A DNA stretch of 64,000 nt from a virus: positions 15,558 to 79,557 of IMG/VR virus record IMGVR_UViG_3300034140_000002; one strand, given 5' to 3'. Shown piece after piece: positions 1-64,000 of this stretch. Each line of letters starts with the position of its first letter. The stretch's first letter is position 1. The notes beneath the pieces were generated by a model. The model made no database searches. It worked only from the letters and a program-made list of their open reading frames with translations, and had not been told where the DNA came from. The translations under genes were made by a program, and so were the position numbers.

Positions 1-93
1 ACGGGTATGGTGGGTAAATACTACTACGAGATGGCTAAACACAAGCTGTGGGACTTGGACGACTATCTTGCAGAGAATCCTGCACAATTTTAA
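1..93 (+). CDS. 3' end of a gene cut by the window edge, possibly primase/helicase C-terminus
   Basis: Frame 1 open from base 1 to TAA at 91-93 (TGMVGKYYYEMAKHKLWDLDDY...), reminiscent of DnaB-like helicase C-termini; no primase/helicase elsewhere in window. Confidence 0.35.
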   Translation, partial: TGMVGKYYYEMAKHKLWDLDDYLAENPAQF

Positions 94-160
94 ATAGTCC
101 TTGCGGAGCCTCAACAACTCCGCTATAATTCTTACACAGTAACCAAACAAGGAAAACAAG

Positions 161-355
161 ATGAATCTCCGAGACGCAATTGCAATTGAAACCTTGAAGA
201 TACTTATGAGTAGCACTGAAGCAGAACAAGGCACACATAACATGGACGGCTCTGAAGAAGAAGCCGAAGAATGTGCAGACTTTTATGACAACATGGCACG
301 TGGAGCATACTTAATGGCGGACGCTATGATACGTGTACGGGAGGAAGCGAAATGA
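161..355 (+). CDS. Hypothetical phage protein
   Basis: AAGGA SD; AYxMADAMxxxR motif common in small phage proteins; ATGA-coupled to next ORF. Confidence 0.7.
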   Translation: MNLRDAIAIETLKILMSSTEAEQGTHNMDGSEEEAEECADFYDNMARGAYLMADAMIRVREEAK

Positions 356-531
356 AAATTCAATACTGGTGTTCCATCGGCTTCGGCCCAAAAATTGTTG
401 CCGAGTTTGATACTTACGAAGACTTTGGCATACCTGACGAAGATTGGAATGAGATGTCTGACGAAGAGAAAGAAGATGGCTTGGAAGACTGGGCTATGCA
501 ACATGTATCTTACGGAATTAAGGAACTCTGA
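352..531 (+). CDS. Small acidic hypothetical protein (59 aa, not in ORF track)
   Basis: GGAGG SD, ATG 352 to TGA 529-531, overlaps both neighbours by coupled start/stop. Confidence 0.6.
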   Translation: MKIQYWCSIGFGPKIVAEFDTYEDFGIPDEDWNEMSDEEKEDGLEDWAMQHVSYGIKEL

Positions 532-722
532 TGCCAACCGTAACCATAGGGTCAACATTTGGGCAAGCTCTTTGCAAGCACTTTGGACTACCTCTAGACC
601 AAGTGTCGCAACATCTCACAGTCAACGCTGGGGCAGGCGAAATATTCGGAGTGACGCTGGACATTGCACTCACAGGTGATGACGTTATGCATATTGGACT
701 TATTATGAAGGAAGCAAAATGA
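531..722 (+). CDS. Hypothetical protein
   Basis: AAGGA SD, coupled to neighbours. Confidence 0.6.
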   Translation: MPTVTIGSTFGQALCKHFGLPLDQVSQHLTVNAGAGEIFGVTLDIALTGDDVMHIGLIMKEAK

Positions 723-970
723 CACTTAAACAAACTCGACAACAAATTCTCCTTAACCGTAAAATACTGTCTACCATGTACGCAACACTTGCAGATGTTA
801 AAGCTGACAAGCGTCATTGGGACTATGTAGGTAACATCGAGGCAGAATACGCTGCACACAATTACCTGAAATGGCTTCGTAAGCAAATCGCCTCTCTTGT
901 GGTACTTCAGAAGGCTTTGAAGGCTGACTTGGCTTGGACTCTGGCTATCGACGCGGCTAGCCGGGCATGA
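719..970 (+). CDS. Hypothetical protein
   Basis: AAGGA SD, ATGA overlaps at both ends. Confidence 0.6.
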   Translation: MTLKQTRQQILLNRKILSTMYATLADVKADKRHWDYVGNIEAEYAAHNYLKWLRKQIASLVVLQKALKADLAWTLAIDAASRA

Positions 971-1485
971 GCAATTCCCGCATCAAGCTCCTCTCAGGCG
1001 GGTTCTTTGACTTCATTGACATTGAAAACAGCACGTACACTGTTGAGGACATAGCACACAACCTTAGCCACATCTGCCGCTACACAGGTGCTGTAGAACA
1101 ATTTTACAGCGTAGCACAGCATAGTGTTATTGTAAGTCACTGTGTACCTCCAGAACACGCTTTGAGCGGCTTGATGCATGATGCTAGCGAAGCATTCATG
1201 TCCGACCTTAATAGCCCTCTGAAGGCGCTCATGAAGCCCTATAAGGCTCTGGAAAAGAAAGTCGAGAAGGAAATCTTCGGACGGCTTAATCTACCCTTTC
1301 CTATGAAGAGCAGTGTTAAGGTGGCAGATGTGGCTGTATTCATGGCTGAGAATCGTGACCTGCGGGGCATTCACTCAGAGGTGGGAGATATTGAAGCTTA
1401 CGATAAGCGGATTGTCCCTTGGACAGCAGCTAAGTCTAAGAAGGAATTCCTTAAACGTTATAACGAATTGACGGAGAAAAAATAA
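967..1485 (+). CDS. HD-domain phosphohydrolase, YfbR/5'-deoxynucleotidase-like
   Basis: IAHNLSHICRY..G, YSVAQHS, LMHDASEAFMSD and K.AD motifs. Confidence 0.85.
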   Translation: MSNSRIKLLSGGFFDFIDIENSTYTVEDIAHNLSHICRYTGAVEQFYSVAQHSVIVSHCVPPEHALSGLMHDASEAFMSDLNSPLKALMKPYKALEKKVEKEIFGRLNLPFPMKSSVKVADVAVFMAENRDLRGIHSEVGDIEAYDKRIVPWTAAKSKKEFLKRYNELTEKK

Positions 1486-1584
1486 TGGTAGCTATTTTTG
1501 CATTTTTTGTGTGCTGCGCGTACAATGCGCCTTGGTACATCTTCCTGTTAGGCTTCATGTGCCTGCTGATGGATAGTAATTGAT

Positions 1585-1767
1585 ATGAATATTTGGCAAT
1601 CTGTGGAGTGCGATGCTTGGTCGAGAAACTTCAACTACGAGGATTATCTATATTTTCATATGAAGTCGGGTGACCTTGGTAGGGTGTTCACACGACAGGG
1701 CTATGAAGCTTTCTGCGAGTTAATCAACTCTGAAATGGAAAGGGACATGAATGAAGCTTTTCTTTAA
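1585..1767 (+). CDS. Hypothetical protein
   Basis: ORF in gene run, overlaps next start. Confidence 0.5.
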   Translation: MNIWQSVECDAWSRNFNYEDYLYFHMKSGDLGRVFTRQGYEAFCELINSEMERDMNEAFL

Positions 1768-2143
1768 AGCGAAAGATGGCGGTCCCGAGTCTAAAGTGAC
1801 AGGGTATTGGCTCATTGAGAGTAAGCGCTTCTTTTCAATCGCCCTGCTCCGCTTCGACAAAGGTAGCCGCGAGGCTTTCCATACGCATGCGTTCAATGCT
1901 GTGAGTTGGGTGTTGTGGGGTGGCTTGAAAGAGCATGTCCTTAATCTGCCACTTAAACTGTTTGCGTATGGCCCGAGTCTTAAGCCTATTATCACACCTC
2001 GTGACCGCTTCCATCGTGTGTTCGGTATGGCAGACGTAACATGGGCACTAACCTTTCGCGGCCCTTGGGACGCAACTTGGAAAGAATGGCTCCCTGCTGA
2101 GGATAAGGAAATTACATTGACGAATGGGAGGGTGGTTGTATGA
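1751..2143 (+). CDS. Cupin-like hypothetical protein
   Basis: FHTHAF...G.L.EH and RFHRV resemble the two cupin metal-binding motifs. Confidence 0.55.
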   Translation: MKLFFKAKDGGPESKVTGYWLIESKRFFSIALLRFDKGSREAFHTHAFNAVSWVLWGGLKEHVLNLPLKLFAYGPSLKPIITPRDRFHRVFGMADVTWALTFRGPWDATWKEWLPAEDKEITLTNGRVVV

Positions 2144-2619
2144 CTAAACATGTAATCTACGAAGAATTAGAGGAAAGTGATTGGATTTGCGCCCTCGAAG
2201 ATAAAACTGTTGAAGAGGCTATTCAGTGGCTTAGTGACTACCAGCGCGACTACGTGCTAGAGGTAGACTACAATTGGGACAGTAAGGATGGTAAAATCAC
2301 AGTAGCTCGTATGGAGACAGACGAAGAAGAACACGCTCGTGAGAACGCAGCAGCTATAGCGGAAGCTAAGAAGCTTGCTGATAAGGCTGTGCAAGAGAAA
2401 GCTATGGCTGCATACGAAGAGAGCCTTCTGCAAAGCAAAGTGGCAATGGACGTTGCTGTGTGGGCTTACCTAGAGAAACACAAAGATAATCCTCGTAAGG
2501 GTGACTTGGGCAACCTTTATCGTGCTAAGATTAACCTTGAACAAGCAGGTCATGGGCCGGGAAGTATTGCTGCCAAGGGTATTGAGGAATGCATGGAGAG
2601 GCTTGAAAATGGCACCTGA
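2140..2619 (+). CDS. Hypothetical protein with coiled-coil segment
   Basis: GGAGG SD, ATGA overlap. Confidence 0.65.
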   Translation: MTKHVIYEELEESDWICALEDKTVEEAIQWLSDYQRDYVLEVDYNWDSKDGKITVARMETDEEEHARENAAAIAEAKKLADKAVQEKAMAAYEESLLQSKVAMDVAVWAYLEKHKDNPRKGDLGNLYRAKINLEQAGHGPGSIAAKGIEECMERLENGT

Positions 2620-3031
2620 ATGCATGTTGGATAAAGCTTGGCAAGCTGCTGTAGCTTATCATGGCGATCAAATGTACGGAGGTAGGCCGTATGCTTGGCA
2701 TCTTGTACAAGTGGCAAACAGTTTGGATGCTTACAGTGCTGAGCATATTGCCGTGGCATATTTGCATGACATCCTAGAGGACACTGCGTACACTGAGGAA
2801 GATTTGCGCATGACGTTTCCACAAGATGTGGCCGATGCTGTGGTGGCTATGACGAAGGTGGATGGCGAGGAGTACGGAGATTACATTCAAAAAGTGATTG
2901 ATAACGATATTGCCCATGTTGTCAAGATGTACGATACTATCTGCAACCTGCAAGAGAGTTTGAATACACAACAGTGGCGAAGAGTGCTGAAGTATTCAAG
3001 TCAATTGGCAATGCTGGCTAGACATAAATAG
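2609..3031 (+). CDS. RelA/SpoT-type HD hydrolase (small alarmone hydrolase / Mesh1-like)
   Basis: YHGDQMYGGRPYAWHL..VA and AYLHDILEDT motifs; ATG 2609 preferred over 2501. Confidence 0.8.
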   Translation: MAPECMLDKAWQAAVAYHGDQMYGGRPYAWHLVQVANSLDAYSAEHIAVAYLHDILEDTAYTEEDLRMTFPQDVADAVVAMTKVDGEEYGDYIQKVIDNDIAHVVKMYDTICNLQESLNTQQWRRVLKYSSQLAMLARHK

Positions 3032-3038
3032 GAGAGCT

Positions 3039-5468
3039 ATGCGTGTAGTTTTTGATAATGAAACGAACGGATTTTTGGATCACACAAGTATCGACTACAC
3101 TGCAAGTCCCTATAAGTTGTTGGGTTCTTATAAACTGCATTGTATCGCTGCTAAGGACATTGACACGGGCGAGATTTACACATTTGTGCAAGGGGAGTGC
3201 TACACAAAGTTTGTAGAGTGGAGCAAGAAAGTGACTATGTTCATTGGTCACAATATCATTAACTTTGACATGCTAGTTCTCAAGTTGGCTCTTGGTTTGA
3301 ATTACACAATCGGAGATATTGACACGTTTGATGGCCGTCCTGTTGTGATCTTCGATACGATGATTGCTAGCAAAGTATTGAATCCAGACCGTTACGGTGG
3401 TCATTCTATTGAAGCTTGGGGCAAGACTCTCGGCCTTGAGAAAATTGACTGGCGCAGCAAAGCTATCGAAATCGGTCTTATCCAAGCTAACGATCCTGAC
3501 GGAGCAGAGTTTCAGACGTATCACCCTGAGATGCTTGTATACAATATTCGTGACGTAGAAGTGAATCACAAAGTGTACAATGCGTTGCTTAAAGAGTGGG
3601 GCGACTGGCCTTGGCAAGATGCTTTTAAGCTTGAGCAGAAGGTAGCAGAGATTATCACTCGCCAACAGCACCGTGGATTCTGGTACGATAAGAAGCTTGC
3701 TGAAGAGTGTGTGCGAGATTTGGATATTAAGATGGAAGAGATTCGCAATATTGTGGAACCTCTTATTCCTCCGCGTCCTCTTGCTAAGACTAAGCAGGCG
3801 TTGTACACTCCGACGAAAACGCAGTTTCTTAAATCGGGAGTGCCTAACACGCACATTAAGAACTTCATCGCCAAACATGGAGGTGTGCTAGAGAAGCGAG
3901 ATGGCAGCTATTTTACAACGCTGTTTGGCAAGGAACACAAACTGCCAATTCCTTGTGAGCCTCTGGTTGCCACAGAACCGGGAAAGCTGAGCAGCAGCGC
4001 TGGGGATAGTGCCCACATCAAGGGCTGGCTTATGACGGAGTTTAAGTGGAACCCTTCGCAATACAAGGAGCGAGACTTAACCTGTGATAGTAAGAAAAAG
4101 AAAATTAGTCAAGAGAAGTTTGAAGCTGCTGTAGAGAAGTATGTAGAACAAACGTTGGCTTCGCCCTTCTGTCATGATCGTTGCTACGAATTAGAAGTGA
4201 AGCCTCACAGATTACGGGATAAGTTGCTTAATCATGACATCAAGCGACCTCTTAAAGTGTACACTAACCCTACGCTCACTGTTGGGCAGGAGAAGGAAAT
4301 TGACCCTAATCTTTTGGCTATTGCAGATAAGTTTCCTCATGCAAAGCTTGTGTCTGATTACTTCACCTATACTCACCGTAGGAACAGCATTCTTGGCGGT
4401 GGTGTGGACCCTGACGATGATGAGGAGGAACCAGAGAAAGGCTTCTTGAGTGAGCCACGGCTTGAGCTAGACGGACGTATTCCTACTCCTGCTGGCACTT
4501 GTGACGCGGCAACAAGTCGCATGAAACATCGCAGAGTAGCCAACATAAGTAGAACTAGCAGTTTGTACGGTAAGCAAATGCGCTCGCAGTTTGGAGTAGA
4601 TTTGGAGGATGGCTTTCTGCAAATGGCTTTCGACTTTGACAGCTTGGAAGCTAAGATGGAAACTCATGCTGTATTCAAGTATCCGGGTGGGCCTGAGTAT
4701 GGTGTGAGTCTTACGGCTGAGAAGCCTAACGATTGTCACTCAGTATTGGCACGAGCTATTACAGAGATGTTGGGACGAGAGTTTCCCCGGCAGTCTGCTA
4801 AGCCTGTCAAGTACGGTTGCAGTTATAATGCACAGCCTAAGCGTGTAGCAAAGACAGTGGGCTGCTCTCTGGAGGATGGTAACGTTATTTTCGATGCATT
4901 CTGGCTGCAAGCTGCACCTCTGAAGTTGCTCAAAGAAGCTATGCAGAAGTATTGGGAAGGACCGGGACAGAAGAAATTCATCCCAGCTATTGACAAGCGT
5001 AAGCTGCCAATCCGTTCCAAGGGTAACGTGATTAACAGTTATCTACAAAGTGCTGGTGTTATATGTGCTAAACGTGCTATGGTGATGCATGATAAGATGT
5101 TGGAAGATGAAGGTCTGTTAGTAGACTTCTTTGCAGACGATTGGAAGAACAAAGATTTCTGTCAACAGATGATCGCGTATCATGATGAGGCTCAGTACGA
5201 AGTTAGGCGCACGGCTGTGACGTTCAAAACGTTTATGATTGGTGATGACGAGAAGGCTGCGGAAAAGGCTGCGAAGGCTTTTAAGGCTGTTCAGACCGAT
5301 AAAGTATGGTCTGACGTAGGCCACACAGATAAAATGTATTACGTGGCTTACAACCGCGCTGGAGAGCTTGCAACAGAGGCTGTGCGTATGTCGGGAGAGT
5401 ATTACAACTTGAACGTGGAGCTTACAGCAGGCTACATGATCGGCACTAACTGGGCAACTTGTCACTAG
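3039..5468 (+). CDS. DNA polymerase family A with N-terminal 3'-5' exonuclease
   Basis: Exo motifs FDNET, GHNIINFD, YNIRDV; polymerase motifs A (DFDSLEAK), B (RQSAKPVKYG, Tyr at the 762-equivalent as in T7) and C (YHDEAQ). Confidence 0.95.
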   Translation: MRVVFDNETNGFLDHTSIDYTASPYKLLGSYKLHCIAAKDIDTGEIYTFVQGECYTKFVEWSKKVTMFIGHNIINFDMLVLKLALGLNYTIGDIDTFDGRPVVIFDTMIASKVLNPDRYGGHSIEAWGKTLGLEKIDWRSKAIEIGLIQANDPDGAEFQTYHPEMLVYNIRDVEVNHKVYNALLKEWGDWPWQDAFKLEQKVAEIITRQQHRGFWYDKKLAEECVRDLDIKMEEIRNIVEPLIPPRPLAKTKQALYTPTKTQFLKSGVPNTHIKNFIAKHGGVLEKRDGSYFTTLFGKEHKLPIPCEPLVATEPGKLSSSAGDSAHIKGWLMTEFKWNPSQYKERDLTCDSKKKKISQEKFEAAVEKYVEQTLASPFCHDRCYELEVKPHRLRDKLLNHDIKRPLKVYTNPTLTVGQEKEIDPNLLAIADKFPHAKLVSDYFTYTHRRNSILGGGVDPDDDEEEPEKGFLSEPRLELDGRIPTPAGTCDAATSRMKHRRVANISRTSSLYGKQMRSQFGVDLEDGFLQMAFDFDSLEAKMETHAVFKYPGGPEYGVSLTAEKPNDCHSVLARAITEMLGREFPRQSAKPVKYGCSYNAQPKRVAKTVGCSLEDGNVIFDAFWLQAAPLKLLKEAMQKYWEGPGQKKFIPAIDKRKLPIRSKGNVINSYLQSAGVICAKRAMVMHDKMLEDEGLLVDFFADDWKNKDFCQQMIAYHDEAQYEVRRTAVTFKTFMIGDDEKAAEKAAKAFKAVQTDKVWSDVGHTDKMYYVAYNRAGELATEAVRMSGEYYNLNVELTAGYMIGTNWATCH

Positions 5469-5549
5469 GAGAAGAGATGGAAAAAGACTACGCATGGAAT
5501 GGATATCGCTGGCAGCGCATTCCTAATGAAGCATACACGGAGGATTACA

Positions 5550-5936
5550 ATGATTAAAACTAACACAAAACAAATGATTGACGTAGGCGACTTCAACACT
5601 CTTGTAGAGAAAACCTACGGACGCCCTTACAACTTCCAGCAACAAGATGGTTGCAAGGAGCGTCAGAATGTTAACATCACTGTACCAGAGGGTGCATACG
5701 ATTTTGAGAATGACACCATTCCAGAAGAAGTTAATGGCGAGGAAATGGGCGTAAGCTTTGCAGCGTGGCTTGCTCGTGATCCTCAAGAATGGAGTGGGAA
5801 AGAAGGTTCAAAAAGTTTTATGCGCTCCTTATTCTGGGAACGCAATTTCTACCCAGATGTGCAAATGGTTGTCAACGACTTGCACGCTAAAGGGTTGTTC
5901 CCGGCTGGCGAGTATGTTATTAACATTGATTGGTGA
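5550..5936 (+). CDS. Conserved-looking hypothetical phage protein
   Basis: GGAGG SD before ATG 5550. Confidence 0.7.
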   Translation: MIKTNTKQMIDVGDFNTLVEKTYGRPYNFQQQDGCKERQNVNITVPEGAYDFENDTIPEEVNGEEMGVSFAAWLARDPQEWSGKEGSKSFMRSLFWERNFYPDVQMVVNDLHAKGLFPAGEYVINIDW

Positions 5937-5939
5937 TAT

Positions 5940-6152
5940 ATGAAAGTTAAAGAATTAATAGCAGCCCTACAACTCTGCGACCAAGAATTAGAAGTGTACA
6001 GCTATTGCGATCACGGACAAAGCCCCGAGAAGGCTGATGTCCCAAGCATGATTTACACCACTGAGGATGCATTCTGCTTGTGGGACGAATACTCTCATGA
6101 CGCTGATGACGCAGATGAGTATGGATACACTCATAAGGCTATCATGCTATGA
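5940..6152 (+). CDS. Hypothetical protein
   Basis: MKVKELIAALQ start typical of small phage proteins. Confidence 0.65.
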   Translation: MKVKELIAALQLCDQELEVYSYCDHGQSPEKADVPSMIYTTEDAFCLWDEYSHDADDADEYGYTHKAIML

Positions 6153-6292
6153 CTAACACACGAGTACAAGGGTATCGAGATTACTACGATGGCATCTACG
6201 ATTGCCCATATAGCCATGAAACAGAGCACGAACTCTGGAGTGATTGGTGTGACGGCCAAATGGAAGCTGAGTGCGAGGACGAAGGTAAATGA
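6149..6292 (+). CDS. Rmf/CrpP-like small protein (47 aa, not in ORF track)
   Basis: Hand translation MTNTRVQGYRDYYDGIYDCPYSHETEHELWSDWCDGQMEAECEDEGK; ATGA overlaps at both ends. Confidence 0.6.
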   Translation: MTNTRVQGYRDYYDGIYDCPYSHETEHELWSDWCDGQMEAECEDEGK

Positions 6293-6474
6293 CAGAAATG
6301 CTCCTAACAGATGCAGAAGTGTTGCTTGTCCTTATGGACAGGAAGCGCTGTGCGGACATACTATTTATTACTGAAATGCGTAAAACCTGCCAGCACGATT
6401 GGGCTTACATCGGGCATGGGCATAGCGATGATATGTACGAATGCAGCCTTTGTGGTGAAACTAAGTGGGAGTGA
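6289..6474 (+). CDS. Hypothetical protein with C-terminal CQH...C..C zinc-ribbon-like motif
   Basis: Coupled start; Cys/His pattern. Confidence 0.45.
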   Translation: MTEMLLTDAEVLLVLMDRKRCADILFITEMRKTCQHDWAYIGHGHSDDMYECSLCGETKWE

Positions 6475-6681
6475 ATGATGACTGACTACAGTGTGTTAGA
6501 AATTTGGCATAACCCAAAAACTATCGAACAAGCTTTAAGTATCGCACGGGACAGTATAAGGTTCTCCCGCGTAAAAGAATCTTACTTCACAAATTATGCT
6601 ACATTTGAGCCACATGTGTGGGTCGTGGATGCTATTTGTTGTGCCCTCTCTGGTCAATATTATATCCTTGAAGACTCATGA
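6475..6681 (+). CDS. Hypothetical protein
   Basis: GGGAG SD, in gene run. Confidence 0.5.
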   Translation: MMTDYSVLEIWHNPKTIEQALSIARDSIRFSRVKESYFTNYATFEPHVWVVDAICCALSGQYYILEDS

Positions 6682-6881
6682 TGACTGACGAATTTGACAT
6701 GTTTTTAGCAGTACAACGAGAAGAGGTTAGTTATTATGCTTTTCAGAAGTGGATGACAGAGCAGAGGGAAAATGTTGACGAAGAACTCTGGCAGCGCATC
6801 TACGACCAAGGATACGGCGACGGCAGTACCCAGTCTTGGGAAGACGCCTATGTAGCTGCTAAAGAAGAACTGGGCGTATAG
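6678..6881 (+). CDS. Hypothetical acidic protein
   Basis: ATGA overlap, in gene run. Confidence 0.55.
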   Translation: MMTDEFDMFLAVQREEVSYYAFQKWMTEQRENVDEELWQRIYDQGYGDGSTQSWEDAYVAAKEELGV

Positions 6882-7298
6882 ATGGGACGCCGCAAACGCT
6901 CTGAACGCCTAGATTGCAAGCCACCCAGCAGGCGTGCTAAGGCTAAGTGGGCCAAGCTCATCAAGCTCTGCACGCAGATTGTTATTACGTGGCCTAGCAA
7001 TAGCGTCACACAGAAAAGCCCTCTTGTGCAGATTGTATGGCCTGTGGTGGCTGGTGCAGTGTTAGAGCGTCCAGAAGATTGGCCCATAAGTAAGGGGTTT
7101 GTCAAGACAGACACAACATTTACAGCTAAATATAATTGTGAAACTCTGCTTGATTGGTTTTACGCTAGGCGCTATATAGACTACAATGCCGACTCTTTGA
7201 TGAAGCAGAGGGCAAGCTTTATGGGTAAGATGAGCACCACCGAATATTGGGCAGAACAGTTTCTTAGATATGGAGATGACATTGGAAGTGACAGCTAA
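6882..7298 (+). CDS. Hypothetical protein
   Basis: Fills gap between flanking genes; start uncertain. Confidence 0.4.
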   Translation: MGRRKRSERLDCKPPSRRAKAKWAKLIKLCTQIVITWPSNSVTQKSPLVQIVWPVVAGAVLERPEDWPISKGFVKTDTTFTAKYNCETLLDWFYARRYIDYNADSLMKQRASFMGKMSTTEYWAEQFLRYGDDIGSDS

Positions 7299-7461
7299 AG
7301 ATAAAATTTGGGCTGAGGGTTATGCAGCCTACGAAAACGAGGAAGATTGTGCTGTGAATCCTTATGATAAATATTTAACGCCTGCACAATATGAAATTTG
7401 GGAAGATGGATGGTATGACGCCTTCAATGAGGAATTTCCTGAAGTGAAACACTATGAGTAA
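7270..7461 (+). CDS. Rmf/CrpP-like small protein
   Basis: WAEGYAAY...NPY...IWEDGWYDA pattern. Confidence 0.6.
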   Translation: MEMTLEVTAKDKIWAEGYAAYENEEDCAVNPYDKYLTPAQYEIWEDGWYDAFNEEFPEVKHYE

Positions 7462-8110
7462 CGTAAAGCACTTCCAAGAAAACACAACCGGCATTGACTA
7501 CGTTGTGGGGGATATTCATGGCTGCTTTGAGGTTTTAGAAGAAACTCTATGTCATCTAAATTTCAACCCCACTGTAGACCGACTATTCTCTGTAGGAGAC
7601 TTAGTTGACCGTGGCCCAGCATCCGAAGATAGCTTGGATTGGCTTGCTAAGCCTTGGTTCCATGCTGTACGGGGCAATCATGAGCAGATGGCTATCGACC
7701 TCCAAACTTATGGTGAAGACATGTACGCTCGGCATAATGGTATGGGTTGGATATTGGATATGCCGAAGAGCCATCAGAAGCTCTATGCAGAGTGCTTCAA
7801 AGACTTACCATTGGCTATTGACATCACTGTGGGTGATAAGAAGTATGGTATTGTGCATGCTGATGTACCTGTTGGAGATTGGGACGATATTGAAGCTGCT
7901 CTCGATGGGCACAATGCAGACGGATATGCTAACCTTGCTATGTGGGGTAGGGATAGAATTAACTACAAGGATAAAAGCATTATTAAGAACGTAGAAGTTG
8001 TTTATGTGGGACATACACCACTAAAGGAAGTGACACCTCTTGGTAATGTTCTGTTTATTGACACGGGAGCTTGCTTTAAGGGTGCTCTCACTGTGATGAG
8101 GATGTATTGA
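7454..8110 (+). CDS. Ser/Thr protein phosphatase-type metallophosphoesterase (lambda NinI/PphA family)
   Basis: GDIHG, GDLVDRG, RGNHE, VHAD, GHT and IDTGA motifs. Confidence 0.9.
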   Translation: MSNVKHFQENTTGIDYVVGDIHGCFEVLEETLCHLNFNPTVDRLFSVGDLVDRGPASEDSLDWLAKPWFHAVRGNHEQMAIDLQTYGEDMYARHNGMGWILDMPKSHQKLYAECFKDLPLAIDITVGDKKYGIVHADVPVGDWDDIEAALDGHNADGYANLAMWGRDRINYKDKSIIKNVEVVYVGHTPLKEVTPLGNVLFIDTGACFKGALTVMRMY

Positions 8111-8496
8111 TGACGTACGAAGATGTTTACGAACAAATTAGGGCAGGGGATATGAGTTTTAAGGAATTTGAACAGTGGGCCATAAACTCCCATACTGAGT
8201 CTTTTGATGAGGGTTATCAAGAAGCGATTGACGATGAGCGGAGCAACTACTAATGAGCTATATGGCACAACTAATGATTGCATGGGCAATGTTTGTGGAT
8301 TGGTTTAAAGAGACTTTTGGAAGTGGTGTGAATTTTCCTACGGAGCGTGACAAATGATTAGCCTACTGTGTGTGATGGTGAGTATGTTTGTAGTTGGCTT
8401 GTGCATGTATCAGGGGAGCTACGGATATGCTGCATTTAATTTTACAGCAGCAGTCCTCAACGCCTATTTTGTTTTAGAAAAGATGGGAATCTTTGC

Positions 8497-8525
8497 TTGA
8501 CAGGAGGAAACAACTTCTGTATAAT
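8497..8525 (+). promoter_or_regulatory. Consensus sigma70 promoter driving tRNA and SSB-like gene
   Basis: TTGACA (8497-8502), 17 bp, TATAAT (8520-8525). Confidence 0.9.
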
Positions 8526-8537
8526 ACTCATTACATT

Positions 8538-8614
8538 GTCCCGGTAGCATAATTGGTGAATGCAGCGAACTCATAATTCGTTGATTACAGGTTCAAGTCC
8601 TGTTCGGGATACCA
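8538..8614 (+). tRNA. tRNA with CAT anticodon (Ile2-lysidine or elongator Met)
   Basis: Cloverleaf: GTCCCGG/TCGGGAT acceptor, GCAT/ATGC D stem, GCGAA-CTCATAA-TTCGT, ACAGG-TTCAAGT-CCTGT, encoded ACCA. Confidence 0.9.
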
Positions 8615-8719
8615 AAGAATTACAGTAGCATAGTAATGGCTCAGCTACGCTGAGAGTCCTTACGGACAAAGCCTGTGTGGGCATTCACACATATTATATT
8701 TTAAACAAAAGGAAATACA

Positions 8720-9769
8720 ATGGCATCATTTGCACCAAAAAGTAATCGTCCAGCCCAATCCGAGAATACGGATAGCAAGCCTTTCGTAGCAATCATTCCA
8801 GAAGACGGCTTACAAGTTGTCCAGATTGGTCTGCTGGCATATCTAGGGGAGCACAAAAAGCATCCTAAGTTTGCCTCTACAAACGGTAAGCGTGAGCAGG
8901 ACGAGAATGGTGAAGATAAGATTCTGTGGCCTAAAGAAGGTAAAGACACCGAGCAACGTGTTGGTGTGTATGTAGACCTCCTGTCTCAAACTCATGACTT
9001 CGGTGAGGACATCGGTGTTAAAAACATCCGTCTGCCTCTGCACCAAGTAAGCCGTGGTATGAGTGAGGGTGTTAATTTCACTACCGTAGCTCCTCGCACT
9101 CCTGATGGTGACTACATCAAGGGTAAGCCTTGGCTGCTGGCTAGCACGAGTAATTTGTACAAGATTGCTGGCGTTACTCAGATTGACAAGGAAACTAAAG
9201 TGTCGGATGTCATCTTCAAAGCTGACTACAAGAATAAAGACTTGAACAATATTAACCTGCTGCTGGGTAAGCCGTTCATGTTTAATCTTGATGTTAAGGT
9301 TGAGAAAAAGGAAGATAACACTTACGTCAACACTAAGCTGAAAAGCCCTGTACCAATGATGAAAGGTATGGCAGCACCTGATGCCCTGTCCCCTGCTATC
9401 AGCATCACCTTTGATGATGAGGACTTGCTGGAAGAACGTGAGGACTTGGGTGGTGTGGCTAAGATTGATCTGCTGCGTGTAGCTGATCTGCGTCGTATTG
9501 TGCTGGCAACGGATTATGCTGGCACTAAGATGCAAGAGGCTATTCAGGAGCGCTTTGATGAGGATGAACTTATCAAAAAGGCTAAGGAGATTGATGCGAA
9601 GATTATCGAGACGGATAAAGACCTGATTGAGATTCGTGCTAAGTTCCCTAATGGCCCTGATGGTGGTGAAGCCCCTGCCCCTGTTAAAGCAGAAGGTGCT
9701 AAACCTAAAACTCCAATCAAGCCTAAGCCTCCTGCGGAAGGTGGCGCTGAGCCAGAGAGTCCATTCTAA
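8720..9769 (+). CDS. Putative single-stranded DNA-binding / recombination protein
   Basis: Strong AAGGA SD, own promoter and terminator, located between polymerase and exonuclease, flexible Pro/Glu tail ending EPESPF like SSB acidic-PF tails. Confidence 0.55.
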   Translation: MASFAPKSNRPAQSENTDSKPFVAIIPEDGLQVVQIGLLAYLGEHKKHPKFASTNGKREQDENGEDKILWPKEGKDTEQRVGVYVDLLSQTHDFGEDIGVKNIRLPLHQVSRGMSEGVNFTTVAPRTPDGDYIKGKPWLLASTSNLYKIAGVTQIDKETKVSDVIFKADYKNKDLNNINLLLGKPFMFNLDVKVEKKEDNTYVNTKLKSPVPMMKGMAAPDALSPAISITFDDEDLLEEREDLGGVAKIDLLRVADLRRIVLATDYAGTKMQEAIQERFDEDELIKKAKEIDAKIIETDKDLIEIRAKFPNGPDGGEAPAPVKAEGAKPKTPIKPKPPAEGGAEPESPF

Positions 9770-9782
9770 ATTGTAATTAACA

Positions 9783-9820
9783 GCCCTGCATCCTAACGGG
9801 TGTGGGGTTTTTCTGTTTTG
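9783..9820 (+). terminator. Rho-independent terminator
   Basis: GCCCTGCATCC-TAAC-GGGTGTGGGGT followed by T-rich tract. Confidence 0.8.
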
Positions 9821-9832
9821 TTTAAGGATTAT

Positions 9833-10591
9833 ATGACCGTAGCTAACCAGCACGAAAAAGAGATTAACAAGATTTTGGCAGCAGGCTCTCACTTCAAACC
9901 GAAGGGTGCATTCATTGCCGGAGGAGCGCTCACTAGCGCCTTCACTAACCAACCTATTAACGATGTAGATTACTACTTCAAAACTAAAGAAGCTTTCATG
10001 GATGCTGTGTCCGAGGCTTACTCTGAGATGATGTGGTGTGTGGCTGCGACAGATCGCGCTGTAACATTCGTATACCATGATCACATTATCCAGCTTATGC
10101 TGTTTGACTTCTTCCCAGAAGCTAAAGACATCTTCAATGCATTCGATTACACCATCTGCATGGCTGCATACGACTTGGATAGCGAAGAGCTTATCTTTCA
10201 CAACGATTTCCTGAAGCATGCCTCACAGCGTCATCTGAGCTTCCATAGTGGCACTCGCTATCCTTATGGCTCGTTGCTGCGCGTACTCAAGTACCAGAGT
10301 CGTGGCTATAGCATCGGCAAGGGCGATTTGCTGCGTATTGCACTCTGCTGCGCTCAAGTGGAGATTAACTCTTGGGATGACCTCGCAGCAGCTATTGGTG
10401 GGCAGTATGGCGAGAAGGCTAAGATTGATACCGATGTTCCATTCTCTATGGAAGCTGCTATTAAACTTTACGAAGAGTCTCCTGAGATTACTGTGCAAGG
10501 TAACACAGAGGCTATGCCCGGTAGTGCTGGCGAGTTGCTGTACAAGCTCAAGCTTATCGAAGAAGATAAACAGGAAGATTATGACTGGTGA
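9833..10591 (+). CDS. Nucleotidyltransferase-superfamily protein (polyA polymerase/CCA enzyme head-like)
   Basis: FIAGGALTS...INDVDYYF and FDYTIC motifs; ATG 9833 after AAGGA. Confidence 0.7.
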   Translation: MTVANQHEKEINKILAAGSHFKPKGAFIAGGALTSAFTNQPINDVDYYFKTKEAFMDAVSEAYSEMMWCVAATDRAVTFVYHDHIIQLMLFDFFPEAKDIFNAFDYTICMAAYDLDSEELIFHNDFLKHASQRHLSFHSGTRYPYGSLLRVLKYQSRGYSIGKGDLLRIALCCAQVEINSWDDLAAAIGGQYGEKAKIDTDVPFSMEAAIKLYEESPEITVQGNTEAMPGSAGELLYKLKLIEEDKQEDYDW

Positions 10592-11333
10592 TAAAGTAAC
10601 AGTCGGAAGTGTGTTTGATACGAAGTCGTTTGGGCAGTGTATAGTGACTGAGTATGTGAATGCCAACAAGGTGTATGTGAAGTTTATTAACACAGGTGGT
10701 GAACGGTATACAACAACCGGCAATCTTAAGAGGGGTTTAGTCAAAGATTACCTCACTCCTGTTGTGTGTGGTGTCGGGTTTATTGGTAATGGTAAATATC
10801 CTTGCAGAGTTGGTGGAAAAGTAACAAAGGAGTATTCTCACTGGTCTGCTATGCTGCAACGTGTATATGAACCAGATGGAGTTACCGCATATGAAGATGT
10901 ATCTGTTGCGGAGTGTTGGCGCAATTTCCAAGGGTTTGCACACTGGTGTCAATCTCAGAAGGGATTTTCAGAAGGTTGCTTTAATCTGGACAAGGATTTA
11001 CTTAAAAAGGGTAATAGAGTTTACAGCCCAGATCATTGTTGTTTCATACCATACCATGTCAACACTGCGATAACAGGGATGAAGTGTTTTAACACCTCCG
11101 GTGAGACTGGTGTGTACAAATCAAAAACTGGAATGTTTTGTGCCGAGATTACGATGAACGGTAGTAAGGTTCATTTAGGGTCTTTCAAGACAAAAGAACA
11201 GGCTTCATTTGCTTACAAAAATGCTAAAGAATCTTACGTCCAATCTTTAGCAGAGGTCTATAAAGAACGTGTAGCGGAAAACGTTTACAATGCTATAAAG
11301 AACTGGAGAGTAAATGACAACAGTATTATTTGA
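10581..11333 (+). CDS. Free-standing HNH homing endonuclease with C-terminal AP2-like domain
   Basis: W.AM.QR.Y, V...W.NFQ.FA.WC, LDKD...GNRVYSPDHCCF, SGETGV, HLGSF...A..AY; ATG 10581. Confidence 0.85.
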   Translation: MTGDKVTVGSVFDTKSFGQCIVTEYVNANKVYVKFINTGGERYTTTGNLKRGLVKDYLTPVVCGVGFIGNGKYPCRVGGKVTKEYSHWSAMLQRVYEPDGVTAYEDVSVAECWRNFQGFAHWCQSQKGFSEGCFNLDKDLLKKGNRVYSPDHCCFIPYHVNTAITGMKCFNTSGETGVYKSKTGMFCAEITMNGSKVHLGSFKTKEQASFAYKNAKESYVQSLAEVYKERVAENVYNAIKNWRVNDNSII

Positions 11334-12342
11334 TTATGATCCCATCCTTTATGCCGCTGGTAGCGTAGGTGAGACTCGCACAGTAAAAATCGTCCACCGT
11401 CAATCAGGGGACGAGTACGAATTTGACAACCGCACAGTATTTTGGGGTCATTGGAAAGCTAAAGCTGGTGGCTGGCTAGCAGATTACAATAAGGGTGCTG
11501 ATAGCCCAAGACTACCCGAAGAATTTGATGTAACTGATGTGCAAACCCCGGAGCCAATTGAGAACTGTCTTCACACTGTCAAGAGGATGATTGAAGCTAC
11601 TTGTGAAACTATAGGTACAAAGAGTTACTACGGGTATTCAGGAAAGGGAAAAACATTTCGAGAAGACATCTCTACTATTCTGAAGTACAAAGGTAATCGA
11701 GATAACTCGCTTCGCCCCTTTCATTTGGATAACTTGAAAGAATACTTAACTAAACATCACAACTGCGAGATTATTACCAGAATCGAAGCGGACGATGCTT
11801 GCACTATAGACAGCTACAACGGTTGGCATGCATGGAAGAAAAGTAGAAGCGACAAGGACAAGTTAGTATTAGCCTTTCAAGATAAGGACTACTACGGGAT
11901 TGCAGGGCACATTTTCAACACAAACACTCAAGAGCCTATCTGCTCTTACGATGGCTTCGGTTGGCTAGGTCTGAACGATAAAGGTGACGTTAAAGGTAGG
12001 GGGAGGTTGTGGCTACTCCATCAAGTAATGAGTTCAGATGACGCTGATAATTACGCTGCTAACAGTGCCTGCGATATGAGGTGGGGGGAAAAGTCCTCGT
12101 TCAAGCTTCTTAAGGATTGCACAACAGACAAAGAAGCATTCGAGGCAGTGGTGGCTGGATACAAAAAATTATACCCAGCTAAGAAGAAAATTGTAGGGTG
12201 GCGAGGTGACGAAATTGAGATTGATTGGTTGTATGTGCTGCAAGAAAACTTTAACTTAGCAAAGATGTTGAGGAGTGCAGAGGAACAACCAACAGATATC
12301 AAAGAGGTTCTAGACAAGTTAGGTATTGCTTATGTCAGCTAA
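11314..12342 (+). CDS. 5'-3' exonuclease (T7 gp6 / T5 D15-like FEN family)
   Basis: FDYD.ILY, YKGNR, IEADD, DKD, DDADN acidic motifs. Confidence 0.85.
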   Translation: MTTVLFDYDPILYAAGSVGETRTVKIVHRQSGDEYEFDNRTVFWGHWKAKAGGWLADYNKGADSPRLPEEFDVTDVQTPEPIENCLHTVKRMIEATCETIGTKSYYGYSGKGKTFREDISTILKYKGNRDNSLRPFHLDNLKEYLTKHHNCEIITRIEADDACTIDSYNGWHAWKKSRSDKDKLVLAFQDKDYYGIAGHIFNTNTQEPICSYDGFGWLGLNDKGDVKGRGRLWLLHQVMSSDDADNYAANSACDMRWGEKSSFKLLKDCTTDKEAFEAVVAGYKKLYPAKKKIVGWRGDEIEIDWLYVLQENFNLAKMLRSAEEQPTDIKEVLDKLGIAYVS

Positions 12343-12877
12343 GAAGGTTAAGGAGCCTCTTGTAAGGTGCGGAGGCACTATGACAGAATCGGCCTATCTT
12401 GCTTGGATACGCTCCGCTTTGCGTAGCAAGTCCTTACGTTGGAAGCCACGCACAACAGCTATTGAGCTTTCCAGACGAGCCTACAAAGGCCCGAACAAGC
12501 TTCAGAAGTGGGAGTGCCAATGTGCCTTATGCGGCTTGTGGTTTAAGCAGAAGGATATCGTAGTGGATCACTATCCAGTGGCAGCAGGCAGTATCAAGAG
12601 TGTCGCAGATATTGGTAACTTCGCCAATAATCTGTTCTGTGAAACTGATAATCTCCGCGTACTCTGTTCACCCTGTCACGACACACACACCCTATCGGAA
12701 AAGCTTGGCATCACTTTCTCAGAAGCTGTAGTAGAGCAAGAAATAATTGCCATCTGCAAGAAAAAACTTCCAGAAATCCTTGCGTTCGCGCAAGACTACG
12801 GATACACTAAGGAACAGTTGTCCAATCCTGAGAAACGTCGTAATGTCGTTTCCACTATATTGAAAGGAATTACATGA
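12332..12877 (+). CDS. HNH/endonuclease VII-like nuclease
   Basis: CALC...VVDH...NLRVLCSPCHD.HT. Confidence 0.75.
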   Translation: MSAKKVKEPLVRCGGTMTESAYLAWIRSALRSKSLRWKPRTTAIELSRRAYKGPNKLQKWECQCALCGLWFKQKDIVVDHYPVAAGSIKSVADIGNFANNLFCETDNLRVLCSPCHDTHTLSEKLGITFSEAVVEQEIIAICKKKLPEILAFAQDYGYTKEQLSNPEKRRNVVSTILKGIT

Positions 12878-13515
12878 GTACTAAACTGCCAAACAAATTT
12901 GAATTTATTACAAGCCTTACAAAGCACACTTACAAGATGGAGAAGGTGGGTGACACTTACTACTGTTCTGCACTAGGTGTGGATGCGGACCCTGAATGGC
13001 ACACTCCTTGGAAAGTACGATCTATTCAGGAAGCTTTGGCTGAGGGGCTTTGGACAATTACTAAAGACTTGGACCCGCAAGAACCTGAGTTGGTGTTCCC
13101 TTTCACGTACCGTCACAATGGCTGCGACACAGAGCACATCGTTGTAAAAGGTAGTGATGGGACATTAAAATGGATGGAAGACTACCCAACAACATGGGAT
13201 GACTTGTTCTCAGAGGATCAACTGCGAGAGGATATTAAAAGGGGGGAGATTATTATCCTCTCAGTGGGAGAGCAACCCAAGCCCTCGCAGACGCGCCCAG
13301 AAGCCCCTACAAGCGTCGTAGAAACTCTTAAGGTACGAGTGGACTCTTCTGAGATTAAAGCTGCCACAGAGGCTATGAATGCCCTTGCTGCGGGTGTGGA
13401 GAATGTTAATGTCAGTTTGGAGAGTATGCAGAAACTGTTGGCAGAGATGGGGCTGGGTAATGGTGGATACGTAACTCAAGCAGCAGTTGGTGACTTTTTC
13501 GAGGTAGAATTTTAA
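12874..13515 (+). CDS. Hypothetical protein with apparent internal duplication
   Basis: AAGGA SD; two similar ~70 aa N-terminal units. Confidence 0.6.
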   Translation: MSTKLPNKFEFITSLTKHTYKMEKVGDTYYCSALGVDADPEWHTPWKVRSIQEALAEGLWTITKDLDPQEPELVFPFTYRHNGCDTEHIVVKGSDGTLKWMEDYPTTWDDLFSEDQLREDIKRGEIIILSVGEQPKPSQTRPEAPTSVVETLKVRVDSSEIKAATEAMNALAAGVENVNVSLESMQKLLAEMGLGNGGYVTQAAVGDFFEVEF

Positions 13516-13758
13516 ATGGAAAATAAAAATCGTTGTGTGGTGCCCGTGGACAAAGCGGAGTTTGACACTCTTAAGCAGCAAGTTGAGGTGTTGGAACGGA
13601 TAGTAAATCGTCTCAAGGGTGCGAATACAACTTACGGCGGTTGGCCCCCTAATCAGAAGTATTGGCTTGAACAGCACTACGGCCTAGATAATTCTGAAAA
13701 GAAGGTCAATATTGACTGGGCAAATCTAGGGACTACTGGAAAGGATTACAATGTTTAA
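13516..13758 (+). CDS. Hypothetical protein
   Basis: GAGG SD, in gene run. Confidence 0.55.
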   Translation: MENKNRCVVPVDKAEFDTLKQQVEVLERIVNRLKGANTTYGGWPPNQKYWLEQHYGLDNSEKKVNIDWANLGTTGKDYNV

Positions 13759-13966
13759 ACGAATCACAGAAGTGGATGAAGGCCCGTTTGAGGGGTTTGT
13801 GTACACCAATGATATGAATGATGAAGTTTATATAGAAATCTATGACGACTTGTCAGGGGCAACGTTGCGGGACGGAAGCGACTATATTATTGTTAGCAAG
13901 GAAGACTTCCCTAAAATGCTAAACGCGTTGCAATCAGCTTATGAATACATTAAGGAGCGCACTTGA
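13751..13966 (+). CDS. Hypothetical protein
   Basis: AAGGA SD, coupled. Confidence 0.55.
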   Translation: MFKRITEVDEGPFEGFVYTNDMNDEVYIEIYDDLSGATLRDGSDYIIVSKEDFPKMLNALQSAYEYIKERT

Positions 13967-14919
13967 ACGATAACATGGAATGGCAAGTTGATGCTGTTAA
14001 TCTTGCTAACACAGGTGCCCTATCATGGCGCGGGATTGCTAAGGCGCTGGGAGTCAGTAAGAGTACAGTGTCAGACTATCTGCGCAGCTATTACGGCACT
14101 CTGGCTGCTACGAATGGTGGGGATGTTAATGGGGAAGAAAAGCTTCCTACTCACTTAGTAATCTTTGACACTCAAGTACGTCCGGGGATTGATCTAGACT
14201 ATCTACGTTGGATTGGCGAATACATTGTCCGCAAGAAGCCTGATGTTATTGTTATGATTGGTGACCATGCAGATATGGAAAGCCTTAGCTCTTACGACAA
14301 GGGTAAGCGTTCTGCTGAGGGTAAGCGTGTGCAGGAGGATATCAATGCTGCTATTGACGGTATGCGGGAGTTGCTTGTACCTATGTATAGCCTACAAGTA
14401 AAGCAAAAGCTTGCTGGTGAGACTGTTTACAACCCCCGTATGGTGTTAACACTAGGTAACCATGAGCAAAGGGTTGAACGCCACGTAGATGCTAATCCAG
14501 AATTGTATGGGTTCTTAAGTATTGACGACTTGCAATACAAAGAGTTTGGATGGGAAGTATATCCTTTCCTCACTCCGGTAGAAATTGATGGTGTCTACTA
14601 TTGCCATTATTTCCCTAACGTGATGACTGGCAAGCCTCTGGGCGGTACAGCAGCTAATATGCTTACTAAGATTGGCACCAGCTTCACTATGGGGCACCAG
14701 CAGCTTCTGGACATCGCTGTGCGTACTCTGCAAACTACTGGGCAGCAGCAATGGGGTGTGAAGTGTGGTAGCTCCTATGTGCACGATGAAAGTTATAAGG
14801 GCGTGCAGGGTAATAAGCATTGGAGGGGGATTATGGTTAAGCATAACGTTAAAGACGGGAGCTATGATCCTCTTATGATTTCCATGGATTGGCTTAAAAA
14901 GGAATATTCAAATGTATAA
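13963..14919 (+). CDS. Calcineurin-like metallophosphoesterase with N-terminal helix-turn-helix
   Basis: SWRGIAKALGVSKSTVSDYL HTH; D.Q, GDHAD, LGNHE, YCHY, GHQQ motifs. Confidence 0.85.
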   Translation: MNDNMEWQVDAVNLANTGALSWRGIAKALGVSKSTVSDYLRSYYGTLAATNGGDVNGEEKLPTHLVIFDTQVRPGIDLDYLRWIGEYIVRKKPDVIVMIGDHADMESLSSYDKGKRSAEGKRVQEDINAAIDGMRELLVPMYSLQVKQKLAGETVYNPRMVLTLGNHEQRVERHVDANPELYGFLSIDDLQYKEFGWEVYPFLTPVEIDGVYYCHYFPNVMTGKPLGGTAANMLTKIGTSFTMGHQQLLDIAVRTLQTTGQQQWGVKCGSSYVHDESYKGVQGNKHWRGIMVKHNVKDGSYDPLMISMDWLKKEYSNV

Positions 14920-15276
14920 AATTCACACCACAGATGTGGCTATCCGCGAAGCATTTAAGAAGTTCCATGAGAATGCTTTGGAGTTCCCAGAAGACTTTAA
15001 CGAGGACTACGCTAACTATAATAGTGACCAATACTCAGAACTAGTAACTAACTATTTCTTAGAACTCTTGGAAGATGCGAGTACATAATGACTGAAAAAG
15101 ACTACAACATCTGCATTGGCAGAATCCTCGCAGGGCAAGCGCTCTCTGAAGATACGGCACAGAGTTTCATTAGCGTTCTTAACGCTTTTGAGAACTTGCT
15201 TGATGAAGGTGATCAAGATGATTACTTTGGCACCGAAGGTTGGCGGCATCGTATTTGGGATTAAGTTAAATAGCCC

Positions 15277-15305
15277 TTGTCCTTTCCAGACACACTCTGT
15301 ATAAT
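15277..15305 (+). promoter_or_regulatory. sigma70-like promoter upstream of MazG-like/RNR genes
   Basis: TTGTCC-17 bp-TATAAT. Confidence 0.7.
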
Positions 15306-15343
15306 AGCTGCTGCAAGACAACAATTAATTAACAAGGAATCAC

Positions 15344-15865
15344 ATGAGCAATAATATTCAACAAGCGTATGAGCAAATCCGTAAGTGGTACAGCATCGCT
15401 GGCCGTCTCAATCATGCCAATCACGAAGCTGCCCTTGACGGTGTGCCACACCAATTAGAACTTATTGACGAAGAGTTGAAAGAAACTTTTACAGCATTTG
15501 AAGAACAGAATGTGGCAGAACTTGTAGACGGCACTTGCGACATGTTCTTTGTAGTGTGCGGAGAGATGCTTCGTCTAGAGGCGATGGGTGTAAATATCGA
15601 GAAAGCTCTTGCACGAGTTTGTGAGAATAATATGACTAAGTACCCATTGACCCATGAACATAAGCAAAATCCCGCTCTAGCCCCAGAAGGTTGTGAAGTG
15701 GTTTTTACCGATTATGGGCATGTTGTATACAAGCGACCTCTTGATGGGAAAATCCTTAAGCCTACTAACTATACCCCTGTGAACCTTGTAGGTACATTCC
15801 CAGAAGATCTTTTTGGAACTTCTTTGGATGACAACTTCTTCTTTCAGGTTGGAGAAGATAAATAA
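15344..15865 (+). CDS. MazG/HisE-like all-alpha nucleotide pyrophosphohydrolase
   Basis: LIDEELKET, ELVDG.CD.FFV, V..NNMTK, GKILKP motifs. Confidence 0.8.
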   Translation: MSNNIQQAYEQIRKWYSIAGRLNHANHEAALDGVPHQLELIDEELKETFTAFEEQNVAELVDGTCDMFFVVCGEMLRLEAMGVNIEKALARVCENNMTKYPLTHEHKQNPALAPEGCEVVFTDYGHVVYKRPLDGKILKPTNYTPVNLVGTFPEDLFGTSLDDNFFFQVGEDK

Positions 15866-16413
15866 TGCGAGCCACAAGCCTCCGAGATATTTTGCTGGCC
15901 TTCCGTCCGGGGACTTTCCCTAACGAAGTTACAATGATCCACCCAGATAATGACGCTGCTATCGCCACTGTGCTAGAACAGATTGGCTATGACATCAATA
16001 AAGAGTGGGAGTACGTCCCCTCCAAACATCGTGATATGCAAGGTGTTGTAGCAATTGGTTTTATGGTGGTGGGAGAATACTCCCGAGAAGATAAGCATCG
16101 CCATTTCCTAGACGCTAATGACCGCATTATCCTTGCTGGACAAGATGATGCCTCTCTTGGTAAAGAATTGGCAGGGATGGCAGGACGTAGGAACACGTAT
16201 AAGAACAATGATGAAACTGAGAACACTCGGCATAAGCCTGATGATCCTCGTTATTATTCTGATGCTCAATTACTTGACTTAGGTTTCACCACTGGCAATG
16301 AGGAAGAGTGCGACCCTTTTGAGGGGGATTACATCGAGTCTGACTGGGAGGATAATCTTCGCGCCATTAAAGTTTTAGAAGAAATCTGTGCTGCAATTCG
16401 TAAAGGAAACTAA
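15865..16413 (+). CDS. Hypothetical protein
   Basis: GGAG SD, TAATG coupling at both ends. Confidence 0.65.
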   Translation: MRATSLRDILLAFRPGTFPNEVTMIHPDNDAAIATVLEQIGYDINKEWEYVPSKHRDMQGVVAIGFMVVGEYSREDKHRHFLDANDRIILAGQDDASLGKELAGMAGRRNTYKNNDETENTRHKPDDPRYYSDAQLLDLGFTTGNEEECDPFEGDYIESDWEDNLRAIKVLEEICAAIRKGN

Positions 16414-17408
16414 TGTCAAAACTACCGCGTATTAAAACGCCTACAGATAGTTACGTAGTACACTACCCTCAGTTCATTGAGATGGCTAACACTCAGCTTG
16501 AGAAGTGCTTTTGGACAAGTAGTGAGATTGCAATCGAAAAAGATAAGCAGGATATGCTTGTTAATATGACTGAGGCTGAGAAGCATGCTGTTACCACTGC
16601 GCTCAAGCTGTTCGTTAAATATGAAATCTTTGTTGGCACTGAGTATTGGTTGAACAAGGTATTGGTGCAATACCCTCGCCCAGAGATTCAGCGCATGGCA
16701 TCTGTGTTTGGTATGATGGAGCTTGCAGTACATGCACCTTTCTATAATAAACTTAATGAAGTCTTGGGCCTTAACACTGAGGAATTTTATACTAGCTATG
16801 TCGACGATCCTATTCTTAAGGCTCGTGTTGACTTTCTGGATAGTGCTGTGGATAGTGACGATGAGCTTTTGTCCCTAGCTGCTTTTAGTATCATTGAAGG
16901 TGCTGTGTTGTTTAGTAGCTTTGCTATGTTTAAGAATTTCCAGAGCAATGGTAACAATCTTATCAGCAACACTGTTCGCGGCATCAACCAGAGTGTTATT
17001 GATGAAGGTTTGCATCAGCAAGCAGGGGCTGCACTGTTTAAGGTAGTTCTTAAAGAGAGTAAGCTTAGCGCAGAAGATAAGGCTGCACTGTTTGAGCGTA
17101 TTCAGGTTGTTGCTAAAGTTATTGGTGAGCATGAAGAACGTATCAATGATATGCTGTTTGAGAAGGGTGCTCCTCGTGGTGGCTATACTCTGGAGTCAGC
17201 CAAAGCGTTTGCCCGTAGCCGAGTTAATGTGTGCCTTAGCGATTTAGGAGTTGGACCTGTGTTCCCAGTTGAGCCTAATCCCGTAGCAGACTGGTTCTAC
17301 ACAAGTGTGCAAGGCTACCAGCAGATTGACTTCTTCACAGGAGTTGGTCGTGAGTACCAGCGTGGCTGGAATGAGAAGAATTTTGAGTGGAAGGTAGCGG
17401 ATGAGTGA
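16413..17408 (+). CDS. nrdB: Ribonucleotide reductase class Ia beta subunit
   Basis: W...E...KD, ELAVHAPFY radical Tyr, EGAVLFSSF, DEGLH, DFF. Confidence 0.93.
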   Translation: MSKLPRIKTPTDSYVVHYPQFIEMANTQLEKCFWTSSEIAIEKDKQDMLVNMTEAEKHAVTTALKLFVKYEIFVGTEYWLNKVLVQYPRPEIQRMASVFGMMELAVHAPFYNKLNEVLGLNTEEFYTSYVDDPILKARVDFLDSAVDSDDELLSLAAFSIIEGAVLFSSFAMFKNFQSNGNNLISNTVRGINQSVIDEGLHQQAGAALFKVVLKESKLSAEDKAALFERIQVVAKVIGEHEERINDMLFEKGAPRGGYTLESAKAFARSRVNVCLSDLGVGPVFPVEPNPVADWFYTSVQGYQQIDFFTGVGREYQRGWNEKNFEWKVADE

Positions 17409-19140
17409 TAATTTGTATGAGCAACTGAGCGAAGAACGTAAGCAGGGTCAGATTGACGGCACCATTCCAGATTGGATGAGTACTAGCGGTTATCAGATGT
17501 TCAAGCAGAAGTATCTGTATGAGGCTGCTAATCCTCGTGAGCAATTTATGAGAATTGCTAAGACGGCTGCTAAACATGCGCCAGCGCAAGCCCCTATGCA
17601 CACCACCGAATTCATTGGTGACGAAGAACATCGTATTGCTTATTGGACGGAGGAGTTCTTTCATGTACTCTGGAATGGCTACGTAGCATGCTCAACTCCG
17701 GTGCTCGCTAACATGGGCACTCAACGGGGTTGCCCTGTAAGCTGCGCAGGCTCTGTTGTAGATGACAGCATTGAAGGCTTCTATGATGGCTACCGTGAGA
17801 TTGCTATCCTCACTAAGCAAGGCTTCGGAACTGCTACGGACTTGTCAGACATTCGCAAGCGTGGAAGTCCTATCAGTGCTGGAGGTAAGGCGTCTGGTGT
17901 GCTCCCAGTTATTAAGCACTTTGTGCAGGACATGCGCGATGTGGCACAAGGAACAGCACGCCGTGGTGCATGGGCAGGCTACCTTGACATCCAGCATGGA
18001 GATTTCTGGGAAGTTATTCAGTATCTTGAGGAGCAACCTGACGACTTGAACATTGGTTGGATTATCACTGACAAGTTTATTGCCAAGCTCCAAAAGGGTA
18101 ACAAGGAAGCTATTAAGCGATACCAACGTGCCCTCAAGGCTAAGATGATTTTCGGTAAGGGGTATTTCTTCTTTATAGACAAGGTTAACCGCCAACGTCC
18201 TGAGATGTACAAAGACTTGGGGCTGATGGTTAAAGCCAGTCAGCTTTGTACAGAGATTTTCCTGCATAGCGATTTGGAGCACACCTACACTTGCGTACTG
18301 GCATGGATGAATCTTACTAAGGCTCACTTGTGGGAAAATACTGATGCTGTGTTTGTGGCTACAGTGTTCCTTGACTGCGTTGTGTCAGAGTTCTTGGAGC
18401 AAGCTCGCAACATCCGTGGCATGGAGAAGGCTGTGAGGGCCACTGAGAAGGGCCGTGCTATTGGCCTTGGTGCGGGTGGTTTCCACACTTACTTGCAGGC
18501 TAACGGATTTGAGTGGGGTGGGATTGACGCTCACTTGTTCAATGGGCGTGTCTTTAAGCACATTGATGAAGAGTCTTTGAAGGCGTCTCAGTGGCTTGCT
18601 AAAGAGCTTGGAGAGCCTGAGTGGTGTAAAGGATATGGCTTGCGCTTCACTCACCGGATGGCAGTGGCTCCTACAAAGAGCACGGCGCTTATCTACGGAG
18701 GAATTAGTGAGGGCATTAACCCAGATATTGCTATGAGCTTCACACAGCTTACAGCAGCCGGGGAAGTGGACCGTGTTAATCCTACTCTGCTTGCACTCAT
18801 TAAGAGTAAAGGTCTTGACATAGAAGCTTGCATCAAAGATACTGTGCAGAGTCAGGGTAGTGTGCAGCATGTAGATTGGCTGACGGAAGATGAGAAGCGT
18901 GTGTTTAAGACGGCCTTTGAGATTAACCAGAGAGATATTCTCAGGTTGGCAGCAACCCGGCAACGCTACATCGATCAGGGGCAGTCCACCAATCTGTTCT
19001 TTGCAGGTAATGCTGATGAGAAGCTTATCTCTGAAATTCATCAGGAAGCTTTTGAGAATGAGAACATTCTTAGTTTGTATTATGTGTACAGTAGCAGAGG
19101 TGTAGTTAGTAGCAGTAGTGAGTGCGCTAGCTGTATGTAA
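17401..19140 (+). CDS. nrdA: Ribonucleotide reductase class Ia alpha subunit (no ATP cone)
   Basis: STPVLANMG, PVSC, QLCTEI, IGLG..G, APT, DQGQS.NL, LYY, C-terminal CASC. Confidence 0.95.
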   Translation: MSDNLYEQLSEERKQGQIDGTIPDWMSTSGYQMFKQKYLYEAANPREQFMRIAKTAAKHAPAQAPMHTTEFIGDEEHRIAYWTEEFFHVLWNGYVACSTPVLANMGTQRGCPVSCAGSVVDDSIEGFYDGYREIAILTKQGFGTATDLSDIRKRGSPISAGGKASGVLPVIKHFVQDMRDVAQGTARRGAWAGYLDIQHGDFWEVIQYLEEQPDDLNIGWIITDKFIAKLQKGNKEAIKRYQRALKAKMIFGKGYFFFIDKVNRQRPEMYKDLGLMVKASQLCTEIFLHSDLEHTYTCVLAWMNLTKAHLWENTDAVFVATVFLDCVVSEFLEQARNIRGMEKAVRATEKGRAIGLGAGGFHTYLQANGFEWGGIDAHLFNGRVFKHIDEESLKASQWLAKELGEPEWCKGYGLRFTHRMAVAPTKSTALIYGGISEGINPDIAMSFTQLTAAGEVDRVNPTLLALIKSKGLDIEACIKDTVQSQGSVQHVDWLTEDEKRVFKTAFEINQRDILRLAATRQRYIDQGQSTNLFFAGNADEKLISEIHQEAFENENILSLYYVYSSRGVVSSSSECASCM

Positions 19141-19147
19141 ATAGTTG

Positions 19148-19176
19148 TTGACAACCCTTCGGTAGCAGAGTAAAAT
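19148..19176 (+). promoter_or_regulatory. sigma70 promoter
   Basis: TTGACA-17 bp-TAAAAT. Confidence 0.75.
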
Positions 19177-19201
19177 TCTGTTATCGAAGCTTAAGGAGGA
19201 T

Positions 19202-19564
19202 GTGATGTTTGAATGGTGGCACAATCTAGGTCTGAGTGAGCCTGTAATTACCCTGCGTGAAACGCTGCTTGAGGATGAGTGGGAGGCTTCTCTTGCAAAT
19301 GGGCTAGTCCCCAACCCATTCTATCGTTCTTGTGAACTTAAAAGTTCAAAACACAAACTGATCTTAAGCTTTGACCAAGGAAGTAACTATTTTCAGCAGC
19401 GCATAGACGGATTTCCTTGGATGACAGCACGAGAAGCTAAAGTTATCTACAAGTTAGCAGTCAAACGGTGGGATGGACTGCGCAAAGCTGAGAAAGACGC
19501 TAAACATAAACAGCAACGTGCCGAATTTGCAAAGAAGATTGGAGCACCTAGTGGATTGGTATGA
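19202..19564 (+). CDS. Hypothetical protein
   Basis: AAGGAGG SD downstream of promoter. Confidence 0.65.
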   Translation: MMFEWWHNLGLSEPVITLRETLLEDEWEASLANGLVPNPFYRSCELKSSKHKLILSFDQGSNYFQQRIDGFPWMTAREAKVIYKLAVKRWDGLRKAEKDAKHKQQRAEFAKKIGAPSGLV

Positions 19565-19850
19565 CAAAGCAGAGCAAGAGATTGACGACGATCTTGAGCG
19601 AGGATTTATTACAGCAGCCGAGCATCGGCAAGCCTTACGAGAACTCCGTCAGGAATATCAAGAGCACGAACGTGAAGAGAGTGGCAATGACTTCTATTAA
19701 ACACACGCTGCAAGCACTTCTCTATTTCTTCTGCTGCGTACTCCTCTTATGGATTGTACTCAGTGGCACAGTAGTAGTGGCAGCAATTATGATTCCGTTC
19801 TTGTGTGTGCAAGACGCAATGAAACTTTTTAACAATAAACAAAAGGGTAA

Positions 19851-20108
19851 ATGATGAGCATCAAGCGTAACGAAGGTGAAAGCTTTGCAGACTTTAAAGA
19901 GCGTCGTATCAGCGACAACGAGCAGACACGTTTGGCACTGAAGCCTAAGCTGTTTTGGAATAGCTATTATGATGGCACGTACACTAACGGTGAGCGGAAT
20001 GAGGGTTTCAAGCGCTTGGTAGGTAGTCGTCAAGCTAAGAAGATGACTAAGATGGACAAACGTAATGGTAAGGCTAATATTTCTAAACTGAATGAGAAAG
20101 CACAATAA
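19851..20108 (+). CDS. Small basic hypothetical protein
   Basis: Coupled ORF, Lys/Arg rich. Confidence 0.6.
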   Translation: MMSIKRNEGESFADFKERRISDNEQTRLALKPKLFWNSYYDGTYTNGERNEGFKRLVGSRQAKKMTKMDKRNGKANISKLNEKAQ

Positions 20109-20467
20109 TGACTACACTAGTTGAATACAGCCGCGAGATTGCCCCTAAGGTACGCAAGCTTCTGGAACTGAAAGAAACTCTCAAGGATGGCGTAGCAGAT
20201 GATGCTAAAGTGATTGAATTAAAAGAGGAGATTGCCGACATCAATGCACAGATTAAGCAACACATTGAAGACAACGAGTCTCAGCTTGTCCGAGAGATTA
20301 AAGACCTTGAGACGGATATTAAGCTCGCTATCAAGGCTGCTGCTAAGGGTACGGATTACAAGCCCGCTGAGTTGAAAGGTTTCTTTGAGGCTCGTGCTAA
20401 GGAGAAGGTAGCTGTGGTTGTAGATAAGGGTGCTCTGTTTGAGCAGCTTGAGAGTGAGTTGTCGTGA
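20108..20467 (+). CDS. Coiled-coil protein, possibly T4 DsbA/GapR-like DNA-binding protein
   Basis: Long heptad helix then G.D.K..ELK...EA..KE; family assignment is only a resemblance. Confidence 0.45.
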   Translation: MTTLVEYSREIAPKVRKLLELKETLKDGVADDAKVIELKEEIADINAQIKQHIEDNESQLVREIKDLETDIKLAIKAAAKGTDYKPAELKGFFEARAKEKVAVVVDKGALFEQLESELS

Positions 20468-20670
20468 TGGGTATGCCTATTATACCTGTGAGCAAGTACG
20501 ATGGAAGTAGGGTTTTTCAGGTAAGCGAAGATTTGGTAGTCAGGGCTGTTTATACTGAGTGTATGGATGGTGTGCTGCGACCTATCAAATTCAAGCAACA
20601 AGATGATCTTATTACAATTAAGATTGATCCAATTGGTAAGTTGTACTTTCGTTATAAAAACAACCAATAG
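20464..20670 (+). CDS. Hypothetical protein
   Basis: Last + strand ORF before terminator. Confidence 0.5.
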   Translation: MMGMPIIPVSKYDGSRVFQVSEDLVVRAVYTECMDGVLRPIKFKQQDDLITIKIDPIGKLYFRYKNNQ

Positions 20671-20671
20671 C

Positions 20672-20710
20672 AAAAAGCCCCTAATCCCGCAAAGGACTAA
20701 GGGCATAAAA
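20672..20710. terminator. Terminator between convergent early and late operons
   Basis: AAAAA-GCCC..TCC-CGCAAA-GGA..GGGC-ATAAAA hairpin with A/T flanks. Confidence 0.6.
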
Positions 20711-20739
20711 CCTCACACGAGGCTTCCTCTACCGGAGGA

Positions 20740-21015
20740 TTACTTTTGCGACTCTACAGCTTTGATGAGCTTATCCATCTTATCTGAGCAAGCCCAGAAG
20801 ATAGTAGCATTATCTGTATGAGCCTTGATTTGTGCCTTCCCATCTAATCCTTCAACGGGCTGGATCGGAAGGCATTTCTGCGTCAGGTTTGGTGGGACTG
20901 GTTCCCGAGATGGCTTCGTTAATGATCCGCAACCCGTCATCATCGAGACAGATATTCCGGTAAACATCACGAGTAACAACTTTTTCAACTTGCTTAGTGA
21001 TAACCCTTGCATCAT
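20740..21015 (-). CDS. Outer-membrane spanin (Rz1-like lipoprotein)
   Basis: Lipobox MMTG-C, Pro-rich PVPPNLTQKC, second Cys, overlaps i-spanin in another frame. Confidence 0.85.
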   Translation of the reverse strand: MMQGLSLSKLKKLLLVMFTGISVSMMTGCGSLTKPSREPVPPNLTQKCLPIQPVEGLDGKAQIKAHTDNATIFWACSDKMDKLIKAVESQK

Positions 21016-21214
21016 CCTGCCTCTTATTCTTTAGTTCTTCATATTCAATTGAAAGCTTGTTATATTCGGCGCGTTGCTTGCCGTCCAACTCACGTTGAAT
21101 AACTTCTTGATCAGCCTTGTAAGCATCTACAGCCCTATCACCAATCTCTGCATACAGCCACCAGCATAAGCCAGTGACTACGATTGCAATTAGAATTTTA
21201 ATCTGGAGTAACAT
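20852..21214 (-). CDS. Inner-membrane spanin (Rz-like)
   Basis: N-terminal TM helix, coiled coil, CLDDDGLRIIN C-terminal motif. Confidence 0.85.
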   Translation of the reverse strand: MLLQIKILIAIVVTGLCWWLYAEIGDRAVDAYKADQEVIQRELDGKQRAEYNKLSIEYEELKNKRQDDARVITKQVEKVVTRDVYRNICLDDDGLRIINEAISGTSPTKPDAEMPSDPAR

Positions 21215-21458
21215 TCTTTTCCTTAATAGTGTCTATCCCAAATTTGACCACTCGTGCAACGCCCACAAGGGCTGTAGCATAGGGCACCCAGTTTGGGGGC
21301 AACCATAGCACCATCTCCGGTACGTAGGCTTGTAAGCCCGCTAGGACGGTTATCACAGTGATTAGTTGCAGAGAGAGGAATTTGTAGGCTGTCTTAAAAT
21401 CTGGAATGAGTTTCACAGATACGACAGGCACTTTTACTACTTCGATTTCTTTGGTCAT
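21198..21458 (-). CDS. Holin candidate
   Basis: Two hydrophobic helices, charged C-terminus, between endolysin and spanins. Confidence 0.7.
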   Translation of the reverse strand: MTKEIEVVKVPVVSVKLIPDFKTAYKFLSLQLITVITVLAGLQAYVPEMVLWLPPNWVPYATALVGVARVVKFGIDTIKEKNVTPD

Positions 21459-21871
21459 TTTATTTTAGCTCCGTTACGTAGTTGTTCTAGGGTTAGGCCA
21501 CCCGTGTATTGAAGGTGTGGTTTGTCGGGAAAGGAAGACCAGTCGCCACCCCATTCTAATCCCACTGTCTTAGCGATAGCGCCACAGCGATCAAATAGTT
21601 TAGTGTCGTTCCAATCAATCTTCCCGAACTTAAGTGGTGCGAAGTCGAAAGCGCATTTGAAATTGTGCCAGCTATACCCGCCCTTAGCGTTAGTAATACG
21701 CTTACCAGCAGTGGTGCGACCCTGAGCGTACAAAGCATTCTGCGATTCGATGTCACGATAGGTGGATGTGATAATAACATCAATGCCTTGGTCCTTGCAT
21801 GCTGCAATAAATTTAGTAGCCATCATCATCACTTTAGGATGGAGGTCCGAGAGGCTGCGCGAGTTAATCAT
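21455..21871 (-). CDS. Endolysin, M15 family L-Ala-D-Glu peptidase
   Basis: R...Q..LYAQGRT, SWHN...AFD, WGGDW...D.PH.Q zinc-peptidase motifs. Confidence 0.92.
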   Translation of the reverse strand: MINSRSLSDLHPKVMMMATKFIAACKDQGIDVIITSTYRDIESQNALYAQGRTTAGKRITNAKGGYSWHNFKCAFDFAPLKFGKIDWNDTKLFDRCGAIAKTVGLEWGGDWSSFPDKPHLQYTGGLTLEQLRNGAKIK

Positions 21872-21901
21872 ATTTTATTTCCTTTAAGGTAGAATAGTGT
21901 G

Positions 21902-21928
21902 AAAAGCAGCCCGTCTTATAGCGGGCTT
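21902..21928 (-). terminator. Terminator-like hairpin inside lysis region
   Basis: On minus strand AGCCCG..CGGGCT hairpin then GCTTTTC. Confidence 0.55.
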
Positions 21929-21952
21929 GGTGTTTCTATTAGATGTTAAAAA

Positions 21953-22252
21953 TTATGGGTTATTCCCACGATGGTTACTGTTATCAATCTGGTTATTCAA
22001 ACGTTGTTCCACTCGGATAATACCCGAAGAGACGTTTTCCAGAGTACGGTTGATGTTTTCTACAGCGTGCACTAAGGCACCGTTAGTCACATACTTCTCA
22101 CTTGCTACAAGTTTGTAGGCTAGCAACTCTTCGTATGTTTTGTCAGCTTTGGCTTGAACAGCATCTGTATCTGCTTTTAGTGCCCTGTAGAGATACGCGC
22201 CAACTGATAGAACAACACCTATTGCTATTTGAATTACTACATTCCAATCCAT
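21953..22252 (-). CDS. Membrane protein, holin/antiholin-like
   Basis: Single N-terminal TM helix and coiled-coil tail, upstream of endolysin. Confidence 0.6.
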   Translation of the reverse strand: MDWNVVIQIAIGVVLSVGAYLYRALKADTDAVQAKADKTYEELLAYKLVASEKYVTNGALVHAVENINRTLENVSSGIIRVEQRLNNQIDNSNHRGNNP

Positions 22253-22345
22253 TTTGAAACCCTTCTTTTTAACTACATTAAAGAACTGCCAAAATAGCAG
22301 TCCCTACGCAAGCCCTCGGGTTCTGGGAGAGCCTGTCGCATCTGG

Positions 22346-22861
22346 TTAGTCCTGCACGTAATACAACCTCAAGCCTTTATTCAAAGCTTCCTTCAATACT
22401 GCTGCGGGAGTTGCCCTCCCACCTAAATCTAGCCCTGACAGACGCCTTGCTGTAATGACATACTCTGCACACTCCAACACATCATCTGCACCAATCTCCA
22501 GCTTATCCAAGTAAGCTAAGATAGCCTGCCACTTAGAATACTTGCCCTTGCCAATATGGGACATCAGATATTCCATCTCCACATCCTGCATAGGTGTACG
22601 AGTGGGAACAATGTAGAAGCCATCCTTAGCGAAGTTGCTGAGTGGCACAAGCCTAGCTAGTGGGGATACACTTTCTGCAATAAACACCCTCCCAGCAATC
22701 TTCACCACAACTCCTACATGGGTGTACTCCGTAAAAGAGAACAGCCGAACAAGCATAACCTGAGCATCATATAGCGATGCCCATTTATAATGACTAAAGA
22801 ATACTAAATCTCCAGACTCTAAGCTATCCCTACAATCTTCGTAAGTAACTTTTTCACTCAT
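22346..22861 (-). CDS. Permuted papain-like (NlpC/P60, YiiX-type) amidase
   Basis: GDLVFF, YTHVGVV (His before Cys), KYS, LECAEYV. Confidence 0.75.
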   Translation of the reverse strand: MSEKVTYEDCRDSLESGDLVFFSHYKWASLYDAQVMLVRLFSFTEYTHVGVVVKIAGRVFIAESVSPLARLVPLSNFAKDGFYIVPTRTPMQDVEMEYLMSHIGKGKYSKWQAILAYLDKLEIGADDVLECAEYVITARRLSGLDLGGRATPAAVLKEALNKGLRLYYVQD

Positions 22862-23694
22862 AGTGCCTCCACTTCTAGAGGCATGGCGTACACGCCAGCA
22901 GCATTAGCAGACAACACACTCACCTGACTAAACTTACCCCACACAGTGTTGGCTTGCTCTAAGTCTCTGTCAGTGTTGTCAGGATACCCGCTCATCCACA
23001 CAGGGCTACTAATTCCACAGTAGCTAACAATCTTCCACATGGCTTTCTGATCAACTGCCTTCAGAGCATTCATGTTCATAGTGAGCTTCTTGTACCTAGC
23101 ACCTACGTCTGTGTGCAGGGTTCCAGAGTCACTGCGATAATTCTTGGACATGTCCTCCATGCTGAAACTAGCACCAATCTCTGCACCATAAGTTGGTTGG
23201 AAATATTCCCCAACCACAAGCTTCCATGCTTCTAAATATCCTTGTAGATTATTGGTATCTACAATATCTATTGTCACCCTGCGAGCACTCTTTACAGGGA
23301 AGAACACACGAGCCACAGAACCCCCTCCATAAGCGTAAGCAGACACACTCTGAGCCGCTGTTAGTCCGGCTACTTTAATTGCCATAGCGGGGCTGCAAAT
23401 AGTGCTGGTGTGCGTGTAGATGAGCGTACTGCCTGCTGTGTCCGAATAACACTTAACGACCATAGTAGCTGTTGGGCTGAAGTTACCGAACATACTCACC
23501 ATGTTCACATTCTCAAGGTTGGTCCAAGAGGCTGTGACAGAGGCTGTAGTGACGGTGGCAACACTTCTCCACACTTCATTCTTACTGTTTGTGATAAGAT
23601 TTGTCGCAGCTATTGCAGCGCTTGTTGCGGTGACTGTGGTGCCCACCCTGTCTACAATGTTGTCTGCTACGATTCTTAATACATTCTCGGCCAT
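22858..23694 (-). CDS. Tail tip / minor tail protein
   Basis: Beta-rich, in tail operon, coupled. Confidence 0.6.
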   Translation of the reverse strand: MAENVLRIVADNIVDRVGTTVTATSAAIAATNLITNSKNEVWRSVATVTTASVTASWTNLENVNMVSMFGNFSPTATMVVKCYSDTAGSTLIYTHTSTICSPAMAIKVAGLTAAQSVSAYAYGGGSVARVFFPVKSARRVTIDIVDTNNLQGYLEAWKLVVGEYFQPTYGAEIGASFSMEDMSKNYRSDSGTLHTDVGARYKKLTMNMNALKAVDQKAMWKIVSYCGISSPVWMSGYPDNTDRDLEQANTVWGKFSQVSVLSANAAGVYAMPLEVEAL

Positions 23695-23698
23695 ATAT

Positions 23699-24262
23699 TC
23701 ATTCCCATTTTATATTCGCCACTTCGGCTGCTGTTGTGGCGTCAGCCAATAGTTGTTTTAAGTTTTGTGCATGAGTGAAGTTTTGCTGACCTTGTTGCAC
23801 CATAGCCATGAACAATTGAATCCATGTGGCTTTGTCAGGGATAGGTACGTAAGTGTTGTCTATAGCTTTCCATTGGTTAATAGGGACAACGCCCAATAAG
23901 GAAACCACTCCGTTCACAGCGTCTATATCAGAACGGGAGAGTTCGTCACAAGCTATCTGTTTTCCTTGGAAATTAAAATAGCTTCGATTAGCTTGCAACC
24001 TATTGGCGTTAATCTCAGCATTCTTACTCACTTTTAATTCAGATAAAGATGCAGTTTCTACCCACACAACAGCCCCGTCAACAATAGAAGGAACGGTTGT
24101 AGGTGATGGGTGGTCACGAACAAATGGCGCTGGCAGTTCGACATGCGTGCATCCGTCGATCAGTGACGGAAAATCCGGCATAGGGCCTTCGTCCGGGATA
24201 TCTCGCTGAAACCCAAACTGAATTACATTCTGAGCGTCAATCACTGCAAAGTATTTAATCAT
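23699..24262 (-). CDS. Tail fibre-associated protein (DUF4376-like)
   Basis: K.AEINA.R, F..K.I..D..SR..I, W.AIDN...P, Q.L...L..A.T..EV..I.W. Confidence 0.75.
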   Translation of the reverse strand: MIKYFAVIDAQNVIQFGFQRDIPDEGPMPDFPSLIDGCTHVELPAPFVRDHPSPTTVPSIVDGAVVWVETASLSELKVSKNAEINANRLQANRSYFNFQGKQIACDELSRSDIDAVNGVVSLLGVVPINQWKAIDNTYVPIPDKATWIQLFMAMVQQGQQNFTHAQNLKQLLADATTAAEVANIKWE

Positions 24263-26577
24263 GGTGCTGTCCCTGATCCGTGTCCAACATCGACGTTGAA
24301 AGATTGCGATGCAGTTTGCCCGTAAGCGTCACGCACTGTGCAAGTCACATAGCCAGAGGTAAAGCTATTCGTAGCTGCCTTGCCGCTGACCGTAACCGTT
24401 GCTCCAGTCAAGGCGCTGAGCTTCAAGCTGCCAAAGTAACTCTCTACTTGCCACGAGTATGTGAATGGCGCAGTGCCATTGCTCACAACGGCAGTCTTTG
24501 CTTCGTAACCGACGTAACCGGCGCTGTTCGAAGCGCCATTGAAAGAAATGTTGCTGATAACAGCTAGGGTTGGCGGATTGGCAAGTGCAGTTGCAGCAGC
24601 AGCACCAGATGTCGCACCAGATGCAACCGTAGCTGCTGGTACTCCTGCTACGAGTGTTCCGGCTGGCGCGCCGACCGTTGCGCCATTAGCTGGCTTGTTC
24701 GGTCCGCCGACAGCATCGAAGTTGTTGCTTGCTAGCGGAACCAGCCTGATGTTTTTCAACGTTCCATTAATTATGGACGAGTCAAAACCGAGCGGAGCGG
24801 TTATGTTCGCGGACACAGTGCGCAGTATGGTCCGGTTCTTCATGTAGATAACAGTGCTGCCGTCATAAGTAACGGAACATGAATCTCCAGTAGCGTACCC
24901 TGAAAGAATCACACTGTTTGTACTTCCCGACTCGTAGTAATACAGGTTGTTCCCTGTGCCGTAGAGCGCGTAGTCGATATTCTGGTAGCTACTATCTTGG
25001 GCCGGGTTGCTGTCCAGACCAGCCATCCAGTCCCCACCCGACAATGGCTCAAAGGATACAGACGCCCCTCCAGCAAAACCTTGATAGGTGAATGCGCCCC
25101 CGTCCCAGCCAACCTGACCTGTCCGAGATACTGAGTTACCTGTAATTACCGTTCCTGCGCCAGCGGCGATGAGAGTGATATCTGCTGTTGCGTTGTCAGC
25201 GGGCTTATTAGAGCCGCCCACGGAACCCCAATTGTTGCTGCTCTGCGGCAGGAACCGGATACCATTTATAGCCCCGGAAAATATACTGGAGTCAAAGAAC
25301 AAAACTACGTTAGCGCCAAGATCAACCGTGACAGTGCGCATGACAGTAGTGCCGTTCATGTACACTACTTTTGAACCGTCATAGGATACGGATAGAACAT
25401 CGCCCACCGCGCAAGTCCCAATAGCCCCGCGATCTTGCCCGCTTTCATAACAATTAACCCCAGCGCTGCCGGTGCAGTACATCGCAAAGTCAATTGAGTT
25501 GTAAGACGAGTCTGTCGTTGGATCAGTGTTCAGCCCAAACATGAAGATATGGCTAGTAGACTCAACCACAATACTGGCGCAGCTACCTCCACGGAAACCG
25601 TTCTTACTGTAGACATCTGAGTCCCATCCAGAGGATGAAGTGCGAACTGCTCTATTCCCGTTAAGCACTATCCCGCCGCCGCGAGCCAGCAAAGTCACAT
25701 CCAAGGAAGCGTTAAGGTCGCCCGTGTACGCATTGCGGTCAAGGTCTTGCACCCATGCCGTCCATGCACCAGCGCTAGTATTAGCAGATTGTGTGGTAAA
25801 GCGACGGAAAGTCAGACCGTTGATATAGGCATACTGATACGCCCCACCGCCTGTGTTGTCTTGGTACTGCTTGACAGTCTCAAGGACAAAATATGTATAA
25901 AGCGAGTAGACTTCCGAGCCGAAGAAAGTGATCGTAGTCTTGAATTGTCGAGTTGTCCCCACCGGGTAATCGGAAGGCGGGTCATTCCGGTTGCGTGCAC
26001 CGAAAAACGTTCCGTTCCCAAGATCGATAGTAGGCAGGGCAGTCATTTGACCTTGCGCACCGCCCGGTCCGGTAAGAACTCCTGTTGCACCGAGTGTCAG
26101 TCCTGTCGCGGTGGTCGCCGACTTTGCCGCAATGGCATTCAGCAGCAGGGTCTTGGCGTCGTAGTACAACTTGAATGCGGCACGGAAAGTCGTGCCCGTG
26201 ATGGCGGTGTCTACGGTGAGCGTATTCCACGTTGGATTATTCGTATAGAGCAGCGTGTTGAGGTCAACCTTGCTGTTGTAGTAGGCATCCCGGTTCACGC
26301 CCAGTGCGTCGGCTTTGGCAATGATGTCGTTGAACTCACCATCCATCACGGCGACCTTAAGGATCACTTCCGGCTTTTCATCTCTCGACAGGATATTGTC
26401 GTTGAAAACAATAGCTAATGCATCATTGGCAAGCTGAGCTGATGTAGCAGCATTATTCGCTGTCTGCTGAGCAGCCTGAGCAGCAGCTAAAGCCGCAGCA
26501 GCCGTTCCGTAACTCGGTAGCAAACGTGGAGACGCAGCTTGCAACAATACATCTCTAGCATTCACTGGTGCTGTCAT
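24259..26577 (-). CDS. Tail fibre / receptor-binding protein, mosaic
   Basis: N-terminal coiled coil, knob-like segment ending WTAWVQ, two tandem beta-sandwich repeats, C-terminal Ig-like GTAPFTYSW domain. Confidence 0.8.
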   Translation of the reverse strand: MTAPVNARDVLLQAASPRLLPSYGTAAAALAAAQAAQQTANNAATSAQLANDALAIVFNDNILSRDEKPEVILKVAVMDGEFNDIIAKADALGVNRDAYYNSKVDLNTLLYTNNPTWNTLTVDTAITGTTFRAAFKLYYDAKTLLLNAIAAKSATTATGLTLGATGVLTGPGGAQGQMTALPTIDLGNGTFFGARNRNDPPSDYPVGTTRQFKTTITFFGSEVYSLYTYFVLETVKQYQDNTGGGAYQYAYINGLTFRRFTTQSANTSAGAWTAWVQDLDRNAYTGDLNASLDVTLLARGGGIVLNGNRAVRTSSSGWDSDVYSKNGFRGGSCASIVVESTSHIFMFGLNTDPTTDSSYNSIDFAMYCTGSAGVNCYESGQDRGAIGTCAVGDVLSVSYDGSKVVYMNGTTVMRTVTVDLGANVVLFFDSSIFSGAINGIRFLPQSSNNWGSVGGSNKPADNATADITLIAAGAGTVITGNSVSRTGQVGWDGGAFTYQGFAGGASVSFEPLSGGDWMAGLDSNPAQDSSYQNIDYALYGTGNNLYYYESGSTNSVILSGYATGDSCSVTYDGSTVIYMKNRTILRTVSANITAPLGFDSSIINGTLKNIRLVPLASNNFDAVGGPNKPANGATVGAPAGTLVAGVPAATVASGATSGAAAATALANPPTLAVISNISFNGASNSAGYVGYEAKTAVVSNGTAPFTYSWQVESYFGSLKLSALTGATVTVSGKAATNSFTSGYVTCTVRDAYGQTASQSFNVDVGHGSGTAP

Positions 26578-28079
26578 AACAATACTCCAAATGTAGACGT
26601 AGCCGCAAGCCAGTCTGTTACTTTATTAATAATCTGTCCCCTAACTCCTGCGCTCAACTGGAAGCGAGCGTGCTGTATTGTCTGAGGGTTTCCAAGTTGT
26701 TCTAGGATGAGGTGAGGAAGGCCGTCATAAACTACTACCCTGCGCTGCACACTCCAGAGATTAGTAAGGCGTGTCGCCTCAGCAAGCGCTGCTGATTGAG
26801 TAATCAGGAGGGTGTCAATAGGGGTCGGGTCTGAGAACAACTTATATTTAGTGGCTACGGCAGTAGCTGCATATGTCTCACTCAACCACTCTTGCCCAAA
26901 TAGCTCAATGTGATTGGCTGGGATACCTGTCTGCAAAGCTTCTTGCACACTCCAATTCTTACAGTAGTTAATCTTGGTAGATGCGAAAACGTCAGTCATT
27001 TCAGAAACACTAATACTCTTATCCTTCATGTCATCTGCGGTCACTGTTGTACCTGCGGACGCTTGAGGAAGATCAAGCTTGATGATTTTCATCTTACCTG
27101 CAATGGTCATAGCCACACGGGAGCCAATGCTAGACACAAGCCTATTGCAAACTTCCAGCACATTGGCCTTCTCTGTCAAGTAGATACCTAGAGGTTGTGT
27201 GTCAGCTGCTGCAAAAGTAGCTAAGCTTGTCAAATCTAGGTCACTATCTGTAAACCTCTGCCCAACCAATCCATAATCCTTTACAAGGCGCTTTACAAGC
27301 CCTACAGCGTCGTTGGAATAGGTGGTTGGCTTATCCCCTTGAGCAGAGCATGTAATCGTACCTACGGGCGCTTGGTTAAGCCTAAACTTCCCTGTGGTTT
27401 CGTAACGAGTAACAGCGCTCCATCCCATTATGTCATTCGCTAGAGGGACACCGTTGTCTCGTATTTCAATGAAGCCGTTGATAGGCCCATTGTGAATTTG
27501 GTACTCATGTACACTGAGGTCCACTAGTAGAGGTGCTACGTTATGGCACTCTCCGAATAGTAGAGGTAGCAGCTTATCCTTGTTCGGACCACTACCGCCT
27601 AGCTTAACTTCACTCACTGTTGTATTAAGGCGTTGAAGTTTATCGCTCAACACCAATGTAAATTTGTCTCGGGTATTGCAATCAGCCTTAGCTACAATAC
27701 CATCGAAGATTTGATAGAAATCTGTCCGAGGCCAACCGTAGTCACCAATGAACAGTTTGACACTTCTACCTTGCCATACATCATTTTGCCAGCTATCTAA
27801 AGCTCCGCTGAAGTTATCAAACTCCACAACTCCAACTGAAAGGGATGCCTCCCCGGTTAAGGAAAGGCTCTCTGTAAATTGCACACCAGCAGAAATAACT
27901 GGCAGATAGGAAGTGGATGCAGGGGTTTCTCCTGCCAAGGTGATATACCCTCTGTCTGATAAATACCTTGTAGTTTCACTGCCCAAGGCTGTATCAAACA
28001 CACTCACTTCCATCAAGATACGCCGTTTGGCTGTACCACTTTTAAGCCATGCAACCAACTGCGTATCTGTCACTGCCAT
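26574..28079 (-). CDS. Tail tip / hub-like protein
   Basis: Directly downstream of tape measure gene, 501 aa. Confidence 0.65.
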   Translation of the reverse strand: MAVTDTQLVAWLKSGTAKRRILMEVSVFDTALGSETTRYLSDRGYITLAGETPASTSYLPVISAGVQFTESLSLTGEASLSVGVVEFDNFSGALDSWQNDVWQGRSVKLFIGDYGWPRTDFYQIFDGIVAKADCNTRDKFTLVLSDKLQRLNTTVSEVKLGGSGPNKDKLLPLLFGECHNVAPLLVDLSVHEYQIHNGPINGFIEIRDNGVPLANDIMGWSAVTRYETTGKFRLNQAPVGTITCSAQGDKPTTYSNDAVGLVKRLVKDYGLVGQRFTDSDLDLTSLATFAAADTQPLGIYLTEKANVLEVCNRLVSSIGSRVAMTIAGKMKIIKLDLPQASAGTTVTADDMKDKSISVSEMTDVFASTKINYCKNWSVQEALQTGIPANHIELFGQEWLSETYAATAVATKYKLFSDPTPIDTLLITQSAALAEATRLTNLWSVQRRVVVYDGLPHLILEQLGNPQTIQHARFQLSAGVRGQIINKVTDWLAATSTFGVLL

Positions 28080-28099
28080 GTTATTCCTTTTAGTTTATT

Positions 28100-31000
28100 T
28101 TAGTTCAGGCCAATTATGGCCGTTTTGCGGTTGAGTTTACTCACAGACTCGTCAAAGCCCTCTATAGTGTTTTCAGCATTAGCTAACGAAGCCGTGAAGG
28201 TTGCACCTACAACTGCACTTGTACCCTCTTTAGACTCTGCACGAAGCGAATCAACACTAGCAACAACTCGCTCAACTGTGCCCACTAACGCAGCGATTGT
28301 GGAAGGTGCTACAGCGCCACTGGTTGGTGCCATCACTTGGATGTCATTAGCCGTTGGGATGTACGTAGTTTCCATTTGCTTGTTAGTAAGTCCTGCTGCA
28401 CTACCGAGAATGATTGCTTGCTTCAGTTCGAAGATAGCTTGTGTTACAGACATCACAGAATCGTTGAGGGTCAGTAGACCTTCTACTTGCTTATTAAGAG
28501 CATTCAAACTAGCGGTTGCTACATCCACTTGTGACGTTGCACTGCCAATCATTTGATCCAACATTGTTTGCACAAGATTGAAGTCAGATGTATAGCCTTC
28601 GCCGGAAGCGTTAATCACCTTAGATGCTGCCAGCAATGCACCAGAGGCTGTTGTCAGCTTGTCCTTCGCAGCTTGATCACCACCCTTAGCAGCCATAACA
28701 GTTGCATCGAATTGCTTACGAGCTTCTGCATACTTCTGCATATTGGTGAGAGGGCTGTCAGCACCGAGCTTGAGGCTGTCCTGATAATTCTTCAGCGTGG
28801 TTATGAATGCTTTAGTTTTATCAATCACACCTTGCAGAGCACCAGACTCTTTGTCATAAGCCTTCTGGAGATTGTCCTTAGCCTTGTTCACAGCATCCAA
28901 CGCTTTCTGCTGCGCGTTGCTGAGTTTAACCACTCCGTTAGCCAAGTCTGCTGCATAATCAGCCGCCTCCTTGAAAGCAGGAGCTAATTCCAACATAGCT
29001 GCATACAATTGCTGATCAGCTTTATTCGTCAGATCGAGAGCACGAATCTTCTTGTTGAACAGTTCTATGGTTTTCACTTCGCCAATGTTTAATTCTGCGA
29101 GACGCTTATTAACTGAGTTGGTAATTGGCCCCATGCGTTCCATCTCCGAGAGGAAATTGTCAACATAGAATTTCGTACCTTCTGTCAGTTTATCTAAGCC
29201 GCCTGCTGCTGCAATCAAACCTTCGCTAACTGTGATAGTTGCAACACCTGTCAAATCAAAACTCTTGCCAAGAACGGCAAATACATCCTTAACTTGGATG
29301 AGGCTGTTTGCAACACGCATGACAGTTTCCAGATAACCTTCACCAATCTTTTGGAATTGGCTTAAGCCTACTATGGAGAACTTAGCCATGTCGTCACCAA
29401 CCTTGCTAAACACTGCTTCCAGTTCTTTTTGAACTGCATCCCCAGACAGCCCTTTCAAGCTGATTCTACCTATGTCAACTACAAAGCTGGAGAGTCGCTT
29501 GTTAAACTCACTACCACCCAGTCCAAGATTCTTGCTGGCTGCTTTAATACTTTCAGCCATACTCTCAATAATCTTAGTGAATTGGACATTCGTTTCACCA
29601 CCAAGCGCGCTGGTTTGAGTGCTTGTCTTATCACTACGGAACCAACCCCCATCTTTCTTTACATCAGCATACTGATTAGCCCTCAAGCCACCGTTCAGAA
29701 CAGATTGCAAAGAGGCGCTGTTAGCCATGATACCGCTATCAGTTGTGGTACGATTGCCACCGAAGACACTGTTGTTAAGTTTCCCGCCAAGCGTTGTTGC
29801 AATCTTGTCGGCAGGCCCAGAAGTTATCCCAGTGTTACGACCCACTACAACTGCGGCTAGTCCAGAGATGTTCTCAGATACAATTTTCAGGTAGTTAACC
29901 ATCGAGCTACCTTGAGCTAATCCTAAGCCAGAGTTCTTGGAAAGGATTTCAATACTGTTTGCAATGGAATTACTCTTCTCATCGCTACCCAATACAGAGC
30001 CTGTCCCTTGAGATTTCTGACGGCTTGCAGCATTCTCACCACCACCTCCGCTGCCACCAAACGCTGCTACGCCAATTGCTGCAATAGCGGCTGCGCCTGC
30101 TGCCATACCCCACGGACCCATTTGCGCCATAAACTCCATCAGCACAGTAGGAACTTTGAAAGCTTGCTTACCAGCTTCTGTGGTGCCTGTCATAATCAAA
30201 GACTTAATCATGCCAGCTATTTCAATAGCACGAAAAGCCTTCTCAGCACCCTCTAAGATTTTGTAGCCAGTCGTACCTTCTTTGAAGAAATTCTTAGCTG
30301 CGCCTGCTGCATCGCCATAAGCTTTAACACGAGCGCTACCAGATTTATTTTCAAGGTTGTTGTAGTTCTGGGCAATCTTAAACAAGTCTGCTGCTGCCTT
30401 ACCACCCTTACCGAAAGCATTCTCAAGAGAGGCTGAAATCGACTCACCAACACCTCCCCACATTTTCTTCTGTGTTTCAGCTAGGTTGGTCATACGAGCT
30501 TGAGCTTCTTCGATATCCTTTGGGTTGGTGAGCTTGGACATAGCTTCACGCAGGATAGGCAAGTCAGCTAGATATTTAGCAGAGGCTGCCTGAGCGGCTT
30601 CCCACATACCAGCCAAGCCTTGACCTTCAGAACCAGTTTGAATGCCCTTCATGGCGTTCTTAGTGGCATCCGCTAGGAGATTGAAAGATGCCTCAGCTTC
30701 CTTGTTAGCTGCTACTTTGATGCCTGCTGCTTTGGCCTCTTCGTTAGCAAATACCAACATCATAATATTGAAACGCTCAGCCTCGTCAGTTGTACGGTTG
30801 TATGAGTCAATAAGTTGATTACTACGCAGTTCATGCTTGCGAGCTTCATCAGCCTTAAACGCTTCTACAAACTGCCCGTTAGCTAAGTAAGCCTCGGCCT
30901 GAGCTTTGTATGTCTCTATTAAGATGCGGGAATTAAACTCTGCGCGTTTGTTGGTTGCGTCTTGCTTAGCGTCTTTACTTGCTTCGATGGCTGCAAGTAC

Positions 31001-33469
31001 TGCGGCTTGCTCTTGGGCTATAGCACTCTCTTGATTTGCATATTTGCGGAGGATATTGATCTTTTCAATAGATGCCAAACCCGTAACTGCTTGGCGCTCA
31101 AGCTCTGCATCACGGATTCGCTCGATCATTGCAAGCTCACCTATATTGCCTTGTTTGAAAGCACTTTGAGCGTCTTCTTTAGCTTGATTAGCAGCCTTTT
31201 TGGCAGCTTCAACCTGTGCTTGAACACGGGATAATTCCTTGTTCATTGCATCGTTAATAGCCGCCTTCTTAGCTACTTCTGCAATCGTGTCAGTGCCACC
31301 GGGCATGCGGCCTGCTTCTTTAGCTTTGGCATCAGAGATAATTGCCAATTCCTTATTAAGCTCCACACTTCTTGCCAACGACTTCGCTGTGGCTTCCTCT
31401 TTTGTTTTGACTTCATCCTTAACACGAGCTAGGTTTTTAGCCAGAACAGTCAGTTCCTTAAGTGCGGTTATCTGCTGGCCGTCATACTTGTCAATATCGT
31501 TGTCGCCAGCATTCCAGCGATTGATACCTGCTAATTGATTAGGAGTAAATTGAGCCATTTTCTTATTCACGGCTGTTTCGGCATCGCCAATAGCGGAAGC
31601 CCCCTGCTCTTTCACTTTCTGCATTTGCAGATTTTGTAGCGCAGTGGTGTAGGCTTCCGTAGCAGTGGCCCCCTGACGCATTAGCTTGATTTGCTCCTCT
31701 AACTGCTTATTACCATCGTCTAACTTCTCTTTGAAGTCATCCATGTAATTGAGAGCAGCTTGTTGTTTAGGTCCGAAAGCTTCTTCTTTCTTAGTCGCCC
31801 ACCAAACAAGTAGCGCTGCGCCTGCTGCTAGTGCTAAACCAATTAGACCTAACGAAGCCTGAAAGGCAATTGCAGAAATACGAGCAAGGTCCATAGCGGT
31901 TTTCAGAACTACGAATGCTTGCGCAAGACCTGTCAACAAACCTAGTACCATAGCCGCAGCTTTGAATGCTAAGAACGCCCTTACAACTTGCCACACTGCA
32001 TCAGCATTATTGACCAAGAATACTGCGAAGTTTGCTACAGCCATTGCAGCACGTTGCACACCAGAAATAAACTCAGGGGAATTGAACGCTGCCTTCAGGC
32101 TACGTGCTACCAGTGATAATTGTGGTTGTATGTCCTGAAATGCCTTGATCAAGCTAGTTTCCAGAGTGTTCTTAACAGATTTAAACTGTGAGTCAACTGT
32201 CAACGCCATAGCTGCTGCACCTTGGGCCATGAAACCATAGCTCTCGTTGATGGCGGTGTTCATCTGCTCCAGTTTATTCTTAAAGCCAGTAGAACCATCT
32301 TCCGATTCCTTCAGCTTTTGCCGGTACAAAGATAAAATCTCTACTAAAGACTTCATACCACGTTCGTTAGCCATACGTGCTAGTAATGTCTTTTGTTCGG
32401 CTGCTGTGTACTTACTAAGTGCGCCGTCCAAGGTGCTGAACAACTCCAGCATAGGTTTGAAATTACCTTCTACATCTTTAAGATTCTGTGGCTTCAGCCC
32501 AATCAGATTGAGCGTGTTCTTAAGCTTGTCACTATCAGCAGCAAGCTCTTTGTACATATTCTTGAGGGAAGTACCAGCAGCGCTACCACGAATACCTAAG
32601 TTGGACAAGGCAGCAAAAGCTGTACCAATATCCACAATACTTGCTCCGTATAGCTTACCAACCACTGAACCTGATTTGAATGCTTCAGACAGCGATTCTA
32701 CAGAGGACATAGAAACAGCAGCAGTTTTAGCAATGACGTCACCAATACGGCTATAGCCCTCTGCGGTGTATCCTAAAGCAGTACCTACTTGCACCAAAGT
32801 GAATGCAGCTTTCTCAACTGTTGTGCCACCGATCAGAGCGAGGTTAAGAGCATCCTTCATTGCAACCATAGCCTGCTGTGCATTCAAGCCAGCCATAACC
32901 AGAGTGTCAAATGCCTTCGCAACCTCTTGCGGACCGTAGATACCTGAGCCAAGGTCTAAAATAGCCTCACGCATCTTGTTGATGGAATCTACCGACTCCA
33001 TACCCTTGACACGGATACCTTCAAGTGTGTGTTCAATGTCTTTGCCGAGAGTGAAGATAGCCTTCATACCAGCACCTACTGCAAGGCCAGCCATCATCCC
33101 TGCTAAGTTACCGTAAGTGAGCCACAAAGCTCCCATAGAACCTGAAAGGCCCCGAGCTAAGCTGTGAGCTTCACGCATACCTTCGTTGTGGCGGCGTTGT
33201 GAAGTATCAGCCTGAGTGGTACGCTGATTAAGAGTACCAAGGGTATTGTTAAGCGCATTTAAAGCTGCTGTAAGGGCTGCTGTGGAACCTGTGGTAGCAT
33301 TCACTGTGGCAGACATCCCGTTAAGCTTTTTCATAGCTTCTGCTAGGGCCAACACCCTCTTCTCTGCGTTACCAGCAGTCGTGGACAAGCCTCCAAGTTG
33401 ACTGGATGCCTCTTTAATACCAATACTTTCTACTCTAATGCTTAGCGCAGTGACATCTACAGCAGCCAT
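28100..33469 (-). CDS. Tail tape measure protein
   Basis: 1789 aa, Ala/Gly-rich helical, TP901-type core (GIRGSAAGTSLKNM), follows chaperone genes. Confidence 0.95.
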   Translation of the reverse strand: MAAVDVTALSIRVESIGIKEASSQLGGLSTTAGNAEKRVLALAEAMKKLNGMSATVNATTGSTAALTAALNALNNTLGTLNQRTTQADTSQRRHNEGMREAHSLARGLSGSMGALWLTYGNLAGMMAGLAVGAGMKAIFTLGKDIEHTLEGIRVKGMESVDSINKMREAILDLGSGIYGPQEVAKAFDTLVMAGLNAQQAMVAMKDALNLALIGGTTVEKAAFTLVQVGTALGYTAEGYSRIGDVIAKTAAVSMSSVESLSEAFKSGSVVGKLYGASIVDIGTAFAALSNLGIRGSAAGTSLKNMYKELAADSDKLKNTLNLIGLKPQNLKDVEGNFKPMLELFSTLDGALSKYTAAEQKTLLARMANERGMKSLVEILSLYRQKLKESEDGSTGFKNKLEQMNTAINESYGFMAQGAAAMALTVDSQFKSVKNTLETSLIKAFQDIQPQLSLVARSLKAAFNSPEFISGVQRAAMAVANFAVFLVNNADAVWQVVRAFLAFKAAAMVLGLLTGLAQAFVVLKTAMDLARISAIAFQASLGLIGLALAAGAALLVWWATKKEEAFGPKQQAALNYMDDFKEKLDDGNKQLEEQIKLMRQGATATEAYTTALQNLQMQKVKEQGASAIGDAETAVNKKMAQFTPNQLAGINRWNAGDNDIDKYDGQQITALKELTVLAKNLARVKDEVKTKEEATAKSLARSVELNKELAIISDAKAKEAGRMPGGTDTIAEVAKKAAINDAMNKELSRVQAQVEAAKKAANQAKEDAQSAFKQGNIGELAMIERIRDAELERQAVTGLASIEKINILRKYANQESAIAQEQAAVLAAIEASKDAKQDATNKRAEFNSRILIETYKAQAEAYLANGQFVEAFKADEARKHELRSNQLIDSYNRTTDEAERFNIMMLVFANEEAKAAGIKVAANKEAEASFNLLADATKNAMKGIQTGSEGQGLAGMWEAAQAASAKYLADLPILREAMSKLTNPKDIEEAQARMTNLAETQKKMWGGVGESISASLENAFGKGGKAAADLFKIAQNYNNLENKSGSARVKAYGDAAGAAKNFFKEGTTGYKILEGAEKAFRAIEIAGMIKSLIMTGTTEAGKQAFKVPTVLMEFMAQMGPWGMAAGAAAIAAIGVAAFGGSGGGGENAASRQKSQGTGSVLGSDEKSNSIANSIEILSKNSGLGLAQGSSMVNYLKIVSENISGLAAVVVGRNTGITSGPADKIATTLGGKLNNSVFGGNRTTTDSGIMANSASLQSVLNGGLRANQYADVKKDGGWFRSDKTSTQTSALGGETNVQFTKIIESMAESIKAASKNLGLGGSEFNKRLSSFVVDIGRISLKGLSGDAVQKELEAVFSKVGDDMAKFSIVGLSQFQKIGEGYLETVMRVANSLIQVKDVFAVLGKSFDLTGVATITVSEGLIAAAGGLDKLTEGTKFYVDNFLSEMERMGPITNSVNKRLAELNIGEVKTIELFNKKIRALDLTNKADQQLYAAMLELAPAFKEAADYAADLANGVVKLSNAQQKALDAVNKAKDNLQKAYDKESGALQGVIDKTKAFITTLKNYQDSLKLGADSPLTNMQKYAEARKQFDATVMAAKGGDQAAKDKLTTASGALLAASKVINASGEGYTSDFNLVQTMLDQMIGSATSQVDVATASLNALNKQVEGLLTLNDSVMSVTQAIFELKQAIILGSAAGLTNKQMETTYIPTANDIQVMAPTSGAVAPSTIAALVGTVERVVASVDSLRAESKEGTSAVVGATFTASLANAENTIEGFDESVSKLNRKTAIIGLN

Positions 33470-33480
33470 AGGATTTCCTT

Positions 33481-34023
33481 TTATTTGTTGTGGACAACCT
33501 CCACTGATGTATCATGTTCTCTATTACCAAACTGTGCTATCATAGCGTCCCTAATTGCGTCAGCATTTTGTACAGCCTGTTCTTCTGGAATGTCTTCCAC
33601 GAATATCTTAATAGGGCATTCCCGATTAGGATCATTAGCTGCTGCATACTCTGAAGAATACTCGCAACTCAATCTGTAAATCATTTCAATCTCTTGGTCT
33701 AGTAATGTGCTTTGCTCAACTACTAGAGGTGTAAATATCGTACTTCCGTCTAATGCTTTGTTTGGGTGCTCCACCCACTCTACATAAGACTCTTTATAAA
33801 ATCTATTTGCCCAAGAAGTAATCTGAGGCCATGACAGAGGTATAAGGCCACCAGCACCTTGCCCAACAGTGCCTGCCTGATGCCACATATCTACTAACCA
33901 CTCTTCATACGAAGAAAGGGGAGCCATGTCTAAGTATGGACTCCCCTTCGTATAATTATCTCTGCGTGATTTTTCAGCATCTTTAGGAGTGGCATTGAGC
34001 CAAGCTTGGTGCCTAACATACAC
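33481..34023 (-). CDS. Tail assembly chaperone, T-like portion (reached by -1 frameshift)
   Basis: In the -1 frame of upstream gene and open back to slippery site. Confidence 0.8.
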   Translation of the reverse strand: MYVRHQAWLNATPKDAEKSRRDNYTKGSPYLDMAPLSSYEEWLVDMWHQAGTVGQGAGGLIPLSWPQITSWANRFYKESYVEWVEHPNKALDGSTIFTPLVVEQSTLLDQEIEMIYRLSCEYSSEYAAANDPNRECPIKIFVEDIPEEQAVQNADAIRDAMIAQFGNREHDTSVEVVHNK

Positions 34024-34037
34024 GCAGAGATTAGTGA

Positions 34038-34469
34038 TTACTTCTTGACGAAGTTTCCCAGCTTGTTCATGAACTCAGTAACTTGGTCACCAATCCATGC
34101 CAGATTGTGAGTAGCATAAAGCTTCTTGAAATCTTCTTTCGATTGCGGCTGAATCTTAACTTCGTCTTTCCCTTCGCCAACTGCAAATTCCAGATTGGCC
34201 GAGCTAACGCTCACTGCTGCCAAGAACTCTGCATTCTCATCCATCATTTCATCGAGAGACTTAGACTTCTTGTTATTCTTTTGTGCTTCTTGTTTGCGGA
34301 GTTGTGCAGCCATGTAGTTGCGGTATTGCTTCGAACTACGACCGTACAGGGTGATCGTTACAGCTTCCTTTTCGTCTTCATCTGCGTACAGATAAGCGCC
34401 GGATTCTGGATCGGTGATATGCATGTCAACTACATCGACGAGGGCACGAGTGGAGAGATTAAATGCCAT
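34038..34469 (-). CDS. Tail assembly chaperone, G-like
   Basis: Position upstream of TMP, ends ..LGNF.. over GGGAAAC. Confidence 0.85.
   Translation of the reverse strand: MAFNLSTRALVDVVDMHITDPESGAYLYADEDEKEAVTITLYGRSSKQYRNYMAAQLRKQEAQKNNKKSKSLDEMMDENAEFLAAVSVSSANLEFAVGEGKDEVKIQPQSKEDFKKLYATHNLAWIGDQVTEFMNKLGNFVKK
34053..34059 (-). promoter_or_regulatory. Programmed -1 ribosomal frameshift site G GGA AAC
   Basis: Read CTG-GGA-AAC in frame; -1 frame continues LRQEVITNLCV directly into YVRHQAW of next ORF without a stop. Confidence 0.85.
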
Positions 34470-34490
34470 AATATTTGTTCCTTTGGTAGA

Positions 34491-35453
34491 TTAAATTTGA
34501 GCGGCTTGTGCCACTTCTGGGGTTGCTAGGGGTTTCTCTGTTGCCAGAGGTGTTACGAATGATAGTAGTGCTGGTAAGTCAACGTTGAGGAAACATTCTG
34601 TACTTCCGTTATAAATTGCATCAACCTGCTTGTAATTCTGCTTGAGGTAGGTATGGCAGGCTTGTTCTAAGTTCCACACAAGTTGTCCATCATCGAAGTA
34701 GAAAGCAGCAATGATGTCCAGTTTAGGGCCACCTGTGCGTATAACTTCTTTGACACGTATCTCAGGCTTACGGTTAGTGATTCCAACTTTGGTAGTGTTG
34801 TTATCAGAGAGGATATATAAGTAACCTGCCTTGTTTTTACGAAAGCCGGTCTCAGCACACTTAGGACAACCTTGTCCTTGTAGGAAGTTGCTAGGTATGG
34901 CTGAGAAATCCCCATGATGCTTACAGTGAATAGTTACTTTAACTTTGTCACCTTGATACACAGTATCTGGAAAGGTATAGTTATCGTTACTAAGCGACTC
35001 GCACTCGTTAATGAATTCCTCTTGCGTTTTGGTCTGTTTTAGGTTTCTTACAAGTTGTGCGCATTTAGGACACTGCTTACCTTTCATCCTATTAGTTGGG
35101 GACATAGAGAACACCCCATGATCTTCGACATTGCAGATAATGTCGACCTTAGTATCTTTATTCTTATATTTGACTAGGCTATGATCGTAGTGTGGCTTAG
35201 TGGCAAGGCTACGATTTATGAATTCTTGTGTTGTCAGACGTTGCGTATCCGCAGCATTTTCCTTTCCACAAGTCGGGCATCCGTTTCCTCCGCTATGAGA
35301 ATTTGGGGACTGCCAAAAGAAGGTTCCATGTTTTACACAACCTATTTCTACTTTATTTTTAGAGTCTAGGTAGACAAGTTTGGAATAATCATGTTTAATT
35401 TTGTGCTGCTCTGGCACAGTTGCCAGCCATGTTTCTGTGTTAAGTCTTTTCAT
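34491..35453 (-). CDS. Free-standing homing endonuclease (Cys/His zinc repeats + GIY-YIG/T5orf172-like domain)
   Basis: Three YDY....Y....KV.I.C..HG.F...P..H..G.GCP.C repeats; YLYIL...KVGITNR.P..R. Confidence 0.85.
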   Translation of the reverse strand: MKRLNTETWLATVPEQHKIKHDYSKLVYLDSKNKVEIGCVKHGTFFWQSPNSHSGGNGCPTCGKENAADTQRLTTQEFINRSLATKPHYDHSLVKYKNKDTKVDIICNVEDHGVFSMSPTNRMKGKQCPKCAQLVRNLKQTKTQEEFINECESLSNDNYTFPDTVYQGDKVKVTIHCKHHGDFSAIPSNFLQGQGCPKCAETGFRKNKAGYLYILSDNNTTKVGITNRKPEIRVKEVIRTGGPKLDIIAAFYFDDGQLVWNLEQACHTYLKQNYKQVDAIYNGSTECFLNVDLPALLSFVTPLATEKPLATPEVAQAAQI

Positions 35454-35518
35454 GTGTACCTTCGTGGCACACTAGATGGGTGGTGGGTAAAAGCCCACAC
35501 ACCCGTAGTGCTATTTAA

Positions 35519-35962
35519 TTATACGACTACCAAATCACCCGAAAGGGCGGCGTTAGCTTCCATACCTGTAATCTGCGATTGTCCGCCAACAGTTACTTTG
35601 AAACCTGTGATCAGCGCTTGGGAATAAAAAATAGTGCCATTTTGCAGAACCATTTTAATGCAGTAAGTATTAGGGGATACGTCCGCAGCTTTCAAAAGGA
35701 TTTGACCCGGATCAGTTGGTGCATAAGCGCCCTTAAGCGATAATGATCCTGGGTCACGACTACCTTTCAGTTTATACGTAGTATTCTCAGCGACAGGGTT
35801 ATGATTGATAATCGAAGTGTCACCGCCGATAACACCAATGTCGGTAAGGTCTTTTACCAAAGTGTAAGTAAGGGCAGCAAAACCTGCTGCATTAAATGTA
35901 GCTGGAACACCAGCCGAGATAGATAGGGTAGAACCAACAGACGAGAAGGCCAATGTAGGCAT
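35519..35962 (-). CDS. Major tail (tube) protein
   Basis: 147 aa, YKLKGSRDPG.L.L, GQ.LL pattern of lambda-like TTPs; position. Confidence 0.8.
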   Translation of the reverse strand: MPTLAFSSVGSTLSISAGVPATFNAAGFAALTYTLVKDLTDIGVIGGDTSIINHNPVAENTTYKLKGSRDPGSLSLKGAYAPTDPGQILLKAADVSPNTYCIKMVLQNGTIFYSQALITGFKVTVGGQSQITGMEANAALSGDLVVV

Positions 35963-35980
35963 TTTATATTTCCTTTAAGA

Positions 35981-36343
35981 TTAGTAAGGTGTTACGATTG
36001 CGGCACGAACTACTGCACCAGTTGCTGCGGTGATTGCTACGGTGCCGTTCAGGTAAGCCTTAGCTTTATCCAGAGCTACCATTGCGAAACTATTAGCTGC
36101 TACAGTTACTGCCAAACCAGAGGCTACCGAGAGGGTGGCACCAGCCGTATCAGGAACTGTAATAGTAGTGCCAGCAGAGCCGTCAATAGTGACTACCACT
36201 GGGGAAGCCGACGTATTGCAAAGAATAAGTTCTTGGCCTTGATCTGCTGTGTAAACAAGAGTGTCTCCCGATACTGCCAACAAGATACTGGCAGGGGTTA
36301 CAGGGGCCAAAGCATTTTTAGATGTTACTGCTACAACTGCCAT
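35981..36343 (-). CDS. Virion structural protein (small beta-rich)
   Basis: Ala/Val/Thr rich, AAGGA SD, upstream of tail tube. Confidence 0.6.
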   Translation of the reverse strand: MAVVAVTSKNALAPVTPASILLAVSGDTLVYTADQGQELILCNTSASPVVVTIDGSAGTTITVPDTAGATLSVASGLAVTVAANSFAMVALDKAKAYLNGTVAITAATGAVVRAAIVTPY

Positions 36344-36354
36344 GTTATTTCCTT

Positions 36355-36768
36355 TTAATTAGATTCATCCATACGGTATGGAATAATGATGGGAATGATT
36401 CGCCAGCCCGAATCAAGCATCGCGCTCTTAGCGCTAGCAGGGGCTTCAACGGATACGGGTAAGAGTGTCTTAGGGAACACAGGAAACAACTGTGCAATTT
36501 CTTCTGCAATGGCTTCACCCTGCCCAGCGCCCTTACTATCTTCACACCACACGTTCACTTGAAAGTCACCATAAAAACGTCTCTTAGAGCCGTCTAGGGT
36601 AGCTACAATAGTGTTTGCAGGAGTGAAGAATGCCTCTAAGAAGGGTGCGTTATCAAGAGGCTTAGAAAAGGACTCACCTTCACGGGAAATCTTAAGGGGT
36701 GGGGAGTAGCTGGAAGCGAAGGCTGCGAGGGCTGTCATAAACTTTGCACGAATAATCGTTTGGGACAT
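36355..36768 (-). CDS. Tail terminator-like protein
   Basis: G.FQV.V....G.G..E.IAEEIA.LF pattern; position. Confidence 0.75.
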   Translation of the reverse strand: MSQTIIRAKFMTALAAFASSYSPPLKISREGESFSKPLDNAPFLEAFFTPANTIVATLDGSKRRFYGDFQVNVWCEDSKGAGQGEAIAEEIAQLFPVFPKTLLPVSVEAPASAKSAMLDSGWRIIPIIIPYRMDESN

Positions 36769-37214
36769 TAGATATATTTTCCTTTCAGATTATTAATAGC
36801 TTTGCCAGTGAACCCGTAAGCCTTAACTTTTCCACTCCACTTCCATCCGTTTGTACTTTCTTCAGCAGGCCAGCCAAGCTTGTCTGCACGATAACTATAC
36901 CCCATTGCGTTCGTAAGGTAGATTGTGTTATCCTTAGTGTAAAATAGGGACAAGTGCTGCACACCCCGGATACGCATCAAACTTTCGCTGCCTGTGAGGT
37001 CGGGGCCGTTAGGGACGGGAACAACAACTTGTCCAATAGAGACATGCCAGTTATTAGCAATGTCCCCGTTGGAGAAGCCGCCGTAGTTGATGTTTTTATA
37101 GCCTGTCAGTGTAACTAGCTCTGTGCCAAGGTATTCAAAAGCTTTGCACACACTAGTATTCATGCCTAAATTAGCCTTGTGTTCAAAGGCCCTAATCTGA
37201 GCTTCAAAATTCAT
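36768..37214 (-). CDS. Tail completion protein (HK97 gp10-like)
   Basis: Position; G...NNWHVSIG, IYLTN...Y...LE/G motif. Confidence 0.65.
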   Translation of the reverse strand: MNFEAQIRAFEHKANLGMNTSVCKAFEYLGTELVTLTGYKNINYGGFSNGDIANNWHVSIGQVVVPVPNGPDLTGSESLMRIRGVQHLSLFYTKDNTIYLTNAMGYSYRADKLGWPAEESTNGWKWSGKVKAYGFTGKAINNLKGKYI

Positions 37215-37239
37215 AGGTATGCTTTCTCAATTAAAATCC

Positions 37240-37268
37240 ATTATAGCACATAAGTGCGTAAAAGTCAA
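37240..37268 (-). promoter_or_regulatory. sigma70-type promoter for tail genes with palindrome in spacer
   Basis: Minus strand TTGACT-TTTACGCACTTATGTGC-TATAAT. Confidence 0.8.
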
Positions 37269-37301
37269 GTGTTTCCAGCCTTACGCTGGATGATGTTTAG
37301 C

Positions 37302-37622
37302 CTATTTAGTAATGTCTTGAACATAATTATAAGCGTCCTTGACAAGCGTCCTGACAGCCCCGTTAGCTTCAGTAAGCTGGATATCATAGTAGAAAAATCC
37401 TACTTGATTGGCCTGCTCAGCCGTGGGGGAGAAAGAGATGCTACTGTCAAACAAGCTGATAACACCCGGCACCTGATAAATCTGCGAGGTCGTGTCTACA
37501 GGGTTGCGGAGAGTGTTGAGAGTCATCACAGCAGTGCAACCTGCCAAGTCTACTGGAAGCGTATTGTAAGACACTGTGATCACATCAGCGGATGTATCTC
37601 CGCGAGTTCTGTTTAGTTGCAT
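37302..37622 (-). CDS. BppU-N-like Ig-fold virion protein
   Basis: RGDT....I.......PVDL.GCT..M, FYYDIQLT...G...TL..D.....DIT. Confidence 0.65.
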   Translation of the reverse strand: MQLNRTRGDTSADVITVSYNTLPVDLAGCTAVMTLNTLRNPVDTTSQIYQVPGVISLFDSSISFSPTAEQANQVGFFYYDIQLTEANGAVRTLVKDAYNYVQDITK

Positions 37623-37624
37623 AT

Positions 37625-38500
37625 TTACTCTCGCTTAAATGTGATTTTGTACTTAGGGTTTTTGAATCTAACTTTTAAATTGGCAGGTATTGCAGACACA
37701 CTTCCCGGAAGGGTTGTAAGAATATAATAGGAATCATTTGCTTCAATCCAATTAATGCTTCCATACGCTGGTTGAACTACGGAACCAAGTATGTGCATGA
37801 TGTCATTGACCTCGGACCAATACACACCAGCAGATGCAGGCTGATGTAATGTAACCTGAATATTAAGACCGTCATCAGCCTCCAGCCACGAAACCATTCC
37901 AGTATTTACGCCTAATATACTGGCCGAGATGTTGTGGCTGTCTGGCTCCTCAGTATACGATGTGTTGGTAGTTACCTGCAAGAAGCTTAGTAGGGACGTA
38001 ACATCGTCCGCTTCTGTCCAACTTACAACACCTACATTTACCCCTGTAAGCTCGGCAACCACTAACACTACATCATCAGCTTCTGCCCAGTTTATGCTGC
38101 CATTCAAAGGGATTGTTATTGCTGCTGACATTGACATGATGTCGCTAGATTCTGTCCATGCCATTATACCAGTACAATCTTGTGACATGTTCAATGTTAC
38201 AGTTTGTGTACCTAAATCAACTCCATCTTCTCTAAGCCTGTACGTAAAAAAGGATGTAGGTCCATCATAAGAAAAACTACCATCCTCGTAGGCAAAGAAT
38301 GTACCAATTCCGGGGGGAGTCTCCACAAAGCCTGAGTACTCTTTGTTGGCGTCATCAGGTAGGTTAAGGTCATTATATAAGTAGCTAGGCCCGTTGTCTC
38401 CTACTGATGGGACAGCAGAGCCTAGTACACCAAGTCCCCTATTCCCGAAATGAAAAGAGGATGCAATAAGAGGTGTATCGAAACGGAAGCTCATTGTCAA
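37625..38500 (-). CDS. Virion fibre-like protein with seven W/Y-x-E-x-x-D repeats
   Basis: Repeats visible in translation. Confidence 0.7.
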   Translation of the reverse strand: MTMSFRFDTPLIASSFHFGNRGLGVLGSAVPSVGDNGPSYLYNDLNLPDDANKEYSGFVETPPGIGTFFAYEDGSFSYDGPTSFFTYRLREDGVDLGTQTVTLNMSQDCTGIMAWTESSDIMSMSAAITIPLNGSINWAEADDVVLVVAELTGVNVGVVSWTEADDVTSLLSFLQVTTNTSYTEEPDSHNISASILGVNTGMVSWLEADDGLNIQVTLHQPASAGVYWSEVNDIMHILGSVVQPAYGSINWIEANDSYYILTTLPGSVSAIPANLKVRFKNPKYKITFKRE

Positions 38501-39972
38501 ACCGCCGTATATTTCTCAACACCTAGTACACCAGCGGCGTTTGACACTACTACTACATATTGCACGCCCGGAGTAAAACCCGCATTTGAGATAGTCAACA
38601 CCCCTGATGCATCCGTAGTTCTGGCTGTAAAATTACTCACATAAGTAAGTGTAGTAATATTTAACACAGTGACTGTTAAAGATGTCAAGTTGGCTAGCAC
38701 ACTCCCTGTGTTATTTTTAAAAGGTGCTGTGGTTATCGTGGTGACTGTTGTGACACTCCCTGTAATAGAGGATGTATCATTGACTTCGGCCCAAGACACA
38801 GTAGAAGATATAGAAGAACTTCCCGAAACAGTGTGTGTGTCATTAGCTTCTGTATAGGACACAGAACTTGTAATTGATGTTACAACCACATTAGTGGAAA
38901 TGATATGAACATCATCTACTTCAGTATATGTGCAACTCGCTGAGACAGTAGAAAAATATATACTAGCCGTCACACTTGTTACGTCAACATCTTCTGTGTA
39001 CGTAATAGTTGCTGATGGCGTACTAGCAGCAGACTCCCACGCACCAACATCATATGCTGCGCCTTGCGGGCGGGTAGTTCCAACAATATCAGCAGACGCA
39101 TTGCTGACATCCGTTGTACCCACATTAAGTAAGGGGGATGTTGTAGCAAGACGCAGATCGTGAGTACCAATACTGATGTTTTGAAAAGTACCAGTTGACA
39201 GTGCAGCGACTGAGTAATTCGTTGCCGTAGCATTGCTGTAGCATGCTGTTTTTGTAGCGGCAATAACCCCATCTTCAGGAGCAACTACACCGCCCACATA
39301 ACAGTTCTTCATAATCGCGCTGATCGAGCCGGTTATGATTCCGTAAGTCAGTGGGGTAGCGCCCAAATTGACGAGTGTGCAATTAACTACCGTCGTCCCG
39401 TTCGTGAACGCCGCGATGACAGCAGCGGCGTCGTTTTTAAGCTGGGCGATATAGCAGTTCCGCACAAAACTCGCGGCAGTGGTCATCCGGAATGCGGCTT
39501 TGATTGAGGTGTTAACCCCGTAGCTTTCAAAGATGCAGTTATCGGTAGTGATATTTGTAACGCCTGCGCCAGAAGTATAAAAAGCAGGTTGCGCAGTGCT
39601 GCCCGTATTAGTATTGGCAACCTGTAGCTTCGTAATCCGCATGAAAGACTGCTGGACGTTGATTGTCGCACCCGCCGCCGTGCATCGGATTGCCGCCCCG
39701 ACTGATGCGTTGTATCGCCCCGGATTCGTGGCGCGGTTCGCGTGGTCCATAAACGAGCAGCCCGGAGCGGCGGTCAATTCAGGGTAGCGTGTGGCGTCAG
39801 CGGTCTTTCCACTAAAAACGATGCTTGCGGTAATTACGAATTCCTGATTAAGCAACAAGCCACGGTGAACTTGGTCAGCCGTAATCATATTGGTAGGGAC
39901 AGAAGCCCACCATGTAGGGATGTCTGGGTAAGCCCCTCCAGAGCCAATAGTCGATTCAATAATGGTTGCCAT
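38497..39972 (-). CDS. Pectin-lyase-like beta-helix protein with repeat stalk and C-terminal domain
   Basis: Beta-helix periodicity (ITTDNCIFES, VRNCYI, VVNCTL, MKNCYV), D.RL..TSP.L..G...D..G..R....DVGAWE closing motif, four repeats. Confidence 0.65.
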   Translation of the reverse strand: MATIIESTIGSGGAYPDIPTWWASVPTNMITADQVHRGLLLNQEFVITASIVFSGKTADATRYPELTAAPGCSFMDHANRATNPGRYNASVGAAIRCTAAGATINVQQSFMRITKLQVANTNTGSTAQPAFYTSGAGVTNITTDNCIFESYGVNTSIKAAFRMTTAASFVRNCYIAQLKNDAAAVIAAFTNGTTVVNCTLVNLGATPLTYGIITGSISAIMKNCYVGGVVAPEDGVIAATKTACYSNATATNYSVAALSTGTFQNISIGTHDLRLATTSPLLNVGTTDVSNASADIVGTTRPQGAAYDVGAWESAASTPSATITYTEDVDVTSVTASIYFSTVSASCTYTEVDDVHIISTNVVVTSITSSVSYTEANDTHTVSGSSSISSTVSWAEVNDTSSITGSVTTVTTITTAPFKNNTGSVLANLTSLTVTVLNITTLTYVSNFTARTTDASGVLTISNAGFTPGVQYVVVVSNAAGVLGVEKYTAV

Positions 39973-39986
39973 TGAGATGCCTTATA

Positions 39987-41162
39987 TTATACTGTGAAAG
40001 AGGCTGACACCCAAGTGTTAGCTGATGGTATGGTCACTAATTGAGGGGTTACGGTAGCCAAAAACACGTCACTAATAGGTTCCACCATAACTGTGCGAGA
40101 ACCTAGCTTACTCGTGACCTCGCAAGACCAGCCAGAAGATGTTTCTACCACATTTCTGAAGCTCAGCCCGATATTAATGCCCCCCACCAAGTCCACATTA
40201 GGGTCTTGATCCCCAGAGTGCTCCGTGAAGAGTGGGTATCCTTTACCTATCGTGAAAGTGCCGTAAGGGTAGCTGCCAGTAATCTCAGCCATAATAGAGC
40301 CAGTACTATGATCGCCATTATTCCAAGCAAACGCAAAACCGCGCTTAGCTGTACGTAGAGCATTCACAGCATCAATGTTCTCTTGGAACACAACAAAACC
40401 ATCTTGCCTTCCGCAGCACCAGCCTAACCACGGAATTTTATTGCTTGTGTTACTAACGTATGCTATACAATCTTGTAGCACAGATACTTTACCACCTCCG
40501 TCCTCAGGGGATAAAAACGGTGAATTTGCCACAGGTACAGTTTCAAGAGCGCCTAACCAGTTTGCCACTGCCACGTTACCAATTGTACTGTACCTCCAAC
40601 GGGGGCGGTCAGGGTAGATAGCAGCAAAGAGATGCTTACGGCGAATGCCAAAAGTCATAGTCCCCCACCCGCCCATAGAACCTCCAGTTAGGCAGGTTTT
40701 GTTAGGTAGACAAGGCACGTTTGTGCTTGCCCACTTCATTAATGACTCTAGACGACGTTGTGTCACAAGAGCTACGTCTGACCCATAATTAGGTGTGTTT
40801 TTAAACCCCATCCACATGCTTTCACGGCGAGCGGAATTCGTTACATTTAGGCCGTATTGGTCCACTGGCCTGAGTAACACGATAGAGGTATCAGTGCTGT
40901 TGACCAAACTAAACCTAAATGTGTTGTAAGTACCAACAGCAAGGTCATTACTAACTATTGCGTCGTATTGACGACCTGTGCTAGTGTTCTGTCCGCCACT
41001 ACCGTGAAGTTGCAATATCAGAATTTTAGACGCTGTGGCTCCGGGGGTTCCACTACCTTCTAGTGCAACACTTACTGAATCGAAGGGGGCAATTTTATAA
41101 CGGCCACCCTTCATTACTGTGCCGGAGGCTCCGTTGTAGATTTTAGCTACCGGCGATGCCAT
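39987..41162 (-). CDS. Alpha/beta-hydrolase (esterase/deacylase-like)
   Basis: LHGSGG oxyanion motif, nucleophile elbow TGGSMGG, G..DG..V, W..GDH; ATG 41162 overlaps upstream stop. Confidence 0.75.
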   Translation of the reverse strand: MASPVAKIYNGASGTVMKGGRYKIAPFDSVSVALEGSGTPGATASKILILQLHGSGGQNTSTGRQYDAIVSNDLAVGTYNTFRFSLVNSTDTSIVLLRPVDQYGLNVTNSARRESMWMGFKNTPNYGSDVALVTQRRLESLMKWASTNVPCLPNKTCLTGGSMGGWGTMTFGIRRKHLFAAIYPDRPRWRYSTIGNVAVANWLGALETVPVANSPFLSPEDGGGKVSVLQDCIAYVSNTSNKIPWLGWCCGRQDGFVVFQENIDAVNALRTAKRGFAFAWNNGDHSTGSIMAEITGSYPYGTFTIGKGYPLFTEHSGDQDPNVDLVGGINIGLSFRNVVETSSGWSCEVTSKLGSRTVMVEPISDVFLATVTPQLVTIPSANTWVSASFTV

Positions 41163-41554
41163 TAGGCGTTTCCGCGAGTGGCAGTCCAAGCTGTTACAGC
41201 AACAGTTACACCTACTGTGATAGATGCTGTATTCAGAATCATATCCGTGCCAGCAGTGCCAGCCGAGCCATCAATAACATGAGTCGTACCGTCTGCCTTA
41301 GTCACACGGAACCATGTAGCAGTTCCTACGGCTGCACCAGTAGTGTTAGCAGGAAGTGTAGGGGACAGTACAGCCGCAGATGCCGCAGGGGCGAATGGGC
41401 TACCTAGAGTAAACTCTGCAAGCAGATTGGTAGCAGTGCCACCAGTTGCTGGGCGAGCACCGTCATAAATACGCAGTTTAGCACCAGCACCTGCAAAAGT
41501 TGTAATTGCATCCATTTGCGCGTTGCGCAGTGTTACGTTATAGCCAGTTGCCAT
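41162..41554 (-). CDS. Small virion structural protein
   Basis: LRIYDGARPATG...LLAEFTL, GTATWFR motif, Ala/Thr/Gly rich. Confidence 0.6.
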   Translation of the reverse strand: MATGYNVTLRNAQMDAITTFAGAGAKLRIYDGARPATGGTATNLLAEFTLGSPFAPAASAAVLSPTLPANTTGAAVGTATWFRVTKADGTTHVIDGSAGTAGTDMILNTASITVGVTVAVTAWTATRGNA

Positions 41555-41575
41555 TTTTGTTTCCTTTAATTAAAT

Positions 41576-44005
41576 TTAGATTACTATCACAGGGTGTATC
41601 GAGCCAACAATCTCACCGTTACTATTAAAAATCACTGCGGTGTACTTCGCACCACTTGTCAAGGAGTTGTCTACAATTTCAATTACTCCGGCTGAATCAC
41701 TTTGTAAATTAGAATAAAACTTAGTGTTGCTCTCGCTACTCAAGGTAACTGTCAGCCCCTTTAAATCTCTAAAGTGAATATTCGTAATCAGCATTTTTGC
41801 AATTGGTGTTACAGGTGGTGGTGGAACAACTACCACAGGGGGTAATGTCTCACTAGGAGGTTGCGGGGGTGTTACAACTGCCGAGGTGCGAGGAACAATA
41901 GCAAACTGAGGGCTAGTATTGTAGTCAGGTTTAGTCTTGCGACTCATAAATAGTGCCCAAGCCTTGCTGCCACCTTCATATCCACTGTCTGTTGCATAGG
42001 CCAAGGCAGGTTGGTAATTAGATGGAAAGCCCGCTGTAGCCCCCGGATAGCCTGTAAGTTCAACCACAGGGCTGCAAACAAGCTCTGCTACCTCTTTAGT
42101 ATTATCCCAACATTGCTTTAGGGTTTTGTAAAAAGGTTGTGCCAGCTTAGCGGTTGTATCAACCGCAGCGGAGTCTTTAACTCGGATAACGTACATTGCC
42201 GCATCATTGGGGCAATACCCATCTGCAATCATCCTACCTACTTGAAACTTAGCTTTCCACTTAAGCAGTCTGCCAGCCTCTTCACAACCTAGTTCTGCTG
42301 CATGCCCTACTCCTTGCGTAAAGAAGTCATCCATATAAAGTGACATGCCAACTCCTGCGATACCTTTAACTGCATAAGGTAAGCCCGGCGCTGCATCCAA
42401 AATCATGCCCAACTCGTTGTGTACAACTGGGTCAACTACTGTTACTCTGCGCTCTACAACCTTTACACCGCTGGACGAACCATCCGTAAAGTTAATCCGG
42501 TAGTACTCCATAGTGTTATCCAGCCAATACTTGAAAGCGGTCTTTTGAGGGTGGCTGTCTGGAGTGATATAAGCAGCTTCTGCTAAAGTCCTAATAGACC
42601 ACCCTTGGCCCCTTATTTGGTCAGACTTAACCCAGCCTTTTTCAAACATCCTGTAATACGGGTTGCTTCGGTAGGCATTATAATTGCACCAGAATAGAAG
42701 TTCCTCTAGGTAGAAATAATCTCCTGTGAGCAAGTAGGGTATATAGGCAAAGGCAGGTTGATGTGATGTATCATTCTCTAATTTGCTAGCAGTGACTACA
42801 GGAGGTAATTTCTCATACTGCTTAGTGGCAGGGTTGAGGGTGTCACCCGGATTTCCAAGTATAGTCGCGTAAGGATACTTGATAACATCCAGCATAGTGT
42901 CGTCAGGGAGGCGTCTGTGAGCAGCCCAACTTCCTGCAACGTTTGCTGATTCTAGCATCAAGGCTTTAGCACGTTTATCCCCACTAATAATAGTGGCTGC
43001 GTAACAATCGGGTGCCAAGCCAATATCGGGACGACCGCCCGGAGCGGACATTACAGGTTGAAAACGCCCTGTAGCCATAGGCTCGAATGAGAACTTTTTC
43101 AAATCGGCTGCATAGCTTGCAAGAGTTATCTCCGACATTACAATAGACGGGTCGTAGTTAGGAACAGCTTTGGTAGCTATGAAGTATGCCGAATTATGCT
43201 TAACATGCAGACTAGGTTTGCCACCTTGCCAGAAAGTCTTCTTCCAACGAGCGCCGGGAAAATGCACCAGCCCTAACTTACTGTAGACTTCTACACCGTC
43301 TGAAATAATCTTCACATCGTAGGTGATGTCAACTTGGGCCGGGATCGGTGCTGGATTAGGTACGGCTTCTGTAGGGGCTAGGAATTTGAAACCGTTAGTG
43401 GTGTAGGTGTTAGTGTGCTCTAACGTTACGTCGAACTTGGCTTGACCTGTTGAATACGTACGCTCGTTAATCTGCACCCTGAGGAAAGGATGTTTATCGC
43501 CTCTTGCAGAAATCAAATCTTCAAATCCAATAAGCTCCACTGCAACCGGGCCAAGTAACCAACCCTTACTGTTATGGGCTTGAGCACGATATTCTATTCC
43601 TGCCTCAACCACCACGACCTCTACGTCTTTTGCACGTAACTGGTGATCTGGGGCTTCCGTCTTCAAAGATCGGATAAGGAACATTTCTCCGTTTTTATGA
43701 GTAACACCACTGATAATGCCGTGACGTACCGAGCCATCTTTGTGGGTAGCTTTAACATCTAATTGGAGGGGGATATCTTCAATCCCTGTGATACGTCCTA
43801 CAAGAGTATCCGTAGGAGCTAACTCGCCAATCTTGAACACTTGCCCGAATGTGAATGGAGATACCTCTGCCACATCTTCAAAAACTACTGTTGTAATTGC
43901 TCCGCCAACAGGTACACTGGGGGATGTGAAAACAGGGGCAACATACTCGGGTAATTTAATAGCTGGGGTGCCGGGTGTTTGCAAAGGGGTTGGTGTAATT
44001 GCCAT
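41576..44005 (-). CDS. Large putative carbohydrate-active protein (RIFT-barrel / alpha-barrel lyase-like) with Pro-rich linkers
   Basis: PFTFGQVF..G...P, H.DGSVRH..ISG, GRPDIGL, HQP..AY.PYLLTGD.FYLEEL, Q.RGQGW..R motifs. Confidence 0.55.
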   Translation of the reverse strand: MAITPTPLQTPGTPAIKLPEYVAPVFTSPSVPVGGAITTVVFEDVAEVSPFTFGQVFKIGELAPTDTLVGRITGIEDIPLQLDVKATHKDGSVRHGIISGVTHKNGEMFLIRSLKTEAPDHQLRAKDVEVVVVEAGIEYRAQAHNSKGWLLGPVAVELIGFEDLISARGDKHPFLRVQINERTYSTGQAKFDVTLEHTNTYTTNGFKFLAPTEAVPNPAPIPAQVDITYDVKIISDGVEVYSKLGLVHFPGARWKKTFWQGGKPSLHVKHNSAYFIATKAVPNYDPSIVMSEITLASYAADLKKFSFEPMATGRFQPVMSAPGGRPDIGLAPDCYAATIISGDKRAKALMLESANVAGSWAAHRRLPDDTMLDVIKYPYATILGNPGDTLNPATKQYEKLPPVVTASKLENDTSHQPAFAYIPYLLTGDYFYLEELLFWCNYNAYRSNPYYRMFEKGWVKSDQIRGQGWSIRTLAEAAYITPDSHPQKTAFKYWLDNTMEYYRINFTDGSSSGVKVVERRVTVVDPVVHNELGMILDAAPGLPYAVKGIAGVGMSLYMDDFFTQGVGHAAELGCEEAGRLLKWKAKFQVGRMIADGYCPNDAAMYVIRVKDSAAVDTTAKLAQPFYKTLKQCWDNTKEVAELVCSPVVELTGYPGATAGFPSNYQPALAYATDSGYEGGSKAWALFMSRKTKPDYNTSPQFAIVPRTSAVVTPPQPPSETLPPVVVVPPPPVTPIAKMLITNIHFRDLKGLTVTLSSESNTKFYSNLQSDSAGVIEIVDNSLTSGAKYTAVIFNSNGEIVGSIHPVIVI

Positions 44006-44019
44006 ATTTGCCTCAATAA

Positions 44020-44415
44020 TTATTTACGGATGTACATTTCGTACAGGATATTATCTTCGGCTGATGTGTTGTACTCTTTGACTGCTACAATTTTCCAGCG
44101 TGCATTATTAATTATTACGTAATCGCCTGTAGGATTTGCCAACACAGCGTCTGCAAATACATCTGCTTTTTCAGTTGGACGAATGTACAGGAGTTGGTCA
44201 CCCTCTAGTATTTGTGAATTAGCATTGCTGGTAATTCCGTTAGTAGGGCGTGGAAGTTCTAGCTTGATCGCTTGTACAGAGATTTCTGTAGTGGGGGTGG
44301 ATATAGTTCCATTGGAATCATCTGCCACAGGCTCACCAATAGAGTAGTAAGTAGTAGTGAATCCAAAGTCTGAGAAGAACTCCCCAATCATATTGTGGAA
44401 GTCACTGAATCTCAT
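44020..44415 (-). CDS. Head-tail joining (stopper-like) protein
   Basis: Position and size. Confidence 0.65.
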   Translation of the reverse strand: MRFSDFHNMIGEFFSDFGFTTTYYSIGEPVADDSNGTISTPTTEISVQAIKLELPRPTNGITSNANSQILEGDQLLYIRPTEKADVFADAVLANPTGDYVIINNARWKIVAVKEYNTSAEDNILYEMYIRK

Positions 44416-44852
44416 GTTGCAAACCCTGTCCGGCTGTTATCGTTAGGAGATAGGTCAGCATTGAAAGAGAGTTGCTGAGCTTCCGTCCCATTAGTGAAAT
44501 TGCAGTTCCAAGCCTTTTGGAATTCTAAGATAGGGCTGTACTCTGCTGCACTCATATAAGGGAGTGGGGAATAGTCTAGGAAGGCTGGGTTAGTGTGGGC
44601 AAGCATCAGAAACTGCTTGTATGCTGTGAAAGCCTCAGCCCCCCATACTTCCAACTGAGCCATCTTACGGTGTGTTTTGTGAGAAAGCATGCCAAGAATA
44701 TACATAGCGCATATCTTTGCAGCGAGCTTCACATTGTTGCCATTCTCAGAGAGAGTCGTCTGAATAACGTCATCACTCAGGTAGGGTAGGTCACTTACAT
44801 CAGCAATACGAAGTCTTACTTTGCCGAGATTTGAGGATGGGTCAATAATCAT
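44412..44852 (-). CDS. Head-tail connector (adaptor) protein
   Basis: VRLRIAD....PYLSDD.I...L pattern; ATG 44852 after AAAGGAG. Confidence 0.75.
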   Translation of the reverse strand: MIIDPSSNLGKVRLRIADVSDLPYLSDDVIQTTLSENGNNVKLAAKICAMYILGMLSHKTHRKMAQLEVWGAEAFTAYKQFLMLAHTNPAFLDYSPLPYMSAAEYSPILEFQKAWNCNFTNGTEAQQLSFNADLSPNDNSRTGFAT

Positions 44853-44896
44853 AATTTCTCCTTTGTTGTTTATGAATACTAGAATATAATACTCAT

Positions 44897-44922
44897 AAAG
44901 AACAAGCCCCACGAGGGGGCTT
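44897..44922 (-). terminator. Terminator after major capsid gene
   Basis: AAGCCCCC-TCGT-GGGGCTT then GTTCTTT on minus strand. Confidence 0.7.
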
Positions 44923-44938
44923 GGATAATACTCAACTA

Positions 44939-45973
44939 TTAGTTAGTCGAGAACACACGGATAACAGCTTGTGGGCGCAGCAGGGCCGAGATGTGGTTCG
45001 ACTCTGTTTCGATTTCGATCTTGGTGCCGTTTGCAGCAGCAGTCTCAAAAGCGTACATCTTTTCACCGGCTGTGTTGACCAGACCAAAACGCTCTGCTGG
45101 GGCAAAGTAGGTTTTGAAGGTATCACTACCTTGTGGAACTGCAACGCCTTCGCCAGCAGTAACAATCGATACACCGTTGTACGAGTCGCGGACTTCACGG
45201 AACGTAACACCACCGAACGAGAACTCACGACCATTTTGCATAGCCGTACCACCATTCGACAGACGGCTGCGGATTGGATCGTTACCCGAGTTCATTGCTT
45301 GAGCATTGCTGTAAGCAGCTTTAACCGAAGCGTGGGTAATCAGCTTGTTGAAGAAAGTTGTGTCGCAAGGGATGATGATGCCACTGAAAACGCCATTACC
45401 GCCCATACCATCATGAACAGCTTGAATAATCAGCTCGATCTTTGCCAGAACTTCAGTACTAGTGGTGCCGAGAACCATGTCAACTTGCGTACGGGTGACG
45501 CCGAATTCAGTGTTCCAGTCTTGCACAACGGTACCGCTAGGTGCGTAAGCAGTACCCGAGAACAGAGCCTGAGCACGAGCTTTATTCAGCGTCCAGTCGT
45601 GGTTCTGACGCATACGGAACAGCTTTGCTTCGCGGACTTTCGCCAGTTGTTCAACTTCGTTAAAGTTATCGTAAGCCGATTTAGCTACGAGGTCTTTTGG
45701 CGAAATGAAGTCGTCATGTGGGAAGTGAGGAACAGCAAAGGTGTGCAGCTTGCGCGTACCCATCTTACCAACCGTATTTTTCTCACCACGTACGCGGTCA
45801 ACCAGCAGAGCGCCATTGATCGTGGACTCTTCAAACATAACGGTGTCAGCAGCAACTGGCTCTTCCGAGAAGATGCCCATCTGGTTGAACGAACCGTATT
45901 GGATAGGGATGTTACGTACTGCCGATGTCAGGTCGACAATATCATAAACATTAGTAGGGCTGCGAGTCAGCAT
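44939..45973 (-). CDS. Major capsid protein (lambda gpE-like family)
   Basis: 344 aa, follows decoration gene; F.VPHFPH.D.I, E...A.AL..G patterns. Confidence 0.9.
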   Translation of the reverse strand: MLTRSPTNVYDIVDLTSAVRNIPIQYGSFNQMGIFSEEPVAADTVMFEESTINGALLVDRVRGEKNTVGKMGTRKLHTFAVPHFPHDDFISPKDLVAKSAYDNFNEVEQLAKVREAKLFRMRQNHDWTLNKARAQALFSGTAYAPSGTVVQDWNTEFGVTRTQVDMVLGTTSTEVLAKIELIIQAVHDGMGGNGVFSGIIIPCDTTFFNKLITHASVKAAYSNAQAMNSGNDPIRSRLSNGGTAMQNGREFSFGGVTFREVRDSYNGVSIVTAGEGVAVPQGSDTFKTYFAPAERFGLVNTAGEKMYAFETAAANGTKIEIETESNHISALLRPQAVIRVFSTN

Positions 45974-45991
45974 TATATATTTCCTTAATTA

Positions 45992-46408
45992 TTAGTAAGT
46001 GGTGAGAACGTCAATGCCAGCAGCGGCAAGTTGTTCGTAGGCTGCGGTAGTCAGAGCACCGGCAGTAACCGAAGCACCCATCGTCAGGGACGAGTCCGAA
46101 ACAGCGCAGATACCACGATAGAGGACGAGAAACTTAGTGTCGGTGGTAGCGGCCATTACGGTTGGGTTAGCTTGACCAAAGGCGTTGCCAACAACAACAG
46201 CAGCAGCAACTTGCGAGCCGTCACCAGCCGAAGCTTCAAGCACTTTGTATTTACCAGTGGCGGTAACTTTACCGAGGACGGTGCCGATTTGAATAGTGGC
46301 TGCTGGACCATTAACGGTAACAACCTTTTTGCATTGACCCCACTCTTGACCCTCTTCACGCTTGACAACGTTAGAGTAGCGCTGGGTTTCAGTAGCGATA
46401 ACTGTCAT
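45992..46408 (-). CDS. Head decoration protein (lambda gpD-like)
   Basis: GTVLGKVTATGKY.......DGSQ.AAAV motif. Confidence 0.85.
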   Translation of the reverse strand: MTVIATETQRYSNVVKREEGQEWGQCKKVVTVNGPAATIQIGTVLGKVTATGKYKVLEASAGDGSQVAAAVVVGNAFGQANPTVMAATTDTKFLVLYRGICAVSDSSLTMGASVTAGALTTAAYEQLAAAGIDVLTTY

Positions 46409-46421
46409 TTTATTTCCTTAA

Positions 46422-46955
46422 TTATTTAGTTGGGAATTGTGCGGCGATGCTAGCTGCCAATTGGGATACTACTGGGTTTACTTCAGCATCGACCTCTTTG
46501 GCCTCCGCAGCAGCGCCCGTCTCAGTGAACATCTCACTTTTCTCTTCAGCTTCAAACGAAGCTACATAGCCGCTCAGTACGGTAGCAAACGTGGTATCGT
46601 CAAGCGACTCCAGAGATGCTGCCATTTGTGCGCCTTTAACATCGCCCATTACAGCCGACAGCGAAGCTGTACGGGATGCTAGGGCAGTAGCTTTAGCGTT
46701 TGCTACTAGGGTAGCTTGAGCTTCTGCCGATTGTGCAAGGGCTGCTTCTGCTGCTTCATATTTAGTTTTGAGTTCTGCGAAGGCAGTCTCTTTTTCAGCA
46801 AGAGTGTTCGTAACTGTTTCCAGTTGAGCGCTCAGTTCTGCCGTCTTATCGGCAAGCGCTGTGGCTTGCTCAGTTGGGTCAATCATCGTGATTACTTCCT
46901 CTTGTTGTTCGGCTTCCACCGAGTTAAAAACCTTCTTAAAATATTCTTTAAGCAT
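46422..46955 (-). CDS. Capsid scaffolding protein
   Basis: Ala/Glu coiled coil between protease and decoration genes; ATG 46955. Confidence 0.7.
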   Translation of the reverse strand: MLKEYFKKVFNSVEAEQQEEVITMIDPTEQATALADKTAELSAQLETVTNTLAEKETAFAELKTKYEAAEAALAQSAEAQATLVANAKATALASRTASLSAVMGDVKGAQMAASLESLDDTTFATVLSGYVASFEAEEKSEMFTETGAAAEAKEVDAEVNPVVSQLAASIAAQFPTK

Positions 46956-47796
46956 TTCGTTTATCCTTCTTGTCAGCCAACCAATTGGCAAATTCAGTGT
47001 GGTCCATTACCATATTCGCTAAACCGTTTTCCAGAGCTTCATCGGAATGAAACATCTTAGCGTCCATGCCAGCAATATCTTCTAGAGAAATACCTGTATG
47101 AAGTTGTACATGAGCAGCGAAGTTGTCACCTAAGCGAGTCACATCTGTCTGCATGTCCTCTAGAAACTTATCAGAAAATGCACCATCATTCTTGAATGGA
47201 GTTTTACCCGGAGTAGATGCAATGTAGTGAATCTTAACGCCAGCCATGTCCAAAGCTTTGCTAGTATCTGCAACAGCACATACACATCCGATTGACCCTA
47301 CCTTAGCTTCTGGGTGCATGACAACAAGGTCAGCAACACAAGCAATCAGGTAGCTGGCACTGGCACTGTATGTATCTACATAAGAGATAAGCTCTACTCC
47401 AGCTTCATCGCACATGTTGCGGAGAGTTTTAGCACAACTGAAAGCATGCATAGCCTCACCACCCGGAGACGAATGTGTCATCACAATAGTGTCAACACCC
47501 ATTTTGATAAGCTCACGAGCTTCACGGAGAATACTCATGTAGCTTACACCCTCCGGAGCACATTCAGCCTTGATAGGCTTTGCAGTGAGAGCGCCATCAA
47601 TCAGAATCTCGCCCACACCACCAATCTTCTCTTGTTGTTTAGGCGCCCGTTTAGTGTCTGCTACAACAGCGAACACTGGTGAGACACCTTGATTACGGCT
47701 TGACAGGTATTCAAGGATAGGAGACAATGCTTCCTGTGTGATAAGATGGGGCACAGAAAATGCCGATGCAGCTAACCTACGTAATTCATGCGACAT
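46948..47796 (-). CDS. Capsid maturation protease, S49 family
   Basis: SPGGE, SASASYLIA, VGSIG, K.P motifs. Confidence 0.9.
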   Translation of the reverse strand: MSHELRRLAASAFSVPHLITQEALSPILEYLSSRNQGVSPVFAVVADTKRAPKQQEKIGGVGEILIDGALTAKPIKAECAPEGVSYMSILREARELIKMGVDTIVMTHSSPGGEAMHAFSCAKTLRNMCDEAGVELISYVDTYSASASYLIACVADLVVMHPEAKVGSIGCVCAVADTSKALDMAGVKIHYIASTPGKTPFKNDGAFSDKFLEDMQTDVTRLGDNFAAHVQLHTGISLEDIAGMDAKMFHSDEALENGLANMVMDHTEFANWLADKKDKRNA

Positions 47797-47805
47797 TTTC
47801 GCTCC

Positions 47806-49296
47806 TTATTTATTATTGGCGTTAGCCGTTGATGGATCAACTCCACCGGGCTTCTTAGCCGTACCCGGCCCAGCAGTTTTCATACCCTCGCCAGCCATCG
47901 TAGCCTTGCCTGTCATAACAGGGGTGAGCTTTTCCACATCTACAGGCTGATCATCTGGCAGCGGTGCAACACCAAAGAACTTACGAACTCGGTTATAAAC
48001 AGCCCTGTCACCTTCAATAGCACCAACACTGAATGCCTGCTGGATAAATTTGCCCATTGCTTCCATGTCGATGTCTTCGATATCTTTATAGACAAACTGA
48101 GCCATCTTTCCAGTAGACCAGCCATTCATCTGATAGATAGTTTTCATCAAATCGTTATTTAGAACTCCAGCCATCTCACGTAGACGATAGTCAATTGCTA
48201 GAGCAAGTACAGAAGTTTTAGCGCTAGCTAAACTAAAGCTACCAGCCCCTTGACTCCCGAGCTTTACTATGTCACAATTAAGTGCTGACAAAATATCGTC
48301 TTGGAGGCGAGTAATAATCTTTTCTACATCGTAACGAGCACTGCCTTTAGCTTCCATCAGTTCATACGAGAAAAGTTGGTTGTTTTGCTCATCGTACATA
48401 TTTGGAACTAGCAAACCCCGCTGCGTCCCATTGTTGTAGGCGTCAATAATAGCTTGGAAAGCTTTGACAGTAGCTTTATCCTCTGCACTAGCGTCTGGGG
48501 ACATATACTTGGGAGGGATTGCAATCTTTAACAGCCCTTGCATATCCTTAGCAACACCCACAAGTTCATTTTCTTGCAGAAGGGTGAGCATCTTGTAAGA
48601 CAAGTAGATTGCCTTGTAAATACTGTTACCTTGGGGATTACCACGGTTACCGGAAGCTGTGAAGAGTAGAAACTTCTCACGAGGAATTGGAATCAATCCA
48701 TTTTCATTCTTTTTATTGATAAAACGGTAGGAGTTCTCAATGTTTGAGATGTTCTGTTGAACACCAATTAAGTCAGCACCGTCTAGGGAGAAATCCCACT
48801 TTTCAATGGTGTCTTGGTTCCTTGGAGCTAATCGCTTAATACCTACTAGGCCATCATTATATGCACTGCCGTTGCGAAGCAAACGCCTACGAAGAACTTT
48901 CTCATGAATACCAAAACCATACTCAAGATAAGGAATAGCTTCCTCAATAAAGTTACTCCAGCTTTGCCCTTCCATATCGTCCATCATTGTGCGTACGATA
49001 TTTGCACGAGCCTTATCTGTTTCGTCCGCATCCTTGTGCGGCTCTACATCCCAATTAACCCGACTAATAAACATACGATAAACATTCATAGCCGAACCAA
49101 CCGTAGGGTTGTGGCGAATCTCGTTTACTGTTTTGTTAAAGTGGGGGTAATTAAATGCTGAATTGCTTTCTGGAAACACTCTACCACCAGACGTACGTAA
49201 GCCCACGAAGCCCTGTTCTTGTAGGGAGATTCGCGGGATAGTAACACCTTCGTCTGAGTTGAGTGCTTCGCCCGTAGGCTGATTTGTTTCTGCCAT
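47806..49296 (-). CDS. Portal protein
   Basis: 496 aa after terminase; L.YG....EKV, GNPQG.S, GSFSLA motifs. Confidence 0.9.
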   Translation of the reverse strand: MAETNQPTGEALNSDEGVTIPRISLQEQGFVGLRTSGGRVFPESNSAFNYPHFNKTVNEIRHNPTVGSAMNVYRMFISRVNWDVEPHKDADETDKARANIVRTMMDDMEGQSWSNFIEEAIPYLEYGFGIHEKVLRRRLLRNGSAYNDGLVGIKRLAPRNQDTIEKWDFSLDGADLIGVQQNISNIENSYRFINKKNENGLIPIPREKFLLFTASGNRGNPQGNSIYKAIYLSYKMLTLLQENELVGVAKDMQGLLKIAIPPKYMSPDASAEDKATVKAFQAIIDAYNNGTQRGLLVPNMYDEQNNQLFSYELMEAKGSARYDVEKIITRLQDDILSALNCDIVKLGSQGAGSFSLASAKTSVLALAIDYRLREMAGVLNNDLMKTIYQMNGWSTGKMAQFVYKDIEDIDMEAMGKFIQQAFSVGAIEGDRAVYNRVRKFFGVAPLPDDQPVDVEKLTPVMTGKATMAGEGMKTAGPGTAKKPGGVDPSTANANNK

Positions 49297-49323
49297 GAGC
49301 GTAGTTTCCTCTAATTAAAATAC

Positions 49324-49352
49324 ATTGTAGCACAGTAGTGCGTAAAAGTCAA
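49324..49352 (-). promoter_or_regulatory. sigma70-type promoter for head genes, near copy of 37240-37268
   Basis: Minus strand TTGACT-TTTACGCACTACTGTGC-TACAAT. Confidence 0.8.
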
Positions 49353-49394
49353 GCTATATTTAATACAATTTAACTATCTTTTTACGCAGATATG

Positions 49395-50915
49395 CTATAT
49401 AGTAGGGATTGGGGAGGCTTGTGTCATGCTGGGGATTGAGAAAGACGGAATTTGGACTTGTCTAGCCAAAACTGAAAAGCAGTCCGAAACAGCATCTACC
49501 ATGTCATCTTTATTCTGCTTCTGCACTTTCAAATCGGCTGAGAATGCTTCAAGCTCTTTGAAAAAATCCTCGTTCCAGTCCCCCCGGAGTACCTTAACAG
49601 CCCCAGCCTCGGCAATTGAGCAAAAGGGTAAGTAACGGACTAATTTACCTTTACCTGCTGTAGTGGGTGCTGTTTTGACGGGGATACCGTCCTCAGCTAG
49701 AACAGTTCGGTAGAAGTAGTTTGCTGTCTTGCCCGCTGCCGCAGGATCAACTGGGATACATACAGAACAATCCTCTACTCCATCTTCGTGGGCAGTCTGT
49801 GCTACCAACTTCAATACCCTATCTGTGGTAAGGCGTTCTCTCACAACATCTTCAATATAGTAAGTACCGAATTTGTCACGACTCATTCTGACGCCTGCTG
49901 TCCAGTCGGGGTTATTAGTCTTAGTTTTTTCTTCGGACGCAAAATCCCAAGCTCTACAACGGGCCACAACATTAGCAGGAATTTCGTCTACAATCTTTAC
50001 CCACTCTCGGTTAAAAAACATAGACCCTTGCTCGCGAGCGGTCCATGATCCGTGGAGATATTTTAACTGGTTAACATAAGGCTGCGCCAACAAACTTGCA
50101 AGATAACTATTATTCTTGGGGGGGAGTAGGTAGGGATTATCAAACACATTGGTAGGAACAAACCTGAAACTCTTGGGCATAAACAAACGAAGGCGCTCCT
50201 CGTTAGTAAAGGCATTCATTTGAGCTTCTGTCATCTTGTGGGCATAGATAAGACCCTTCTCACGACCATACAACTCATAGCACTCTTCGGGGCTGTCTGC
50301 CCAACGAGCTTTGTTATCTTCTACACAGAACCAACGAATACGGTGCTCAGTACCTTCTACTGGGACGCCTGTATCTGGGTCCAAACAAAAGTCTACCCAT
50401 TCTTTGAGAAATGAGTTAATATCTGGGTTGCATGTGAGGATTAACTGAGGGTGAATTTTGGAACCAGCAGTGCGCATGCGAGATTGTAGAAATAGTACCT
50501 GCTTCTCAGACCATTTGTCCGCAGCTTCATCCACCATGACACGAGTAAACTGACTACCTTGCCAAGAGCCTAAGTCCTCGTCACAGGAAATAGCACCAAA
50601 AGATATTTCAGCGCCACTTGGAAATTGCCAAACTTTGGCTTGCGTCTTATAGGGAATCTTAGTAAAATCGTTGTAGATGTTTTTTGATTCATCTATTAGC
50701 GCTCCACCCTTTTTAAGCTCAGGCTCGTACCTTCTCAAAATTACGCAGCGGAACTCCTTGTCCTTAATGCCATCAAGGTTTTTAGTGAGACAGATGCGGG
50801 ACTTGCCGCCCCCTGCCCCGCCTCCCATGAGAATCACATCCGTGGTATTGTCCTGCAAAATAAGCCGCTGCTTCTCCGAACAGGGGCCGTATGTTTTCTT
50901 AGGTGATTTCGTCAT
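49395..50915 (-). CDS. terL: Terminase large subunit
   Basis: GGGAGGGKS Walker A, VDEA Walker B, LTCNP, RAWDFA and DDMVDA nuclease motifs. Confidence 0.95.
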   Translation of the reverse strand: MTKSPKKTYGPCSEKQRLILQDNTTDVILMGGGAGGGKSRICLTKNLDGIKDKEFRCVILRRYEPELKKGGALIDESKNIYNDFTKIPYKTQAKVWQFPSGAEISFGAISCDEDLGSWQGSQFTRVMVDEAADKWSEKQVLFLQSRMRTAGSKIHPQLILTCNPDINSFLKEWVDFCLDPDTGVPVEGTEHRIRWFCVEDNKARWADSPEECYELYGREKGLIYAHKMTEAQMNAFTNEERLRLFMPKSFRFVPTNVFDNPYLLPPKNNSYLASLLAQPYVNQLKYLHGSWTAREQGSMFFNREWVKIVDEIPANVVARCRAWDFASEEKTKTNNPDWTAGVRMSRDKFGTYYIEDVVRERLTTDRVLKLVAQTAHEDGVEDCSVCIPVDPAAAGKTANYFYRTVLAEDGIPVKTAPTTAGKGKLVRYLPFCSIAEAGAVKVLRGDWNEDFFKELEAFSADLKVQKQNKDDMVDAVSDCFSVLARQVQIPSFSIPSMTQASPIPTI

Positions 50916-51849
50916 TGAAATCCTTTATTTTTGTTTTTATCTTATTTAGCAACTCCGCTAAATTTACATCGTAAAATGACTCTGAATAACCTTTAAATTT
51001 GTGGGTAGGCTGGTTGTAGACTAACCTCAATTCCCGTAGCATCTCAGTCTCAAGTTTATTGATAAGCGAGCCATTACTGTGCTTATACACTTTAAGTAGT
51101 TTAAATACCTTACCATAACTCCTATTCAATACCTTATTCCTCTTATCCACTTGAGTGTTTGTAATACCCACCTTTGTGATGGAATCAGCTTCACAGTGCA
51201 TGACATAAAAGAGTGCTGGCCTGTTACAAGAGAATCCAGATTCGGAGCAGTCTGGACAACCAGACCCAAGCCAGTGGTTGTCTGGGTATGTTGGAAAATC
51301 TCCGTGCTCTACACAGGTAATAGTCACAACCGTTTTAGCATTTTTATAATCTAGCTTTTTGTAAGTGAAAAGGTCTGGACCGTGCTGAGCCACTGACCTA
51401 GATATAAAGTGGTCGTTATCTGCCTTACGGTGTGCAGCTTGTCTATCATTGGCGCATAGCTTACACCCTTTACCATTTAAGTGGGTGTGCGGTGGCTGTT
51501 CAAAAATGGTATCATGAGTTTTACACTTGATTTTTACTTTTATTCTAGCTGTTTTGTAGTCTGCAAAGGAGTAGTCATACTTTTCTCCGTGCACTTCTAA
51601 AGCGAGCTTAATAAATTCGCCTAGGCTCATAGTTTGATTGTCAGTTCGCCTTTGAAGGGAGCATTGCTGACACTCGTAACCTTTACTCTTAGCCTTTTTG
51701 AATAAACCATGTACAGGGCATACGATTTGAATAGGAATCTTACTACTTAAGTAGCAAACATGAGTACAGTCATATTGCGGAAATTCTTCTAAAATTTCTG
51801 ATATAATAGTTGTAGTTGTCTTGCGGTTCCAAGCTATCCGTCCAGCCAT
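50899..51849 (-). CDS. Free-standing homing endonuclease, paralogue of 34491-35453
   Basis: Same YDY..C..H..F...G.GC..C repeats and FYV...KVGITN domain. Confidence 0.85.
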   Translation of the reverse strand: MAGRIAWNRKTTTTIISEILEEFPQYDCTHVCYLSSKIPIQIVCPVHGLFKKAKSKGYECQQCSLQRRTDNQTMSLGEFIKLALEVHGEKYDYSFADYKTARIKVKIKCKTHDTIFEQPPHTHLNGKGCKLCANDRQAAHRKADNDHFISRSVAQHGPDLFTYKKLDYKNAKTVVTITCVEHGDFPTYPDNHWLGSGCPDCSESGFSCNRPALFYVMHCEADSITKVGITNTQVDKRNKVLNRSYGKVFKLLKVYKHSNGSLINKLETEMLRELRLVYNQPTHKFKGYSESFYDVNLAELLNKIKTKIKDFNDEIT

Positions 51850-51914
51850 GCGTCCTCCTCAGGATGTTATAAAATTGTCTTAAGGGAGCACACCAGACGC
51901 CTGAGGAGGGACCA

Positions 51915-52290
51915 TCCAATATGCTTTCTTAAAACAACAATAGGCAGAGTGCCTTGTAGCACCCCGCCGAAAATTGTGCGTATCTAGCACGCTTCCTTCC
52001 GATACGCTTAGCGCCCAGTTGACGCTCTCTCCACAGTTCCAATCGCTTGCAATCTGAACCCGCAAGGGATTATGGAATTCTTAAATAGGGTGATAGCTTA
52101 CCTATCAGCACTCCCTTGCTTTCTCAAAGGGCAGACTAACGTGCTTCCGACTTTAACGGCTGACTAATTTCCTGCCTCGCTAATGACAGTGCAGTGGTCT
52201 CTTGGTAGCGATACTCAAGATTCTTTAACGCGAGGTGCAGTCTGAACGGCTTACACGTCCTCACTGGCAATCTATCCTGCAATTGGCGTT
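51915..52290 (-). ncRNA. Candidate ~370 nt structured non-coding RNA
   Basis: No credible ORF; at least eight hairpins readable by eye; co-oriented with and adjacent to tRNA cluster. Confidence 0.5.
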
Positions 52291-52294
52291 ATTC

Positions 52295-52369
52295 TGGCGA
52301 GGGATGATGGAATCAAACCACCGTTGCGAGGATTTGGAGTCCTGCCGAATATCTCTATCTTAATCCCTC
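52295..52369 (-). tRNA. tRNA-Trp(CCA), atypical
   Basis: GAGGGAT/ATCCCTC acceptor, CT-CCA-AA loop, encoded CCA; weak D arm and TTTGATT T-loop. Confidence 0.7.
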
Positions 52370-52514
52370 ATATTCTTGGAGGAAGCTTTTGCGGTGCCTC
52401 CACCGTATCATCCGTCTAGTTGTAACTGACCATGAAAAACTAGCAAACATTATGGTGGCGACTAGAAATGAAATAGTTTTCTATCCATGTAAACTATTTC
52501 GCATTCGCCTTGAT

Positions 52515-52591
52515 TGGTTGCGGAGGGCCGAGTCGAACAGCCACGTAGCGGCTTATGAGGCCACCATTCTACCAATTGAATTTACCCCGCC
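52515..52591 (-). tRNA. tRNA-Met(CAT), initiator-like
   Basis: GGCGGGG...CTCCGCA-A-CCA with 1:72 mismatch as in fMet tRNAs; CTCATAA loop. Confidence 0.85.
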
Positions 52592-52692
52592 ATTGTTATC
52601 GCTCCGTGTCCACCTTGGAATTGTGCCGTTTTTCAGGTCACGCCAGAGGGTAGCACTCCGAAGACTTTATAGGGCGTCCCCTAATTTCCATT

Positions 52693-52768
52693 TGGCTGTG
52701 AAGATTGGGCTTGAACCACTGACCTGATGATTAACAGTCATCTGCTCTGCCAACTGAGCTACAACACA
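52693..52768 (-). tRNA. tRNA-Asn(GTT), with acceptor and T-stem mismatches
   Basis: GATGA-CTGTTAA-TCATC anticodon arm, canonical D arm, two T:T pairs in acceptor stem. Confidence 0.75.
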
Positions 52769-52865
52769 ATTGTTCTTGACTTATCGGAACGGCCAGTCTG
52801 CCGGTTGAATTCTCGACTCCGACTGTGATTCAACAGACCTTTCTGTTGCACAGGAATTCACAACT

Positions 52866-52941
<76 letters not shown>

Positions 52942-52957
52942 TAAATCTACAAAACAC

Positions 52958-53049
52958 TTTCGGAGTGACCTGTATTACGGTTCAGAACCTACAGGATTGT
53001 AGCCACGACAGCTACGCGAGTATTGTCCTCGCAAGCACCCACTCCGAAA
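52958..53049 (-). ncRNA. Candidate 92 nt four-way-junction RNA between tRNA-Leu and tRNA-Thr
   Basis: 10 bp closing stem plus three perfect internal stems. Confidence 0.55.
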
Positions 53050-53055
53050 ATATTC

Positions 53056-53146
53056 TGGTACGAGAGGTGGGAATTGAACCCACGATGTCTCTTAAGTGTG
53101 TCAGATTTTAAGTCTGATGCGTTTCAACCAGCTTCGCCACTCTCGC
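53056..53146 (-). tRNA. tRNA-Leu(TAA)
   Basis: TCAGA-CTTAAAA-TCTGA, long variable arm, encoded CCA. Confidence 0.92.
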
Positions 53147-53153
53147 TTATTTT

Positions 53154-53238
53154 TGGTAGGAGCGGAGAGACTTGAACTCTCAATCCTTGCGGCGCTGGCT
53201 TCTAAAACCAGAGTGTATGCCAATTCCACCACGCCCCC
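53154..53238 (-). tRNA. tRNA-Leu(TAG)
   Basis: CTGGT-TTTAGAA-GCCAG, long variable arm, encoded CCA. Confidence 0.92.
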
Positions 53239-53346
53239 TTAATTCTTGACGGCTTATTCTTCACAAGGAGCGCATGGAGTCTAATGCTTTCGCAGCACCT
53301 CCTGCCATCTCTACCGTCGCCCTGTCTGCTCTTTACTACTACATTC

Positions 53347-53424
53347 TGGTCTGAGAGGCTGGATTTGAACCAGCGGCTTCCCGCATCCAAGGCGGGCTGT
53401 CTAACCGGGCTGACCTACACTCAG
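53347..53424 (-). tRNA. tRNA-Pro(TGG)
   Basis: CCCGC-CTTGGAT-GCGGG, GCTGG-TTCAAAT-CCAGC, encoded CCA. Confidence 0.92.
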
Positions 53425-53443
53425 GTAATTCTATCTTACTAGT

Positions 53444-53773
53444 CTACTTGGCGTCAATGATTTCTAGAAAATTAATCTCAGGAGTATCGTCGTCATCTAC
53501 TTCAAGCTGCTTAGGACCGCCAAACTTCACATTACTGATAAGCCGCTGCATCTCGTCATTATTGATATCTTGAGCCACTTCGCGCTGCAAGTCAAGAAGT
53601 TTCGAAGCTGCTTGCAAAACAATTTTATCGTCTTGGTCTTTCTTGTTCATGAGGTACACTAAGATTTCTACAGCGCTGTCAGACTCTGCATTAAGCTTCT
53701 TAAGTAGCGCTGTTAGTTCATGCTTATTCTTTCGGGCAAAGCCCCGTTCTGTCACTTTTAGGTGCCTTGCCAT
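53444..53773 (-). CDS. Hypothetical protein, terminase small subunit candidate
   Basis: First gene of late operon, helical, ATG 53773 after GGAG; only candidate upstream of terL. Confidence 0.45.
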   Translation of the reverse strand: MARHLKVTERGFARKNKHELTALLKKLNAESDSAVEILVYLMNKKDQDDKIVLQAASKLLDLQREVAQDINNDEMQRLISNVKFGGPKQLEVDDDDTPEINFLEIIDAK

Positions 53774-53804
53774 AAAATACTGCTCCGTTTCTCTAATAAC
53801 AGCC

Positions 53805-53833
53805 ATCATATCATAAGAGTGCGAATTTGTCAA
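53805..53833 (-). promoter_or_regulatory. sigma70 promoter for tRNA/terminase operon
   Basis: Minus strand TTGACA-AATTCGCACTCTTATGA-TATGAT. Confidence 0.8.
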
Positions 53834-53926
53834 GCACTTTTTATCTTGCATAGATAATTAATATGCTATCCTATTGATTTTAAACAACAAACTTCTATTT
53901 TGAATAGATTTGTGAATAGAAAAGAC

Positions 53927-53955
53927 TTGACAGCGGTACACTTGTGTGTTATAGT
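53927..53955 (+). promoter_or_regulatory. Divergent sigma70 promoter for phoH operon
   Basis: TTGACA-GCGGTACACTTGTGTGT-TATAGT. Confidence 0.8.
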
Positions 53956-54062
53956 TATTTGTTGCAGTACCCAATCTGGGTGCTATCATACCCAAAAATA
54001 GTCCTTGCATTCCTGTTTCCTCTCAGATACACTTTAGATTCACATCAACGAAAGGAATACCA

Positions 54063-54278
54063 ATGCCTGCATACTACTCAGAAGAACGCTTACCAGATGA
54101 AATGGGCTTACATGTCTACTACCGCCTGCCCGGAGGTAAACTGACACAATACTTAGTAAGTTGCCCTGTGCAGCCCATGGAAGCTGCTATTGAATTTTGC
54201 ACGAAAGCTGTACGAGACACTGTTCCCAATGCTTACAATCTTGCTGTTCTGGCTGTTATCCCCGGAGGTAAGGTTTGA
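54063..54278 (+). CDS. Hypothetical protein
   Basis: AAAGGA SD. Confidence 0.6.
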   Translation: MPAYYSEERLPDEMGLHVYYRLPGGKLTQYLVSCPVQPMEAAIEFCTKAVRDTVPNAYNLAVLAVIPGGKV

Positions 54279-54384
54279 GCGAATTAGACAAATTTATCCT
54301 TGAGTACGAAGCTGAAGAGGAAGCATCTGATATGCACTTTAGTCTCTACTCTATCCCATCCACCTACAACGAAGAGGAAGCCTG

Positions 54385-54576
54385 ATGACCCTTGAAAATA
54401 CTATCCTTATTAACCCCAATCTGTACGTACTGTGTCAAGAAGCACAAGAACTTATCCAAGATGGCTGGACCTTCAAAGAGGGATATCCTGTGCAAATTTC
54501 ATGGCAATTCCACGCCATCCTTGAGCGTGAGCCTCCTAAGAAAGCTGGTCGTCCTCCTAACAGCGCAGCTAAATAA
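54385..54576 (+). CDS. Hypothetical protein
   Basis: GAGGA SD; basic KKAGRPP tail. Confidence 0.6.
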   Translation: MTLENTILINPNLYVLCQEAQELIQDGWTFKEGYPVQISWQFHAILEREPPKKAGRPPNSAAK

Positions 54577-54596
54577 CATTTTTAACAGGGAACTTA

Positions 54597-55394
54597 ATGA
54601 CTAAGCGTGCACCCATTACACGTAAGAAAAAGATTGAGGCTGAAATGCCTAAGCCTTCCGCTAAGGACAAATTCTTTGCAGATATTGCGGAGGAAGAAGT
54701 CATGCGACAAGCCCCTGTAGCCAAGTTTGTACCTGCTACACAGAATCAAAAGAAGGCTGTTGCCATGCTCCGAGACGGTGTGCGCGTCTTGTTCCTACAA
54801 GGTTCGGCTGGTACAGGCAAGAGTATGCTTGCTGCTTGGTGGGCTGCTACTCTCATGAAAGAAAAGAAGATTGAGAAGATTTATCTTGTCCGTCCTAACG
54901 TTGCCACTGGACGCTCTGCTGGATCACTCCCCGGAACAGAGGAAGAGAAGCTTGCCCCATTCTTTGCACAAACAGTGAGCCACCTATCCACATTCATGGG
55001 CGCTGGATTTATGAACTACTGCCTGCGTAACGAACTCATTGAGTACAAAAGCGCCGAGTATATGCGGGGACGCTCCTTTGAGAATGTTGCCATCTTGGCC
55101 GAAGAGGTTCAGAATTTCGATGCTAGTGATATGGAGATGCTGCTTACTCGCCTTGGCAAGGGCACCACCTACCTTATGACTGGCGATGGCAAACAAAACG
55201 ATATGCGCGGCAACAGTGGTCTTGAACAGACTATCGCCCTTATCAACCGTATGGTAGATGATCAACCAGACTACCTCAGTGACGAAGACCTTGACAACCT
55301 GCAAAACCTCGTCGGCAGCGTCACCTTCCTGCCTGAAGATTGTGTTAGAGATGGTATTACTCGCTCTTTTGTAAAAATGTATTATCATAATTAA
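54597..55394 (+). CDS. phoH: PhoH-like ATPase
   Basis: GSAGTGKS, RPNV, LPGTEEEKL.PF, YMRGRSF, EEVQN, RLG, GD..Q.D motifs. Confidence 0.93.
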   Translation: MTKRAPITRKKKIEAEMPKPSAKDKFFADIAEEEVMRQAPVAKFVPATQNQKKAVAMLRDGVRVLFLQGSAGTGKSMLAAWWAATLMKEKKIEKIYLVRPNVATGRSAGSLPGTEEEKLAPFFAQTVSHLSTFMGAGFMNYCLRNELIEYKSAEYMRGRSFENVAILAEEVQNFDASDMEMLLTRLGKGTTYLMTGDGKQNDMRGNSGLEQTIALINRMVDDQPDYLSDEDLDNLQNLVGSVTFLPEDCVRDGITRSFVKMYYHN

Positions 55395-55396
55395 CT

Positions 55397-56164
55397 ATGC
55401 CAAGAATTTATAATAGGAAAAGCTACGTAGGTGAGAAGTTTGGTAGACTCACCGTCCTTACCGATCTGGAAGATATCAAAAAAGGTAATTTGAATATACG
55501 TTTAGTGGCTACTTCTTGTGACTGTGGTGCTCGACATACTGTTCGTTTACATTCTCTAACAAATAGCACAATAGAATCTTGTGGTTGTCTCCGTTTGGAA
55601 AAAGCTAAACAAACTTGTATCGACCGTAACACAACTCACAATGATAGCGGAACTAAAGAGCATGTAGCTTGGAAAGCTATGGTGAAGAGGTGCTATAACG
55701 ATACCGGCCCAACTTATAAGTATTACGGTGAGCGGGGTATTAAGGTCCACGAAAACTGGCTTAATAACTACAAGCAATTTTTATTAGACATGGGTCGTGC
55801 GCCAGATGATTCCTCCGATTGGTCTGTTGGCAGAAAAGACAACAACGCTGATTACTCTGCAAGTAATTGTGTTTGGGAGGTCTGGGATAACCAAGCCCGT
55901 AACAAAGGAATGCAGACGAACAACACATCAGGTTTTACAGGTGTGTCAAAAAGATTTAAGAGAGGTATTCTACACTTTCAAGCTTACTGGGTAGACTCTG
56001 GAGTGCGCCATGAGCGTCTATTTTCTGCTCAAAAGTATGGTACAGAAGAAGCTTTAGCGTTGGCAGTAGAGTGCAGAAATACTATGATTAACGAAATGAA
56101 TACAAGAGGTGCTGGGTATTCGCCTGAGCACGGATTGCCACGTAAAGTAAAGGGTCTGCTATGA
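55397..56164 (+). CDS. Free-standing HNH homing endonuclease with AP2-like domain
   Basis: G.KFGRLTV, C.CG, SCGC, W.AM..RC, F..DMG..P, R.DNN..Y...NC.W, SG..GV. Confidence 0.85.
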   Translation: MPRIYNRKSYVGEKFGRLTVLTDLEDIKKGNLNIRLVATSCDCGARHTVRLHSLTNSTIESCGCLRLEKAKQTCIDRNTTHNDSGTKEHVAWKAMVKRCYNDTGPTYKYYGERGIKVHENWLNNYKQFLLDMGRAPDDSSDWSVGRKDNNADYSASNCVWEVWDNQARNKGMQTNNTSGFTGVSKRFKRGILHFQAYWVDSGVRHERLFSAQKYGTEEALALAVECRNTMINEMNTRGAGYSPEHGLPRKVKGLL

Positions 56165-56838
56165 CTTCTATTAAAATTGAACATCCTTTCGGTGCTCGTG
56201 CTGGTTCTGGGGATTCTGAAATGTGTTACCCGTTCGATGTATCCTACATTCCCGTTCGCTGTGGGACGTATATCATCAACCTGAATCGTGCTATTGAGGA
56301 AGTGGCACAATTTGACTACGCCATTCAAGCGATGAACATGGCTAACGAAGACGACGAGATTGAGATTCGTTTACAGTGCCCCGGAGGCTCTTTGGACGCA
56401 ACTGACGCCCTGATTCATGCCATGCGAAGCTGCAAAGCACCAATTCACACTGTAGCCACAGGTAATTGCTCTAGTGCTGCCAGTGCTATTCTCCTTGAGA
56501 GCCATTCTTTTGAATTGTCAGATGGATTTTCTAGCCTCATCCATTGTGGCTCTCTTGGGGCTGGAGGTGCGTTTAACGAGTTCAATGCGTCTACTAAGTT
56601 CCATCAAGAGTTCATGCCATCTTGGATGCGAAAGACTTATAATGGCTTCCTAACGGACGAAGAGATTGAAGGTCTTATTAAGGGTCAGGATATTTGGTTA
56701 AATGCAGAGCAGTGGGGGGAGCGTTACAACAAACGTAACGAGTGGGCCGCTAAGATTATGGAAGAAGCTATGAAGCCTGCTGCTAAGCCTCGTAAGAGTC
56801 GTGTTAAGAAAGCTGTTGACACAGCACAAGAGACGTAG
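56161..56838 (+). CDS. ClpP-like (S14) serine protease
   Basis: PGGSL, G.C.SAAS.I, IH motifs. Confidence 0.85.
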   Translation: MTSIKIEHPFGARAGSGDSEMCYPFDVSYIPVRCGTYIINLNRAIEEVAQFDYAIQAMNMANEDDEIEIRLQCPGGSLDATDALIHAMRSCKAPIHTVATGNCSSAASAILLESHSFELSDGFSSLIHCGSLGAGGAFNEFNASTKFHQEFMPSWMRKTYNGFLTDEEIEGLIKGQDIWLNAEQWGERYNKRNEWAAKIMEEAMKPAAKPRKSRVKKAVDTAQET

Positions 56839-56844
56839 TACTAT
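56816..56844 (+). promoter_or_regulatory. sigma70-like promoter overlapping end of ClpP-like gene
   Basis: TTGACA-17 bp-TACTAT; followed by hairpin 56845-56875 and T run. Confidence 0.6.
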
Positions 56845-56895
56845 AGACCCATCGGCTCAAGAGGCTCATGGGTCTTTTTAATTAGGGATAGAGTT

Positions 56896-57348
56896 ATGAA
56901 AATTATCTACAAGAGGGGCGACTTACTCTCCTGCGAGGAGCCTTGGATATTGCATGGCTGCAACGCTCAAGGTAAGATGGCTAGCGGAGTTGCTAAGCTT
57001 ATTCGTGCCAAGTATCCTAGTGCTCACACAGTTTATATGTGGCAATACGATAATGAGGAGATGCAGCTTGGGCGAGTGACTTACGCACAACAAGACGATG
57101 GGAAGACAATATTCAATGGCATTACTCAAGAGTTCTATGGCAAAGATGGTAGGAAATACGTCAGCTACAAAGCTATCGAGGATGTGCTATGGTGCCTAGA
57201 TCAGACAGCAGCGGCGCAAGACAAGATTGGCATCCACGTAGCAATGCCTATGATTGGTGCAGGGTTGGGCGGAGGTGATTGGGATGTCATTGAAGCCTTA
57301 ATTGAAGAAAATAGTTTTAACTTTCAACCAGTGGTGTATGTATTATGA
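56896..57348 (+). CDS. Macrodomain (ADP-ribose binding/hydrolase) protein
   Basis: GDLL, HGCN.QG.M.SGVA..IR.KYP, MP.IGAGLGGGDW. Confidence 0.9.
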   Translation: MKIIYKRGDLLSCEEPWILHGCNAQGKMASGVAKLIRAKYPSAHTVYMWQYDNEEMQLGRVTYAQQDDGKTIFNGITQEFYGKDGRKYVSYKAIEDVLWCLDQTAAAQDKIGIHVAMPMIGAGLGGGDWDVIEALIEENSFNFQPVVYVL

Positions 57349-57511
57349 AAATCTACTTAGTGGTAGAAGAATACAAGCAAGTCAAGTCAGTGATCACTTG
57401 TTGGGAAGATTACGATAGAGTTGACTACTCCTACGAGGGTGCTAAGAAATTATGCGACAGGTGGAACGAAGCTTACCCGCATATTAAATACTCCATCAAA
57501 GAGGTGGAGCT

Positions 57512-57703
57512 ATGAGCCACGGTAAAACATTCTTAGTGTTCCCAAAGTCCACAGAACAAATCATGTGGGAGAGTATTCGTCACGAGCTTTCTCGGCAGTA
57601 TGTTGTGCCAGAACATATGTCAGCAGCGGATATGGCAGAATTCATTGTAAAGCTCAGCGGAGTTAAGCTACACACTGTAGGAGTTAGTTATGAAGGCTCT
57701 TAA
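57512..57703 (+). CDS. Hypothetical protein
   Basis: GGAG SD, gene run. Confidence 0.55.
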   Translation: MSHGKTFLVFPKSTEQIMWESIRHELSRQYVVPEHMSAADMAEFIVKLSGVKLHTVGVSYEGS

Positions 57704-57908
57704 ACGCCTCTGGCAAACAATCGAAGCTTGGTATAATCACGGCATGCACTGGAAAGACTTCTGGTTTTATGTACAGGATGACGACGACAACGAGCTTAGC
57801 TCAGAGTTTATCGAGTGCTACAAACAGTCTGACATTGTGGCTTATTGCACACGTGTAGATGGTAGCAAATATTATTTATTGTCCAGTGGACGAAAGGTGG
57901 AAGTGTGA
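57690..57908 (+). CDS. Hypothetical protein
   Basis: AGGAG SD, overlap. Confidence 0.55.
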   Translation: MKALKRLWQTIEAWYNHGMHWKDFWFYVQDDDDNELSSEFIECYKQSDIVAYCTRVDGSKYYLLSSGRKVEV

Positions 57909-58264
57909 GCTATTGCCGATGGAGCAGCAACAATTGGAAGTGTGACCTATACATATACCAAACCACTAACGGCTACTACACCACACATGTAGCTCGTAAT
58001 CGCGTTGTCGGGGAAGTACCTTTCTCAGATTGGAGTAGTCCTGAAACACTATACGCTTCGGAGAAGGCTCAGGCTGACTTCTTAGACACATGTAGGCGGG
58101 AGCCTATTGGCCTCCCTTGCGATGGCATGACATTTGAGTATGACTCTCTGACAGACTTGTGTGCCAGTGTTGTAAAACTGCAAGCTATGGGGTATATTGT
58201 GCCGCAGTGGGTGGTGGATGGTATTTTGGATGAGTTAGAGGATTTAGATGATGAGTGTGAATGA
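57905..58264 (+). CDS. Hypothetical protein
   Basis: SYCRWSS...CDLYIY N-terminus, coupled. Confidence 0.6.
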   Translation: MSYCRWSSNNWKCDLYIYQTTNGYYTTHVARNRVVGEVPFSDWSSPETLYASEKAQADFLDTCRREPIGLPCDGMTFEYDSLTDLCASVVKLQAMGYIVPQWVVDGILDELEDLDDECE

Positions 58265-58454
58265 TATTACAGGCGACCCGATTCGCACGGATGTGCCTTC
58301 TAAGAAATACAAGGGTGGCTGGGAGTTGATTTGGGGAGATAACGGCCCCTCCTCTGGTGCTAGTGATGAGGAGCTTATTGAAAAGATTGTTGAGCGTGAT
58401 AGCAAAGAGCCTATGCCAGAAAGCTGCACCCGTTCTACTATGGTGGCATCGTGA
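58248..58454 (+). CDS. Hypothetical protein
   Basis: NDITGD.I.T..PSK.Y..GW..IWG pattern. Confidence 0.55.
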   Translation: MMSVNDITGDPIRTDVPSKKYKGGWELIWGDNGPSSGASDEELIEKIVERDSKEPMPESCTRSTMVAS

Positions 58455-58975
58455 GCACAATAACAATCCTAGAACATTCCTCAGCCAGCTACGCCCCTCG
58501 CACATACGCTAATGCTGCCAAGGGTGATGTTACTATTGCGCTTGCTGTGGACTACACTACAGCAGGAGAGAGGCTTACGCACAAGGCTGCTGGGGATAAG
58601 TATTTGAAGCTTGATCCTTGGGATAAACGTGAGCACAATGCTGCACTGCTAGACGAATGGCTTTATGCTATTGATGGTAAAGTAATCAATGTGGCAGGTA
58701 ACGGTATTTACACACTTATGAAATACAGAGTCTCACAAGCTAAGGTGAATCAGTATCTTTTGGATGTACTCACCATCGTCCATAGCGCTACACCAATCAC
58801 TAAGATTGTCTCCGGTGGACAGACTGGTGTAGACATTGCAGGAGGATGGGCAGGAGTGAAGCTGGGCATTGATGTTGAGCTTTTGCTGCCCAAAGGGTTC
58901 AAGCAGCGTCATGAGGATGGGATTGATGTGACGCATACACGAGAGGAAATAATGGAGCAATTATATGCTGACTAA
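58451..58975 (+). CDS. SLOG-superfamily protein (MoCo-carrier-like)
   Basis: RT..N....D.TI, INVAGN, IVSGGQTGVD.AG...A, PKG. Confidence 0.8.
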   Translation: MSTITILEHSSASYAPRTYANAAKGDVTIALAVDYTTAGERLTHKAAGDKYLKLDPWDKREHNAALLDEWLYAIDGKVINVAGNGIYTLMKYRVSQAKVNQYLLDVLTIVHSATPITKIVSGGQTGVDIAGGWAGVKLGIDVELLLPKGFKQRHEDGIDVTHTREEIMEQLYAD

Positions 58976-59237
58976 AGACGGCTGGAAGCTCTCTGCAAGT
59001 GTCCAATGGGAGCCATTAGAATATGATGAGGAGGTTACTTGCCTAATTTGCAGAGGTAGTGGTAAGGGCTTTTCTTGGGATGAGTACAATCGACCACCTT
59101 GTTATTCATGCGAAGGGATTGGTTTTCGATACACCAACCACCCTCGTGGGCAGCAGCCCCCTGTAGACCCGGAGCTTATGAGAATGCTCCAAGCCGCTTA
59201 TCAGGAATGGCTTAAGCTGTCTTCTTCCTCTCCTTAG
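58965..59237 (+). CDS. Small protein with DnaJ-type CxxCxGxG zinc finger
   Basis: CLICRGSG and CYSCEGIG. Confidence 0.6.
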   Translation: MLTKDGWKLSASVQWEPLEYDEEVTCLICRGSGKGFSWDEYNRPPCYSCEGIGFRYTNHPRGQQPPVDPELMRMLQAAYQEWLKLSSSSP

Positions 59238-59859
59238 CCTGCTTCTCCTGCTTCTCCCACAGTTCCTTGTAGGCTGGCAACTCATCCTTCCACTTCTTGA
59301 CAGCTTGCAGGATGGTGTTGCGGTCATACCCCCACTTGGAGGACAGGCTGTCCAGCACCACGCCTGCTGCTCGCTCCTCACAAATCTTAGCTAGATGTGG
59401 GTATGGAATACGGAGGGGCCTCCCTAGACGAGTCCCTTGTGCCTTGGTGCGAGCAAGGCCATCCTTAGTACGCTCTACAATACTGTCCCTCTCATTCTCA
59501 GCGAAGATGGCAAACACCCCCAACATCACCTTACCCATTGGGGAGGACAGGGGGACATTCCCAAGCTGGAGAATAATCACCTCAATCCCCTGCTCCAACA
59601 ATCCCTCCACCATCGTCAGTACATCAGACGCCTTCCTACCAATCCTATCTACCCTTGTAAATACGATAGTGTCTCCTGCCATTACAGTGGCTAGCATATC
59701 TGCAAATGCAGGACGGCTGCGAGCTTTCATCTTCCCGCTTACAGCGTGCTCCTCAAACCATTTGTCCACTGGCACCTTCTGCTGAAGCTCGATAACCTGA
59801 CGCTGATTATCGCTCGTCTGCTCGTCCCTACTCACGCGCCCATATCCGTAAATTGCCAT
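59212..59859 (-). CDS. Small serine recombinase (resolvase/invertase family)
   Basis: YGYGRVS (catalytic Ser10), SG....RP, GDT.V..R.DR.GR, AE.ER..I.ERT..GL, GRP, C-terminal HTH. Confidence 0.93.
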   Translation of the reverse strand: MAIYGYGRVSRDEQTSDNQRQVIELQQKVPVDKWFEEHAVSGKMKARSRPAFADMLATVMAGDTIVFTRVDRIGRKASDVLTMVEGLLEQGIEVIILQLGNVPLSSPMGKVMLGVFAIFAENERDSIVERTKDGLARTKAQGTRLGRPLRIPYPHLAKICEERAAGVVLDSLSSKWGYDRNTILQAVKKWKDELPAYKELWEKQEKQAKERKKTA

Positions 59860-59879
59860 TTTGTTGCTCCTTATTTATA

Positions 59880-59952
59880 TACAACTCTCAGGTTGTAAAT
59901 GTGTTTTACAGCTTATGGGTTGTAGAATATCACGAGTATGCAAAACGGTCAA
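59880..59952 (-). promoter_or_regulatory. Recombinase promoter with two palindromic sites (res-like)
   Basis: Minus strand TTGACC-17 bp-TATTCT (59924-59952); TACAAC-N6-GTTGTA at 59880-59897 and TACAGC-N6-GTTGTA at 59907-59924. Confidence 0.6.
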
Positions 59953-60749
59953 GCACTATTTTCATATGCGTGAATTTAGGCGGGATTCTTCCTATATTTT
60001 TGGTCTGATAACGCGCTCAGACAACGCGCAATCGTCAGGCACGAATACTTGTCAGAGAGTAAATATGGGGGCAATTATTACTACTTTATGGCGAGGGTAA
60101 TTTTAGGATAAAAATTTTTAGGAAAAGGGCGTATTTCAACACTATCTGTAGTAGGCTTGGGAGGGAATATTTGGCAGAAGATTGGTAGGATATTTGTAGG
60201 CTATTTGTAGGGAAATTATATTTATTTTAGGGGTATTCAGGAGGGAGTGGGGTGTTTCTGATAAGGATTAGGAGGCACAAAGGGTGTTTAACTGCCCCGG
60301 CCTGCCCTGATTTGTGCGTTCTAAGCCGTTAAAATATGCCTAGGAGACGCGTTCATTGGGTGCCTGCTACCTACCCCTACCCCACATTTGAACGCCTTAT
60401 ACGTCCTCTAATCGCTTCCTATGAATTGGTATTACATCCCTATCTGTATGGATAACGACTGATTGCCATACTCTGTCACCCTCTGCCCCTGTGTGCGTAT
60501 GTCATTGATTGGTAAGGGAATGGGGCATCTGTAAGGGTGCATAGGCTCACATAGATAGGCTGCTGTAGGCAGGCTTGCCCCTGTAGAAAGGGGGCTTTTG
60601 GCGAGGCTATGATGCCCTCTGTGTGTATGTTGCTGCGAAGAAACATCTGCTCATTATGTGTTGCTTGTGTGCAATACTTACACTCACCAGTGTACTTTAT
60701 ACAAAGAAGAATGACGCGATGAGCGGTGTAACCCATCGGTTACTAATAG

Positions 60750-60811
60750 TTATCCACAGCCCACCCTAGTTATCCACAGAGTTATCCACAGGCAGAATAA
60801 AGTTATCCACA
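60750..60811 (+). repeat. Four direct copies of the DnaA box TTATCCACA
   Basis: At 60750, 60770, 60782, 60803, each within AGTTATCCACAG. Confidence 0.9.
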
Positions 60812-60970
60812 GGTGTAATACTCTACCAATACACCCCCACCCTAGAGATGATTGTCTACTTGTCCACATATAAGCCTCCCCTAAGCCCCTCCCTCACAAC
60901 ACCCTACCTTACCTACTGCCTCCTGTGCTAGCGTCGCTCTGTGCCCCTCCTATAGCCTCTGTAGGGACGT

Positions 60971-60993
60971 AAAAAAGCCGTCTCTAGGACGGC
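60971..60993 (-). terminator. Rho-independent terminator of leftward early operon
   Basis: GCCGTC-CTAGA-GACGGC-TTTTTT on minus strand. Confidence 0.85.
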
Positions 60994-61148
60994 CCCTCAT
61001 GTGCTACTTTCTTTGCCTGCTGCCTTGCTGCTTTCCTCTTTGCCTTATCCACTACATACCGGCACCACTTCTTACTCCCACTCTTACCAGTGCAACATCC
61101 CCACCTGCACTCTAACTTATCCCTTCGGCTATGCCCGTATGCCTTCAT
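60984..61148 (-). CDS. Small basic Cys-rich protein
   Basis: MKAYG..RRDKLECRWGCC...KRKAARQ; GGGGG SD-like before ATG 61148. Confidence 0.6.
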   Translation of the reverse strand: MKAYGHSRRDKLECRWGCCTGKSGSKKWCRYVVDKAKRKAARQQAKKVAHEGPS

Positions 61149-61249
61149 ATCACCCCCTTGCATCCATCCAACCATCATACCATGCGTCATAGTCATTACT
61201 AGCCCATGCATAAGGATTATCATCCCTACTCACCCCCCTACCATACGCC

Positions 61250-61432
61250 TTATGTCCCTGCTCGTATGCTGTCATAACCTACCCTCCCCAATAACCCCTT
61301 AAGCAACGTATGCCGCTCTACCAACTCCTGTTTCCTCTCTTGTTCCACCTGTGCGGGAGACTTCATCCATAGTGGGAGCTTATAGAGATGCTCATAAGGA
61401 TTAATCTCTACTTGGAATAACTGTCCGCTCAT
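61250..61432 (-). CDS. Hypothetical early protein
   Basis: Coupled ORF. Confidence 0.55.
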   Translation of the reverse strand: MSGQLFQVEINPYEHLYKLPLWMKSPAQVEQERKQELVERHTLLKGLLGRVGYDSIRAGT

Positions 61433-61665
61433 AATGGCCCCTTATTCACCGTCGCTGCACTACCTACCCTAGCCACTTCTGTACCATCCATGTTCAAGCA
61501 GCGTATAGCCACTGTATCAGGATTAATCTGTTTGTATAAGGCCCACTCTTCAGAGTACCAGCGCATCTCGTAATCATGCATAGGGGTCTTAGTAGCCACG
61601 CTCAAGGGCTGCCATACGTTACCCTTATCCTGCTTGCACTCGTATTTGTATTTGTAGATACTCAT
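61429..61665 (-). CDS. Hypothetical early protein
   Basis: Coupled ORF. Confidence 0.6.
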   Translation of the reverse strand: MSIYKYKYECKQDKGNVWQPLSVATKTPMHDYEMRWYSEEWALYKQINPDTVAIRCLNMDGTEVARVGSAATVNKGPL

Positions 61666-61919
61666 TTCATTTCCTCAACTTTACTCACAACGATATTTCT
61701 TACTTTCACAAGCAATGTATTCACAGCTTGGATATCGTCAACCGAACAAGTTACAATAAGCTGTGGACCAAAATGCCCGTTCCACTCTAGGCTGTCAATT
61801 CCAATTTCCTTTGGAAACCAACTCAATATTACTTCGTAATCCTGCGCATCCATAATCAAGAATTCTTCGACGGTCATCACAACACCAAAAGTAATACTGT
61901 GCAATTCTGTATACATCAT
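61662..61919 (-). CDS. Hypothetical early protein
   Basis: Coupled ORF. Confidence 0.6.
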   Translation of the reverse strand: MMYTELHSITFGVVMTVEEFLIMDAQDYEVILSWFPKEIGIDSLEWNGHFGPQLIVTCSVDDIQAVNTLLVKVRNIVVSKVEEMK

Positions 61920-62161
61920 TTCATTCCCTCAATACGCGCCCTGTGCGCCTCGACATCCTGCATAGTTAAAATGCTAGCTTTGCTAATCCTGTACTCCCCT
62001 GTTGCAAGCAAATTGGACAGCCATTGCAAGGAATACCACTCACTAGGGAAAGCACAGCCCCGCTGCTTACCAATGTAGGGCACCCAATCTGTATATTCAG
62101 TGGCACGAATACTGATGGCTTGTTTTCTCATTTCACCCCCGCGCATGTCATCCCTAAACAA
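61916..62161 (-). CDS. Hypothetical early protein
   Basis: Coupled ORF; start may be 62131. Confidence 0.55.
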   Translation of the reverse strand: MFRDDMRGGEMRKQAISIRATEYTDWVPYIGKQRGCAFPSEWYSLQWLSNLLATGEYRISKASILTMQDVEAHRARIEGMK

Positions 62162-62313
62162 AACCCGATAAATGCGCTGTCTGTATCACTGTCCGTATAG
62201 TGATGGAATTGCCCGTTTAGTTCAACAATACCTAAAGGGAAATTAACATGCTTCAGTACATCTTGACTAGTGACAACACGTTCAAATAGAATTCTCTTTT
62301 CTTGCCTGTTCAT
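62128..62313 (-). CDS. Hypothetical early protein
   Basis: AGGAG SD. Confidence 0.6.
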   Translation of the reverse strand: MNRQEKRILFERVVTSQDVLKHVNFPLGIVELNGQFHHYTDSDTDSAFIGFCLGMTCAGVK

Positions 62314-62325
62314 TTCGCCATACTC

Positions 62326-62583
62326 CTAAGAATAATCCGCGTTCGCGGCTTTGCGCAGCAAGAATTCATTAGCCTTAAACATGACACATGCTTCGGCCTC
62401 CTCTTTTGTCAAGCCTGCTGCAACGCAAGTACAAATAACTTCATACCCCAATCCTTGACGTTGGCTCACCACATAGCAACCGCTCTGAGGATTATGCCAC
62501 ATAAAGAAAGGCGAATACTGCTCAGCCTGTTCTACGTCGGAAACGAATGTTACTCTCTGATTCTTAAGCATTTGGAGGTACAT
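62326..62583 (-). CDS. Hypothetical early protein
   Basis: AAGGAG SD. Confidence 0.6.
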   Translation of the reverse strand: MYLQMLKNQRVTFVSDVEQAEQYSPFFMWHNPQSGCYVVSQRQGLGYEVICTCVAAGLTKEEAEACVMFKANEFLLRKAANADYS

Positions 62584-62764
62584 TGTGTTTCTCCTTATCC
62601 ATCACTCTAAACGACTCTTGCACCCCTAACATCCACTGCTTTGCATCTTCTGTGCCATAATCGTAGGGGTTCCCGTCCCACCAGCAGTACCACGAGTCCC
62701 GGCCCCTGTCATATGCAGTTCTGTACAAGGGGTCAAAAGAGAAATCGTAATCTATCATAATCAA
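62564..62764 (-). CDS. Rmf/CrpP-like small protein
   Basis: AYDRGRDSW....GNPY......KQWMLG..ES. Confidence 0.55.
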   Translation of the reverse strand: MIMIDYDFSFDPLYRTAYDRGRDSWYCWWDGNPYDYGTEDAKQWMLGVQESFRVMDKEKHNVPPNA

Positions 62765-63060
62765 CCCCTGTTAGTGGTGTGCCACCTCGACCGCAAGCTA
62801 TCCATAGGCAAGCCATTCTTCCGAATCAATGCATGATGCTCTTGCACCTTGGCAATACGTGCATCCTCTTCTGCTTCGTGACGCGCCTTGACAATAGCCA
62901 CAGCCTTGGCAATCTTCTCTGCCGACATACCTTCCAACACATCGCTGATATGGTCAACGAATGGTTTACGCTCCAAGTCTGCCAGTTCGCCCATGCTAGG
63001 CTCAAAGCGGTATTTACTGCCGTTGATGTAGCGGATTCCGGTGAAGTAGGCTTTGGACAT
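62761..63060 (-). CDS. Hypothetical early protein
   Basis: AGGAG SD directly downstream of promoter. Confidence 0.65.
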   Translation of the reverse strand: MSKAYFTGIRYINGSKYRFEPSMGELADLERKPFVDHISDVLEGMSAEKIAKAVAIVKARHEAEEDARIAKVQEHHALIRKNGLPMDSLRSRWHTTNRG

Positions 63061-63092
63061 TTTAGGCTCCTGAGTGGTTAGTTGATGTATTG

Positions 63093-63121
63093 ATTATGGG
63101 CCTCCACTCAGGCCCTGTCAA
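63093..63121 (-). promoter_or_regulatory. Strong early-type sigma70 promoter
   Basis: TTGACA-GGGCCTGAGTGGAGGCC-CATAAT. Confidence 0.8.
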
Positions 63122-63128
63122 GCTTATT

Positions 63129-63353
63129 TCAAGCTAATCTCATCTTGAGGATTTTATACAACAAATCAATCTCGTCCTTGTCTTCCACATACTTACCACC
63201 TACAGGCCATGCGTAGTAAACAACCTTACCATCACGCACAAGCTGCCCTATCATCTTCTGAGCCACTTGCTCCCTGCGCTGCAACACTTCATCGGCTTTG
63301 GCTTCCAATGTGAAGCGGCGTTTCTCGCGTGCATTGAGTTGAATTTCGTTCAT
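63129..63353 (-). CDS. Hypothetical early protein
   Basis: GGAG SD. Confidence 0.6.
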   Translation of the reverse strand: MNEIQLNAREKRRFTLEAKADEVLQRREQVAQKMIGQLVRDGKVVYYAWPVGGKYVEDKDEIDLLYKILKMRLA

Positions 63354-63540
63354 GATCAGTTGCTCCAGAAAAACACACGAACATCACGATTGTCCAACTC
63401 TACCACTACAGCGTTAAAGCCACGTGCGCGGTGAAACTCTGCCTCACTGGTTGCCATACCCATTGCAGAGAATTGGCCGGAGATGTGCATTTGCTTGTTC
63501 ATGATGTTTTCCTTTAGTGGGGTTCGCTTGGTATGTATGA

Positions 63541-63569
63541 ACTATAGCAAGCCTAAAACACCATGTCAA
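63541..63569 (-). promoter_or_regulatory. Strong early-type sigma70 promoter
   Basis: TTGACA-17 bp-TATAGT. Confidence 0.8.
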
Positions 63570-63691
63570 GCTTATTTTAAGCTAATTTCTATCGTTGTAA
63601 ATTATCAACACCATCAACCATATTGGACCTGTGAGAATAAATATAGGAAACAACACTGGCATTGCAACGAATGCCACAGCCCTCAATAAAT

Positions 63692-63925
63692 TCAGCATTT
63701 CACACCCTTCTTAGCGGCCTTATAAGCTGCCATAAAATCAGCCTTCCAATTCCTGTCAATAACATACCCTTCCGAATAAGCGTCATCATCTGGGCAACCA
63801 TCGTTCTTAAACTCTTTGTCAAGGATGGCGCACACTGCCTTTACTTCTGCCTCATCGCCCTCTACAATCATCCAGACCATACCGCGTTGGAAGCTGCCTT
63901 CTTTCTTCTGCTCGTATGCTTTCAT
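63692..63925 (-). CDS. Hypothetical early protein
   Basis: GGAG SD downstream of promoter. Confidence 0.65.
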   Translation of the reverse strand: MKAYEQKKEGSFQRGMVWMIVEGDEAEVKAVCAILDKEFKNDGCPDDDAYSEGYVIDRNWKADFMAAYKAAKKGVKC

Positions 63926-63966
63926 GATTTGTTCTCCGCTATGTGTTTGCCTACTCGATGTAATGA

Positions 63967-63994
63967 ATTATACACCCTTCAACGAAGCATGCAA
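63967..63994 (-). promoter_or_regulatory. sigma70-like promoter
   Basis: TTGCAT-16 bp-TATAAT. Confidence 0.55.
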
Positions 63995-64000
63995 GCTCTT

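What the first reader, a model, noticed from the sequence alone, without database searches (positions are those of the whole stretch)
52958..53049. 92 nt four-way junction with complementary loops between two tRNAs
Seen: TTTCGGAGTG/CACTCCGAAA closes three stems: GCGAG-GACAATA-CTCGC, GTAGC-TGTCGTG-GCTAC and CCTGTA...TACAGG with inner GGTTC/GAACC. The loops carry GACA and TGTC, able to form a 4 bp kissing contact. It is tRNA-sized but has no T-loop, anticodon arm or CCA. Inference: an independent small RNA released by tRNA processing (decoy for anticodon nucleases, ribozyme or aptamer). The two hairpins abut directly, so the kiss may be sterically difficult.
Basis: partly seen in the sequence, partly recalled or inferred. 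Interest (0 to 1): 0.65.

Follow-up and report, generated by a model that had tools for sequence, protein, structure and literature searches.

The report
Stem-closed cloverleaf RNA between phage tRNAs
A 104-base stretch between two transfer-RNA genes of an uncultured phage folds into a very stable, roughly tRNA-shaped RNA that cannot decode; it has the size and shape of two small RNAs of unknown function long annotated in phage T5, but no relative was found, so its role is untested.

Summary
The fold is real and larger than reported: 104 nt (53055-52952, minus strand). A 16-17-bp helix starting at the first base after the tRNA-Leu CCA closes three hairpins (z -6.2, the most stable unit tested in the operon). 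It lies in the tRNA/small-RNA operon of a complete 93.7-kb PAK_P1-related phage, where most other spacers are conserved RNA modules. No homologue turned up in Rfam, cultured phages, IMG/VR pattern scans or related loci, and a near-identical phage lacks it, so covariation cannot be tested. The GACA/UGUC kiss is chance-level (5-10%) and unlikely within one molecule. Ribozyme, retron and Y-RNA tests were negative. Closest known: T5 RNAIII and RNAIV (103-106 nt, same four-way shape, no sequence similarity). Best guess: an accessory tRNA-shaped spacer RNA freed by tRNA processing that decoys host tRNA-targeting factors (0.35). Main rival: an insulating processing clamp around a tRNA relic (0.3). 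This scan has reported similar stem-closed spacers in other phages.

The parts
52952..53055 (-). Whole structured unit, 104 nt, four-way junction
   Evidence: MFE -44.5, z -6.21, 0/400 shuffles; most pair probabilities >=0.9
53040..53055 (-). 5' arm of the 16-17-bp closing helix; begins at the first base after the tRNA-Leu CCA. Its junction-proximal 7 nt (53046-53040, CGGAGUG) equal the acceptor strand of one phage tRNA-Pro
   Evidence: acceptor likeness alone not significant (p 0.15)
53033..53039 (-). Single-stranded linker GGUGCUU (first G may pair with U52968)
53016..53032 (-). Hairpin 1, 5 bp, loop GACAAUA (D-arm position)
52999..53015 (-). Hairpin 2, 5-6 bp, loop UGUCGUG, abutting hairpin 1 with no linker (anticodon-arm position; loop is not an anticodon loop, -11 bits)
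52969..52995 (-). Hairpin 3: 6 bp, 4-nt bulge, 2-4 bp, apical UUCUGAA; carries GUAGG-UUC (52992-52985), like the 5' half of a T-arm
   Evidence: 11.5 bits on a tRNA T-arm profile, p 0.001 against a structure-keeping null; full T-loop fails
52952..52967 (-). 3' arm of the closing helix; no CCA; ends 10 nt before tRNA-Thr
53056..53146 (-). Upstream tRNA-Leu(UAA) with encoded CCA; closest cultured relative in Aeromonas phages (84-85%), which lack the element
52866..52941 (-). Downstream tRNA-Thr(UGU), the tRNA most often found at this place in the clade
53805..53833 (-). Sigma70-like promoter (11/12) upstream of the 135-aa ORF and tRNA array; a weaker one at 53457-53428
   Evidence: consensus match only
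51943..51968 (-). Terminator-like hairpin near the end of the array
   Evidence: consensus match only

Best explanation
An accessory, non-decoding small RNA of the T5 RNAIII/RNAIV kind. It is transcribed inside the phage tRNA operon (inferred from position). Host 3'-end processing of tRNA-Leu and RNase P cleavage before tRNA-Thr free it (inferred from general tRNA maturation). Its 16-17-bp terminal helix protects it from exonucleases (inferred). The closing helix stacks on hairpin 3 and hairpin 1 stacks on hairpin 2, giving a tRNA-like two-stack shape with a vestigial T-arm half (fold computed; stacking inferred). The most likely use of such a dispensable tRNA-shaped RNA is as a decoy or competitor for host tRNA-binding or tRNA-cleaving defence proteins (inferred, untested). 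In that stacking the two complementary loops point away from each other, so the kiss plays no intramolecular role.
For: Fold far beyond chance and stronger than the three tRNAs tested beside it (z -6.2 against -1.3, -3.2, +0.1). Sense strand of a promoter-terminator unit. Same size and four-way shape as T5 RNAIII (106 nt) and RNAIV (103 nt), annotated 'stable RNA with unknown functions'. tRNA-like arms: total p 5e-4 with generous registers, nearly all from the T-arm half; best match of the element's own model in 92 kb of unselected loci is a tRNA-Pro, arm for arm (21.1 bits, E 0.017). Neighbouring spacers are conserved modules, one with covarying pairs, so spacers here are usually under selection. 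Present in this phage and absent in a 98%-identical-ORF relative, as accessory counter-defence cargo would be. Phage tRNAs are known to counter tRNA-cleaving defences (PMC11464382, PMC11555353, abstracts/titles).
Against: No homologue, so no covariation and no conserved loops. No expression data. Local alignment to 228 tRNAs is no better than the null (107/300); without the T-arm half the tRNA likeness is p 0.08; the tRNA model RF00005 does not score it. The same GUAGGUUC occurs in T5 RNAIV in a non-T-arm position. Published counter-defence cases involve true tRNAs that resist cleavage, not decoys.
Confidence: 0.35

Rival explanations
1. A cis-acting insulating or processing clamp around a functionless or relic insert (possibly a remodelled tRNA). 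The long helix keeps the insert from misfolding with its neighbours and shortens the effective Leu-Thr spacer to about 10 nt; the excised RNA does nothing by itself.
For: Helix starts at +1 after CCA and ends 10 nt before tRNA-Thr; relatives have 1-9-nt linkers before tRNA-Thr. Closing helices of >=12 bp occur in 8 of 64 phage tRNA spacers against 28 of 640 shuffles, around unrelated interiors. Flanking tRNA folds are left largely intact in the joint MFE.
Against: All three inner hairpins are perfect Watson-Crick helices (20 bp), more order than a decaying relic should keep. A clamp alone does not explain why the insert is kept when a short linker suffices in relatives.
Confidence: 0.3
2. An independent stable RNA with some other trans function (protein scaffold, antisense or sponge RNA in the manner of P1 C4 / P4 CI RNA, or a host-factor aptamer).
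For: Four single-stranded segments displayed on a rigid junction; size like T5 RNAIII/IV.
Against: No two-part complementary target in the phage genome beyond four scattered 7-mer pairs, and no outside match longer than 11 nt. No Rfam family. Host unknown, so host targets were not tested.
Confidence: 0.17
3. The loops pair between molecules (GACA of one with UGUC of the next), giving head-to-tail dimers or rings as in phi29 pRNA or the ROOL/GOLLD cages.
For: Flush stacking would put the two loops at opposite ends, which suits intermolecular pairing (inference). The array lies just upstream of the terminase. ROOL and GOLLD occur near phage tRNA islands and assemble through kissing loops (10.1101/2024.12.08.627333).
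Against: Complementarity is chance-level (5-10%) and weak (-4.7 kcal/mol as free strands). The element is absent from a near-identical phage, so it cannot be an essential packaging RNA. No Rfam pRNA match.
Confidence: 0.06
4. A self-cleaving ribozyme that trims the tRNA-Leu 3' trailer (like theta ribozymes) or a riboswitch aptamer.
For: Starts immediately after a tRNA 3' end, the theta-ribozyme position (PMC10879173).
Against: No nested double pseudoknot even with a loose descriptor, no CUGANGA; no Rfam ribozyme or riboswitch at E<=10; the first base is locked in the closing helix; no expression platform follows.
Confidence: 0.05
5. A miniature inverted-repeat DNA insertion or a chance fold.
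For: Imperfect 16-bp terminal inverted repeat; patchy presence.
Against: Single copy in the complete genome; no target-site duplication visible; the helix irregularities are G-U on the transcribed strand (weak); four helices, z -6.2.
Confidence: 0.07

Closest known systems
Phage T5 RNAIII and RNAIV (GenBank AY543070 misc_RNA, 'stable RNA with unknown functions')
   Same: 103-106 nt, in a phage tRNA operon, closing helix from the first bases of the unit, three inner hairpins, no CCA, not in Rfam.
   Different: No sequence similarity (alignment p 0.42 and 0.15; model search of T5 empty); closing helix longer here; expression not shown here.
Phage T4 rnaC and rnaD (species 1 and 2 RNAs)
   Same: Non-tRNA small RNAs in a phage tRNA cluster, function unknown (PMC9697503, PMC12685909).
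   Different: 139 and 119 nt; rnaC ends in an intact T-arm next to an acceptor-like stem; this element has a broken T-loop and a long closing helix. No model match in T4.
tRNA (Rfam RF00005), nearest isotype tRNA-Pro
   Same: Four-way junction with arms in tRNA order; CGGAGUG/CACUCCG-A equals the acceptor and discriminator of one phage tRNA-Pro; GUAGG-UUC T-arm half.
   Different: 7-nt instead of 2-nt linker, no anticodon loop, T-loop lacks R57 and A58, T-arm lengthened and bulged, no CCA, acceptor extended by 9 bp; not scored by ARAGORN or RF00005.
Bacterial and phage Y RNAs (YrlA; PMC4201824)
   Same: 80-130 nt, long terminal stem, tRNA-like features.
   Different: No Ro60 gene in the complete genome, no Rfam match, GNCGAAN(0-1)G motif absent from the 5' strand.
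Theta (HDV-like) ribozymes (PMC10879173)
   Same: Directly 3' of a phage tRNA.
   Different: No double pseudoknot or J4/2 cytosine context.

Membership tests
T5 RNAIII/RNAIV-type spacer RNAs | About 100 nt, closed four-way junction inside a phage tRNA operon | tested here: met
T5 RNAIII/RNAIV-type spacer RNAs | Sequence homology to RNAIII or RNAIV | tested here: not met
T5 RNAIII/RNAIV-type spacer RNAs | Accumulates as a stable RNA in infected cells | not testable with these tools
   no expression data; phage uncultured
tRNA | Recognised by ARAGORN or RF00005 | tested here: not met
tRNA | Anticodon loop (Y-U-NNN-R) on the middle arm | tested here: not met
   UGUCGUG scores -11.2 bits, real mean 5.7
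tRNA | T-loop UUCRANY on a 5-bp stem | tested here: not met
   5' half 11.5 bits, full 12 nt -1.7 against real mean 12.8
tRNA | Common ancestry with a tRNA | tested here: inconclusive
   arm profile p 5e-4 and model hit to tRNA-Pro against local alignment 107/300
T4 rnaC/rnaD | Sequence or model similarity; intact 3' T-arm | tested here: not met
Y RNA | Ro60 (TROVE) gene nearby | tested here: not met
   none in complete genome; host copy not testable
HDV-like/theta ribozyme | Nested double pseudoknot with J4/2 cytosine | tested here: not met
Hammerhead, twister, pistol, hatchet, twister-sister ribozymes; riboswitches | Rfam model match; CUGANGA core for hammerhead | tested here: not met
SRP Alu domain | UGU U-turn linker between the two kissing hairpins; Rfam SRP match | tested here: not met
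   hairpins abut with no linker; no SRP hit; feature recalled from own knowledge
Retron msr-msd | Adjacent reverse transcriptase gene | tested here: not met
   no PF00078 in the genome
Kissing-loop RNAs (pRNA, ROOL, GOLLD) | Covarying loop-loop pairs | not testable with these tools
   no homologue found; complementarity chance-level

The most novel reading that the evidence does not exclude
A tRNA-derived RNA remodelled into a stable, non-decoding decoy that protects phage translation from tRNA-targeting immunity (possibly presenting the Gln-anticodon-like loop UUCUGAA, or multimerising through GACA/UGUC), which would give a first function to the T5 RNAIII/IV type of RNA.
Probability: 0.15. 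Interest if true: 0.7.

Novelty: new member of a known kind. Interest (0 to 1): 0.3.

Why it matters
The small non-tRNA RNAs of phage tRNA operons (T4 rnaC/D, T5 RNA I-IV) have had no assigned function for decades. This element is another, unusually stable example, and its array holds several conserved uncatalogued modules that are swapped between close relatives. As a single orphan sequence in an uncultured phage it is a poor handle on that question; the conserved neighbours, and the T5 RNAs themselves, are better experimental targets.

Tried and rejected
Homologue searches, all negative: blastn of cultured phages, plasmids and E. coli genomes; five DNA-pattern scans of IMG/VR (0 hits; 53, 65, 71: 11, 31, 83 hits, none a homologue on folding); blastn and nhmmer over 193 loci; a single-sequence covariance model over 85 sources, 57 further whole records and smaller unfiltered sets; a two-kissing-hairpin descriptor over 118 tRNA spacers. 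A one-sequence model and exact patterns have low reach, so absence is not proven. Two hits resembling hairpin 3 (L249, L317) lie inside long ORFs and were rejected. A 14-nt likeness to a spacer in L016 was not supported by the model. Searches with the upstream-ORF alignment confirmed no loci. The contig of the closest capsid relative ends before the array. Retron, Ro60 and RtcB genes are absent. The tRNA-Pro hit was selected by the pattern itself and was excluded from the tRNA tests. The Fremin et al. viral RNA catalogue (PMC10690425) could not be checked: no supplement held. No paper on T5 RNAIII/IV was found in the library.

Full report
Context. The window is part of a complete 93,664-bp phage record with direct terminal repeats. 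Its terminase is 39% identical to those of PAK_P1-like Pseudomonas phages and 69-84% to uncultured IMG/VR phages. Between a 135-aa ORF (53851-53444) and an endonuclease plus terminase lies a minus-strand array of seven tRNAs (six found at default settings, tRNA-Trp at relaxed ones), with a sigma70-like promoter at 53833-53805 and a terminator-like hairpin at 51968-51943. The element fills the spacer between tRNA-Leu(UAA) and tRNA-Thr(UGU).

Observation. The helices are as described, on the tRNA-sense strand. The unit is larger than 92 nt: the closing helix extends to 16-17 bp, from the first base after the tRNA-Leu CCA (53055) to 52952. The 104-nt core has z -6.2 with 0 of 400 dinucleotide shuffles as stable, the strongest of all spacers and of the three tRNAs tested. 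Only 5 of 8138 sampled genome windows of 92 nt fold as well. The fold is therefore not chance. The kiss is another matter: four Watson-Crick pairs between two 7-nt loops arise in 5% of random pairs and 10% of shuffles of these loops, and the U of UGUC is paired within hairpin 2 in the MFE. Hairpins 1 and 2 abut with no linker, which by standard RNA geometry favours coaxial stacking with the loops at opposite ends (inference).

Relatives. I collected loci by terminase, by the upstream ORF and by DNA patterns and searched them by BLAST, nhmmer, a covariance model and a structural descriptor; nothing homologous appeared. Rfam has no family for it. Two contigs whose upstream ORF is 98% identical to this phage's have tRNA-Leu(UAG) followed directly by tRNA-Thr and lack the element, so it is accessory. 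Aeromonas phages with the closest tRNA-Leu(UAA) also lack it. In contrast most other spacers of the array have homologues in relatives, in shuffled order, and one shows 16 two-sided changes in a 5-bp stem across 7 sequences. The array is a mosaic of small RNA modules punctuated by tRNAs.

tRNA likeness. The arms lie in tRNA order. The seven junction-proximal pairs and the next base equal the acceptor and discriminator of a phage tRNA-Pro (a hit selected by the pattern). On a profile from 229 unselected tRNAs, the 5' strands of the arms score 15.6 bits (real mean 13.7, structure-keeping null -12.9). With generous register freedom for the null the total p is 5e-4, the T-arm half alone 0.001, the rest 0.08. 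The element's own model ranks a tRNA-Pro first in 92 kb. Against this, local alignment to tRNAs is at null level, the T-loop lacks R57 and A58, the middle loop is no anticodon loop, there is no CCA, and the same 8-mer occurs in T5 RNAIV outside any T-arm. It may be tRNA-derived; it is not a tRNA. The apical loop of hairpin 3, UUCUGAA, scores as a normal anticodon loop (Gln CUG, 5.1 bits), but it sits on a 2-bp stem and one such match in three loops is unremarkable.

Comparison with known RNAs. Following leads from earlier scan notes I fetched T5. Its annotated RNAIII (106 nt) and RNAIV (103 nt), 'stable RNA with unknown functions', fold into a closing helix with three hairpins, the same size and shape, without sequence similarity; Rfam does not hold them either. 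Long closing helices also wrap unrelated inserts in tRNA arrays of related phages and of Vibrio phage Thalassa (8 of 64 spacers >=12 bp against 28 of 640 shuffles). T4 rnaC/rnaD are the classic analogues (unknown function per PMC9697503 and PMC12685909). Theta and other small ribozymes, Y RNA, retron RNA and the SRP Alu domain each fail a defining test. No antisense target stands out in the phage genome.

Mechanism. Shown: sequence, computed fold, position, absence from relatives. Inferred: co-transcription, release by processing of the flanking tRNAs, stability through the terminal helix, tRNA-like stacking. Guessed: decoy for tRNA-targeting host factors (0.35), against an inert insert held in an insulating clamp (0.3), another trans function (0.17), intermolecular kissing (0.06), ribozyme or aptamer (0.05), mobile or chance element (0.07).

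Verdict. A real, orphan, stem-closed four-way-junction RNA of a kind already known from T5 and already reported several times by this scan in other phages. The highlighted kissing contact is unsupported. Interest 0.3.

Noticed in passing
window 52692-52595 (-); L013:3278, L015:1095, L016:3655, L077:4548, L083:3953, L191:4456: Conserved uncatalogued RNA module: 5-bp covarying stem with invariant GACG loop, invariant AAGUCUUCGGAG (GAC/GUC could form a 3-bp pseudoknot), variable middle, invariant CACGGAGC. 7 sequences, 16 two-sided changes, 0/500 shuffles; no match in cultured phages. A better candidate family than the finding itself.
   Followed up: partly
window 52223-52136 (-); L001:1409, L002:9708, L003:9018, L004:2661, L013:3811, L015:1513, L017:1101, L018:636, L020:1682, L022:1100, L190:2092; L206 (T4 rnaD); L322:4538: Widespread module opening with a stem whose loop region reads (U)CGCUACC; the same motif opens T4 rnaD and occurs in the PAK_P1-like PaGz-1 tRNA array. 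Possible rnaD-related family; not tested with a model.
   Followed up: partly
window 52509-52453 (-); L013:3507: 57-nt acceptor-like stem with a single hairpin ending in ACCA, 97% conserved in a relative.
   Followed up: partly
window 52064-51940 (-); L013, L015, L001, L003, L027, L094, L190, L191: Conserved GUGGAGAG module with covarying-looking hairpins; in the window, L013 and L015 it contains CGGAAGGAAGC, which from memory equals the helix-8 tip of E. coli 4.5S RNA; no Rfam SRP hit.
   Followed up: no
L001:1241, L002:8133, L022:526, L083:4198, L190:1651: Another conserved array module (GGCAAUAAAAC followed by short hairpins), absent from the window.
   Followed up: no
window 52369-52295 (-): tRNA-Trp(CCA) with an atypical D-arm, missed at default ARAGORN settings, 42 bits on RF00005, conserved in L013 and L015.
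   Followed up: partly
window 53346-53239, 52865-52769, 52447-52370, 52294-52224 (-): Further spacers: the first has an 83% homologue in L016, the second none found, the third a likely one in L190:1481 by eye, the fourth 97-100% in L013 and L015.
   Followed up: partly
L088:2927-3127, L101:4225-4435, L323:3359-3559: Spacers of about 200 nt closed by 17-23-bp helices; the L101 one holds an intact T-arm next to a CGGCUG/CAGCCG stem.
   Followed up: no
L010:10366-10608, L011:10608-10836: Group I introns inside the terminase genes of two relatives.
   Followed up: no
L077:3715-4196, L191:3587-4051: HNH-like ORFs inserted in the tRNA array just before tRNA-Leu(UAA) in two relatives.
   Followed up: no
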